Below, in pieces: positions 1 to 64,000 of a stretch of DNA of 64,000 bases (within the stretch, counting starts at the first letter, position 1; every line of letters begins with the position of its first letter). Position numbers and translations under genes: made by a program. Source of the stretch: Dicyema japonicum (taxonomy: Eukaryota; Animalia; Dicyemida); NCBI GenBank assembly GCA_011109175.1, contig RDEW01000046.1:347317-411316 (forward strand), given 5' to 3'. The notes below the pieces were generated by a model, which worked only from the letters and a program-made list of their open reading frames with translations, had not been told where the DNA came from and searched no databases.

Positions 1-699
1 TTGCATTAAAGAGAACCGTTTGAATTTCTTCACACCTCTACGTATTTTTGAAGGGTGGCTTACCAATTTCAATTTGCAAAGGCTTAATTATTTTAATTTT
101 TTGTTAATAAATTGTTTTCCATTAAAAATACTTAATATTTACAGTTTGGTGACTATAAGTGCAATTGTTCCTCAATCACTACTACTTGGATAGCAATCAC
201 TTGACCTACCTAGAATCTTATTAAGAAATCCTCCCTTTTAGCAAAAAAGCAGTAAAAGCGATTGTCTAAAATTATTGAGGATTTTTACTTTATTAGTTTT
301 GCAAAAATGTCTTTTGTATATTATTATCATATATCTTTAAGAACAGAAATGGACTTTGTTTCTTTAGTTTTCATCGCTTTCCTGTACATAATTTTTGAGT
401 TTGAGAAACGTGAGGTCTAGTTGAAATAAACTTGTGAATTAAGATGATCAAAATACTCAAGTATTTTTGTCAAAAACAATAGTTAATAACTTGATATGAA
501 ATATTTACCATTAAAACTTGGCTAACAAATTTTTGTATAGAAACGAGGACAAGCATAACGACTTATTAACCTTAATGAAATAATAAATGATATTTACTCA
601 CCATTTGTTCAAAAAATATTTATTGGAAATGTATTAGGCTCATGATGGGTCGTTGGATTGAAAGGTAAATAGAACATTAAGATTATTTATTTTCTTCGG

Positions 700-1140
700 T
701 CCTTCATGATTCCGAAGAGAGGTGGAGAAGTAGATCTGCCTTCTTCAATTTTCATCACACGTCCTACTGTCCCAGACATCACTTTATTTTTTAGAGGAAG
801 AGTTTTCATAATGGTAGTCATCCCCAGTGGAATTGGTCAGGAGGAGGTAAGAGGATCATTTTCAGTAACTGTGTTATACCAGAAGGACTCGTCGTCTCGC
901 AGAATTGACCTTCGCTGAAAATACCATCTTTCTTATTCGAACTCGCGTTCAGCCAAAAGGGGGTTTGGTTGACAAAAACAGACGTTCTTTCTTTGGTTCC
1001 TTCCTAGGAGGATGGGTAAGTGAGGAGGGTGAATATTATAGTTAACATCGTTAATACCTGGACTCTTTCCGTTATTCAGTTTATTGGAATGTCTAAACAT
1101 CTCGGATCTCCGACAACTGATGTATCTCTTTATTATCATT
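700..1140 (-). mobile_element. Degenerate LINE ORF2 fragment (start of RT region)
   Basis: Minus-strand KLNNGKSPGIND and NDPLTSS*PIPLGMTTIMKTL resemble the LINE KSPGxDG and xSYRPISL...KTLE blocks. A homologous piece lies on the + strand at about 6690-6850. Confidence 0.55.
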
Positions 1141-1199
1141 TCTTAAAAGGGATTTAAAGTAGTCGAAATTTTTTTCGATCATCTCATCTCTCTGGACGG

Positions 1200-1432
1200 C
1201 ATTCTCTCAATGTTGGAACATTTTATCGATTGAGACTGTTGACCTCAGGAGACGTGGAACAAAATCCAGGCCCAAAGAAGTTAACAATCTAGAGCGTAAA
1301 CATAAACAAGATCAGAGGAAAGATTGCCGAACTTTCCTTATTCTTGGAGAGGAACAGAGTAGATATCTGCCTTCTCCAGGAAACGAAGCTTTCAGAAAAC
1401 ATTTCTACTCCTCTCTTTAATGGAGATAGGAT
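1200..1432 (+). mobile_element. LINE ORF2 5' fragment: 2A-like peptide followed by APE endonuclease start
   Basis: 1230-1274 reads LRLLTSGDVEQNPGP, then KKLTI*SVNINKIRGK and, frameshifted, IAELSLFLERNRVDICLLQETKLS (APE N-terminal motifs). Confidence 0.85.
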
Positions 1433-2963
1433 TTCTTTTTATTTTATTACTGTCTTCTTTTACATATCTTGTATTCTATATGCGTAGTCTTAAGTTTTTT
1501 GTGTTCTCGATGAAATAGCAATATGTTTGTCATATAAACGAGCCGATGGTGACGTTCTCATGTAACAATGACCGTACAATGGTTTTAATTCCGTTTTAGA
1601 TTGACGTCCATCGATCTTTTGGTAGAATCTCGGTGTTCAATTATGAAATAAATTGATTTGAGAATATGTAAACAGATAATATAATCATTCTGATTGTAAA
1701 TGAGAATTTTTTTCCTTTGTCCCATCCAAGTGGTTACATGTTGAATGTCCTGCTGCACAGAGAGTCACTCAAAGCATTACCAATCAAGCTCATCATTCCT
1801 CTACTATGAGCTTTAATGAAATTTTCGTCTCTACGACGTATTCATACTTTTGCGTTCCAGTCTTGGGGGAAGCACGTATGGCAACGGGAAGATTTGAATA
1901 AAAATTTTCAATTTCTACAGGACATTTCATTGCCATATCCATTGCATACGTGTTAACATAGTCAGAGGCATTTTTCTCATCATTAGTTGTAATATTTATA
2001 TCCTCCCACTAACTCTCCAACACTTGTGACTTTAGTTGACATGAGGTTTATGGGTTGCAAAACCATTATGATTTAAGTAAAATTACCATGCATCGTCCAA
2101 CTAGTTTATCCAAATATTTGTTTAGCTTGGTCTTTTGGAGACAAGAGACTAAAACTCCATAACGACTGCGGTCCTCGGACAACTGTTTTCTTAGTAGTGA
2201 AGAGAAAATTCCTCTGAAGTTAAATGTCGTAAATAAAAGTTTTCCAGTGTTGTATTAAGCATATGAGCAATAGAGGGACGTCACCACCTAAATAAATAAA
2301 AACCTTCTCAAATATAGGAAACCGGTAACTAGCATAAAAGTAACAACCAAAAACTCTAGCTTCAAGAGATCAGACATCTCTGGTGAGAATCAGAAATCGA
2401 AGACGAACCAGGACAAGAGTAGATAAATCGATTGTCAGATTCTGTTCATATAATCTTGTAAAGAAGTATGATTACCTTGGCAAAGGCGACACAAACTTTT
2501 CTCCAATGGAAGTTCGTGTGGACATCGAGATCACTTCTTTTCCTTTTTCCCGAGTTAATAAATTAAATAAACCCTTGCCCTCCTTCTAATGAATGAAATG
2601 ACAGATAATGAAGACATTATATGTATAAAGTATCGAAGAAGTGTCGGGTACACCAAGATACTAATAGTCTGGTCACAACTCTGGGTGATTTTGACATTGG
2701 TTCTTTACCTTAGTGGTAACTATTAGTCAAAATGGTAGAAAACGTTTTATCCTTTTCTACAGATATTTCCTATTTTCTTAGTCTCTTAACTTTTTGATTA
2801 AGTCGAGACTTATAAAGCACGTGTACAATCAATAGAAGGATATTATTGAGACCATGAATGAAGTGTCCTCGGTATGTTTGATTGAAAAAGTGAGCTAAAC
2901 CAAGTAACACAAAGTCTTTAAAATATTCGATTATTTAATGTAATTAAGGGTTCAACATCATCA

Positions 2964-3678
2964 CTAAACATCACAGATGGGTTCAGCATCCTCAATGATG
3001 TCACATTCAGATTCACTTATCTTTGAAGCAGACACGTCGTCAATTGAATCAGCATTCTAACTTAAATTTACATGGACAACCTCGTACAGATCACTCTGAG
3101 AAGACGATGACTTTAACAGGGCATCCACAATATTTTTCTTCTCCAGTCTTGTTTTCTCATTTTCAAAAAAATCTTCCTTGTCACACTGTTCTAAGGTTTT
3201 GACTGACTCGGAACGACAGGGAGGATGCATAGAGCTGCTAACCAGCTGCAGTAGGATGGGGACCCCTGAAGAATCTGGGTCATCTAGTTTAAGAGCTTCA
3301 ATGATCTCTTTTCGGGTCATCGAACATCTTTGCTGAAAATAAGGCAGAAAGTACAATCGAGCATTCCGGTAGAAAAACAGACTCAGTTTTCTCAAGTTTA
3401 AAGAAATTCAAGAAATCGACGATAATACTGAAAGCCAACAGGCCGTCCTCACTTTGAACAAATTCGGCGACTTTATTACGACTTGCTCCTTTCTGATTGA
3501 TATAATAAGGAAGAAAACCTGGAAAATTCCCTGGTTTTCAAGCAGTAGAAAAATGCTTGCACGAATTTTGGCCTAATAGTAATGTAGATACCATTACTTT
3601 CACACTACCAAGGATTCCGTTGGAGTTAAGGTTTTGTAATACCAAATCTCTCAATTCAGTATCATCTTCATTTGACAT
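2964..3678 (-). CDS. CEP43: Centrosomal protein CEP43/FGFR1OP (FOP, LisH dimerisation domain)-like
   Basis: Splicing GT-AG introns 3573-3597 (25 nt), 3493-3518 (26), 3333-3354 (22) and probably 3057-3080 (24) gives MSNEDDTELRDLVLQNLNSNGILGSVKAKIRASIFLLLENQ...DGLLAFSIIVDFLNFFKLEKTESVFLPE...GVPILLQLV. This matches the FOP N-terminus (EEDTELRDLLVQTLENSGVL..KAELRAAVFLALEEQ). The 3' end is uncertain. Confidence 0.88.
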
Positions 3679-4149
3679 TTTCGAATTTGGTTGTCCAGTG
3701 ATAACAATTTTAAATCAGTATTTATTTATTAAATATAAATATATTTTTTTATTATATAATATGTTGGACTGGACTTTGTAAGAAAGATGATCTTTTTTAT
3801 GTAAGAAATAGCGTGCTTCCTCGTTAGTGAGGTCAAGTAATTGACTGACTAACATGTTCAGGCTTTGTAGGAACTTTAAAGAGGTTGATTATGCGGGAGA
3901 AGATTTCATTTTATTGGGACTTTTGTTTGATCAACAGATGTGTTTTTTAAACTTTAGCATAAATCGACTTTCAAATGTCCAAAAAAAGTAAACTTTCCCA
4001 AATTTGCCATTTTTGGTTCCAGCATTTTTTGCGGCAAATTTGAAATGGAAAATTTCAGAATTTAATCAATAATTTTAAAATAGTTATTGGGAAACTTCTC
4101 GTCGATGAAAAAACTAAATTTGATTTTTTACAAAAACAAAATTTTCGAA

Positions 4150-5060
4150 TATTTGCTTTAAATCTTGTAGTAGATGTAATAAAGACGACATTCTCTTCGT
4201 TTTCAACGTTCTCAAGAAGATCCTTTTCAATTTCGCTTTACTCTTTCAGAACTTTAATACGGAAAAGAACATCGATAATCATATTTTTTTGAAACACCTT
4301 GGCATTTTTATTTTTCCAATCATAAAGGCTTTAATTTATGATTTTCAGACATATCTGCGCATAACATCACAGATACTTTATCTTTGAAGTTCTTGTATCA
4401 CCGAACGGAGTTTTGCAGATACTTATGGGTGGAACAAGCTTGTAAAAAATCCCAGTTTCATCCAGGTTATAAATCTGATCGCAGGTATATGACTTTGAAA
4501 CCTCTTGAAATTCTTTGAGAAACCCTTCATTGTCGACACTTTTGCCAGTTCACATTTCCCATGTAATTTCCGCATCCGAAATCCATGCCTTTTCTTAAAT
4601 TTGGATAAAAATCCACGAGTTTTTGAACAATGCACCTTAAAATTTAAAAACATTAAGAATACCTTTTGATTCCATCGAATCCATCCACTCTACAAGCTTT
4701 TCATCAGTTACGGGAACTCTAACTTTTTGACTTTTTGTTAAGAATTTTTTAGTTTTGAATTGTTCAAAAATTGACTCACGACTCTTTAAGGTAGCGCTAA
4801 CTGTCTTCCGGCAAACAAAAATGAAAATTTATCGACATTCTTTGGCATGATAAATAAAGTTGTCTGTATCCTTATAACACAATATTTGGCAAATTCCCAT
4901 CATCTTCTTACAATGCCTGACATTTCAATACTTGCTACGCCTGTTATGTAGTTCTTTCCACTTCGATTATATTAAAATCACATTTTCCTTAGGTGGATTT
5001 CCTGATAAAAACGCCCCGAGTTTTTCGAGTTCTTGCTTACTTCTTCGACGCATCAGAAAC
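4150..5060 (-). mobile_element. Tigger/pogo-like transposase remnant (CENP-B HTH plus DDE_1)
   Basis: TRGFLSKFKKRHGFRMRKLHG (CENP-B HTH-like) and DKVSVMLCADMSENHKLKPL..GK..PRCFKK (DDE_1 start), with many stops and frameshifts. Confidence 0.75.
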
Positions 5061-5699
5061 CCTCATAAATATGTTAAATGTTTTCACGAGTTGTTATAAT
5101 CAAATAAAATCAATCAATTTCAACCTCCAAATTTCCCCTGTTATGATGAAAAGATTTTCTATTTCTCGTTGAAGTTTAAATTAGCTCAGCCGTTGAAATC
5201 ATTTTGAATATACATTTTGATGATTATGGATAGCTTTAGAAGATTGGTAGTTTTGATGGGATAAATTTTACTGCGCCTTCAGATGCAGCATGAGTGCATA
5301 TTAGTCCTCTTTCAGTTCATCGAAACATTTGGTGGATACGGTCCTTAACTCTTATTCAGGATTAAACATTTTTGTCTCCGTCAAAAGATATGAATATAAG
5401 GCAGTTGAACCGGATGATCTCATTAATCAGAATTGTTTTAGGGGTGCAAGAAGACTTGGCTACCTCAAAATGGCTAGCTGCCATTCAATGGGTGCTTAAT
5501 TGAATGCTTAACGTGCAGAAATCATCAACTTGGTGGATAATGAGAATGATATAGTGATAATAGAGTCCTCGTTCCATCTTCACCTTAAAGTGTATGTGTA
5601 ACGAAAATGTCGCTATGGACGTTGGATCAATCCCTATGATTATAATCCATGTAATGCAAATTGAGTGTGGACAGTTTCCCTCGGAATCTATTTCTCAAC

Positions 5700-5950
5700 G
5701 AGAGGTTAAATGAGCTTTCCTCTGCTTGCCTCCATTATTTTTAGAGCTCATTTGTCTCTCATGGAGCGATGGAAGACGACCTGATTGGATAACAACCTTC
5801 CCTTTTCAAAAGGACTAAATCTTTGATGGGACAGTACGTGGGTTTACATTTGCTGCTTCTGTGGTTTACATTCCAAGCAAGTCAAGGATCACAAAAAAAG
5901 AGAAGTACCAAAATATTTTGGAAGATCATTTGTTAGTCCCTTTTGATGTA
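5700..5950 (+). mobile_element. Possible Tc1-like transposase fragment
   Basis: ITKKEKYQNILEDHLL resembles the Tc1 motif M..EKYQNILE..LLP. The rest is highly degenerate. Confidence 0.35.
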
Positions 5951-6169
5951 AACTGAAATTTTAGGCAGAGTAATATAACTTCGCTCCTCTGTTACCTTTA
6001 ATCCTTAAAGACCGCACCATTCTCTTATTTCTTCCATATAAACACTTAGTATCATCTCCAAGGTCATACTCTATATCTGGCTTCACATCTAGGTTTCTTG
6101 AAGAGGAAAGATTTTCGTCTCTCTGCCACGTGTCCTTCACAAAATAGTTATTACATTTTATCATAGAAG

Positions 6170-6420
6170 GTATAGCTCATCTGGCTACCGGACAGCCACC
6201 ATAGCATATTTTGTGGCTGTCGACCCTCAGCTGACATAAGATGTTTCGTTAGTTAGTTCCGGGGACTCCAGATGCTATTCGGTCCTCCACGATGAAAAAA
6301 TATACTTGCCCATTGCAATGTCTTGCGATGTTCCGAAATGTAGACAGCTATAGCATCTCGGTGACGTCCTTCTGGCCCATTCCAACTGATTTCCATCTAT
6401 CAAATAGAAGAACCAAAGAA
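6170..6420 (-). mobile_element. LINE ORF1 (gag-like) zinc-knuckle fragment
   Basis: RCYSCLHF(G)HIARHC..., then H....GGCP: CCHC knuckles typical of I/Jockey/R1 ORF1, frameshifted. Confidence 0.55.
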
Positions 6421-7262
6421 ACTAGGAATAAAGGAGACAGCTTCTGTACTCAATTTTAAGCTCATCTTTACAACACGGACTCCCCTTCCATTTTAAAAGA
6501 CGTTTCAGTAACTCAATGGTGTGGGTTAGTTCGTTCATATTAGTTCGTTATCATCTTTCCTTCGCATAACCACAGGTTTGTATGATTACCAGTTCGTGTT
6601 TTTGGTGAGGTTATGTAAGCAAAGACTGATGTCTTGAGAGGTGAAAGAATGGTCTGACCTGTTAGGGTTTATATGTTTCTGGTGTGAGGCGACGATTCCT
6701 TTTGGCACAACACAGTTTTGAAAGGGATTCTTTTAACTTTTCCCTGACCAATCCCACTGGTGAAGATTACAGTAATGAAAACTCTTCGCCAAAGAATAAC
6801 ACTAGGACGTGTGACGAAAATGGAAGAGAACGTAATACTTTTCTTTAGAAGCAGAAGATGGACTATTGAAGGATCGATTTCAGACTTTCTACCTCGGGTT
6901 CCTTCATTGGATTAATGAGTTGACCGTTTGTGCTGGGCTTACCAAAAATTGTAATCTAGGCGTTAATGTGTCACACGGACGGGCAGTTACATTTTTGACA
7001 TTGAAAGTGGCATATATCAAGTCTCTGATATTGAATTTTTATTAATACAAAATAAACAAAAATGTCATACAGCAGCCGCCCTGACTACTTAGCTATTCCC
7101 TCTCAGGACGACTTGCGAAATAAAGCCCTACACGAGTATTAATATAGAGGAGTCAACAAAATCGAATATAAATGTCGATATTTTAATGTTAAGAATGAAA
7201 TTATTAGAAAAGTCATTATAATCTGTTAAGTTTGTAAAATTTCGGCCCATTAAGTGTAGATT

Positions 7263-7596
7263 AATAATAATAATAAAGCCTTTTCACGAGAGCCATAGTA
7301 TTTTATAGCTCCGCATAGGCAGGACACACACTTTATTTAAGTAAAGAACAGTTAATTTTAACTAATCGTAGAACCAAGGAATGATCTTCACTTCTTTTTT
7401 TTCTTTTTCTTGTGTGAGTGTCCTTCTAGACAAATCCAGTTCCGCAGTGAGTATTCACTGTGATGACGGCGTCACTCGTCAAACCATTTCTGCATCGTAG
7501 ATGCGTGGAACCTTCCACCTGGTGAACAGCAGCGAGATTCGAACCCGTAGCCTAAGCCACTTAAGCCCGACACCTAACCACTAAGCCACCCGGGCT
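7263..7596 (-). mobile_element. tRNA-derived SINE, copy 1
   Basis: Head has A box (TGGCTTAGTGGTTAGG) and B box (GGTTCGAATC), with a (TTA)n tail. 9-bp TSD GTGTAGATT at 7254-7262 and 7597-7605. Closely similar to 24559-24873. Confidence 0.9.
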
Positions 7597-7849
7597 GTGT
7601 AGATTGGATATACAAATCACCATGTTTTTGCTTCTTGTCCCCATGAAAGATTTATGATGGATGGTATGGAGACTAGAACCTAGTTTGTCGCAAAGAAGGA
7701 TTTGTTCCGAAGTCCTTTCTACTCAAATCTATTAATGTGTAATTTATCACCCTTATTAAAATCATACTTAATTCGTTTTTAAATAAATAATTCTAATATT
7801 ATTTTAATGTATATGCATCCAGCTACAGAAATAATTAATATTTTATCAA

Positions 7850-8343
7850 ATAGTTGAGGTAGCTTTAATGAGTCTCACGTGCATCATGGCTTTTAATACT
7901 GTCAAGCGTCCCAGCTTCTTGAGGAAACGATGCGATTTCCAGCTTATTCCTCAAGTCTTAACGTACGATGGGAGGTAACGTGAAATGATCAATCAACACT
8001 TCGTATTTTTTTCGCCTAGGCTTCGGTCCAAGTCTGATGAGATACCGATACGGACAGTATCGTCATAGAGATGGGTCTGATGTTTACCGACCTTAAGGGC
8101 ATTGATCCAAGCGTCACTCCATTCGCATCTTCCAGTGACTAGACAGGGTTTCGCTGTTGGTTTGATAGGTTCAGAAGCCTCTCATATTTATCTTCGCAGA
8201 TGGACCTGTAATGGTCTCTCTGCTCAGCAGCTTGACTTTCAGATGCTCCATATCTCTGATCCATTACGATTCTGTTGGGAGTTGGAGAATCATCTTGATC
8301 AACCGCTGACTGGAGCACAAGGAGGATAGATATGCAGGGCGAG
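7850..8343 (-). mobile_element. CRE-like (RLE) non-LTR retrotransposon copy A, 3' part, split by an RTE insertion
   Basis: SDAWINALKVGKHQTHLYDDTVRIGIS matches CRE SGAWLNALP...LDNDTLRIAVGLRLG. RFLKKLGRL...DARET resembles the RLE C-terminus. Confidence 0.7.
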
Positions 8344-8372
8344 CTAAATCCGTTGGTGAGAGGATTTACAGT
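8344..8372. repeat. 29-bp target-site duplication of the RTE insertion (partner 10831-10859)
   Basis: CTAAATCCGTTGGTGAGAGGATTTACAGT is identical at both positions and directly flanks the element. Confidence 0.92.
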
Positions 8373-10830
8373 ATTATTATTATTATTTAAAGCACTCCCG
8401 AGAAGTCATAAAATTAATCAAGCCTCCCTTGTGCCGTATTTCTAGCCATCCTCTCTATCAGCCTTTTCCAGGACCCTCTACTTCGTGCCAGTTCACTTAA
8501 GGTATCTAGGTCGTCTGCGGAAGTGAGCTTCAGTCCCACAGCCGACAGGTCTCCATTCAAAATAGTTGGGAGTGTGACTCTTGGTCTTCCACGGAAACCG
8601 GCTCCCGTATGCATTAAGTAGTTTTCCATGGCGATATTCGCGGGTACTTGAGCATTTAGACGTAAGATATGTCCAAAGAGACTCCATCTTGATCTGAAGA
8701 TCTCCTCGGATAGTATACCAGATTTGCACTTCGAGTAGAGGTCATTGTTTGAGATCTTCTTAGGCCACTTGATCTTGATTACTGATTTCAATTGTGTCCT
8801 GTGGAAAGCGTCAAGACGGTCCATCTCTTGTTTAGAGATTCCCCAAGTGCCTGAATTGTAGGTCAGGACGGGGATGACAAAAGCCTTATATATTCTGAGT
8901 TTGGTGTTTAATCCCATCCTCTTCTTATGACCCCACATATTCGATACTTTCTTTAGTGCACACATTGCGAGGATTTTCCTCCGAGAAACATCTTCTGAGT
9001 CCCCGAGAAGCGAACCCACCTTCTTTTGCTTTCTCCAAGACTCGTCCGATCTTCGATCATTGCGTGTAAGTGTTGTGAACTCTGTTTTATCGGTGTTAAC
9101 GGTTAAGAACCATTTCGAGAATACGTGTGGAAGAACGTTAAGCATGTGTTGAAGTACTTGAATATCCTCAGAAACAAAGTCCAGGTCGTCCGCGTAGATT
9201 ATCTCGTTATAATTGTTGCCAACCAGGGGTCTGAACTCTCTTAGTGCGGCCTCAAGGTAGACAATAAAGAGGACCGGGGATAGTGAGTCCCCCTGTGGAA
9301 CTCCACGTGAGGTCGAAAAAAAGTTAGAGGTAGAGTCACCAATTTTGACGGCAAGTTGAGTGTTCCGCATGAGTAAGTGTATTATTTTGACATCGTCAGG
9401 CAGTAGAAAACTCTCCAACACTTCCATAAGTTTTCCACGGTCCACCGAGTCGAACGCACGGGACATGTCGATACCAAGTATCTCAATAGATTTTTTGTAT
9501 ATTTTGGCACAGGGCACAATACCACCTGTGCCCCCATACCACGTCAGCCGTGGACCTGCCCGTCCGGAATCCACTTTGGCCGTCCGAAAGAAATATGTTC
9601 ACCCTCTCCTTTATTCGGTTTAAAGCAATGAGGGATAATGTTTTTCGTATGGAGGTTAGGAGTATAATAGGTCTGAAGTTGTGAGGGGGGCCTTTACTTT
9701 TTCCCGGTTTTTGTAGTGGAATTAGCCACCCTTTTCCCAGTTCCAGTTCATCTGCACCCTCGAGAGACCGGTTGAAAATGTTAGTAATCATTTCAATTAG
9801 CTCCTCCGGGCCGTATTGTAAAAGTTCTGCAGTAATGAAGTCTGGTCCGGCAGATCTTCCGGTATTTAATTTTTTAATAGCTTGTTGAGTTTCGGATATG
9901 GTAATAGGGCTAGTTAGAGTGTACTTGTAAGACTTCCGAGATTTCATTGCTTGGTCAGCCGCGTCCTGTTTGTTGAACATAAGGTCAAAATGGGATGCCA
10001 GAACGTTTGCTTTGTTAATGGTCCCGATAACGTCGTGACCAAGGTTGTCATGGACAGTTAACGAAATTGGACAGTTTTCTCTGCTAAGAAGCCGGATTGC
10101 TTTGAACATTCTTGGTCCGTTCTTGTACTTTAATATGTCTGAGATTTTCTCCTCAGCTTCATTTTTGGCAAGGAATCTTTGTATTTGTTTGATCTTCGTT
10201 AAGACTCTCCCTCTCTGGGTGCGCAGTACTTTGATATCTTCCGGAGCGTTTGTGTTTTCCATCCGGAGTCTGAGCTCTTTCTGTGTTACAGAGAGTTGTC
10301 CGATATCCGGATTACATTGTTTGTGACGAGATTTGGTGATGTGACCAAGCACACTAAAGGCTGTGTTTTGGATAGCAACCACTATTTCATCCCATAAGCT
10401 GTTTGTCGGCTGATTTTGGTTAATACTGTTGATGCTATCTCTCAGAACTGCACTATAACGACATTTGGTGGATTCTTCGTAGCGTAACCTCTCAGTGTCG
10501 AAACGTACTGAGGTAAGGCCTTTGTGTTTCCCGTGTATTCCATGGATTCTTTTAAGTACTAGCCGGGCGACCACAAGTTTATGATCGCTACTTGTTTCAA
10601 GTCCACCGTAAGATCTCGAGTCCTGTAGGAGGGCCTTCTGATGTTGCTTGCAGATAATATAGTCGATCTGATTGTATATATTGACTGTGTTTCCAGATTT
10701 GCCTTTTCTGGTACCAACCCACGTGGTCCTGTGTCTTGCCGGGTGCTTGAAACAAGTGTTGCATATGAGTAGGTTGAATGCCGTGCAAAATTGTATTAAT
10801 GCCTCTCCGGGGATGTTACGGCGGTTTCTA
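8373..10830 (-). mobile_element. Young 5'-truncated RTE-like LINE (APE C-terminus plus RT)
   Basis: Open frames 9483-10830 and 8414-9574 are joined by one frameshift near 9490-9510. Motifs QIDYII, SDHKLV, GPDFI, FRPIILL, GIDMSRAFDSV, GVPQGDSLSP and YADD are present. (TAA)n tail at 8373-8387, and a 29-bp TSD. Confidence 0.93.
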
Positions 10831-10859
10831 CTAAATCCGTTGGTGAGAGGATTTACAGT

Positions 10860-11200
10860 TAACAAAAATTTCAAAGGAAAATATTGAGAAACATCTTCCC
10901 CTATGAGGCCGGGAAACCTCACCTTCAAGACGTCACCTTCACCGACACATTGGCCCCTTCCAACCTACACCAGAGTTTCTCTGGAGCCTGTTCTGCCGCT
11001 AGAAGGCCGAGAGGTCAAAGTATGAGGTACTACCAGAGGATTTTCTACCGCGATTGAAACTTTTGGTTTCCTTGAGTCTTCTCTGCACAAACAGGAGATC
11101 TCCGTGGGCACTGTTTGCTATTTGAGCGAATCTCCTTCGCCATCATGAGAGGTAATAGCCACACGATCAGGGCTGCCGCTATATGACCTTTTTGTTTATT
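10860..11200 (-). mobile_element. CRE-like element copy A, 5' part
   Basis: Continuous with 7850-8343 once the RTE and one TSD are removed. 11110-11190 is homologous to 33360-33450 of CRE copy D (GCCGCTATATGACC block). Confidence 0.6.
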
Positions 11201-11822
11201 TTTACGGAAAACACAAATCAAATTTACTACTCGCTTCTAAACCTTTCGTCTCTTATAAGAGGAGTCGTCGACCTGAGTCCCATTCGTTTCACCTCAGTCA
11301 GGTTACCTGGAACGTCATTGAACTGATCTGCTAATTCCACCGAGTGATTGGTCGCTGTAACCAAATCTTCCTCGATAGTATGCACTCCATACTTATACTC
11401 CACCAACATGCTCTCCAACGTATTTTTGAGAACAACGGATTGAATGTATGTTCTAGTTGGTGCATCGATTGCGATGGCTCCCAAGTGAGATTTATAAACC
11501 TTCGAAAGGACACCGTCTCAGGTTAGAACAATAGGTATGACTTTGACTGGAGCACCATAAAGTAGTTTGAACTCTTCAACCAATAAATCGTACTTATGCA
11601 ATTTTTATGTGCTTCACTAATCATTGAGAAGTAATAAGTACAATTTTATTTTATCGTGGTCAAAAATATAAGCTTTATTGAACCTGACCTGAGTATCTGT
11701 CTTTATGAATGTGTCCATTCAGATTTTTGCAACTGAGTATTGACTATGGAATTGATAGAATGCGTCTTCAATGTCTTTGATTTCTTGACGTGGTGCATTC
11801 TTCATAAATGCAATGTAGTCAC

Positions 11823-11890
11823 TGTTAAGCGGAGTGCGGAAAAAAAAAGTCCCGTGGGGAAAAAAGTCAAGTCGTCTTTTTTTAGTTTAT
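11823..11890 (+). repeat. Solitary terminus related to the MITE at 21463-22146
   Basis: GGAGTGCGGAAAAAAAAAGTC...GAAAAAAGTCAAGTCGTCTTTTTTTAGTTTAT matches that MITE's TIR. No partner end found. Confidence 0.65.
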
Positions 11891-12484
11891 TTCTTTCCAA
11901 ATCAGCAAGGCATCGGTACAACATACAATCACTTTTATGTGAAATTGAAAAAGTCCTCTCCAAGGTTAGCACGAAAAATATATGTTTCAGTCAATTTGTG
12001 TAATCACAAATATAAACTAATTAGCACGAAACAAACACATTACGTTCGAATATGGTCTATTTGTCACGTAGTGCATTAATTTGTACTACAAATTCTGAAA
12101 GAATTCTCCGTTGTGCTACTCTTCCTTTTTTCATTTCCGTTGTGCTACTACGAGAGAAAAGATTCTCGCCCGAAAAAAGAAAACAAGGCGAGCGGCGATC
12201 AAACTATCCCTTGGGAAGAAATTGTACTACCCGAATATTTTCTCAAAAAATAAAGAATAAAGATGATTTAATTCGCAAGATTTTATTCTAAAAAGTACAA
12301 ACAGAATATTTAATAATCGTCATGAGAGCAAAAAAAATTAAGAAAATCAGACGAAAAACATGTTCAGTTATATAATAATCATTAGGATTAAAAATCGAAA
12401 AAGAAGGCAACATAGATAATGTGACGATTTCGATACCAACCGCAAAAAACATACACCAACCGCAAAAAACACCTACACGTGATT

Positions 12485-12690
12485 TGCGGTCAAGTTATCG
12501 GGAGCCGTTGGTCCAATGACGGCTGAGTTCTTGCGAGAACTCGGAAGAATGCTTGCCAGAAAGAAAGGGGATCAACGAGAAGGGTTATGGCTGAGACAAA
12601 AGATTGGAGTGGCCATACTCCGAGGTAACTCATTCGCAATCACGCAGTCGGCTTCCTCAACAAACATTTGTTTCTTTGTTAAATAATTGT
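12485..12690 (+). mobile_element. CRE-like RLE C-terminal fragment (copy B)
   Basis: GAVGPMTAEFLRELGRMLARKKGDQREGLWLRQKIGVAILRGNSFAI. Confidence 0.8.
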
Positions 12691-12899
12691 CTTTAACAAA
12701 AATTAAATCAATAAAGGCAAGGTCAATTATGCCCTGCAGGATTGGGCAGGTGATTAGTTATTTCAAAATAATATGGACAATTTTGTTATAAGATCAAGAA
12801 ATCATCATTAATTTAAAAAAAATTATCATTATATGGACATGGGCGGGCTTAAGGACGTTAGTGACTCGCTCCTCCTAACTTTCCAGGTCATTGGACAAT

Positions 12900-14030
12900 C
12901 GTCCTCTCCACTTTGCCCATCAAGCTTTCTTGACGACCAGAAGACAAGACATTTAAGGTAACAACTAACGGACCTTGAGCTTATTTTCGGAAAACACCGG
13001 TAGTTCTCTCAGAATCAAATATATTTGTCGCGTATCTGGGAGCGTCCGCTCTTGGCTGCAACGTTTTAGTTAGCCACCAGTTTCTTTCACTTGAAGGACC
13101 TGGAATAAATAAATCAACCTTCCATGTATAGAGTGAAATCTATAAAATTTGTGATAGAAGAGATGTCGGCTGGGATTCCCCTCAGCCAATGAACAAGAGT
13201 TCCCGAAGAGGTAGTAGACTGGACTATTGTGGGGGAAAATTGGAAATCTTCCTAAGTTGACATAAAAAGATCACTTAATAATCTGAATTCTTTAACCAGG
13301 CACACAAGAGATCCAGGTGCTAAAGATAAGGTTAGAGTAGGACTTACTACAGTAGTTCGGATGGAGGTTCTAAAGATGAGCGTCGTGAGGCTACTGGATC
13401 TATCGTATTAGAAGAAAGGATGAATTAAATGTTATAAGGTTGCCGATTTAGTTTGTTTAGGTTAACCGTGGAGTTCCTCAGGGGTCGGTCCTAATTACTA
13501 CCCTATTTAATATATTTTTATCGTCGTTCCCTCCCTCAGCTAATGTAGGACTAAAATGGCTCTCTATTGGAATGGTATCATAGTCTATTAGCACTTGTAG
13601 GAGGATAAGCTACCTTGGTGTTACTTTTAATTCCACTGTAGTTTCCTGGAACGTGTTTCCCTCATTAAGGTTGTACAGCGATGGGAGATCTTCAAAAGTT
13701 TCAGATAAACAGAGATACCAGAGGGTAAGTATTCAACGCCATAGTGCTGCCTATGCTTACCTATGGTGGGCACTCTTAGTATTTCAATGAGAATAATGAA
13801 AAGTGCTTAAAAATCCTGAGGAAATTCAGGAGACATGCAATACGGTATTCTTTATGAATGTTTCATAGGACGCCTTTTCTGATGAGACTTTTGGCGATTT
13901 TAAGGACCCGCAAGAGATCATAAAGAAGATAATGTGAAGATTTAATTTCAATAATCAATGGAAGATTACAGGCAAGAGGGAGACATTGGACGTCTTGAAG
14001 AACAGGTATAACTCTTCCCAAACTAATTTA
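12900..14030 (+). mobile_element. Degenerate LINE RT/C-terminus, same family as 42350-44620
   Basis: CRFSLFRL.RGVPQGSV, SYLGVTF and KVFNAIVLPMLTYG parallel the 42457-43296 ORFs. Confidence 0.7.
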
Positions 14031-14049
14031 TTGCCAATAACTCTGTTCG

Positions 14050-16100
14050 TTTATTATTATTATAAGACCAAGAAATCACCATTGAATCAAGAGGAAACAC
14101 GGCCTATGAGTTATCCCTGTTTCTCTCAGTAGCCTCATCATAGTTCGGTGTTCTTCTCTTGAAATCACGTATTCTCGCCGTACAGACAGGCCCTCATTTG
14201 AAATGAATTGCATGCCAGTCCTCCTGACTATGGTCAAGGCGTGTAGGGTCTTTCATGGTAGTGAAAACTTTTTTAGAGTTCCAATAACTACGGACTAGAA
14301 GTATTTGATCTTCTTTAACTTCAATATGAAAGAGTTTATGTACTATCCAAGTCCATCAACAAAATTCAATTTTTGGCAAAAGAACCTGTAACCACAAAAG
14401 TAATAATCTAAATGAAGTGACTCCGATGTCCATACTACGCTTTCTCCTGCTGTTAGTAATAATAAACTTGATAATTCTCCACAAAGGTTTCTACTTCTAT
14501 CTTGAGCAGGCTTCCAGATATAATCTGACTTAAGACCAAAGGGGATGTTTAGCAGACTTGGATATTTTAAGGAAGTCTGTTAGCATTCCGTAGACATCCA
14601 TGATTGGTGTGACACTTAGCGTTTTCCGTAACAACGGCAAAGTAATCTATTTCGAATCTACTAATATTCAAAGGCATTGGTTTTGTGTCGCTATCAATTC
14701 GCTCTGCGTTTGGCAATAAATACTGCACATCTTATTCGATGTTAGGTAAAACAAATTATTTGTGTAGAAACTCCAACGAAAAAATTGAGAATACTGGATA
14801 ATGTAAAAAATCCAAAAATTCCCATTTTCTTTTATCCTAGAGGCTACGAAATCCAGTTTGTGTAAATGATAACAGCGGGTCCACGGTGACTCCTAAGATG
14901 GAAGGGGTCTTCTTTGTGGAAATCGGGGAATCAACTAAATTGGTTGCTGACGTTAACCGTGTCTCTTTTTTTGAAGATGTGAATTTCGTTACATGTGATT
15001 TCCCTGGTGAAGAGACTTAAGCGGTTCTTTAAAAACCAAAGACCCACCAGGTTTAATGTCTCTTGTATGGACCGTGTCGCCATTTCAATGTTTTGTTGCA
15101 ATCATAAATGGATGTAGTATGAAGTAACTAAGAGAGGGAAGATCACTGAGTTAGGATCTTTTAGGATTCTGAATCAAAAGTCTTCTTTATATCAGACCAA
15201 ATCTTTCTTGTGGGTTAGGATTATTTAGGCATTCGGAAATTAATTGAACAAGTTTGGTCACATGAATTGTGGTTTAGTGTCTTGGACGGAAATCTTGTTG
15301 AAACCCGACGGACAGATTTTTTGAAGGGTCAGACAGATAGGCCGGTAGAGGGGAGACAGGTGGTTTTTTCTTCAGAATAGGGTATATCAAAGATTTATTT
15401 CAAATCGACGAAATCTTGTTTTTGTATATTGATAGATTAAGTTAGTCCTCCATTCATGGATGGTCCCAAGTATCGATTTAAAAACGAGACTTTGTCTGAC
15501 TCCAAAGACGACAGTTATTCACTTTCCTGTTTGCTGAATGCACAATAGACGGATCGAAGAGAATTATGGTGAAACGTTTAATCATTTTTGTGAAAAAAAG
15601 ATCGAGGTCTTTAAAATACGGTTTATGGCTGATGTTCACGTAGTACTTTATAAGTTTATTGGATTCATGAGCCTCCTTATCGATGTAATGGGAGAGGTAT
15701 TTTTCGTAACCTTTTCCAGCACGGTTTCCTAGCATTCTTTGTTGTGTTTTTTGATGGGGAAAACCAAACTCACTAATTCATTTATCCTGAGGCGTTCCAG
15801 CACAAACCTCACTGAAGCACAGTGATCCAGAGGGCGTTGTCCGGGTTCTGAGGTTGATTCCAGAACTCGCTGTCAGGGAGCAAAATTGTCTCCCGATGTA
15901 ATGAATAGATGTATCCTTTTGAATGCCTGCAAAGTATTGGGAGTAAGTTGGATCCAATGACGCAACCAGAGAGAAGGAATTAATTTATTTAGTTTTGATG
16001 TTTTTTCACTGACATAAAGTGCGAGATTATCCTTGATATTTCCCAGGTGCTCATAGTATGATCTACTACGGAAGAAATTGTTTAGAGGTGTGGATATAAT
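14050..16100 (-). mobile_element. Cluster of degenerate LINE fragments (3' tail, RT and APE pieces)
   Basis: (AAT)n tail near 14055, GFQQDFRPR..TTIHVTKL (QSGFR..STTD-like), and an APE-like start near 15750-15870. Confidence 0.5.
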
Positions 16101-16270
16101 TTTTCAAGATTTGGATGCTTATATCTCAGAATCTGTTTCAACCGCTATATCTAAGGATCCTGTTTAATCATTAACTACAGTTTCTAGTTATTTTGACAAA
16201 ATGAAAGCAGTTTTTTTAAAGGGAACTAATATTACAAAGTAATTAAAAATCATTTTAAAATGTAAATTCA

Positions 16271-17344
16271 CTACCGTTCTCGTATATCATTATAATCGCG
16301 ATTCAAAATTTTGAACAAATTCTTTATGATTAACTAGCAAATATAAACATTGGCCGACCATAAGCCAATAAACGTGAAGAAAGGCGAGAAATGTGCACAA
16401 AAAGCAGAAGAACTGTTGACATGTTTTGTATTCTATTGGCCAGTTGTATATAACTGGGAGGTTACAGTAGTACAAGATCATTCGAGGGAACAACAAATTT
16501 CTCATTAAAATCCTATCATTCAATACAGTTATTACCAAATAATCATAAATAGAACGTAAAATGCATTTTGCATGAAAATATAAAATCGCTTCCACTCAGA
16601 ATCGATTTAGCAAGATATGAGAAGGTTTTTGTGGTCCCAAGCAAAACATCGGTCGAATCGTGGATCGATAAAACCACACAACAGCTTACGTGTATTCTAT
16701 AAATATTAAATTGATAGAACTTGACCAAATCGGATCCATAAATAAGCAGGACAGTACAAATGTGGTGCATAACCAAAATGGGGAAGTCCGAGCGTAAAGT
16801 CTCCACAGAAAAAGACATCCACACAGAGCTAAGGCAATATGAAAGGCGAAACATGTGCAAGGTCGACAATGTTAGCGGTATCCGATGTAAAGTGAAAGGA
16901 TAATCTTAAATTAATGAGATAAAACCTCCAAGGGCCTTGAGGGGGTCAAGCAGGGACGCCGAGTTTCCTGGTTTGAGCACAAAGTAGATGATGAAGGGTT
17001 GCATTAGTCCCAAAAACAAAGTCTTGGTGAAGCTTTCGCTGATTTTCTTAGACAAGTCCAGCTTTATTTGATATCGCTTTTTCATAAATTCCTAAAATTC
17101 CAAAACTAAAGGATACCATTAAATAGTTCATAGTCGATATTCTTGCAAAAATCCAGAATAGAGATAAACCAATAAGCAAGATAAACTTAAACAGAGAATA
17201 ACTGTTGTTTTGCTCTCTTATCACGTAGTTGATGTGCCGCATGATAGAGGAAAATGTGAAATTTCCGTTATTCCACGTGTCAAGTAGGTTGATCTTTGTG
17301 TTATGTAGTAATTTAGTTAATGTGATAGGATGTGAGGCCTCCAT
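16271..17344 (-). CDS. CERS: Ceramide synthase (TLC/Lag1p domain, no Hox-like domain seen)
   Basis: Introns 17092-17116, 16905-16925, 16697-16720, 16513-16535 and 16334-16358 (21-25 nt). Lag1 motif RSDFPILVMHHICTVLLIYGSDLVKIHVSCCVVLSIHDSTDVLL, then NAFYVLFMIIWILMRNLLFP, LHVYWLMLIIK and C-terminal NDIRER*. One unexplained frame break near 16595-16611. Confidence 0.85.
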
Positions 17345-18159
17345 TGCGTCGACTAACGTTGCTTGCACAAAGCGATTACGATAATTTTGACGGCTTTTTA
17401 ATTTTATTTGAAAATAGGGTTAATTGATATTCGAAATTTATGTTTTTATTCGCAAAACCAATTCGGTTTACCAATAATATTTTAATAATAATTCCAAAGA
17501 CCACCAATAGGGCTTAATTATGCAAAACATAATAGATGCTGTTTATTTAATTCAAGATTTATTATGCAACTGTTCCGAACTAAAATTACATGGAATAAAA
17601 CAAAATGAGGCTTGCTTTCATGCTATTAATAATTCACGTGAACCACATGGCGCGAGAACTAAATCTGTTCTTTTTAATTTTCTAACTAAAAATAAATTAT
17701 ATCATTTATTAAAACAAGATAATTTATTATAACATTATTGACTCTCACAGAGATCAACTGGAGGAGCCACTGGATTTCACGGACTTCATGGCTTCAGAGT
17801 GGAGACATTAAAAATTAAACCCAATTTATCAAATTTAATAATTTTAATATGTGAATAAATTATTACGTAATAAAACAAAGTAATCCTATCATCACAAGAT
17901 TCAAATTTGGATAAATTATAACCGACTTGACCTATCTACTGAAAATTCACTTATTTACCTCAGACAAACGACTTGGACAAATGACCGTGGATATCAAGAA
18001 AGCTAGGGATAATCAAATCTATTTTTGGTTGTATTGAGATTTCTTTCCCAGCTTTGAAATTACTGTAAAAGCAATTCATTGAACCATCTGTCAGCTATGC
18101 CTGTGCGTCCTCGATAATCAATCTGTCCTGGACGAAAAAACAGAAAATCAATGACATTC

Positions 18160-19450
18160 AGTCCCTGAAAGCCACTTCTATTAGTGATTTCGGGAATTAA
18201 GTTGTTGTTTCCCTTGACAACTGCCAGAGAAATCCTTGGAACAGCCACTCGGTTTCCCGACGTTCGTTACTCGCTTTCGTTATCATGGACCCGAACGATC
18301 TTAGAAATGAGACGTCTTGGGCCCGAAGACTCCATCCGTCTCTACGACTATAGGATCTCGTTGAGAGGCTGTCACATTTTCTTATTTTAAAATTCTCTAA
18401 AGTTCGAGAAACTGTCAACGCGGAGTCTGAAAGTCTCGACTGGTAAAGGTGTCGGTGCAGGCTCCATCCAAATCAAACATTTCCCCCGAGAGAAGGGGAA
18501 GACATCTCCACGATGCATGTCCATTGGTTCAAGAGATGAGGGTTATCCAGTCGCCTCAAGAGAGTGTTTCACAACCCCATTGATGGTAGGTAGCATGCCT
18601 CGGGAACCGGCCACTGCTGAGACAAGAGAGAGGGTGAGAGATAATCTCCATGGAAATGGGTAAGCCCAATATCATAAGGTGTTTCAGATCGGTAGTAGAA
18701 GCATCGGGGAGAAAAGACATGATCCTCATCGTGATTTAGAAAATTCATCTTGCGAGTGTCCTAGATTACAAATTTCGGAAATACGTGCATTAATTTCGAG
18801 TCCGTTATTGCTAAGAATAGGAAAAGTATTTTTAGACTTTTCATAACCAACTCGGTTGAGTCACGGATCGTAGCATTGTCCAAATACCAACAATTGAAAG
18901 CAGGCAGCCTCGTCAACTGCCAAATCAAATAAAAGTGGATCAACAGGATCACCTTGTTGGATCCCACTATTCATTAGTTTGGCAGCAACCGCATTCTGAA
19001 GAAAAAACTTAGATTTCCTAAGGCTTGCAGATGTAGAAACTGCTACAATTGGTTAATCCAGTGCTATTAGGGGAAAAAGAAATAAGGAAATCTAATCCTT
19101 GGTCTCCAAAGGCAAAGCATCCAAGTCAATAGCCAGACTAGAGCATCAGCCGCTACCACCCCCATGGACTTTTGATTCCTCAAAGGAATACAACTCTTCA
19201 TTCGTAACCTCGACGCAAAAGTTGAATTTCTTGGACGAAACCTGACCGATAGACGACCCAGAAACAGGGTCAGACACAATTAGGGATTTCATACTTTTTG
19301 GATCTCAGACAGTCGGGACAAATCCAAGAAGACAAAAGTTTCAAAGACTGCCTAACACATCCCATGTAGAAGAACAAGGAACAATCAAACATCGGATCCC
19401 AAACTTTCGATCATACTCCTGGAACAAACCTTGGAGGTTTTATCTTATAA
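18160..19450 (-). mobile_element. CRE-like RLE retrotransposon copy C (RT to RLE, internally deleted)
   Basis: SGIQQGDPVDPLLFDLAVDEAA, FNCWYLDNATIRDS (WYLDD-type RT), RHATINGVVKHSL, FPFSRGKCLIW, VETDGVFGPKTSHFLRSFGSMITKASNERRETEWLFQ, RISLAVVKGN. Confidence 0.82.
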
Positions 19451-20579
19451 TTCAAGTAAAAAATATTTATCAAATTGCCGATTTAGCTTAATTTTTAAGT
19501 CCCATGTCACCATATCAAGGTCATATATTACTAATCGACCTTCAGATCCAATGTCATTAGACGTTGCCAGAAGGCCAAATATAAAGATTGGAGAGTTAAG
19601 CATGCTCATCACAGTCATTTTCGTATATTAGTGATTTTATCGAATAATTCGACGGATCACACACACTGGATAACTTTTATTTTTTAATTAAACTTAATCA
19701 CTAATCCAACGCCTCGTTTTTATTCGTAGAAGTAATAATCTTGAACAGACGGTCACGTTCCTAACTTATATACAATGAACAAGCATATTACGTCATCATC
19801 AAGTAAGCCCAAATGGTACAATCCTGACATAATATTAATAATACCAAAGACCACGGTTACATCAAACTAACTAATTACGTGATCCCAGCAAGTTCTAGCA
19901 GAGACCTCAACTTGGCCAGATGCTCCTCCATCGAGCCCAAATAAGCACGTTGATATTAGTTGTCACAACACCATGATCCTGGGTTATTATGTATCAAGGA
20001 TTCCAGAGGCATTGGAGACTGGGACTTTCAAAAAGTCCATCATTCCGTTATTTAGAGGCTCCTTTTTAACTTACGCCAAAAATCTCCCAAAGATCTTTGA
20101 AATTTTCTAATGGGATAACACTATTGTTTGTTTTTAAATCGACCGTCTGTCTTGTGACGGATTTTTTAGTGCTTGAAGACAGGCGGTTTTTCACCAACCA
20201 TTCGTTAAGGCGGTTTTGTTGCAATCTTGAAATGCAGTCTGGATGTCTCGATCACGTAAGCTATGATGAAAGTGAAAAGAATATCATTTTTAATTTCCGG
20301 TGTAGGAAGATCGCCAGGAATAGGATATTCATCCTCTCTTGAGATGTATCGAATAGTTTTCCAATCTTTTACAGTGTATCTAATTACGGTTCAAAGATGA
20401 GAGAACATACATCCATCTCGATTTCTGCGCTTTGAGCGTGTATTGTTGAAAGTCCGCAGTCCTAGTAGTTAATCGGACAGACTTTTTGAGTCCCCTGGCG
20501 TAGTTAAGCTGGCGTTTAGGCACAGATAGTGATCTCTAGGACAAAAATATGAAATTGCCCTAAAATAAGACATTTTATT

Positions 20580-23500
20580 TATTTAACCCAAGACCACGGT
20601 AAAACCAAACTAATTATCACGTGATCCCAATGCATTCTAACAGAGAACCCGGTGTTCCTCCTCCGTGCCCGCGCATGAACGTACAGGACGCCTGAATTTT
20701 CAGGACCACCTTTCCGTAATCTAAAATCTAGTCTCATAAGAGTCTCCAGAGGCGTAGGTCCGGTTAGGTGATCTTCACAAATCAAACGCTCCGCTACTCT
20801 GTAAGCCCTCTTTTGCATTTCCTCAATTTCCCCCATATTTGTCCAAAATATGGACGGTCCCCACGAGGCGCATGCATATGAGAAAAATGGTTGAATGTAC
20901 TGTTTGTACACGTTCATCAAGATTGGGTGAGTACCACTCTTCCATACTCTCGATAAACTTTTCAATACGTTCAGTTTCTTCTCGCATTTCAATAGAATGT
21001 TTTCTACGTATGGTGTCAAACAGAGATGCTTATCAATTGTCACACACAAGATCCTTTGATAAATGTTGGAAGGGATGCCAACCTTGTTTAACTTTAAGGT
21101 GACTGTCTTTCTTCCCAATCTTTTGTCAGAGGTAAAAAAAGTGACGTAGACAATTTCTCTGCATTCACCAAGAGCCGGCATTAAGCCTGTCAAGGTTAAT
21201 TTGTATTTTTACTGTGGCCTTCTGGATGTCCTGATCTCGCGAAGCCAACACAATATCATCCGCATAGGAAAGTAGAACATCATTATCAGATTCAATACTC
21301 GGGAGATCGGCCAGAAAGAGGTTTAACAAGGCAGGGGATAAAGGAGATCCTTGAGGGACCTCGTTGAAGAGAAGACGTGAGATTGATTTCAGACCTCCGA
21401 AGCAAACACGTCCCCTTTGTCCACTTAGGGAGTTAATAATCCAAAGCTTTAGCTTCCCTGGGGGTTGTAGGAAAAAAAGTCAAGTGAAAAAAAGGTTAAG
21501 CGGAAAAAAAGTCAAGTTGTTTTTTTTTAGTTTATATCGCATTTATGTGATACTACTAGCATCTTTTAATTTTTTTTAAATATTTAAAATGTTATAAACA
21601 TATGATTTTTATTTAACGTGAATCAACGGATTATTTAATGTGAATCAAAAGAATATTTAATATGTGAAGATTTTTTCACACATTTAAAAATTATATAGTT
21701 TTTTTGTCTCCGAGTGCTTTGTATACATAAAACCCTTAAAACAAATTTTCTTTCCTCCTTTGTTAGTTGATATTATCTCCATTTTGTCTCTTATTTTTGA
21801 GGCAAGCTTAATATTTAAAATACGCTTAATTATAACCTTAAAATCCGTATATTGATTAAATCAAAAAAGATTAAACCAAAGAGAAAAAAGTCAAGTCAAT
21901 TTTATTATTACTTTGAAATTCTTAAATTGATTTAGTCAAAGCGATTATACCAAGTCCGCTAACGAAATCACGGACTTGACTTTTTTTCCGTTTTGCGCTA
22001 AATTTCGAAAATTTATAAGTGAAAAATTTTCAAAAATAGAAAAAAAGCCAAGTATTGAAAAATTTTTAAAAATTAAAAGATGCTAGTAGTATCACAAAAA
22101 TGCGATATAAACTAAAAAAAGACGACTTGACTTTTTTCCACACTCCTCCCTGGGATCCCCGATTGAAATATTTTTCTCGAAAGAATCTTCCTCGAGACTG
22201 AATCAAACGCTTTATGTATGTCAATCGAGCAAAGCACTGTTTTAAATTGTCTCGGCTTGGTTGTGAATCCGGCTCGACTGAAGTCGCTCAATGTTTGTAG
22301 AATCTATCATTTTTGAATCCATGTTGAAAGTCCTCTCTGATAAAAAATATTTTAGTAGTGATACCGGGCTAAAAGACGCTGGGTCATCTCTCGGTCTTCC
22401 TGGTTTTAATTTTGGCCTTATTATTGCTTGTTTCCATAATAATGGTATCACAATCTGGTTAATCGAATAGTTGAAAACCGACATTAGAAAAGTGACTCCC
22501 CGTCTCCAAGATTTTTTAATAAAATAACAGGAATGTTGTCCGGTTCGTGAGAGCATGTCGTTTTTGCAGAATGTATTGTATCCCTCACCTCTCTCTCCGA
22601 AAAGAAGAGTGGTTCTGATAGTCTCTTTAGTTTCCTGCGTGATGGTAATGTATCAGACTTCATGTGCTCCTTGTGTGAAATTTTAGTATATAATTTTATA
22701 AAGTTGTTCACATCTCTTTGAACATAATCCTCATGTTGAAGTTTCATCGCCTTTTGCCACGTTTCGAATAGCTTTTCACACATCTCCCGTAGTGAGATTT
22801 CTATTTACTATTGTAAGCACACGATTCCACTTCACCTCTGGGCCTTGAGCTCTTTGCCTTTATTTCATTAATCAATGTTCTGATCCGAGTTTCATTCAAA
22901 AGTTATCCGGTTAGATTTTGAAGCTGATTTCCGTCTTTAATCTTCCCTCGACCACCGACGAATTTAAGTAATGTTTGGGTGTAGCCCTTGATCTTGCTTC
23001 CAAGATTATTTGGGTAAAGTAGCTGATGGCAATCTCCAGAGAACTGAAGCTATCCAAGTAACAATTCTTATTTTTTCTTTTGAAATTTCGCGATACAATT
23101 TCCAGTTAGCACCTTTGTAATTGTAGCTGCTAGGAATTCTCCTCACGTTGGCCTCTCTTTTGATCTTCACCACAGTTGGATTATGGTCGTTCTTGTTTGT
23201 GAACGACTGACCAGCCAATTTTTGATGAAAGCGACGCCCTGTGAGGTAGGTTTATGTCTTCTCAGTGGTGTCCTTGTATTTCTCGATGGATCATTCAATA
23301 TCGTTAAGGAGTCCGTTTGGACAACAATAGTTTTCCTCTCATGTAAGCTAGTTGAGTTGACAGCCATAAGGAATGCTTCGGATTCGAATCTCCGCAGATG
23401 ATGATCTCATCGAAGGAAGACAGTCTTTATGGTTTGGCATAACATAGCTCTTCGGGCAGTAACCAGGAGGCGGAATGTAGATATTCACAAGACATAGCCG

Positions 23501-24030
23501 ACGACCTTGACACTATGAGAGCCAGGGAAGCATGGAGAAAGATGACATCTAACATTGTTTCTTTTGCTACACATGCGGGGCTATAAGTAGTATGACTCTC
23601 GTGAAGTGCTTAAATAAATAATAAATAGTCTTCCTTCCATTGTCCCGAGCGAGATTCCAATTATTTCTGTAACATCATCATCTCCAACAAGTTTCCTTAC
23701 TTCCGAGATGTCTCTGCATTTCAAGTTTTTTTTGAATAGAGTGAGCAGACCTCCATCTCTTTTTTCTCTACGGTCCTTCCTGATTGCTTTGATCCTGGAA
23801 ATGTTGGGGTAGGGTCATTAAAAAAGAGTTTGGTCTCTTGAATCATTGCAACGGTAATCTTTTGACAAAGCCAGGAGTGAGCGGAGTTCCCTGATTTTTC
23901 CTTTAATTCCATTAATGCTTTTCTTTTCGATGGGCTGAAGATTTCCTCCGGGAAGGTTCGATCTTCCGCAAATGTATCGCCCGGGGACGAAAATGTCCCC
24001 AGGAGGATGGGGTCTATCGGTCCATGGTAA
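20580..24030 (-). mobile_element. Near-full-length degenerate LINE ORF2 (APE-RT-3' UTR), interrupted by a MITE
   Basis: INGIKGKIRELRSLL, VAMIQETKL, SIDIHKAFDSVSRKIL, EVPQGSPLSP and YADD, with the conserved 3' end GGGATCAC...ACCGTGGTCTTGGG. Confidence 0.85.
21463..22146. mobile_element. Non-autonomous DNA transposon (MITE) with about 75-bp TIRs and 8-bp TSD, Merlin-like
   Basis: TSD TCCCTGGG at 21455-21462 and 22147-22154. TIR GGAAAAAAAGTCAAGT...TTTTAGTTTATATCGCATTT.TGTGATACTACTAGCATCTTTTAATTTTT at both ends. Removal restores the LINE RT frame GIPGKLKLW. Confidence 0.88.
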
Positions 24031-24039
24031 TGTTGTATT

Positions 24040-24340
24040 TGAGTGACCTATATTTTTTTGACTGATATGCCAGTCATCCATCGGTTATAGTCCTCGTCCC
24101 GTAAAGTATGTGTCTTGTAATCACATCTTTCAAGGTTTCGGTCGATCTACAATGTTCAATAATTTTAAAAAAACCTATCTTGAACCTCTGCGAGAAAACA
24201 GCGCCCTGTTCCGCGCTCAATTCCTCCAAAAACCCCATGACCTTCCCGCCATTGACCGCGATGGTATTTGCGGTGGAAGAATTTAGACTCGTCGACTTCC
24301 ACGACTTTTGGTTATTATTTCTTCTTGTGGAATTATAATC
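24040..24340 (-). mobile_element. Merlin (IS1595/ISXO2-like) transposase fragment with a 28-nt intron
   Basis: KVVEVDESKFFHRKYHRGQWREGHGVFGGIERGTGRCFLAEVQDR|STETLKDVITRHILYGTRTITDG*LAY. The frame is restored by removing GT..AG 24147-24174. Confidence 0.87.
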
Positions 24341-24558
24341 TTTCTACTAGCTCTCACCATGTTATTCAAATTAATTCAAATATAAAGAGAAAGTTACTCT
24401 AAATATGTTTGGTGGACATTAGGTGCCCCTTGGGCGTTTCCAAATCCTTTTGAATTGGTAGACCAAATAACGCCACGGACATAATTATTTTTTTTAATTT
24501 TGTTATTATTTTTCCATTTCTTTTAAATAAACTTGTTTTGTTGTGTATTAGCAGTCTT

Positions 24559-24873
24559 GGCATAGTGGTTAGGTGTCGGGCTAAAGTGACTTAGGTTACG
24601 GGTTCGAATCTCGCTGCTGTTCACCTGGTGGAAGGTTCCACGCATCTACGATGCTAAAAAGGTTTGACGAGTTACGCCGTCGTCAGTGGACTCTCACTGC
24701 GGAACTAGATTGTCTAGAAAGGACCCACATACAAGAAAAAGAAAAAAGAAGTGAAGATCATTCCTTGGTTCTACGATTAGTTAAAATTAACTGTTCTTTA
24801 CTTAAATAAAGTGTGTGTCCTGCCTATGCGGAGCTAATACCACGGCTCTGTGAAAAAAGGCTGTCATTATTAT
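24559..24873 (+). mobile_element. tRNA-derived SINE, copy 2
   Basis: A and B boxes and a (TTA)n tail. 13-bp TSD TATTAGCAGTCTT at 24546-24558 and 24874-24886. Confidence 0.9.
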
Positions 24874-24889
24874 TATTAGCAGTCTTCAT

Positions 24890-25190
24890 TAATGACAGAT
24901 TATTTAAATCAAGTTTTGAGCCGCGTGGCGCCATGTGGTGCTTTGTGGCTAATTGTTGAAGTTTCTGTTTGTTCATTTGTTCCTCCTCTCTTTTCCTATT
25001 AGAGTGGCGTCATGTGATCCATCTGTTTAGGTGGCGCCTAGTGCCAGGCCGGCACGAAAAAGGATCATTTGCTCTCCCTTACTCCACTGGAGGGGTTTCC
25101 ACTACTGCAATTATGGACGTCTTTTACCCTTTATGTTGATTCCGGATGAACTCTGTGGAAGTGGAAACTGGATACACTCAATGAGTTGTT
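24890..25190 (-). mobile_element. Degenerate LINE 3' end
   Basis: GRANDPFSCRPG...RW resembles an RTE-like C-terminus, next to an (AAT)n stretch. Confidence 0.35.
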
Positions 25191-25430
25191 TACTTTAACT
25201 TCTTTCTAGGTGTATCCGGGGTTAATAAATTAATTAATGACAGGATTGTATTTTCTCAAGTAGATGTTATGTTAATAAAATTATATATTTTCTCAATTAT
25301 TAAAACTATTAGAACTCAGAAGCAAAAACAAGGAATGAATTTCAAAAGCAATTTCAAAAAACTCATACATACAAGAACACCCAAAGGAAATTTTGTCAAA
25401 AATGATCTAAGATAGTAAGATCATCTACAC

Positions 25431-25666
25431 CAGTGGTTCTCAACCGGGGGTCCGCGAAATACTTCTGAACCTTTATTTATCAGAGTATGTTTGTAGACAA
25501 CCGAGCCTCAAATTGAAAAAATTGCCTCAAAAAAACAACATCAACCTTCTCATTAATTTTATTTCCTTTTAATAACAAATTGTGTTTTTAGAAAAGTATA
25601 ATTTTTGACAAAAAACTTGCAAAAGTATGTTGGGGGTCCGCGACCAAAAAAGGTTGAGAACCACTG
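25431..25666. mobile_element. hAT (Charlie/MER5-like) MITE, 236 bp
   Basis: 15-bp TIR CAGTGGTTCTCAACC, 8-bp TSD ATCTACAC (25423-25430, 25667-25674), and subterminal GGGGGTCCGCGA at both ends. Confidence 0.93.
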
Positions 25667-26497
25667 ATCTACACAATACTACATCGATCAACATCTTAAT
25701 GGAAAAAGACTTCAGACAGAATGCCAAAGAAGTATGGAGACCACTCAATTTTTTCTTACTGGAGATAACTAAGAACAACGGGATATCTTTTTGGTTAAAG
25801 AATTTTAAATGCAGATGTTCCACTTCACAAATTAGGGAATAGTTATATGGATAGTTTTTGTTAATTTACATATAAATTGTTATAAAATGATTTCTTAGGT
25901 TGGTTATTTTTAATTTAAAACCCAGATTAAGTATTTGTGATATTACGTTTACAGTTAAACGCAAAAAACACAAATAATTTGAAAAATAATAAAATTGTCC
26001 TATTTCTTTCTTAATATGTCCTAATTTTAATACACTAGACCCTCGCAAAATGACCATTTTTGGTTCCTTATAATTTTGTAGCCAATTCATAAAGACACAG
26101 CACCACACTAACTTTGTCGTCATGTGAATAGTTGCCAAAATCAAAGCAATGTCTTTAACTCAACTAGGAGAGAGCGTAGTTCCAAATTTTGCATCTTATC
26201 CGTTGGCGTTTAACTTTAGAACCGTGGTCCATCCTTTGTGGTGGACTAGGGTTTCCTTCCGGGAATTGTAGCTAAAAGCGCGTGCCGTCGAGGAGAAAGT
26301 ATCCTCGGAGGTAAATTATAATGATTTCTTTGGAGGAGCATTAGGTGCCCTCCTGTAGTTACCAATACTAACAGAATTAGTGAATCACGTAAGGGTAGGT
26401 TAAAATTTAAATTGGATAATGTGTAGGTCAATTCAAGCGTTTATAAAAATCATATTCTCAGTTAAAAATTAAGCCAAGTGAATTTATTAATAGTTAA

Positions 26498-29400
26498 TCA
26501 CACATTCATTGCATACAAAGACCCCAATATTAATATCCATTTAAGAGTGAAATCCTTCGATATTCCTCCGCACCATAAACCGGTCTCTACTATAAAAATG
26601 CACCAAAACGTTAACATAAATTCCACTGTCATTTAATATGTGGATTGACAGCAGACCAATTCTACAAGTCATAGCCGTTTCCTCCCCTACGAATGTCACC
26701 AAAAAGACCAACCAGGTGTGGTTGGTACCCAGAGGCCATATGGAAGGTCTGTAAAAAGGGAAGTACAGTTATTTAGGCACTGGCAGTCATTAACGTCCAT
26801 TACAGCAAACAACACGTTGAACCCGACAAGTCTCCTGACATTTAATCGCCTAAAATCGACAAATAATGGGTTTACTTGAAGCACGTACCCATTATATTGT
26901 CTCACTGTGACTAAGCTTGTCTGTAAGAATGTAATATGTTATCTCAGAAGTATTCACACGTGTATATCTAAAATAAGAATCAAATAGCCGACTGTTTATA
27001 TAAATTAGCTCGTAAAAGGAGATTCATAAGAAATTTGTCAATTTTTCCCAAAAATGATCCAATCTATTTCATTTATAATAAAATAAACATTAGGTAGATC
27101 ATGGGGTTGATTTGAACTTAAAAGATGAGCTCCGTCATCCAAAAGTACGCATGAAACATAGTTAGGCTGTCCACAATTTGTTGCTAGAAGGTTGTTTAAA
27201 ACACTTAAGAATAAAAACCACCAGAAACTGAAATATCAAAAAAATTTACCGCCGAAATTTTGAATTTTAATTTTATTTGAAATTTGAATTCTTGTACTTC
27301 CTATAATTAAATAAATAAATAAACCATTTATTAATACAGGTTTCAGTAGTATTTGATCAGCCAGAAACAATTGCATCACACTTGAATCCTGTTGGTATAA
27401 ATCAGTGAGATGGTCATCTAAGTCAGTCGAATTACTTAGTAAGGATTATTATGACTACTTTCCCCGAATGGACGCTAACGAGGAACTCCCAACTGCAAAA
27501 AGAATGTCAGTATATGCTCTATTATACTTGTATAAATTATTCTTTACTTAAATGTTGTTTTTTGTTCCCAAATTTGATTGTTGAATTCAGCCAAAACGTG
27601 ATAGTCGAAAAGAACTCGCTGTACAGCATTTTTCGAGTCTAAATGTTTAAGGGATCTTTCACTACAATTTAGACTTTGTTGAGAAATATTTTGCAGAAAA
27701 GACTCAATATTGACAATTGTAGGGGAATTCTCGTCGAGGGGACGTAGTAAACTATATTAGATTAGAAATAAACTTATTTAATTTTATAAGGAACTTGCAC
27801 GTGGAGTTAACCAAATCTAAATTATTGGAGTGTATTGTACTTTGGTATAATTCAGGTATTCCTGTTATATTAAGCCACTGGTTGTTCACACTGGGAATTA
27901 CCACTGCGACACTAAAAACTAAAAGAGTAAGTTACTAGAGCCCCACATCAGTAACTTTGTTGAAAGTGTAGTTATAAGGTGAGAAGTATCCGTAGAATGG
28001 AGCCTACGTTAATACAACCTTACTTTGGCCGTGAATTTGGTGGCGGTTATTTGTGCTGTCATTTGGGTGGCGGAATTGTTCAGAATATGACCGACGAACT
28101 AAGCATAAAAGATCAAAGATGGTACGCTCTCTAGCTGTGTGGAGAAATACTCAAAATAAGGAAGAGTAAATTGAGTGTTCTAATTACAGAAATGGAGTAC
28201 TTTGTCATTCAAATTTTTGTGCCAGATAACATAACCATTCGAGTTGACAACAAGCATATATTGCCCGAATATGTACTGAAATACATAAAATTTCAACTCT
28301 CTCATCTTTGAGGCAGTCACCCATGATCTCTAACGGTAACTCAATCCCCGCTACGCCGACACTTGTCGTCTACACTGAGCCTAATTCTCACCAAATTCGT
28401 GGAATAATTGAAAATTGGCTGTGTGATCAATACAGCTAGTTTGGATGTCTAAAATGACTGTCTAAAATGACTGAAACGTCTAAAAATCGTGTAGGGGGCT
28501 GAATTTCCAGAGTTTTGTTGTGAAGTGAAAGCAGTCTGGAAGTTACCGAATTAATAATCTGAAAAAAATTAAAAAATATAAAACATCAACAATTTTATAG
28601 ATTGCCCCAATCGTTGAGATTTTGTAATAATATCCCCATTCTGGCAAGCCAACCAGTATAAAGTCTCTGCGTGTTTATTTCCCTGTTCAATAACAACGGA
28701 AAATATTTTTATCTGAGCATAAAAAATAACTTTACGGGAGAATTAGGCCAATTATACTTCCTGCATATATATTCCACGTTATCCGCATCTCCGTCTGATA
28801 TTACGACAATAACAGGAATGGAAGACGGGGACTTGTTATTCTCCCGCCACAAAGTATAAAAACTTGGATACTTTTATGAGCTCAATGAAGGCGAATTCCA
28901 ACCCAGAGTTTAAATCGGCAACTCCCACCGCCTTTAATTCCCCAACGCTTTTGTATAAAATCTAAAAATAATGCCTAGAGGACATTCTTATTGAATATTG
29001 TGGCAGGGACGAGGGTTTGAAGACAACTTGTCCACCTTGGAGTGATCCCATACTAGTAAACTGAGGATATTTATTAAATACGCTTAGAACGTTAACGTGG
29101 TCGTTTTCATTCAAGGAATCAAGAATGGCTTTAACCGTCAGTCTCATCAAAAAATGAATTCTCCCGTATGTACTTCCACTGCTACAACAAATATGTCTTC
29201 AAACTTGTCAATCGCTATTACTATTTGTCTGGGGAAGGTTCTAGCAAATGAATAAAATTGAGTATGTCTTGCATCATATAAGCTGATCGTGCTAGGAGAT
29301 CGCTTAAAACCTAGTTTATTGTTTGAGGTAAATACCCGGGAAAACACGGAAAACCGAATTGTCCAAGGCCACAAACTGAAATGACGAAACATTCATATTT

Positions 29401-30067
29401 CGTTTGTTTTGAATGAAAACTGAATCCAAACTGTTTGTATAATTTATTGTATTGATTATAACGTTATCTAAGCCCTGTGAGATGCAACTTTAAACTTTCA
29501 TAAACTTCAATTGGTATATCAACCACTGATCTTGAAAAGTTCACATTTCTGTTTATCTGGACTTCATAGCTCAGAGAAAAGTTGTCTGTGGTGCTCCTCG
29601 AGTCGATGTAATCACAACCCTGCTGTTTTATAATAAACAAACACTAAGTTTTGGATTGAAAGTCGCATTTCTTATTTCAGTTTCGACAGCATTTACGATA
29701 TTCTAGAAAATCAATACAAATCGAAAACTTGTAGGTTTGATGAATATCTGTGGATTTGATCAGAGATTTTATTCGACGCAAAAGTGGCCGTCAGCGTGGG
29801 AGAATGGGGCACTAATGCTCCCTGTAAGTGGGTAAGTTTCTGGAGATAAATCTAAGAAGTATATATTATTTTGTCAATATGATTGATTAACTCAATTAAA
29901 ACAATCTATACAATCTCTAATTGAGTTGTGTAAGTTGTTTCATTAGCGATTACTTCGAGACTGTATTGAAGGTTCGCCTGCCACTGATCCATGTTTCTAT
30001 TAAAATTTTAATAAAATTACCCTTCCCAGCAAAATATGGAGTAAACAAATAGCAAAAATTTATACAT
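26498..30067 (-). CDS. CACNA2D: Voltage-gated calcium channel alpha2/delta subunit (many micro-introns)
   Basis: Signal-like MYKFLLFVYSIFCWEG, VNFSRSVVDIPIEVYE, LYDARHTQFY...FPRQIVIAID|SGSTYG...ILDSLNENDHVNV (VWA/MIDAS), ISDG, WLACQN/GYYYKISTIGAI, GVAGIELPL, VVNSNGYVIWHKNL, QRVLFD, and a CGG plus hydrophobic GPI-type tail. Some internal exon boundaries are uncertain, and there is a frame break at 28634-28637. Confidence 0.85.
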
Positions 30068-30295
30068 CTGAAAACTTATCTAAAAATAAATATTTTGTTG
30101 CTGCTTGTATTAGTGTATTTGCTGTATACTTGATAGTCCTAACAACAAATGAAAAATAATTTATTATAATTTTGGTTTTCCAATGAAATTAAAAATTTAG
30201 TTTTATTTAAAAATTAAAATTTTATTCAATCGAATTTGATATTTCATTATTTATTAATTATTATTGCATTTGCAATATAATAATAATTAATTTCT

Positions 30296-30505
30296 TATTT
30301 TAACAACCCAAGACCACGGTAATTATCATGTGATCCCGATGCATTCCAACAGCGACCTCAACTTTGGCCGTGTTCTTCCCTCGTGCCCGCGCATAAATGT
30401 TCTGTACGGCTGACTGATTTTTCAGACCACATTCCCGTGATCTGGAGTCTAGTCTCATAAGGGCCTCCAGAGGCGTAGTTACCGTGGTCTCGGGTTGTCA
30501 AATAA
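30296..30505 (-). mobile_element. Short LINE 3' fragment whose 5' junction carries an inverted copy of its own 3' terminus
   Basis: Homologous to 20580-20756. ACAACCCAAGACCACGGTAA (30303-30322) versus its near-perfect reverse complement at 30479-30498. Confidence 0.8.
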
Positions 30506-31019
30506 AATAAAAAATTTCTTTAAATTTGAGTTGTTATGATCTAAAAAGCGTCAAATACACCAAGTTCGTATTTGATTATCATATAATCCAAAAATGGAGG
30601 AACTTGGACAAGAATTGTTGGATTTATGGTAGCCAATGTAATATGGCAGTTAATCGGATTCAATGAGTGTTGTTAGCACAAAAATGAGACTTATTTTCAA
30701 CCAAAATTGTTAATTATTAACATAAATAGAATAATGTTAACTATCTTCCTATACGTTTATCATAAGATAGGTGTTCACTGTGGCAACCATAGTAATCACC
30801 CAAGTTATTTCTATTTTGGAAAAAGATTCAATTGGATCCTATCTGTATCCGAAATATCTCAAAGTTAAATCTTAAAAAAATTGATTATTCGACCAATAAA
30901 AACCTAAAAATTTGAATAACACGAATAAAATCGATTTCAGAAATTAATCTAAGTAAACAAACTTCGTCTTGATGAGCTCCAAGGTTTTAACAAGATTTCA
31001 TAATTTTCCGTCTCGATGA

Positions 31020-31380
31020 GCTCCAGTGATCAGATCGTCTGCATATTCAAACGCAATTGTATTTTTGGCTTCCGGATTAGGCAGGCGGACAGGAACAGGT
31101 TGAAGAGGTCCGGAGACAACAAAGAGCTTTAGGGAACACCATTTGGAAAAAGTCTTGAGACCGACCTGGATCCATTCATACAGACCCGTCCTCTCCTTCC
31201 GCTAAGAAAGTTGGAAAGCCACAGTTTTATGTTGGAATTGAGTGGTAGACCAAATATTTTTTGCATAAGGATCTTTCTGCAGACTCAGTCGAATGTCTTC
31301 TGAAGGTCAAGAGAGCATATGACTGATTTGTGGCGTGGTTTAGTGTCAAATCCTTCTATGATGAACTGAGTTAACAAGGT
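31020..31380 (-). mobile_element. Degenerate LINE RT fragment
   Basis: GVP*SSLLSPDLFNLFLS...FEYADDLIT. Confidence 0.65.
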
Positions 31381-31470
31381 AAGGTTTGTCGATAAATTTT
31401 AAATATTAATTATATTTATTATCAAATAATTGTTAATTAAAATTTTAAATCGGGATGAGTTGTCATTGAC

Positions 31471-31840
31471 ATGAATGGTTTTTTTTAATTTTACTCTCAG
31501 ATTTTGAGTTTTACGAGGAATCAAATTATCACGATACTATACTTAGGAAGGCACGTGATGTAAAACAAGTATTAAATGATCTTTTTATCAGATAAGGTTG
31601 TTGTTGACATGAAGTATGCCGTGAAAGAGACTAAATCTTTATCTGACAAACTGGTATTAACAGTTAATCATTAAGAATGCTACGACAGAAAAACAGACGG
31701 CATTGTTCAAGGATTCAATCAACAAGGTTGCCAAAATAGGAAAGTCTGCTAGGAATTGCAAATTCACTTTATGTCTGATTGTCTACGTGTTTTTTCTGTA
31801 TTTTGTTTGTCGTTTATTGTTTTATTTATTTTTGAAATAA
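31471..31840 (+). CDS. Bet1/BET1L-like tail-anchored Qc-SNARE (98 aa)
   Basis: Introns 31478-31500, 31569-31596 and 31654-31675 (23, 28, 22 nt) give MNDFEFYEESNYHDTILRKARDVKQVVVDMKYAVKETKSLSDKLNATTEKQTALFKDSINKVAKIGKSARNCKFTLCLIVYVFFLYFVCRLLFYLFLK*: a heptad-like helix plus a C-terminal TM anchor. Confidence 0.7.
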
Positions 31841-32129
31841 ATTTATTTTTAAACCTTTTTGAGAAAATTATGTCTCACGAGAAACTAAAATAATTTCAAA
31901 AGAATAATGGAGAGAAATCAGTTCCAAGGTGGGTTAATATTACTATAGTGTATATAAAATTATATTCTTCCCCTCGTTCCACCTCCTGATTATCCGACCT
32001 GTTAGACTCCTCCCGCTCTTTTCGAGATTGCGGTTTTCGGAGCCTCTCTAGAAGTGTTTATCGGGGAATTTTTGTTTATTTAATCAATATGTAATTAATT
32101 TAATATAGTGCGCTTGAATGGGCAGGCTG

Positions 32130-33450
32130 TTTCTCCTGACATTTACTATTGAGATTTCCTGTCGTTGTCATCCAGTCTAATGTAGATCTTTAGAGCCGAT
32201 CCGACAGAATAGGTAGTCCGCTTGTGGGCCAAGGATTCCTGATGTCTCAACAGAGATAAGGAAAAACAAATAACCTTCCGAAATACTTCAGTGTTTCTTT
32301 GATTCTCGACTTTCTTGGAAACATGGCTAGGATCTAACGCCGAAAGAAATATCTTGCAAAATATTATCGATCGCCAGGAAAAAGAAGGGGACCAAGTAGG
32401 TCGCCCTGTGGTAGTCCTGTTTCGGAAGGAATTATTTCATTCCCAAAAATGAGAGGAAGGACTTGAATACAAATGGTGGACGAAAGAATAAATTTTCGGC
32501 TATATAAAGAAAACGTAGATATCTCTTCTAACAGAGTTAATGGCGTCTCGCAGATTCAATTTTAAAAGGACGTTCTCCCCAGTTTCATGTGATAACCTTA
32601 CAAACTACTTATCGTATAAATCCTTAACTTTGCATCTACCTTTGGCCCCCACGACCAGCTGCAAGGGAAAAAGTCGACTGAAATGCTCCCAATCACTGAC
32701 AGATAAGTAAATTTTTCAGGAGACCCGGTAGAAAACATTGTCGATTGCAATCTGACGAATTCTACCATCTTTCTTTCCTAGCAAAGTGGACTAAAATCGG
32801 AAATATTTAAAAAAGGCAACGCGTTCACAAGATCATAGATTCTCCTAGACACAAGTGTATCAGGTTGACCAACAGATCGAGATAAAAGGTTCATGAGAAG
32901 CCCGTTCTTAAGAAAATCAATTCTTCCATTACTAATCCTTTGGAATTATCGGAGGTTATCAAGAAGATTAGCAGAAGAATCGTCCTCTCTAAAAAGGTCG
33001 AGACAGATGTGCAAAGATCGTCTGGCATAGGAAGATGCTTTTCCCTCAGAAAAGAAACTGACTCAGTGGAATAATTCATTGGGCTAGAATATGTACACAG
33101 AGTCAGAACTAGTCAGATCCTCTTCCATCAATTTCTTCCTAACGCGTTAACTAAACCTGTCAGACCCTGAGGACAGTTGGCTGATGGATGAGATTAGCGC
33201 AATCCTCAAAGGTAGAAATAACTTTTCGGCTAATGCCTTTCGAGATTTCATAAAGTAGTCAAGCGTGCTTTTATCGGCTTGACAAAGGTCTTCGTTAAAG
33301 AAGAGTAGGCTTCGGAAATGGTAAGTAGACCAGATGGTTCATCGGTTGTTATAGAGTGAAAAATGGCTGCTGGTTATTCGAGCGAATCTCGCTCGTCATC
33401 CTGAAAGTGAACAGCCACGCAGTCAAGGCGGCCGCTATATGACCATTTGC
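32130..33450 (-). mobile_element. CRE-like RLE retrotransposon copy D (internally deleted)
   Basis: KKDGRIRQIAIDNVFYR (CRE KKDGGIRPIAVG..RR) and SVETSGILGPQADYLFCRIGSKI (RLE C-terminus). Confidence 0.75.
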
Positions 33451-33678
33451 TTACTTTTTAAATAATAAATTGTTCATGTAGAGTAATCTAAAACAACCAA
33501 TATAAGTTTCACCTTTGTTTTTTCCTTTCGTCTCAAAAAATAAAGCGATTTCTGGTCTCAGGAATTAAAATCGTTTGAGCACTTTGTGACACGACTACCA
33601 ACGGACTGCTGTGTAGAATGGAACATCCGTGAAATAATTATTTATGTCTTATGGAATCTGACTGAATTGCTACCTTCC

Positions 33679-33688
33679 TATATAAAAG
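33679..33688 (+). promoter_or_regulatory. Candidate TATA box upstream of the lectin gene
   Basis: Canonical TATATAAAAG about 300 bp upstream of ATG 33989. Position is the only support. Confidence 0.3.
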
Positions 33689-33988
33689 CGAGCGTAAAGT
33701 TTAATGTATGAACTTCTGATCAAATCCTTAATATATCCAATATTTCTTTAATTTTTTAGCTAGTCCGTGAATAGAGCTCTAAGGTATTTAACTTTCATAG
33801 AATACCCGTAAAGTATCTCTATCAGCAAAAATATGTCAATGTAGGGATTTTTGACAAAATAATAAAAAGTAATTTTATTTTTCTTTGACAATAAAATTAA
33901 TGAAATCACATTATGACCACAAATTGTTTTTCATTCCCAAAGACAATAAAATAAAGGCTATATAAACGAAAAATATGCAATTAGAAAA

Positions 33989-36451
33989 ATGATGGTTTTT
34001 AAAATCTGTATAGGTTAGATCTTAATATAATTTTAGGATTACTTTTTTGTTTCTTAACGTCTGGTATCTGAAAATTATAATTTTAAGGTGTCGACTACGA
34101 TGAAGTTTTCAACTACAACGGTCATTCGTATTACTTCTCTTCCTCCAAATATAGTGGCTATTATCATAAATACAACTGCGGCAAAGATGGACACTATCCA
34201 GTAGAAATAGTGAATTCCACGGAAAATAGTGTCATCGCAAGTCAAATAGAAACTTATCCTTAGGTGTTTTAAGAAAAGACAGCGAAGTTGGAGTATACAA
34301 AAATTATGGCAATAAGAAATATTATCTTACTCGCAATGATAAACTAGCTGTACGGAAAAACCTAATTTTAGAATTATACCAACATCGACCCAAAATCATA
34401 TGTTAGCTATTCATCAATGACCTGTGTGATGCAATCATCCAACGGAATTTGGATTTTGTCCTACCGTTGGATTCATTTTTATATCATATGTGAGAACGGT
34501 AGTAATTATAAAATCAAAATTAGACAAAATATCATCCACTGGAATTAACATAACGCAAGATAAAATAATCAATAGTTGACATTGAAAATAAATCCTAGTC
34601 AAATACGACGATTTGCTCAGTTACAGAGGACATTCTTATTACATTTACGGCATAAACCGAGACTATGAAGTAGTTCTCCGAATCTGCAAAAATGATCATA
34701 ATGGGTATATCTTTATTCCCAACGATGGACCTGAAAACTGTGCAATTAATAGTATACCTTTGATAACACGTTATAGCCAAAAATCACGGGTTTATTTACG
34801 TTGGGATTACTCAAATAAAAAATAAATTTATAACTGAGAAAGGCTATGAAGCGGTTAGAGCTGAAAATTAAAATTAGAAATATCTCCCATGGGCACCCCG
34901 AACCCAACCAAGGAAACATGTGTTGAAAGAAGTCATGAGACTGGAGAATTTACAAGTAAATCCTGTTACGATAATAATCACATAATTTGTGAAACTGGTT
35001 GTGCTTATCTTAACATGGTAGATGTCGTAATTTCGGGTGCAACTCCGGTGGACTGTAATTACTCCAGGAAACACTGTATGCTTCTAATTGTCATTTACAG
35101 TTTATTTTGCACAAATTTTGCAATATAATGGATATTCTATCAGAATATTCGATTTCAAAACTTCCTATGAGGATGCTAAGCTGTTGTGCTCTCGACGAGA
35201 AGATATCCTTTATACTCCACTCGATCAAACAGAAAATTGTGCTGTGATGGGTTTTTACTTTAATTATGCCAAGAAAACACTGAATTTACCATGGGACTGA
35301 ATTATGGCGAGATATACGTCAAAAATGTCTTAGTCCGTGGCGACGGATTTAAAGATGTATGTAAATGCAAATATATTAGAACTACACAAATTGGGATTCT
35401 GGGTACCCTGAAAAGAACGATCAAAAGACATGCGTATATGCATACTATCACTCCGGTAAATGGAGAAACGATGTCTGTCAAAATATATCATTTTCTTGCA
35501 GAGAAAGGCAAAAAAATCTACCATCGTCTATCACGTGCAATAAAAACTTTTATGGTTGGAATTTAGAGCAAATAATATTTAGAAATACCAAAAGATGCTT
35601 ATCCAGTTGTAGTTTATTCGAAAACCTATTCTATGTTTGGCCGTCTATTAAGTTACCACGACTCCGTGAGACTGTGCTCATATTACGGACAATCACTCAT
35701 ACAAACAACGGATTTGAACATAATTAAAAAACTAACCAATAGTACTCTTATTTATGCTCAACTACAGACCTAATTGAAACAAATATGCACGTGGGTTACA
35801 GAATATTATGGGATAACACAACACTCACCTGGCTTGATGAGCAACCATCTGTTTACATATATTTTCTTAGTTTTAGGGAACTATAAAATGGGCTCCTGGT
35901 GAACCCAAAAGTAACGACTTTTTAATATCTTGTGTGAGCATTGCCCCAAACAATACATTCATCACAAATTCTTGTTACTCTAAATATGTCGCAGTTTGCG
36001 TTGGAAATGGTTTTTTAAATTGGTCACAAAAGAATCTCCTACAGGACTACGACTACTTCGAGACATCATCAACAAGCACAACAACAACTTCCACGACCAC
36101 CACAACTACTACAAGTACCACAACTCCAACAACAACAGAAAAAACTAGTTTACGATATTTTTTAGTTTAAGGTTCCTCAACATTAAAAGCATCGGCATGT
36201 TTATTGTAATTAAATTATTTCATAGCTAAAAAATCGAACAGCGTTGCAGTCGGAGTCGGAGTGTTCTTTGGTATTCTTGGGATCATAGCTGTCGGATTCG
36301 GAATTTTCATTTACAAAAAGTATGAGATTTTTTAAGTTTCCTTAGAAAAGGTATCTCACTGTCTCTTCCTAATAACTTGAGCTCATTCGGAAGTTTTAAA
36401 TGTAACTCGAATATTTTAAGATTTTTAGTTCGTAGACCAAGAATAAATTAA
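33989..36451 (+). CDS. Type I membrane protein: signal peptide, about four divergent C-type lectin-like domains, Thr-rich stalk, TM helix, short tail
   Basis: Introns 34014-34036, 34064-34087, 34752-34776, 34854-34877 and others. MMVFKICIGLLFCFLTSG, FNYNGHSYYFS...CVMQSSNGIW...ICE, YRGHSYYIY...C...ICET, YNGYSIRIFD...AKLLC, LSYHDSVRLC, poly-Thr 36061-36145, TM VAVGVGVFFGILGIIAVGFGIFIYK. Frame break at about 34891. Confidence 0.8.
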
Positions 36452-36489
36452 CAAAATTATTAATTTCACTAACATAACTTTTTCTTTAT

Positions 36490-36770
36490 TATTTAATCAT
36501 ACTTTGTCATTTTTGTTGATTATGTTGATGCTCAGTTGTAGGAATATAATTTGGTGCGTCCTGGGGTCTCCCGACGTTAGGAGGACCTCATTGAAGCGAA
36601 AACTTTGTGTCCCTTCGACAGCCACCATCGGGATGTCATTTTGAGAACCGATGGAGAAAGCAGGTTTTTTGTGCTGTGTAAGACACCAATAATATCCAAC
36701 GGAAACCGCAAAGTGAACCACAATGTCATTCTATCACGTTTTTTCTATTCGGTTTCTATTGTTTATTATT
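36490..36770 (-). mobile_element. LINE 5' fragment with a deletion-damaged 2A-like motif and APE start
   Basis: EVLLTSGD[deleted]CCAGGA (PG) followed by IIFLQLSINIINK. Confidence 0.55.
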
Positions 36771-37189
36771 AATAACCACGGATACACCGAGAAAAAAAGT
36801 TAATAGTTTGTGCTGGGCTTACCAAAGATTGTAAGTCTGGGGTCAATAATAATAGGCGCAAAAGCAAAGTCCTTTTAATATACACAAGAACCTTTAAGGG
36901 AAAAAGCTTGTATTCCTGTAGTTAAAAGAAACCCAATGGGGGGTGAAATAACTGATTTTTTGTGCCACTCTGACACAAAACGTTTAATAGATATAAATTT
37001 GACTATTAATTCGTTTAAGAAACTTTTTAATAAAACAAATCTTCTACTTTCAAAACTATTTTTCAGAGAATCTAATTGATTACTTTTTAACCTGAAAAAT
37101 TAACTTTATTTACCTAAAACTAAAAATTAACCCAAAAATTTAACTTTATTACTAACAATAAAAACACTAAAACTTTTTGTTACACATAC

Positions 37190-37950
37190 AAATTACATAA
37201 TTTTCTAGATTTTCTGGTGGAAAATGTCTGTTGGATCTTAGAATATTCTTTATCTCAGAGAAACATCGTTCAACCGAGCACGAAGTTGTCTAACAATTCA
37301 GGAGTAATGAGAGATATGTGAATTAGTCATTTTAATTATGTTTGAAATATCATTTTTTGAAGCCTTTTATTTATGTATTTTTTAATAAATTTGTTGTCAT
37401 TTCCAAATTCCAACGATTCTAAACCATCATATGTTTGTTCAATTGTAAAGCTTGTACTTTGGTAATAATATCTGCAATAGCAACATTATTCGGAAACCTG
37501 GAATGTTCGAATAGCTTCAGATAAGGTCACATAGACTGCTAACTAACGGTGAGGGAACTCGTACAGAGCCTCAGTAAAACAATTCTTTGAATAGTTTGTT
37601 TAGTAAAATATCAGATTATATAAATGCTCTGGTTACTTTTAGAGCCCAATCATCATTTTTGGGATATTGGTCAATGTGTGTTTGGTGAGATTCGGTCAGA
37701 TTATCTACAAAAAATAATTGTTATATCGCAAAACTCAATGAATTTTCATCAAAATAAATTTTGATGGGAATTTACAAAATGCCTTTTTTTGCCTTTCCTC
37801 GCATTTTATATTACACAAACAGTGTCGACAATATAGCGAACCATCCTCAAGAATCATAAATTCTTTAGGATAATACTTTACAATGGCCTTAGCTTTAATT
37901 TGGTACGATTTTGCTATCTTAGGTATGTCAACCAAAAATTTTAGTGGCAA
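37190..37950 (-). mobile_element. CGGBP1-like/hAT-related transposase remnant
   Basis: N-terminal YYPKEFMILEDGSLYCRHCLCNI zinc finger and C-terminal TTSCSVERCFSEIKNILRSNRHF..ENL dimerisation-like motif. Confidence 0.65.
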
Positions 37951-37959
37951 AATATATTA

Positions 37960-39063
37960 TTATTAACCCAAGAACACCAATAGTTTATTTAATTACTAAA
38001 TTAATTAAGTGATCTCGAAGGCCTCAATCAGAATTCTCATTTTCTCCTCGTGCGCCTTCTGGGATCCAACACAACTTCTCTGTGGGCGAGGTGGTTTCGG
38101 GAATAGGAATTAGAGAGGGGTGATGTACACCCTTTTCATAAGACATGTGGTGACTGTGTATTGTTGTGAGTTGTACTGCTTGCACAGGGTAGCAAATCCT
38201 TTTCCATTTTGTCAGATAAGGTCTTCAAGTGATGAGGGTAATAGTTTTTCTAGTTTCCCGAGATTACTAATAGTAGTGGCTGTTAAGGCCTGAATGTCTC
38301 GGATTCTTTGTTTGTTCGTCCAGACAGATTGATTCCCCGTGACGTACAGGCATAGCTGACAGGCTCAATGAATTGTTTGTGCAACAATTTCAAAGCTGGG
38401 AAAGAGGTTTTAATGCCACCGAAAATAGTTTTGATTATCCCTAGCTTTCTTGAGCAGCTTCCAGAGACAGTGTCGACGTGAGATGAAAAGGACATGTGTG
38501 TGTCGAGGTGATCCCAAGATTTACAGTTTCTTCGTGAAAGGTATTTTTGTCTGGTTGATAAATATATCCACTGTCATTTGCCCAAGTCGTTTGTCTGAGG
38601 TAAATAAGGAAGAAGATTTTTCAGTAGATATATAAAGCCGGTTATAATTTAGCCAAATTTGAATCTTGTGAAGGTATTCTTGTAGTCTTTCTGATGCCTT
38701 TGGAATATCTTGGTCACGGGATGTGATTAATAAGTCATCAGCATATGATAGGATGAAATCGTCTTTATTATCGGGTTGCGGTAAATCGGACATGTATAAG
38801 TTAAATAAGGCGTGTGATAAAGGGGAACCTTGTGGGACACCATTGGGTAGTAATCTTGTAATTGATTTGGTCCCATCCATGTATACCCGGACCCTTCTTC
38901 CATTTATGAAGTTAGCAAGCCAAAGTTTTATATTGGGGTTGACGGGGAGAACAAACAATTTCCGGGTTAGGATTTTCCTTGAGACAGAGTCGAAGGCCTT
39001 TTGTAAATCGATCGAACAGACGACTGTTTTGAGGTGACAAGGATTTGTGTTAAAGCTTTCCAT
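37960..39063 (-). mobile_element. LINE RT to 3' end
   Basis: ORF 38521-39063: SIDLQKAFDSV, GVPQGSPLS, YADD. (TAA)n tail near 37960. Confidence 0.85.
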
Positions 39064-39507
39064 GATAATAGTTAATTTAAAAATTAATAAATTAAATCAA
39101 AAATTATAAGGTTAAAATAATTTTAACTTATAATTTTAAATTTTAACTTTTTAACTAATAATTTTGTTTAATATACATTTATTTATAATAAAATATAGTC
39201 AAAAATCATTTTAATGATTATTTATTAACTATTATTAAATTTTAACTTTTTTAACTTGGTTCGCCCTATTGATTACACTGCTATATAACTTGGAACACTC
39301 TCAAAAAGTTCCTTAATTAGGGTCATACAGGATTCTAACCACATCATTGTACATAGCACTGTCTTTGAGTATATGAGACTATAAAATCTTGGAAATAAAG
39401 CTAAGAAGGTTGCAAAGGGAGGATGGGATTGCCCAATGACTGTGTCTTCCACTTAATAAATAACCGTTGTTATCTATTAAGTTACCACGACTCCGTGAGA
39501 CTGTGCT

Positions 39508-40400
39508 GGATCGCAAATTTCCTAAATGGAAGAAGAGGAAGAGTAACTGCTGGAAAAACTAGATCAGTGACCAAGTTCCTTTCCAAATGGGGTCCCTCAA
39601 GGATCTCCACTTTCACCACACCTATTCAACTTATTCTTAATTGATATGCCCTCCCTTACCAGAGACGATACTCTGGTTCTGACATATGCGAATGATATAA
39701 TCGTCGCAGTTAAAAACCAGTGCGTTAATACTGCTGTTTACCGACTACAAGCTCCATTGAAAGATTTGAACTGTTGGCTCGTTAAGAACATTCTACATAC
39801 AAGTCCCGAAAAGTCTTATACAACAATTTTCACAACAAACAGAAGATTGACAAATTCCGCTCCGTGTGTAACCATAAATGGAAATTCAATCCCCACGACC
39901 AACTCGGTCAAGATACTGGGCGTGACTTACGACCCATTCTTGACCTTCAGCTAACACATCGACAACGTCATTTGTTCGACACAACGAAAGCTAAAGTTTG
40001 TTAAAACACTCCTTGGACAATATAAGGGTGTTTCAACTCAAATTTGGACTCGCTCTACGTGCAGTATATTCAACCGTCTCTAACTTACGGGTGTGCTGCA
40101 TGGGGAACCAACCTATCAAACAGGAATATAGAAAAAATCAATACCTTCCAAAGAATGGCCAGTAAGGTTTTGCAAAGGTGCTCTTAGACACCTCTAAACC
40201 CTACACCTTTTGAGGAATTAGTGAGGAAAACCGGAGCCTTACTACCCTCCAATAAAGTTAGAAACCCCCGCCCAATCCGGAAATGCGTTGGAACCCAGGG
40301 AGAACACCGAGTAAGAATGAGATGGCTACTCGAGGCGGCCGAAATCATTTGACGGCTATGCAGTTATTTAATTTGTCGGTGATTTTCGGTTTTTAATAAT
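39508..40400 (+). mobile_element. 5'-truncated LINE RT to 3' end
   Basis: WIANFLNGRRGRV, GVPQG, YANDII (YADD variant), KILGVTYD and an (AAT)n tail. Confidence 0.85.
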
Positions 40401-40849
40401 AATAATCGGTTATAAGAATAGCTCTAGATCTCAATCTCAGTGATTGTCATCTGATTATAGATAATAAAATAATTTTTGAATTGTGACAATGAATATAAAT
40501 TGAATTAAAACACAGAAAATATTCCCTTTGAAATTGTTTGATTTTCATGCAACTGCTTGAGTAAACAACTTTATCTATGTTTCATTTTATTCGATTTGGC
40601 TTCTCTCCAATGAATCATTATTGACCTCACCAGTAAAATTCTCATATATTGGCAATTAGATCGACAGTAAATATATTTCATCTCGGTTGACTTTAGTTAG
40701 TTAATTGCCGAAATGTTGAGTAGGTGGCCAAGTTTTGGTACACTGTGAAATAACTCTCCTGTCACCATCTTCTCAAGATGGAAAATCTCTATTCTTATGT
40801 ACTCGGGAGAAATCGAAACCCGAAGTTTTTATATAAGAAATAGGGGGAA

Positions 40850-43800
40850 CATAAAAATCATTTATTAGCACTTTTATCAAATCAGAAAACAGTAAATAAA
40901 TTTAGAAACCAATATATGAAATGAAGAAATAAAAAATTCAAAAAACCACGGTAAAACTAAACTAACTAATCAAGTGATCCAGACACGTTGCATCAATGAA
41001 CGTATTGCCAAAAAGAGGGAAGATTGAGTGAAATGAATAGTTTGCTTTCGAGGTCATCTTATCGCATAGAATTTACATTGCTGCTGAAGATATGAAATCG
41101 ATCTAACAGTGAATGATACGCAATATAGCCGAATGTATCAGAAATGATTGAAAAGTGGGAAGAGACAATTTATTCCAATTTTTGAGTCAAAAATAACAAA
41201 TTATTCACTAAAAAGACAAATCTCTATAGAATCTGAAAATAACACATCAAAAATAATAAATTTAGCAAAGCTCTAACAAAAAATCGTCAAAGCGATTACC
41301 ACCGTCAATTTAACTAAGCCCACCAAGTATCCTTGGTCTTACTGATAGTGAACTTAACTCCTCTTTTGTTGTAAAAATTAAAGTCTTTTCTGAAATCCCG
41401 CCTAACAATTTTCTTCCTCAAATCATCTCCAAGAATAGGCTCTAATCTTCCAATTAAATCGTAATATATTACTCTTGATCACATAAACAGGGACAACATG
41501 AAGTTTTGGTAGGATCGTCAAAAAAATAATTTGTCCCACCAAAGCAGGGATCGTATAAATACATGAAATGGCTATATCTATTAACTGATAGTTACCTACT
41601 ATTTTCCCCTTTTTATTACCCTAAAATAATATATTACAAATAAAAACCATTCGCCGGTTATTGGATATAATCGCGGGTATTTATATACGAATTTTTTCGG
41701 CATTTGAAATATAATATAAATCCAATAGTTAATTGTGCAACTAAAGCACGTGCAAATATTTTAGTAACTTTTGGTTTTTATAGCGAAATTTCTTGCTAAC
41801 AATCGATGGAGGTGGATGAAAGCGACATTTAAAATTGTGTTGGGACTGGGCTATAAGTACTATGGTCAACATAAAAGCCCTGAATAATAACCGAGCTGTA
41901 CTGATTCTAGAGACTATCAATCCATTTTCCATTCCTGGAAATAAATTAATATAAATTATTATTAAGATAAATTTTCTTTGATAGTTTTACATTCCTATTA
42001 ATTTTCAAACAATAAAGTTTCCGAAAAAATTATTTAAAAAATATTATTCATGCAGAAATTTAAGTCACACATCTTTGAATTATCTTTGATAACTGTCAAT
42101 TACTAGTTTTAAAAATTATCAAAATTTTACATTATGTGACATTCAACATAATCAAATACTCGGTTTTTATTAAAAAAATGTAATTTTGTTTGAGAAATAA
42201 TCTTGAAAAAACGAAAACATAAAAATCATTTATTAGCACTTTTATCAAATCAGAAAACAGTAAATAAATTTAGTAACCAATATATAAAATAAAGAAATAA
42301 AAACGAGTGATTTAGTATAAAAGGATAAAACACTTTATTAGGCTAAAAATAGTAAGTAATTAGGGAAGAACTAATTAACGCCCCTTTCACCGCCTTGTGG
42401 CAGCGTTTTCGTGGCTTCTCTGTCTTCTTCCCCGTGCCTCCTTCTTTAATTTAATTTCAAGATCTTTTTAATAACTTCCTCCGGGTCCTTAAAGTCAGGG
42501 TATTCTTTTTCCAGCAGCGGCGCTCTATAAGACATTCCAAGAGAATACCGTATTGCCCGCCGCCGAACCTTCCTAAGTTGGTGAGGGTCTTATCGCGTTC
42601 TTCACTGCGATAATAAGAGTGTGCACCATAAGTGAGCATAGGCAGCACCATGGCGTTGAACACTTTGGCCCAGGCATCGCGGCTCAGCTGAAAAGCCCTC
42701 AATGCTCCTAGTCTTTGCACAGCCCGCCTCTTAACGAGGGCGGTGTGCTCCTGGAAACTACACTTGAAGTAGAACGTCACTCCAAGGTAGCTCGTCCGCC
42801 CAGTGACCTCTATAGGTACCCCATAGATGGTCACTCTAGGTATTAAATTATTAGACCGCTTAGGGCGGCCAAAAACTAACAACCTGTATTTCTCGGGCCT
42901 CAGCCTGAGTCCTCTGCTCCCACACCAGCGTATGATTTTATCGACAGCGACTTAAATCCTCCGACACGCTACATCTGGTTTCCACGAGTGATCCCAGAGT
43001 ACTATGTCGTCCGCATAGACAGCCATCTCCGTCATCACATTGGCTGGGTGAGGGAGGGTAGACAGTAATGTTAAAAGAGTTGGACTCAGAACCGACCCTT
43101 GTGGAACTTCCCGGTTAGATCTAAACAAACTAGATCGGCAACATTTATGCCTTACGTAGTTCATCCGATCCTCTAAGAAGCTTGATAACCAGCTCCTTAG
43201 TTTCAGGGAATTCCTCCTTCGACAGGGCCCATCGGAGGCCGTCATGCCAGACCGAGTCGAACGCCCTCTCCACATCCAGGAACAGCGGCTGTGCACTCGT
43301 TCGGGCTCCTTTCACGAATCTGAGAGCTCAACCTCCAGAGGGAGTCCCGACAGGAACGCCCCTCACGGAATCCCATCTGAAAGTCCGAGAGGGTGTCTCT
43401 TATTATGTATTCCTGGGTTAACCTCTGGTGTATCACTCTCTTTAAGATTTTAGCAACGGCAGGCAACAGGCTTATAGAGTGGTAGCTACTAGGGTCCTCA
43501 GGAGGTTTTCCTGGTTTCTTTACAAAAACCAGTTCCGCTTCCTTCCAACGCCTAGAACGTAACCCAACCTGAAGCTACCGTTGTACAACCTTACCAAGGT
43601 CGCTAGAAGACCTGCAGGTCTTTTCTTGAAAAGGGCCATGGGAATCTTGTCCTTGCCCGGTGCGTTGTTCTTCGATTTTCTTATCGCGGCCCGGACCTCC
43701 TCCTTAGTTATATACGTCATATTCGGGTCCCCCCGAAGTGGCTCAACTTGCGCTCTCCGTAGAGATGACGTCCTCAATTCTTTGGCGAGCAGACCTTTCG

Positions 43801-44872
43801 ACGAATTTGTTCGGTCGAACTGCAGTGACTGCCCACAAAGCTACCTGCAAAGATGCTCGCAATTTCATCTGGGTCCGAGGTTTTAGAACCATCCGCACGA
43901 CACAGGGTACGCGCAGACGACTTTTCCCCTCTGCCCGACAGACGCTTCAGTTGACTCCAGAAGTCCGGCCATGCGGGGTTCACCCTCTCGCAGGCCCTCC
44001 TCAATTTGTCACTTCGGAAGTCAAAGAGCGATATCCTGATTTCCATTCTCAGCGATTTCCTCCTTTCCTTTCTCAGGTTTACCTTCTTCTGGTAGTAGAT
44101 CCGGTTTTCCACGTATGCGCACCTCGCTCGGAATCTCAGGAACCTCTTTCTAAGTATTATTTTACTCAAAATCAGGCCTGGAATCCGCGCGAAGCCTTCA
44201 CCATGCGGACGTAACCGGAAGTTAGTCCGCATGTATTCCTCAAGTACACCACACAGGGTGGCATTTAATTCTTAACGTCTGCTTCACTGCAAACTTGCCC
44301 TTTGAGAGAAGGGAGTTTACTATCTATGAACGACTCTAGGTGATCCCAAGTGCCAGAGCCCAAGTCATAGCCAATTGGGGCCTGAGATCGAACAGGTTCG
44401 TAAAGCTCGGTGAGTAGGGGACGGTGATAGCTTCCGATGTCTCTAAGAACACGAGGTACGGAGAGCATACCAATTAACGATGGAGAGGCTACGGTCATTC
44501 CCAGGTAGTCCTCTCCTCCTCTTGTATCCTTGTGGTTGGGGTCTGTTGATGTAGTAACCGAAAGCCCAAGATCCCCCGCTAGGTTCCGCAGTGCTGATCC
44601 CGCTCTATTATTAGTAACGCATCCAAAATCCGAATGATTAGCATTCAGATCGCCAAAAAGAACACAATGGGGATATATGTTTTAATGTGGTGCTTACACA
44701 ACCACAGCTGCTTGGCATACATTGCCCCTATAACTAAAGTAAAACTAGGAAGCCTAACACGTAAAAAAGCATACAAATCATTTATTAGCATTTTTATCAA
44801 ATCAGAAAACAGTAAATAAATTTAGAAACCAATATATGAAATGAAGAAATAAAAACAAGTGATGTAGTATAA
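40850..44872 (+). repeat. Dispersed 85-105-bp AT-rich repeat, three copies (40850-40935, 42218-42320, 44770-44872)
   Basis: CATAAAAATCATTTATTAGCACTTTTATCAAATCAGAAAACAGTAAATAAATTTAGAAACCAATATATGAAATGAAGAAATAAAAA, nearly identical in all three. Confidence 0.85.
42350..44620 (-). mobile_element. GC-richer LINE (APE end, RT, C-terminus), Jockey/I-like, frameshifted
   Basis: IGSYHRPLL, NNAPGKDKI, QMGFREGRSC, EVPQGSVLSP, VYADDIVLW, SYLGVTF. Confidence 0.85.
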
Positions 44873-45399
44873 AGCAAAGAACTGCCTTTATAGGACCGAC
44901 CTTTGATAATTAACAGAGACACTTTTAATACGATGTCTTTGATCCTTGTAGAATAGAACTGCCTTTTTACTGTAATATAAGACCGATTTTTGATAGCTCA
45001 CAGGACGGAACAGAAAAATTTATTAATAATCAAACTCAAAAGTAGTTAAAGTTAGTTAAATACCAAAATTACTAATTAATGAGTTTGATGTGGATGTCGG
45101 GGTCAAACTAATATTATTTATTTAAAACCAAAAATCACCGACCAAATAATTGTTCCTCCGAGAGCCGACACACTTTCTGTATGGATGAATCACTTTTCAG
45201 AAATTTTGAGGTTTCAACGGGGCTCCAGTTCTCCTCACAAGTTCCTCGTACGAGGTTGGCTTTAGTGGCGAGGAGAACTTTAGGGCCCTCGTTAATATTT
45301 TTTGGATAGAGTTTTTTTTTTATTGGACATTAAGAAAATAAGACTAATTAGTCTGTATTATTTCCCCCTTGATCTTGACATTCCTATCTTCAAGATCAT

Positions 45400-46960
45400 A
45401 AGAACGATTGTCCTCTTCTATGGTGATATGTCTAAACTCATCAAAAATTGAATAACAACAGAAATGGCATTTCCACATTCTTTTAAAAATTCATATGAAT
45501 AAAATCCTAACCAGAAACTTTGTTTACGCATCCTACATTGCCAACGTCATTTCACTGAAAGAATCGTTCAGACCAAAGTACTTTCACTGAAAAGATTCTT
45601 TCAATCACAAAATTTGTTCTGCATTTCCAAGTGAAATGATCGGAATTTCTTGAATTTCTGAGACCTGTTCTCGTAGTGGTACTACAAGCTCCAGTTTATT
45701 GAGGATTTTGATACGAGACTTTTAGAACTTATCTTTTATTGACTCTTTTGAGGTTGTCTATACAAACTAATCTACACTAACTGGGTCCTCACCAACTTTG
45801 GAATGTCTTTTCGATTGACAGTATATACCAGCATGTCCATACATCAGACTTGTTTTTTGTCTTTCAGGACTTTCATTTTTGGTAGCAACTTTTAACAGAT
45901 TCTTTATGTTTATTTTGTCTTTCTCTTGATTTTCTGGCTTTCGATCGTAGTTTGACAACCCCCATAATTCTCTCAGTGGTCTTCAGAACCACAGTTCACA
46001 CACTTTCATTTAGCTCCACGGACTTTAAATTTGTTATATTATGAGGACCTTAGCATATTAAACCCTTCCCTGAATCTTACACAGTCGAGCTGTGTACCAA
46101 AGTCGTGACATCTGTAGTACTGGATTTCAGTATTGATTTTTTAAAGTCGATTTTTAAGTCTAATCTAATAGATTTGGCTTTTCCTTTGTCAGACATTACC
46201 GCTTTGACTACAAATAATCTGACCCTTCTTTCAAAACGTTGAGAGTTAGTTTGCCAAAAATATCCCGTAAGATAATTTAAGGACAAAATATTTTTTATCG
46301 CCTCATAAACAAAATATTCTAACTAAAGTCAGATACACAAGTGTACTTCTAAGCCAAAAATTATAGGAGATTTTGAAATAAATCACTAAATAGAATATTC
46401 GTTTCAGAGAATACTAGTTGGAAATAAAACGAATGGAACATCTAGTTAGATTGGATAAGAGCAATTATCTTCCTTTTCGTGAGCATGGACAAGGTGACGG
46501 ATTAAGGAGACACTAGAAACCTGAAGTTCTGAACAAAGGAGTTGTCAGATTCATGAAGTATTCGGATTCACTTTTTGTCGGCCTAAAATTGATTATCGGA
46601 GAATCATCTGTCAGATATGATAGTTAACATAAATCTATTAATGTTAATATTAATGTGGTTAAAGACATAGGTGGTTAGTTCTACCATAAGCATATAAATA
46701 CTTTGGTTCTTCTTCACACTCTTCCGTAGTTCATCGAGGTCGTCAGTTTTCTCAAGATTCCAGCATTTTAATGTCCTCAGCATTTTCCAGAAGCAAGCTC
46801 AGTTTTTGTCTTTGTTATGTTTCAATGACCATTTATCCAAAATATCTGCGACTTTATCCACAACTGAATAGTAACTCCATGTCGTCAGACAAAATCTATA
46901 TCGTCCGCATTAATATAAATGTCTTTTGGATTGCGGATTATGAAGTTTCGGTTTATTGAA
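45400..46960 (-). mobile_element. Degenerate RTE-like LINE remnant
   Basis: INADDIDFV and DKVADILDKWSLKHNKDK parallel the intact RTE (YADDLDFV...KWFLTVNTDKTE). Confidence 0.55.
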
Positions 46961-47084
46961 TCCTGTTTGTGTGGAATCTACGTAAAATTTCGATGAATAT
47001 CAAAAAATTCGGATAATTTAAATTTTTGAATTATTGAAATTCGGATCAATTGGGGTTTACTGTATTTTATTTTTAAATTATTAA

Positions 47085-47296
47085 TTGGAGACCGCTACCG
47101 TTTTGTACCGGTAGCAATCGAGACGTCTGGTGCGGCTGGAAATATTACAGCCTCTTTCCTAAAGGAAATCGGGGAAAATTGGCCCACCGCAAAAAAGACG
47201 TTAGGGAAGCGGTCTGGCTGAGGCAAAGAATTGGTATGGCGATTGTTCGCGGAAACGCTTACTCCGTGATGTCAGCAGCCGCTCTCCCCCATAGTT
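47085..47296 (+). mobile_element. CRE-like RLE C-terminal fragment (copy E)
   Basis: YRFVPVAIETSGAAGNITASFLKEIG...KDVREAVWLRQRIGMAIVRGNAYSV*, followed by an A-rich tail. Confidence 0.83.
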
Positions 47297-47389
47297 AATA
47301 AATAATATTTTATTGTTAATAAATTTTTGATAAAAAAAAAAAATTATTAAAAAAATTAATTTAAAAAATTTATTTATTTTTTTATTTTT

Positions 47390-47935
47390 ATTAAACGAAA
47401 AAACCACCGTCATTTCCAAAATAACAGAATTCAGATGATCCCAGCCTCTCCCTCAACAGTCTCCGCATCTTTTCTCGGTGTTCCGACTGCGTTCCTACGC
47501 ATTTCCGATATGGACGGATTTTCTAGGTTTCTTGACAGAATTTCCACTCGGGAATATTTCCTTAGTAGGTTTGCTCCTTCACTCGAATGCTGCCTATCTT
47601 GTCCAAATTCGTTGCAGAAAGTTAGATCCCCAGATATTACATGCGTATCCTATTGTAGCCTCGATGAACTGTTTGTATGACCTCCAGACCACTCAGATCT
47701 TTTATGTCATTTAGGTTTCCCAAGAACGCCTTCAGGAAGTTGATTTTCCTCGTACAAGTCAATAACATATTCTCGACATGTTTTGTAAAAGTTAATGTGT
47801 CAATGGTAACTCCCAAGATTTTCTGGTATTTGTTTTTCGGGATAATCTTCCCATCCAGTGTGACGTCAATTGATACTTTCCCTAGTTTTCTGTTTGTCGT
47901 GAATAGGATCAACCCCGACTTCTCCGGCTAGCAGT
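47390..47935 (-). mobile_element. LINE 3' fragment
   Basis: QKILGVTID...FTKHVENM...RKINFLKA and an A-rich tail. Confidence 0.7.
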
Positions 47936-49011
47936 CAACTGATTTTCGAAAATTGCAATTGTTGGATAAAAAATTGAATAAATTAAAGAAATATAACTAA
48001 AATTAATTATCGAATTTTTATTAAATCATATTTAATTGCAATTGGTTGCCCTAGTTATAGTAGATAAGGTTTTTCGAACTGTAGCCTCAGATTCCTGAGT
48101 GGGGCCTGAACTTTACCAGATTTTGTACTGCCGTTGAAATGTTTACTGGGTGAGTCTTGAATATTTCGGTGAACATAAGGATTTTTACTAACTGAATCGG
48201 CGCCTTTTTTAGTAGTTTTCCACAAATATTGCCAAAGCCAGGTTTGTTATTATTCAAACGCCAGAGACCTTCCATAATTATTGAATCCGTGAAGGTGGTA
48301 ATATGTCACCCCGATTAAATTGTTTTTAAGAGTTCGACATTAAATAACGCCATGTTATACCAAAATTTCCTCTATTCGGTGAGAAAAGTCACAAAAATTA
48401 ATTAAAATCGGATAACTTATGGATTATCCTGCAGATTTTGCTTTAAATATCGCCTTTCCCAATCCTAAAATGCAGATCTAACTCGCTTCATATCATACTT
48501 GTCGAGAACAGAGATCCATAAAAACTCAAGAAAAGTTCCCCTGTGTATCCAATCAGTGCTGATGACTATGGTGAGGACATGGCAATTAATTTAAACTAGA
48601 GGCGGTTCTTCTTCTAAGAGAACTAGGGTCTCAAATTAGTTATAATTAGATGATTATTGATTAATTTATGCATTTTAACTCAATTTTTGAATTTCCACAT
48701 GTAAAACTTATTATTTGGAGAGACTATTGTGCACTCTCCTAAAAGTGACTGTTTGGAGTTTTGACAAATGCAAATTTGAACCTCTCCGGAGCCTATGGAC
48801 CTGTTCAGCCAGTAGACTATCTGGAGTTCATTATGTGTGAGATTAATAAATCGAATAATCCGGGATTATTATAATCCGTTGCCATGTATTAATGGACAAA
48901 AGAAATCGAAGAGTGTTTAGTCCACATAATTATTATTCCCGAATCAATACGTCAAATATTCCAGAATTTTAGAAAAAATCAATTTTAAAATTAGTAAATA
49001 TTTCCAAATTA

Positions 49012-49259
49012 TTACGAAGTGTTTGACCCAGTTGAACTTTTGGCCTCATCATTTTCCGTGTTACTGGCATTTGATACCTTAACTAATATTCTCATAAAGT
49101 CTTAACTTTGAGGGGTCTTAGGCTCTAAAATGTTAAGTAAATAATTTTACCAGTAGATGAAGGTTTATTTTCCTCGACAGCTTCCTCATTCGTTGTCTTT
49201 TTATTAAAAAGACTGCAAACCTTATTTGACTGGGATTTCTTTATGCACATATTCCCCAT
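49012..49259 (-). CDS. Small low-complexity protein with N-terminal myristoylation/palmitoylation-like motif (65 aa)
   Basis: Introns 49125-49150 (26 nt) and 49083-49106 (24 nt) splice in frame to MGNMCIKKSQSNKVCSLFNKKTTNEEAVEENKPSSTEPKTPQIKVSNASNTENDEAKSSTGSNTS*. Confidence 0.6.
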
Positions 49260-49949
49260 GATATTTAAGATAGAATTAATGTGAAAATTTTATTTGAATT
49301 ATACAGGTTTTCCAAAAATAATATAATTTTTATAAATATTATTAATTAAAATTTATTATTAAAATAATTAACTCTCACAAATTTTCAATAAATTTTTTTT
49401 TTCACTTGTCCGTCAATTCCTCATAGGTAATCTGTGCTGCATACAGCACTAGGGAGATGTCACCCAATAACCCTACTGGCTTACTTTTGGAATATTAGGA
49501 TATAAGCAGAGGTTTTCCTCCGGGAGAAATAATAGCTAGCTTACGTCCTCGACGATCTGTTTACTAAATATACTATTTAATGGTTATTCATAAACTCTAA
49601 ATTATCTACTCTTGCTAATTAATCCAGGGTTTTATAGATATCTTGCAAGTTCTATGCTTAAATTACTCAAAAACGTCAATTTTTCTTAAGATTTGACAAG
49701 TTTATTTACTCTTCAATAGGTATGTAGATAATTTCAAGAATATAAGTGGTTTCTTTAAAGCTTACGTACTTCTGAACAACCGAATAAATTCATCAATGCG
49801 TCAAAAAAGTCGTATTTTAGAGAGTTTTGGCAGATCGTTCTTGCACGATGTCACGCTTAAGTTACACAAAAAGCATTGGTGAGTGCCATTCATGATTACT
49901 TAAAAATTAACTGAGTTTGACTAATGTAACTAATTTATTAACCCAGCCA

Positions 49950-51600
49950 TGTTGAACCTGCAGAATGATTTAAGGATCTTATCCGAAATTACTGTTGATC
50001 CGCAAACTTTTTCCAAATTGAAACAAGAACGAAGGCAAATCGAGAGGAAATTCAAACTCTTAAACAAGCAACATCACACCACTTAGTTCGAAAACAAGAT
50101 TAAAGAGGTCGAACGCCTTAAAAATAACCCTGACATTTCTGGCTATAGACTAATGAAGAGAAACCAATCAAGGAAGCTTCTTTTGGACGGCAGAAATGAA
50201 AAAAAAACAATTAGAAATTCTACCGAACAGGCAGAGTTCGTCGCATCGCACTTTGAACAACTGTGAAAGGAGAGAATCGGACTTCACGCCAGAGGATAGC
50301 GATTCGAACGGTTCATCTCACCAAAGGAAGTCTCCAGAGCGATAAAGAAGCTCAAATTTAGTCGCTCTCCGGGACCATACAACATATCCTTAGAATTGTT
50401 AAAATTAGGCCCAGCATAACTTGCAGAGAAACTCTCAAATTGCTGAATGATATGATAGCTAACAAGAATTTTTCAGAGCTTGGAAAATGGGTACTAATAC
50501 CTGTCCAAAACGCAGATAAACCCACCGGACTTGTTGAAAACTTGCGTCCTGTCATTTTTCTAATTACCCTGCGGAAAATCCTAGTCCTGATCGTACTTAA
50601 TCGGATCCAAGAATCAGTGGACGGGAACTTGGATCATAGCCAAAGTGGTTTCAAAACTGGGAGATCAACAGCTAATGAAGTATGGTGCCATAGGTGGCAT
50701 TGTTCAAGGACTATTATTGGAATTAATCTCACCAGAGCATTCGATACTTTTATTAAAGTGCTGGAAAGTTTCCTGGACTCGGTCACCTTAATACGGATAC
50801 TCCTATCAAAAAAAGTGTTGCGAGTGTGTATTGGAAACTGTATGTCGTGAGAAATCGTGACAATAGTAAGCACACTTCAAGGAGATTCCCTCTCTCCGGT
50901 ATTGTCGCTTTATATCTTTAATCTGTTCTGAGATTTCCGGAAGTATTACAGCGACGATATTATGGAAATTGTTTAAGCCGATAATGGAACGCCACGAATA
51001 CGGATATTGTCGAGATCAACGGATGGAACCACGAATACCGAAAACTGGAGGAAGACCACAAAACTTGACTCTCTTCTTGGAACTCCAAAGACATTGCCAG
51101 AAGGAAATTGTTATCTACGGTGACCATATAAAAGCTTTTGAAAGGATGGCTCTCAAGGCGTCCAGCCTACCCATCAATCTGACTCAGATTATATGAGGCT
51201 TTCGTGAAACTGATCCTTGCGTATAACTCTGGAATTCTGGGAATCTCGAAAACCGACGGGAAAAGGCTCGACTTCTTTCATAATAATCAATTTCGATATC
51301 TCTTGGGATTAAAGTTGCCAATGCGTGTAAGGAGTGAAGCATTTTACAAAGGATACTCTCTGGACTTGTGACCATCTTGATCACGAAGATGCACTGGAAA
51401 CTGTTTGGTCACATTGGGGAGAATTCCCAGAGGAGGGTGGAAGCTCATCCTTGAGCTGTTCAATGCGAAAAGTATAAGTTTGTGCGAACTGAAAAACGTT
51501 AACAAATTTGTTAGGCAACATTGCAACGGTGGTATCTGAATCACCATATGGATGCTCGAATTCGTTTAACCTAAGAGAAGGATTTATTTAGAACCCCGGA
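49950..51600 (+). mobile_element. Degenerate RTE-like LINE remnant
   Basis: NLRPVIFL, QSGFKTGRSTA..VWCHRW, GINLTRAFD and HWKLFGHI, as in the 8373-10830 family. Confidence 0.75.
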
Positions 51601-52480
51601 TCAACAAGAAAATCAGAAAAAACGTCAGTGAACTTTTACAGTCGAGGTGATTGGCCAGACGTCTCTACTTCTGATTGATACTTTTATTTAGTTTTCTGAT
51701 GAATTTCAAAAATTTCAAGTCCGTCGGATGACATCTTTCCATAAAGTTTCTTTGTTTTATGAGTGTCAGGGAATTGAGGGTATAAAATTCTTGTATGATG
51801 AAAGAGAAATAAATATGTTGTCAGCCTTCTGAATGCCCACGTTGATGATTCTTGCGGCTTCATCTTTCGAATTTATATGGGATGATAGTCCTTTGACCAA
51901 TTCCATGTCACGAAATCAGAGAAGCCAGACCAATCAAACTTATAGTTCTTGAAACTTTTCGCTTCAGTCTGCAATGTCCGGCGTCTCAGAAATCCTCTAT
52001 TAACATAAGAATGATGGATTATGGTTGCTGGAAAAATCATAATTCACATCCCATGTAGCAAGTCACGCTAAAGAGGGTAAACAAAAGGTTAAATCGAGAG
52101 AAGTATTCCTTAATTGGGTTCTTGTGTGTAATTTAGGGTCATTCAGGATAATCATATCAATAAGACCATGAACTCGGCTGTCAGAGGAATGTGAAGCAAG
52201 TTCGATTTCGGAGAGGAGAGCTCCAGAATATTCTTTCTAATTCCATTTGTATTAGATGTAGAATTATTAAGTCTCCACGTGGACCAGGGTTTGTTTCAAT
52301 GTCGCCACATAGGAGGATCAATAGTCCAGAACAATGATGACAAAGTCGGAGGCACAGGTCACAGGAACACCCAAATAATGGGATCTTTCGTTCCTTTCCG
52401 GAATGGGTGACACCTTTTCTGGTGAGCCACTAGACAACACGTTAAGCACATTGCCACGTTCTTATAGTCAATTCACTACT
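51600..52480 (-). mobile_element. LINE remnant with an intact 2A-like motif ahead of the APE domain
   Basis: 52280-52324 reads LLILLCGDIETNPGP, then RGDLIILHL and, frameshifted, TNGIRKNILEL. Later SNHNPS (SDHxP-like). Confidence 0.8.
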
Positions 52481-52559
52481 CGAAATCCTCACGCGGGGTG
52501 GAGTCTATATGTTCCAACCCCATTAAGGAGCACGATGTGAGTCATTTTTTGCTGATGTA

Positions 52560-53190
52560 AGAAAAGGATTCGTTCCATAATCTTTTTGTATACAAACCTT
52601 TAAAAAATAGAGTTCAAAATCTAATTCATACATCGACTTAAATCCCAGTTTTATTTAGCGGATTCCTCGTAATCGCGTATTTCGAATAACATCGATCACT
52701 GTACCAAGAAAAACGATCATATAAATCTAAAAAATAACATTACTTATTCAGGTCAATCTGCAAAATAACATAATTTTATTTACCTTTTTAGGTCAATCAG
52801 ATTCACCTGACATCTCTCATTTGGTACATTAGCAAAAATATGAGTCAAATCGTCACATTACTTCGATGGTACTGAAACCACCATGTGTCGCAGTTCTTCA
52901 CTACTTACCGAATGATCTCCCGCTTTATGGAACAGAATCATTTTGTCCACAATGGTTCGTCCTGTGGATCCCTTCAGCGATAATTTTCATTTCTTCGTTG
53001 CTTGTGGACGGTATCACTAATTTGTGATTGCTGTTGAATCTTTAAAAAAAGCTTTCTGTCTTTCAAAAGAAAGTTTTCAGCTTTTTTTAAGTTGAAAATT
53101 GTTGACTGCAGGTAAATCAACATCTTGATTCTCGAGGATGGCTCGTATTTCTCATTATCTTTTACGGAAATTTTTGTATACGGCATTCGA
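52560..53190 (-). mobile_element. Second, decayed Ginger-like integrase remnant with a 26-nt intron
   Basis: KAENFLLKDRKLFL, IAEGIHRTNHCGQN, EIIR*VVKNCDT, FANVPNERCQVNLIDLK|intron 52758-52783, and VID.CYSKYA. Confidence 0.72.
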
Positions 53191-53399
53191 TCAACGTGAA
53201 AAAATATTATAGCTAAGAAAGAGAAAACATGGTCATTCTCAACAATAACGTCATCCTAGCTTGGTGTTCCTCATGGGATCAATGTACTTCGTGTAGGATC
53301 GTGCCATTGACAAGAGTTCAAATGAAATGAACTACGGGCCCGTTCTCCTTGCTAAGGTCTCGAAGGGAATATGGAATCCGCCGAAGTTTGTCTCATACA

Positions 53400-55650
53400 A
53401 ACCGCCGATAGGTCTTTATTCAAGCGGAGCTGAAGATCGACGTGGCTTTGATTCAAGAGACGAAACTGCCTATAAACAGTCCTACCCCAGTGTTACCTAG
53501 ATACAAGTCAATACGGACTGACCTGAAGAGGAAGTGGAATGGTGGCCTACTCATTTTATATCGGAAAGACCTTAAATTTGTGGAAATCACTTCAGTGGTA
53601 AAGAATATCTTGGGAGACAACGATGTTACTGAAGTCACTTGGAACAACATATGGAAAAATTACCTTTGTGAACGTCCATGTGCTTCACCTGGTTCTTGCC
53701 AGAAGCACTACACTATGCCCAATTTATCTACTTTGGCTTCCTTGAACGACTGATCATTGGTGGGGATATCAACGCCAAATACCCTCTATGGCTGGCAAGT
53801 CAACCGTCCGATTCGAGATGAAAAGTACTACTTTCGCAGACAGGACCTTTCACGGTCATGAATGATCCGTCAAAACACACGAGAACCCTCTTCAGGGAGT
53901 CAGACCAACTAACTTCTTCAAACATCACGCTTCGTTCCTTAGGCCTGACGGTATCCACTTGGTCAGTCACTTACAACTCAAGAAGTGACCATAATGCCAT
54001 CCTTTTGAAGACCAAGAAAGAAACGTTAACTAGGAGGAGGTCCCTAGAAAAATTCAACTACAAACGCGCAGACTAGAGACTTTACCGTAAACTTACTGAC
54101 AACCTACTGCAGTACCTGGATGGCATTACTTCCATGGACAAAGTAGTCGCTTATGTAAACCGCGAAATCACTATCTGTACCTAAACACCACCTTAACTAC
54201 ACCAGGGATATGGCAGGAAGAAATTAATCAAGGAAAGAAACTAACTCAAAAAGTCTGGCCGATTAACTACTGAGGATAAGCTTAGACTGAAGGCTTTGAA
54301 CAATGAACTAAAAAACATGGAGGTAAAAACACAAATATCAAGATGGAAGCTACTGAAATTTGGAAGACCATCCGAGACGTCTCAAGAGAGGATAATAGAT
54401 CGTCCGAGGTGGATCACAGCCAAAATGACTTAAATAACCTAATACAATAATATGTGAAAAATATCCCATAAGGACCACCGGTCGCGTTATTGTATTTTGT
54501 GTCGAAAATTCTGGAAGGGCTGGTTCTTGCGAAAATCAAAATTTTCATCCCGGACTTGTCATTTCAACATGGTTTTAAAAAGGAGAGGTCTACTTCGACC
54601 CACTTATCTGCATTGACTAACTTTATACGATATGGTTTCTCGCACAGGCCGGGACACATGAAGACTGTACTTTGCTCCATAGACGTTTACAAAGTTTTTG
54701 ACTCTGTGTCAAGGAAAATTCTTACTTGGAAAATTTATTAAACAAAGATCTATGGAAGGCTCAAACTCTGGCTAGCTCTCTCCCTTAGTGGTCAGAAAGG
54801 ACAAGTCTGCAGTGGCCATTCAAGGTCTATTTCACGAATTCTCCCTAGTGGTGTTCCCTAAGGATCCCCATTGTCTCCATTTTATTCAACTTATTCATGG
54901 CTGACCTCCCCACTCCAGACTCCGAAAATGATATTATTCTAACTTATGCCGACGACATCGTCATTGCGTCACGCGATCAGACATCCAGATTGTCACTTCG
55001 AGATTGCAAGAAATCTGGACCGTCTTGACAAATGGCTATCGAAGAATCGCCTAACTGCCAGCAGTGAAAAGTCTGTAACAACCCTATTTACTTCAGACAA
55101 GAGACTGGGAAGACGGACGGTCGAACTGAAAGCAAACAATGAAGCTATTTCTTTCAGAAAATCCCAAAGGATCTTTGGGTGACTTTTGACATGCATATGT
55201 CATTCTACCCTCATGTTGAAACTGTAATTACGAAATGCGAAAAAAAACTAATGTTCTGAAATGCCTCACAGACTTATGGAAAATCGAAAAGCATTCTGTT
55301 TTGAGCTCTATATATAAACAATTCATTGAACCATGTATCTCTATGCATGTGGTATATGGGGCCCATTCATCTCTTGGACGACTGTCTTGAAGATCGCGGC
55401 TAGCCGGAAAAGAGCTTCCAAAATCACGGAACGCTGGATTTCTGGAAAGTCCGAGCCACCATTGCCACTTGAAGCCTTGATAAGAATGAACTGTCGTGAC
55501 TGCGAAGATCCAGTCACTCGACCGATACGTGCTTGTGTGGGGTTCAGGGAGCAGCATTGGGCTAAGATGAGGTCCCTGCTAAAGCCTGCTGGGATCACTT
55601 AATTAGTTAGTTTTTGTAACCGCGGTCTCTGGTGTTATTATTATTATAGA
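53400..55650 (+). mobile_element. Degenerate LINE ORF2 (APE-RT-3' end), (TTA)n tail
   Basis: DVALIQETKL, GGLLILYRK, GGDINAK, SDHNAI, QHGFKKERST, SIDVYKVFDSV, YADD and GGGATCAC at the 3' end. Confidence 0.85.
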
Positions 55651-55654
55651 TCTT

Positions 55655-57311
55655 CATAGACCAGTTGATCTTGATTACCGATTTGAGTTGAGATCTGTGG
55701 AAAGAGTCATGACGGTCCATTTCCCGTTTAGAGGTCGCCAAGTCCCAGATTTGTAGGTTAGTACCGGGATGACAAAAGTTTTGTATATTCTGAGCCTGGT
55801 GATTAGTCCTATCCTCTTCTTGTGGCTCCATATTGACGATATTTTTTTCAGTGCACTCATAGCAATGATCTTCCTACGAGTAACATCTTCAGAGTCTCCT
55901 AGAAGCGGGTCCATCTTCTTTTACCTTCTCCATGGCTCGTACAATCTCCGATCATTACGTGTAAGCGTCGTAAACTCCGTTTTGTCGGGATTTACGGATA
56001 AGAACCATTTCGAAAATATATGTGGGAGTACGCTGAGCATGTGCTGAAGTGTTTGAGTATCCTCAGAAACAAATTCCAGATCGCTGCATAAATTATCTCG
56101 TCATCGTTGTTTCCATTAAGGACTTAAACTCTTTTAGTGCAGCTTCAAGGTAAACAATAAAGAGGCCCGTGGATAGCGAGTCCCCCTGTGGAACTCCACG
56201 TGAAGTCGGAAAAAAAGTTGGAGGTACATTTGCCAATTTTGACAGAAAGATGAGTGTTCCGCATGAGAAGGAGTATTATTTTAACATCGTCAGAGTGAAG
56301 AAAACTCTTCAGAATTTCCATGAGTTTTCCCGGTGTACCGAATCGAATGCACGGGACATATCAATGCCAAGTATTTCAATAGATTTTTTAAACTTTTGGA
56401 ATAGAGTGTCAGAAATCCACTTTGGCCGGGGGATAGGAATCTGTTCACTGTTTTTTATCCGGTATAATGCAATGAGAGACAGTGTTTTGCGTATGGAAGT
56501 TAGTAGAATTATTGGTCTAAGGTTGCAAAGGGGATCTTTGTCTTTCCTGGGTTTTTGTAGAGGTATTAGCCACCCTTTTCCTAGTTCAACGCATTATCTT
56601 CCTGGAGAGATCGATTGATAACATTGGTGATAATTTTGGCTATCCTGCAGATCTTTCGGTGTTCAGTTTTTGATTGCTTGAAGAGTTTCCTAAACGCTTA
56701 TTGGGTGCAATAAAGTGGATTTGTCAGGTTTTGATAGTTTCATTGTGTGGTTAATTTCACTGTGCGAGTTGAATAGAGGATCAAAATGCAAAGCTATTGT
56801 ATTACTTTGTTAACGCCTCCAATGACAGTATGACCGAGGTTATTGTGGACAGTGATCGGGGCCGAACTTCTCCTTCTGTTAAGGAGGCGAATTTCATTAA
56901 ACATCCTTGGTCAGTCTTTATATTTTGTTATTTCGGAAATTTGATTTTCTGCTTCACTTCTGGTAAGGAATTTTTGTATTTGTTTGATCTTTGTTAGGAC
57001 TCTGCCTCTCTGGGTGCGGAAATCGTTGATTTTTTTGGTGCACTTGTATTTTCTGATCGGAGCCTGAGCTCTTTTTGTATTACAGAAAGTCGTCTTATAT
57101 CCTGACTGCTTTGTTTGTGACTGAATTTGAGGGTGAAACCCAAAACATTAGAGGCTACTTTTTATATAGTAACGACTATTTCCTCCTATACTTTATTTGC
57201 TGGTTGATTTTCGTTAATGGAGTTGATGTTATTCCTCAGAGTTGTACTATATCAAAGACTGGTAGATTCTTCATAACGTCTCCGTGTCGTATTGTACTGA
57301 GGCGATACCTT
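55655..57311 (-). mobile_element. Older copy of the RTE-like family of 8373-10830
   Basis: Collinear nucleotide similarity (GIDMSRAFD, GVPQGDSLS, LLGDSEDVTRRK), multiple indels, runs into the assembly gap. Confidence 0.85.
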
Positions 57312-57905
57312 NNNNNNNNNNNNNNNNNNNNNNNNNNNNNNNNNNNNNNNNNNNNNNNNNNNNNNNNNNNNNNNNNNNNNNNNNNNNNNNNNNNNNNNNN
57401 NNNNNNNNNNNNNNNNNNNNNNNNNNNNNNNNNNNNNNNNNNNNNNNNNNNNNNNNNNNNNNNNNNNNNNNNNNNNNNNNNNNNNNNNNNNNNNNNNNNN
57501 NNNNNNNNNNNNNNNNNNNNNNNNNNNNNNNNNNNNNNNNNNNNNNNNNNNNNNNNNNNNNNNNNNNNNNNNNNNNNNNNNNNNNNNNNNNNNNNNNNNN
57601 NNNNNNNNNNNNNNNNNNNNNNNNNNNNNNNNNNNNNNNNNNNNNNNNNNNNNNNNNNNNNNNNNNNNNNNNNNNNNNNNNNNNNNNNNNNNNNNNNNNN
57701 NNNNNNNNNNNNNNNNNNNNNNNNNNNNNNNNNNNNNNNNNNNNNNNNNNNNNNNNNNNNNNNNNNNNNNNNNNNNNNNNNNNNNNNNNNNNNNNNNNNN
57801 NNNNNNNNNNNNNNNNNNNNNNNNNNNNNNNNNNNNNNNNNNNNNNNNNNNNNNNNNNNNNNNNNNNNNNNNNNNNNNNNNNNNNNNNNNNNNNNNNNNN
57901 NNNNN
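57312..57905. other. Assembly gap (run of N)
   Basis: 594 N characters. Confidence 1.
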
Positions 57906-58330
57906 TCCGAGCGCTCCTTGAAACTATAGATGACGAGACTGATGACGTGTTGGGAGATTTTCTTACCTATTTTGAGACAACATGGATTGTAGCCTTGCGA
58001 CGTGGAAGGAGAAAACTATTGTTTAGTTTGGAAATGTGGAATGTACACGACAGACAGCAGAAGGTCTCCAAGAACTACGAATTCACTTGAAGGATGGCAC
58101 AGATCTTTTTCACAAAGAGTTTCAATAAAACATCCAACCGTTTGTCGGCTTGTTGCAAAAATACGTAAAGAACAGTCGGAGTGAGAGCTCACCGTAGAAC
58201 AAGTGATGGCCGGAATAACAAGTAAAGAAGTACCAGGATGTGAACAAAAGGATAAACAGTATTATTGAAAAATATGATAAATACACTCCAGTAGAATTTT
58301 TGACTGCGCTTTCTCATAACCTTTAAGTAA
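57906..58330 (+). mobile_element. MULE transposase C-terminal fragment
   Basis: FLTYFETTWI...FSLEMWNVHDR...PRTTNSLEGWHRSF...HPTVCRLVAKIRKEQ. Confidence 0.85.
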
Positions 58331-58339
58331 ATGTTTTTA

Positions 58340-58640
58340 TCTTGAATTTTATATCTGAATTTTAAAACCAGAATTGTCATGTCTGGACACTTTTGTTTTT
58401 GGGATGGTTTGCGGAATTTGATCACCAAGAGTAGGAATAATTCTCCCTTTGTAGGGAGAAGGTAGTGAGCTGAATGTTCCAACGTTTTACATTTGTAAAG
58501 GAATTGTAGACTGAGCATTTTGAAATGGTCCCTGATTGGGAGAATTTTTGATTCCCAGTATAGGTGGTCATTGTGGTTTTTAGACAGCCAGTAACTATAA
58601 CTAGTAACTATTCTTATAGCAGAGTTTTGAGTCATTTGTA
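58340..58640 (-). mobile_element. LINE C-terminal fragment
   Basis: QNSAIRIVT...HLYWESKILPIRDHFKMLSLQFL (Jockey/I-like). Confidence 0.65.
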
Positions 58641-59049
58641 TTTTTTCGACGTTTGTTATTGATAAACAGGGACATCAGGCAGGAACAGCATAGTTCATCG
58701 TTGTTCTGATAAATTGTCTATAGACATTGGTCAAACTCTCTTTGCTCTAGCCAAGTGACTTACCNGGAACAACAAGAACATACATCCAGTCAGTTGTATT
58801 GAAAAGGGCTGTTAATCCACTGATATCTTCTTTAAATGCTGTCACGGTAAAGAACAAAAGACGCTGTGAAATGATCTGACAAATAGGAAATCCACCCTAA
58901 TTTGTTGTCACAAGATGGGGAAGCTGGCTAATAGCATCCAAATATTAATCCCAGAATCTTCCAGAAAAAATAAAAATTGATTCTAAATTTGAAGGAGATG
59001 GAGTTTTAATCAAAAATGTTTCGATTTTAATTATTTTAGGCCAGAAAAC

Positions 59050-59660
59050 TCAGATTATTATTAAAACACATCAACCAGGTGTGTGACTGGCTATCCATGA
59101 ATTTGCTGTCTGTGTCTGCATCCAAGTCTCAGTTCACGCAATTTATTACAGACAGAAGATTTAAAGGTGGACTTGAGATTTTCCTCGGAAACATTCCCAT
59201 TCTTTATACACGAATCCAGAAAATCCTTGGAGTAACTTTCGACTCTCTGATGACGTTCGCCAGTCACACGGAGGAGGTGTTAACCAAGGGTCTTCGAAAA
59301 TAGAACGTCCTAAAAGCCATCGTAAAGAAGAGCCCCTTCCCTCCTACTGCTTGTATCAGCAAAGTATATCTCTTAGAGGAGGCGACAGTGAGACATGGCT
59401 TGGGCTTCCTACGTATGTGCAATGAGCTAGGAAACCCATTCAGAGAGAGGGTGGTTCATGCGGAGGAATTCAGATCGGCATTAAAAAAGTGCACTCCGAT
59501 AGAATTCCTTTGCAGAAATAAAAGAAGACACTTCAGAAACGCTGTTGGTTCACTGGCGGAGCATTCGAAAAGAATTCGAGAGATCTTGGAAGCTGGGATC
59601 ACTTAATTTATCAAGTTAATTATTTCTTGGTTGTCTCGGGGTTTTAAAAAAATAAAATAA
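59050..59660 (+). mobile_element. LINE 3' fragment
   Basis: QKILGVTFDSLMTFASH, GGGATCAC 3' motif and an A-rich tail. Confidence 0.75.
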
Positions 59661-59876
59661 AACTACCCACCTTACTTGTTGACAAAATTCATCAAGGAAA
59701 ACCTTCAACGCAAACCTCGGCATCAAAAGACCATTTTGTGTTCCATTGACATACAGAAGGCTTTTGACTCAATACCGAGGAAACTGCTCACTAAGAAGAT
59801 TAATGGCTCTAACATTCTGAATAACCTGAAAATTTGGCTTGCTAATTTCCTCAACGGAAGAAGAGGAAGAGTAATA

Positions 59877-61597
59877 TGTCACATGGGCGGCGCGTAACGC
59901 ATGGGCAGCCTGTTACATTTTTTCGACCTTGAAAAGGTCTTTTGATTATCCGACATTATTATTATTACCCCAGGATCACTGGGTCAAAAAGAAAGAAATA
60001 AAAGTTCTCATCTAACTAAGTGATCCCAGACCGACAAAGATGAAATAGAGTCCTCATTGGATTATCCGACATTTAATTTTATATATCCGATTTATATCGT
60101 GATTTAATCCTGTTAAATTAGTTTTTTATTCATAAATGTTATGATTATAAAGATTTTATTTTTTATAGCGGTAAACCTAGATTTCTAGCGTGATTTATAG
60201 CATGGAAGATTATTTTGTTGCAATGGCTTCTTACAAGGGTTTTGTGAAAGATTGAGTTGAATATCAAACTTTGAAAGATGCTTTGCATGATAAATTTCCC
60301 GAAAATCTTCCGAGGCATTGAAAATATAGGCTTGTAAAGAAGATAGAGAATTTTTCTATTATCAATGACAGGTATTGTAAATTGCAATAATTTTAGACTG
60401 TATCTTATATCAACTGATTCCAAGTTAGTCATATCCCTGGATAATGAAACCGAAATGGAGCATGTTGCGAAATCGTTGCACGAGTTTTCACACGGAGGAG
60501 TCAATAAAATTGAGTATGAATGTCGACAAAAATACTTCACTGTAAAGAATGAGATTATCAGAAAAGTCATTCGAAATTGTGAAGTCTGTAAATTTTCGCG
60601 TCCTTTAAAAGTTCGTGATTTTTTTAATTGGAGATATAAATCACCATATGTTTGCTTCTTCTCCAAATGAACGTTTTCAGGTAGATCTAATAGACCTGAA
60701 AAAATTTTCAACATTAAATGAAAATTTCAAATGAATTTTAGCGGTCATTGACATATATAGTATGTTGGTTTTTTTTAATTTATAGATTCGCTTTTGTACG
60801 ACCACTCTATAATAATTCTGGTAAAGAAGTATGTGAAAACTTAAGATCTTCGTTCCGCCTGAATGGGCCATGTAAATTTCTTCAGTCGGACAATGGTTCT
60901 GAATTTAAAAATCAAGAAATAACAAAACTTTGCGAAGATTTTAACATTAAGAAAATTCACGGAAGGCCTAACAATTCACGAGCACAAGGACTAAGATAAT
61001 TTAAGTGATGAGTGTGCGATTCCAGAACAAATTGACGATTTGGTTAATTGTTCGACTCCAGAATCTATTGAAAATTCACGTAGTTTGATTTAAAAAAATT
61101 TATATCTAGATAATTCCCAGTCAGATAATTTGTGTCCGAATGCGAAGAGATTCAATTTCGAAATTAAATCGATTGAAGAAAATTCTAATTATTACAAAGC
61201 TATGAACAGGAAAATGAATGTTCATAATAGTAAATATACTTTTAACATGGGAGATAAAGTATGAATTAAAAACATTAATAAATAGGTTCGGGCTAAAAAG
61301 GACTTTGGAACAAATCCCTCATTGCGACTGGATAAGTTTGAGTCTCAGTATTATCCAGTTGCAGAAATAATTAATATTTTATCGAATAATCGCGTGGAGG
61401 TAGTTTTAAATAGTTTAATTTGATAGATAAAAAATTCGAAAGGAGAAATATCGACTGTATTAATGAGTAGACTAAAAAAAGTTACTTAAATTTAATTTTT
61501 TGTGGTTAATAAATCATTTATAAAATTAATTGAAGTTAATCTTGGTTCAAGGTTAATGTAACAGGCTGCCCATAGGTAACGCTTGGCCCATGTGACA
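59877..61597 (+). mobile_element. Complete-ended Ginger-like DNA transposon (retroviral-type integrase) with micro-introns, inactivated
   Basis: 43-bp TIRs starting TGT (59877-59919 and 61555-61597, 37/43 identical) and a 5-bp TSD TAATA. HHCC finger (LHEFSHGG...CEVC), ERFQVDLID...VID and QSDNGSEF...HGRP. Introns at 60372-60396, 61259-61285 and 61400-61426, probably also about 60615-60633 and 60764-60785. Confidence 0.9.
59958..60059 (-). mobile_element. About 100-bp LINE 3'-tail insertion inside the Ginger left arm
   Basis: GGGATCAC motif and (TAA)n tail. 14-bp TSD GATTATCCGACATT at 59944-59957 and 60060-60073. Confidence 0.8.
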
Positions 61598-61789
61598 TAA
61601 TATCCCATTCCACATCCTCAGTCACTAAATTTCTGCCTAAAGGGGTGCCGCAAGGATCCCCTCTCTCCAATTCTCTCCAAACTATTCATTAGCGACATGC
61701 CTTCTACGGTTACGACGATACCCTATTCTTTGCTTACGCCGACGAAAGAGAATTGCAATGATAAATTCCCGATTAAATGAAACTATGGA

Positions 61790-62200
61790 GCAACATAGTG
61801 ATCGTTTAATGCAAGTGAGGTTACATACACAATAAATTCGGGCTGAAGAATCAGCAAAACAGCAGAAACTTCGTTTAACCGAATTGAAGAAATATGCACA
61901 AAAATGCGGGCTGAAGAATTGGCAGAACAGAATAGCAGGTTGTATGTATGTGGCACCATAACTCGCGATAAAATTTAAAGGCGAAGTAGTAATGATTCCA
62001 AGAAGTAAAATCAGTTTGGAAGAGGACGATAACGTACCGTTTGAAAGAACTCAACTTCCAGTGAAGATCTGTTTTGCTATGACTGTACACAAAACCCAAG
62101 GACAGACGATGAACAAGGTATCAGTGCTTTTGGAAAGATCTGTGTTTCAACATGGACAACTCTACGTACTTTGAGCAGGGCAAAATTTAAAGTTTATATT
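61790..62200 (+). mobile_element. Helitron remnant (PIF1-like helicase C-terminus plus N-terminal repeat piece)
   Basis: KGEVVMIPR...PFERTQLPVKICFAMTVHKTQGQTMNKVSVLLERSVFQHGQLYV.LSR. Confidence 0.85.
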
Positions 62201-63384
62201 GTTATTTTTTTTCTAATGAAGATTACAAAATATTTGTACAATTAAATAGACTAAATTTAACTTTCTTAGTTACTTCCTATTTCTTACATTATTTACACCA
62301 TATAGTCATGTCGTCTACCGGTCGAATGAGTGTGACACCGTTATTTCGTGAAGTGTCTTCATCTTCTTAAGATGAATGTGACTTCTAGTTCCCCTTTTTC
62401 TATCATGGATGTACGAACTGATTGAGGAGGCATTGGATATACAATGTTTCAAAATATCGGGTCACTATGCTTCGAATTTCATCTGGCACAGAATTTGGAG
62501 GAACTTGCACAAGTTCATTTTGGGAGGATCAGGGAATTATTGGATATCTTCTAGAGTTGTGAGATTCACGGAAATCTAGGGATGAAGTGAAGATTTAATA
62601 ACAAATGGAAATCTAGGAGATTAAGGTCCAGCGATCTTAGATAGAATTCTGCTGGTTTTATTAAAGTTTGAGATTAAGGTCCAGCGATCTTTAGATAGAA
62701 TTCGGGGATAGTTTGAATATACTGCAAATGTTTACTAGCGTGTCACAGAAGGAGAAAGCGCTACAATAAATTTATTATTTAAAAATTAATAAAAAATTTA
62801 CAAATATAATATTATTGATTTTTTAAATTTAAAATTAACGTGGACCCGATTAGAGACGTTATGTCCACAATTGCAGGGACCTCTCCAGATATGTACTAAT
62901 TTTTGAGTCCATAAAATCTAAATTTACTTACTACTATAAAATGAGAATTTAGTGAATCGAAGTAAAACTACGTAGGGCACCTTAATGGTATGAAAACTGT
63001 ATTAATCTATTAGATATAATAAAAGGAGGCACTATAAGAAAATTTGTTAGAGTATTTCGGTTTTTATCATTTCCCTCTATGAGAGATTCACATTGTACCT
63101 TTAGCAGGTTTACTTTTTTGAAAATAATTCTGGATTCCAATGTTGAATTAGCTGCAGATAGGGATGCTGATGAATTACCAACGTGGTGTTTACAAGAATT
63201 TATTAGACAATTCGAATGAAGTTCATACAAATGATCTTAAACTATATGATCTGATTTTCTTGAATTTACTACGTTTTTAGCCTTAATCAGATCACCAAAC
63301 CATAACTTACACTATAAATTCTGCAATTGTTAGTCGTTTTTGATTATTTTGTTTTGAATAAATTCATTAAAATATTGGCTTTTG

Positions 63385-63690
63385 AGACAATGTGCTAATA
63401 AAATAAATAAAACCATTATTTTCCTAAAAGCAATAATACACTTTATTCAAGTAAAGAACAGTTTTAATAACTAATCGTAGAAATGGTTAACCAAAGAACT
63501 CCCTTTACTTCTTTTTTCTTGTTGTTGGGTGTAAGTCCTTTATAGACGATTCGGTTCCGAGTTGAAGTATTCACTGATAACAGCTTCACTCGTCAAGACA
63601 AAGCATATATGGGTGGAACCTTCAGCCGGAATGTATATCAATGAGATTCGAACCAGGGACCATTAGGCCTTTTTGCCGGCATTTATGACC
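63385..63690 (-). mobile_element. tRNA-derived SINE, diverged copy 3
   Basis: GGTTCGAATC B box. Body shares CTACGATTAGTTA...CTGTTCTTTACTT.AATAAAGTG with copies 1 and 2. Confidence 0.75.
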
Positions 63691-64000
63691 GCCAAAAATG
63701 TTAACTTATCTGTATAAACTTAGATTTTAATTTCTATATGACTCTTCGATATTTGAAACCTTGGTTACCCAATTAGGTGATTTTTTGATTAAAATTTTTA
63801 TTAAAATCGAAAACAAAATTAAAGTCTCCAAAGACCTGACAACGACCTTGTTTAAAGAATGTGTACGGTGTCCTGTCGTTTCTCCTGAATGGGAATGAAT
63901 ATACCAAGCCGTCAATATGCTCACCACACGACCACTGGTGTAACAAATATATCTTCAGTTAAAGCGAATGGAAACACCAATTCGAATTGTCGAGAAAAGT

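What the first reader, a model, noticed from the sequence alone, without database searches (positions are those of the whole stretch)
59877..61597. Ginger-like integrase transposon broken up by host-style micro-introns
Seen: TGT-starting 43-bp TIRs, a 5-bp TSD, and an integrase (HHCC, D..D35E-type core, SH3-like tail) whose frame only becomes continuous after removing tiny GT-AG introns. Three are clear (25, 27 and 27 nt; each contains an in-frame stop) and two are probable (about 19 and 22 nt). Established: Ginger elements are cut-and-paste transposons related to LTR integrases, and some carry introns. Inference: this lineage has been vertically resident long enough to acquire or shrink introns to the host's miniature size class, so its transposase expression depends on the host micro-intron splicing machinery. 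This copy is dead (in-frame stops and an internal deletion after RAQGL).
Basis: partly seen in the sequence, partly recalled or inferred. Interest (0 to 1): 0.8.

Follow-up and report, generated by a model that had tools for sequence, protein, structure and literature searches.

The report
Ginger-like transposon with seven micro-introns
This is a dead, internally deleted copy of a small cut-and-paste transposon (about 110 copies in what is almost certainly the Dicyema japonicum genome) whose integrase-type transposase gene is split by seven introns of only 23-29 bases, the size of the host's own introns.

Summary
Window 59877-61597 is a 1,721-bp element with 43-bp TGTCA...TGACA inverted ends (37/43 matching) and a 5-bp TAATA duplication. 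It sits in a LINE reverse-transcriptase ORF, and a paralogous LINE copy shows the empty site.

It belongs to a family of about 110 copies, 96-99.6% identical. Full-length copies are about 1.93 kb. The window copy is a non-autonomous derivative with a 210-bp deletion, three premature TGA stops and a lost intron-2 acceptor. At least six copies with different flanks share that deletion.

The full gene has eight exons and seven GT-AG introns, not five. Removing them from one natural copy gives an open 440-aa HHCC + D,D35E integrase. It aligns end to end with intronless relatives, the best being a microsporidian protein at 48.7% identity.

A sister family (76% DNA identity) keeps all seven introns with GT-AG. 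Five of the seven differ in length by amounts not divisible by three, and dN/dS on the spliced frame is 0.14. This is strong indirect evidence of splicing.

No RNA data could be reached, so splicing is not shown directly.

Anatomy fits Ginger2/TDD, not Ginger1, GingerRoot, Polinton or an LTR element. Related families in this genome carry different intron sets or none, which hints at intron turnover. The scan's first readers had already noted this family elsewhere in the genome.

The parts
59872..59876 (.). Left copy of the 5-bp target-site duplication (TAATA)
   Evidence: Empty-site paralogue L052 has a single TAATA.
59877..59919 (+). Left terminal inverted repeat, 43 nt, starts TGTCA
   Evidence: Identical or near-identical in other copies.
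59920..60201 (+). 5' non-coding region of the element
   Evidence: Alignment of copies. The ATG is at 60202.
60202..60371 (+). Exon 1, with private premature stops at 60253 (TGC>TGA) and 60319 (CGA>TGA)
60372..60396 (+). Intron 1, GT-AG, 25 nt here (26 nt in most copies)
60397..60610 (+). Exon 2, holding the HHCC zinc-binding domain (H-x3-H-x28-C-x2-C)
   Evidence: Pfam Integrase_H2C2, E 2.6e-7, on the same exon of L009. Coordinates.
60611..60626 (+). Remnant of intron 2 (24 nt in intact copies). The acceptor AG was removed by an 8-nt deletion that four other copies of the deletion subfamily share (five of six in all).
60627..60763 (+). Exon 3 (first catalytic Asp region). The stop at 60732 (TGG>TGA) is shared by the whole deletion subfamily.
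60764..60785 (+). Intron 3, GT-AG, 22 nt here (20-24 nt among copies; T-run length varies)
60786..60988 (+). Exon 4, truncated. The integrase core runs up to RAQG. The 210-bp deletion follows and removes the catalytic Glu, the rest of the core and most of intron 4.
   Evidence: Pfam rve, E 8.4e-9, on the full exon of L009. Deletion mapped.
60989..60995 (+). Last 7 nt of intron 4 left by the deletion
60996..61079 (+). Exon 5 (variable linker)
61080..61109 (+). Intron 5, GT-AG, 30 nt here (29 nt in most copies).
61110..61258 (+). Exon 6
61259..61285 (+). Intron 6, GT-AG, 27 nt. Its position is shared by families A, B, C and D of the clade.
61286..61399 (+). Exon 7 (C-terminal beta-strand domain)
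   Evidence: Fold of the homologue P0006.
61400..61426 (+). Intron 7, GT-AG, 27 nt
61427..61489 (+). Exon 8, ending in the TAA stop
61490..61554 (+). 3' non-coding region
61555..61597 (-). Right terminal inverted repeat, 43 nt, ends TGACA
61598..61602 (.). Right copy of the TSD (TAATA)
59640..59871 (+). Upstream half of the interrupted LINE-like reverse-transcriptase ORF (a repeat with at least 261 candidate copies)
61603..61760 (+). Downstream half of the interrupted LINE-like RT ORF (...GVPQGSPLSP...)

Best explanation
The window holds a non-autonomous, decayed copy of a 1.93-kb Ginger2/TDD-like cut-and-paste DNA transposon. The host is inferred to be the dicyemid Dicyema japonicum.

Autonomous copies encode one 440-aa integrase-type transposase with four parts: an N-terminal extension, an HHCC zinc domain, a D,D35E RNase-H-fold core and a small beta-strand C-terminal domain.

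By analogy with retroviral and Ty3 integrases and Ginger elements (inferred), the protein binds the 43-bp TGTCA...TGACA ends, excises the element, and inserts it with a 5-bp staggered cut at AT-rich TAWTA-like targets.

The gene is interrupted by seven GT-AG introns of 23-29 nt, the host's own intron size class. Each either shifts the frame or carries an in-frame stop. Transposase production therefore requires host spliceosomal removal of all seven (inferred from comparative evidence, not seen in RNA).

The window copy cannot make transposase because of the 210-bp deletion, three stops and a lost acceptor. Its deletion subfamily nevertheless spread to at least six sites, so it was mobilised in trans.

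The introns were most likely gained inside the dicyemid lineage of this transposon clade rather than inherited and shrunk (about 0.55).
For: **Transposon anatomy**
- TIRs and TSD.
- Empty-site paralogue.
- About 222 TIR cores, so about 110 copies, with 0 hits in the control.
- Full-length copies are 96.3-99.6% identical, median 98.2%.
- Six deletion-subfamily copies share the 210-bp deletion and the TGG>TGA stop. Four of them show intact TSDs at different sites.

**Gene model**
- Removing the seven GT-AG segments from natural copy L009 gives a 1,323-nt open frame of 440 aa. The other 12 full-length copies carry one or more frameshifts or stops each.
- Pfam finds Integrase_H2C2 and rve.
- The spliced protein aligns over residues 12-438 with intronless Dictyocoela proteins (48.7% identity, E 6e-134) and about 15 other ~420-aa proteins. 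There are no gaps at junctions 1, 2, 3, 6 and 7.

**Sister family B (L049, 76% DNA identity)**
- It keeps all seven introns with GT-AG. Lengths are 27/23/27/24/27/28/27 against 26/24/23/28/29/27/27.
- Divergence by codon position is 15%, 12% and 35% (chi-square p 7e-19).
- Position 3 is the most diverged in 8 of 8 exons, and dN/dS is 0.14.

**Host context**
- Host HSP70 has two 26-nt GT-AG introns.
- Published D. japonicum signals are reduced to 'GTa' and 'AG', with very short introns: PMC13644364.
- The assembly size of 67.5 Mb in 377 scaffolds matches PMC6736024.

**Fold**
- The AlphaFold model of the nearest intronless homologue (pLDDT 81) matches PFV, Ty3 and RSV integrases over nearly its whole length (about 450 of 458 alignment columns), and the model ends in four beta strands.

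**Intron origin**
- Groups 2 and 3 in the same genome and all outside relatives are intronless across the N-terminal and core regions.
Against: - No spliced transcript was seen. The only reachable sequencing runs appear to be DNA (the record does not state their kind, and none is on record as RNA) and show no intron-sized joints.
- No Dicyema-derived protein is in the protein database.
- Only 1 of 13 full-length copies examined is open under the model.
- Intron 2 has a weak GTTCGT donor.
- Introns 4 and 5 lie in a poorly conserved linker, so homologue alignment cannot fix their exact borders. The intact frame in L009, GT-AG conservation and the codon-position signal in exons 5 and 6 do support them.
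- Database relatives are ORFs called without introns, which biases the 'outgroups are intronless' argument.
- The host identity rests on matching assembly statistics, not on a named record.
Confidence: 0.85

Rival explanations
1. The ~25-nt inserts are not spliced. The family is a dead, non-autonomous lineage carrying small insertions, moved in trans by an intronless autonomous relative in the same genome.
For: No RNA evidence was obtainable. Most copies are broken. Intronless related families exist in the genome. Trans-mobilisation clearly occurs, as shown by the deletion subfamily.
Against: - dN/dS is 0.14 on exactly the spliced frame between two families that both keep all seven inserts.
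- The codon-phase signal is correct in 8 of 8 exons.
- GT-AG is kept in 14 of 14 inserts, although five of the seven changed length by amounts not divisible by three.
- The spliced ORF is intact in one copy and collinear with homologues.
- The intronless groups have different TIR sequences, so cross-mobilisation is unlikely.
Confidence: 0.07
2. The integrase is a remnant or solo gene of an LTR retrotransposon or retrovirus-like element, or a domesticated host gene, rather than the transposase of a TIR element.
For: Sequence and fold resemble retroviral and Ty3 integrases. Database relatives carry automatic names such as 'Gag-Pol polyprotein'.
Against: - The element has 43-bp inverted, not direct, terminal repeats and is only 1.93 kb with one gene.
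- About 110 copies carry 5-bp TSDs, and a paralogue shows the empty site.
- No RT or RNase H lies inside the element.
- No PF17917 (Gypsy-type RT-RNase H) match appears anywhere in the genome. That search has no positive control.
- The 'Gag-Pol' relatives are 420-460-aa proteins with an rve domain only.
Confidence: 0.02
3. The element and its introns are real, but the introns are ancestral to the transposon lineage. They arrived with it, perhaps longer, and were merely shrunk by the host's genome-wide intron reduction. Intronless relatives lost them.
For: - Intron 6 is shared by families A, B, C and D of the clade.
- An intron at RAQ|GIVERF with similar sequence occurs in two non-sister families. 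That needs either parallel gain or several losses, so precise loss may occur.
- Microsporidian relatives live in intron-poor genomes.
- The database is biased towards intronless ORFs.
Against: - Intron sets differ between sister families. A and B have 7. C, E and F have introns at residue 154 (all three) and 284 (C and F) instead. D is a mix.
- Groups 2 and 3 in the same micro-intron host have none in the N-terminal and core regions.
- There are no alignment gaps at the intron sites, so the introns are net insertions relative to all outgroups.
Confidence: 0.3

Closest known systems
[quoted passage not shown]
   Same: Cut-and-paste element with TIRs ending TGTNR...YNACA, an AT-rich target and a single integrase-like transposase with H2C2 + DDE. 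It lacks YPYY, GPY/F and OTU/Ulp1. The 5-bp TSD matches TDD-4/5. The nearest named animal proteins are 'KRBA2-like' and 'SCAND3-like', which derive from Ginger2 (PMC3575427).
   Different: It is much smaller (1.93 kb against about 2.9-3.8 kb) and its TIRs are shorter (43 bp). Metazoan Ginger2 makes 4-bp TSDs. It has seven 23-29-nt introns. In my tree its clade, together with microsporidian and metagenomic ~420-aa proteins, lies outside the KRBA2-like-named clade. No curated Ginger2/TDD sequence was available for a direct test.
Ginger1 DNA transposons
   Same: Integrase-derived transposase, TGTNR ends, and some families have 1-4 GT-AG introns (PMC2836005).
   Different: Ginger1 makes 4-bp CCGG/CCGT TSDs, has YPYY and GPY/F motifs plus a C-terminal OTU or Ulp1 domain, and is 2.6-7 kb. 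None of these features is present here.
Integrase-only ORFs of microsporidia (Dictyocoela roeselum and D. muelleri, Nosema granulosis), auto-named 'Gag-Pol polyprotein'
   Same: These are the closest sequences found. They are 48-53% identical, collinear over the full length, of the same ~420-460-aa architecture, and sister to the Dicyema clade.
   Different: They are intronless single ORFs. Their TIRs and TSDs were not examined. The hosts are different eukaryotes that parasitise amphipods.
GingerRoot and Polinton/Maverick
   Same: DDE integrase-related enzyme in a DNA element.
   Different: GingerRoot has a 6-bp GC-rich TSD, TA...TA ends and 100-150-bp TIRs (PMC6839031). Polintons have a 6-bp TSD, are far larger and carry a DNA polymerase.
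Retroviral and Ty3/Gypsy integrases (PFV, RSV, HIV, Ty3 structures)
   Same: The domain order NTD(HHCC)-CCD(D,D35E)-CTD matches. Foldseek gives E 2e-20 to the PFV intasome and 1e-14 to Ty3 for the homologue model.
   Different: There is no polyprotein, no RT or RNase H and no LTRs. The enzyme acts on inverted repeats of a DNA element.

Membership tests
Ginger2/TDD | Terminal inverted repeats with TGTNR termini | tested here: met
   TGTCA...TGACA, 43-bp TIRs matching at 37/43. Related families have TGTCG...CGACA.
Ginger2/TDD | Short TSD (5 bp in TDD-4/5, 4 bp in metazoan Ginger2) at AT-rich targets (RTATAY) | tested here: met
   A 5-bp TSD in 21 of 25 copies, mostly TAATA, TATTA or AAATA. Empty site confirmed. 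This matches the TDD length, not the 4 bp reported for animal Ginger2.
Ginger2/TDD | Transposase with H2C2 zinc finger and DDE core, without YPYY, GPY/F, OTU or Ulp1 | tested here: met
   Pfam finds only Integrase_H2C2 and rve. H-x3-H-x28-C-x2-C and D-x35-E are visible in the sequence. No YPYY or GP[YF] motif was seen by inspection of the spliced protein.
Ginger2/TDD | Transposase groups with Ginger2/TDD transposases in a phylogeny | tested here: inconclusive
   No curated Ginger2/TDD sequences were available. Proxies named KRBA2-like or SCAND3-like are 31-33% identical. The Dicyema and microsporidian clade (95*) lies beside, not inside, the KRBA2-like clade, and the root is unknown.
Ginger1 | 4-bp CCGG/CCGT TSD | tested here: not met
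   The TSDs are 5 bp and AT-rich.
Ginger1 | YPYY and GPY/F motifs plus a C-terminal OTU or Ulp1 protease domain | tested here: not met
   Pfam finds no such domain. The protein ends right after the beta-strand CTD. OTU-bearing database relatives are distant.
LTR retrotransposon (Ty3/Gypsy) integrase | LTRs, with adjacent RT and RNase H in a Pol polyprotein | tested here: not met
   The terminal repeats are inverted and the 1.93-kb element has one gene. PF17917 has no match in the genome, but that search has no positive control.
GingerRoot | 6-bp TSD, TA...TA termini, 100-150-bp TIRs | tested here: not met
   The element has a 5-bp TSD, TG...CA termini and 43-bp TIRs. Criteria are from PMC6839031.
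Host-class spliceosomal micro-introns | GT-AG borders and length in the host's class (about 26 nt) | tested here: met
   All 7 introns are GT-AG in family A and all 7 in family B, at 23-29 nt. Host HSP70 introns are 26 nt.
Host-class spliceosomal micro-introns | Removal restores a conserved reading frame that is under purifying selection | tested here: met
   The 440-aa ORF is intact and collinear with intronless homologues. dN/dS is 0.14, and five of the seven introns differ in length by amounts not divisible by three.
Host-class spliceosomal micro-introns | Spliced transcripts exist | not testable with these tools
   Only four runs of unrecorded kind were offered, apparently DNA and none on record as RNA. 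No host-derived proteins are in the database.

The most novel reading that the evidence does not exclude
The Ginger-like families of this dicyemid genome may record recent, repeated gain, and perhaps precise loss, of ~25-nt spliceosomal introns.

- Sister families carry different intron sets. A and B have seven. C, E and F share an intron at residue 154, and C and F also one at 284. D shares some with each.
- Two non-sister families carry a similar intron at the very same site inside the catalytic RAQ|GIVERF motif.
- The microsporidian sister group is intronless throughout, and two other groups in the same genome are intronless over the N-terminal and core regions.

If true, multicopy transposons would give a dated, replicated natural experiment on how ultra-short introns arise in an animal.
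Probability: 0.4. Interest if true: 0.75.

Novelty: new variant of a known kind. Interest (0 to 1): 0.5.

Why it matters
Integrase-derived DNA transposons (Ginger) are few, and up to now were known with at most four ordinary introns. This is a compact, abundant and recently active relative in one of only two animal lineages with introns under 30 nt. Its gene is the most intron-dense of its kind.

It shows that a selfish element can depend on, and be tuned to, an extreme host splicing regime. The differing intron sets among its sister families could make micro-intron origin directly testable.

It also adds the first characterised DNA-transposon family that I could find for a genome whose 49% repeat content was attributed mainly to LINEs.

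Tried and rejected
- **TGA = Trp recoding (ciliate-like code).** I first suspected this from the window's in-frame TGAs. I rejected it because other copies have TGC, CGA and TGG at those codons.
- **RNA evidence.**
  - The look-up of sequencing runs returned four runs of unrecorded kind from one study, apparently DNA and none on record as RNA.
  - Read laying showed no intron-sized joints. It showed only internal-deletion variants and element-less joins of the flanking repeat.
  - Three protein word searches found no host-derived spliced or unspliced protein.
  - Splicing is therefore untested, not refuted.
- **Intron origin by tandem duplication.** No intron resembles its flanking exons more than shuffled versions do.
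- **Within-family polymorphism.** It shows no codon-position bias, as expected for neutral decay after insertion, so it says nothing about selection.
- **Steps not taken.** The large profile search and the complex prediction were not needed.
Full report
**What is in the window**

The stretch 59877-61597 begins TGTCACATGGGC... and ends ...GCCCATGTGACA. The two 43-nt ends are inverted repeats matching at 37 of 43 positions. TAATA lies directly outside both ends.

The flanks translate as two halves of a LINE-type reverse transcriptase (...NGRRGRVI | SHSTSSVTKFLPKGVPQGSPLSP...). A 96%-identical paralogous LINE copy (L052) reads ...GGAAGAG TAATA TCCCATTCC... with a single TAATA. That is exactly the window's flanks joined with one TSD copy. 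So this is a real insertion with a 5-bp target-site duplication.

**The family**

- A search of the window's own genome (67,542,437 bases in 377 contigs) found many copies at 91-100% identity.
- Most full-length copies carry about 206-210 extra bases between query positions 1113 and 1114. The window copy is therefore an internal-deletion derivative, and full-length copies are about 1.93 kb.
- Of 25 copies with both ends, 21 have a perfect 5-bp TSD, mostly TAATA, TATTA or AAATA.
- A 20-nt TIR-core pattern occurs 222 times, against 0 for the control, so there are about 110 elements.
- Thirteen full-length copies are 96.3-99.6% identical pairwise, median 98.2%. The family is young.
- Six copies (L001-L006) share the window's 210-bp deletion and a TGG>TGA stop. 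Five share an 8-nt deletion that removes the intron-2 acceptor. Four of the six show intact TSDs at different sites. This deletion derivative was therefore mobilised in trans after it arose.
- Two further stops, at 60253 and 60319, are private to the window copy.

**Genetic code and host**

The window's in-frame TGAs first suggested TGA = Trp. Other copies have TGC, CGA and TGG at those codons, so the code is standard.

The assembly size and scaffold number equal those published for Dicyema japonicum: 67.5 Mb, 377 scaffolds, 49% repeats, many LINEs, mean intron 38 bp (PMC6736024). This identification is an inference, because the run records are coded.

A host HSP70 gene has two 26-nt GT-AG introns. 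A 2026 paper reports that D. japonicum is the only non-myxozoan animal found with introns this short, with splice signals reduced to 'GTa' and 'AG' (PMC13644364).

**Gene model**

Aligning 13 full-length copies gives eight exons and seven GT-AG introns. In copy L009 the introns are 26, 24, 23, 28, 29, 27 and 27 nt.

- Each intron either shifts the frame (1, 3, 4, 5) or carries in-frame stops (2, 6, 7).
- Removing them from L009, unchanged otherwise, gives a 1,323-nt open frame of 440 aa.
- The other 12 copies have one or more frameshifts or stops each.
- Pfam finds Integrase_H2C2 on exon 2 (E 2.6e-7) and rve on exon 4 (E 8.4e-9).
- The sequence shows H-x3-H-x28-C-x2-C and D...D-x35-E.

Its '19-nt' intron is the damaged intron 2. 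Intron 5 (61080-61109) was missed. Intron 4 is lost in the deletion.

**Are the introns real?**

No RNA could be examined. The only runs offered are of unrecorded kind, apparently genomic DNA (Nextera adapter sequence among the reads), and show no intron-sized joints. No host-derived protein is in the protein collection.

The comparative evidence is strong, however.

1. *Collinearity with intronless relatives.* The spliced protein aligns over residues 12-438 with intronless proteins from other organisms. These include Dictyocoela roeselum (48.7% identity, E 6e-134), D. muelleri, Nosema granulosis and about a dozen unnamed ~420-aa proteins. There is no gap at junctions 1, 2, 3, 6 and 7. Introns 4 and 5 lie in a variable linker.
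2. *A sister family keeps the introns.*
   - Family B (L049, TIRs TGTGACATGGGC..., TSD TATTA) is 76% identical in DNA.
   - It has all seven introns at the same places with GT-AG intact.
   - Its intron lengths are 27/23/27/24/27/28/27 nt, so five of seven differ from family A by amounts not divisible by three.
   - The frame survives only if these segments are removed before translation.
3. *Selection on the spliced frame.*
   - A-B divergence is 15.4%, 11.8% and 35.4% at codon positions 1, 2 and 3 of the spliced frame (chi-square p 7e-19).
   - Position 3 is the most diverged in 8 of 8 exons.
   - dN/dS is 0.14 with dS about 1.0.
   - Introns diverge 24% and non-coding flanks 31%.

The spliced frame has therefore been under purifying selection for a long time while carrying the introns.

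**Classification**

The diagnostics come from Bao et al. 2010 (PMC2836005) and Cerbin et al. 2019 (PMC6839031).

| Kind | Diagnostic features | Fit here |
|---|---|---|
| Ginger1 | 4-bp CCGG TSD, YPYY and GPY/F motifs, OTU/Ulp1 tail | None present |
| Ginger2/TDD | TGTNR ends, AT-rich target, H2C2 + DDE only, 5-bp TSD in TDD-4/5 (4 bp in animals) | All fit, with the TDD-type TSD |
| GingerRoot | 6-bp TSD, TA...TA ends | Does not fit |
| Polinton | 6-bp TSD, much larger | Does not fit |

There is no RT or RNase H in the element. PF17917 finds nothing in the genome, though that search has no positive control.

Named database relatives are 'KRBA2-like' and 'SCAND3-like' proteins at 31-33% identity. 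Those genes derive from Ginger2 (PMC3575427, abstract).

In a quick maximum-likelihood tree of 87 rows:
- The window family sits in a starred clade of nine Dicyema rows (99*), which is sister to the two Dictyocoela proteins (99*).
- That pair lies inside a 62-row clade (95*) of ~420-aa integrase-only proteins.
- The 62-row clade stands beside, not within, the KRBA2-like-named clade.

Without curated Ginger2/TDD sequences, phylogenetic membership is inconclusive. By anatomy it is Ginger2/TDD-like.

An AlphaFold model of the nearest intronless homologue (P0006, pLDDT 81) matches PFV, Ty3, RSV and HIV integrases over nearly its whole length (about 450 of 458 alignment columns) and ends in four beta strands. 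This supports the 'SH3-like tail' by proxy.

**Related families and intron turnover (partly followed)**

The integrase core exon has at least 771 candidate matches in the genome, at 42-100% identity. Sixteen diverged loci were fetched.

| Group | Loci | Introns found |
|---|---|---|
| Clade 1, families A and B | window family, L049 | Seven |
| Clade 1, family D | L046 | Introns 1, 2 and 6, plus one at RAQ\|GIVERF |
| Clade 1, families C, E, F | L036, L045, L039, L035, L037, L038 | Lack introns 1, 2, 3 and 7 where covered. Residue 154 in all three families, 284 in C and F. Intron 6 confirmed in C only. |
| Groups 2 and 3 | L040-L044, L047, L050 | None across the N-terminal and core regions |

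- Only L045 and L039 among the C, E and F loci also have a 27-nt intron at RAQ|GIVERF. Its sequence resembles the one in family D.
- Families C and group 3 also have TGTCG...CGACA ends and 5-bp TSDs.
- No intron resembles its flanking exons, so tandem duplication is not supported as the origin.

This pattern favours intron gain within the dicyemid lineage, perhaps with occasional precise loss. It rests on single, often decayed copies.

**Earlier scan notes**

Two first-reader notes on other pieces of the same genome describe the same kind of element. One says 'seven ultra-short introns' and the other 'cleanly deleted catalytic core'. They agree with what I found independently.

**Verdict**

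- This is a new Ginger2/TDD-like variant with an unusually intron-dense, host-tuned gene.
- Splicing is strongly inferred but not observed.
- The window copy itself is an ordinary dead, non-autonomous copy.

Noticed in passing
window 8414-10928 (-), 38521-39063 (-), 50440-50850 (+): The window is largely LINE-like debris. Several ORFs hit Pfam RVT_1 (E down to 2e-24). The LINE interrupted by the element has at least 261 candidate copies in the genome.
   Followed up: partly
L045:3237-3290, L039:3191-3244, L046:3283-3333, versus L036:3282-3308 (- strand): A 24-27-nt GT-AG intron sits inside the catalytic RAQ|GIVERF motif in two non-sister families, with similar sequence (GTATACAA...TTTTTAG). 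It is absent from the families between them on the tree. This needs either parallel gain at one site, several precise losses, or recombination between families.
   Followed up: partly
L044:1841-4789; L045:2356-4339: Other integrase families of the genome are also TIR elements with TGTCG...CGACA ends and 5-bp TSDs (GTAAT, TATTA). One is 2.95 kb with TIRs of about 110 nt (the repeat tool scored 94 nt of them) and an N-terminal and core region without introns.
   Followed up: partly
P0006, P0086, P0088, P0005 (database proteins): The closest relatives (48-53% identity) are integrase-only ORFs of amphipod-infecting microsporidia (Dictyocoela, Nosema granulosis), auto-annotated as 'Gag-Pol polyprotein'. 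They look like the same kind of DNA transposon, mis-named. Two unrelated parasite lineages share this clade.
   Followed up: partly
L025, L027, L028, L029, L030 (elements of 1.28-1.47 kb): There are further, shorter internal-deletion derivatives of the same family, mostly with perfect TSDs. Family C also has many such derivatives.
   Followed up: no
L009:1494-3480 (read joints): Contigs from three of the four runs join the flanks of this copy without the element (skip of 1,985 nt). The flanks are themselves repeated, so this may be paralogous empty sites rather than an insertion polymorphism.
   Followed up: no
L046:1252-3094: In the one family-D copy, the two halves of the gene are separated by about 1.8 kb at or near the intron-3 position, probably a nested insertion.
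   Followed up: no
whole genome G000: There is no match to the Gypsy/BEL-type RT-RNase H connection domain (PF17917) anywhere in the genome. The search had no positive control, so absence of Ty3/Gypsy elements is only suggested.
   Followed up: no
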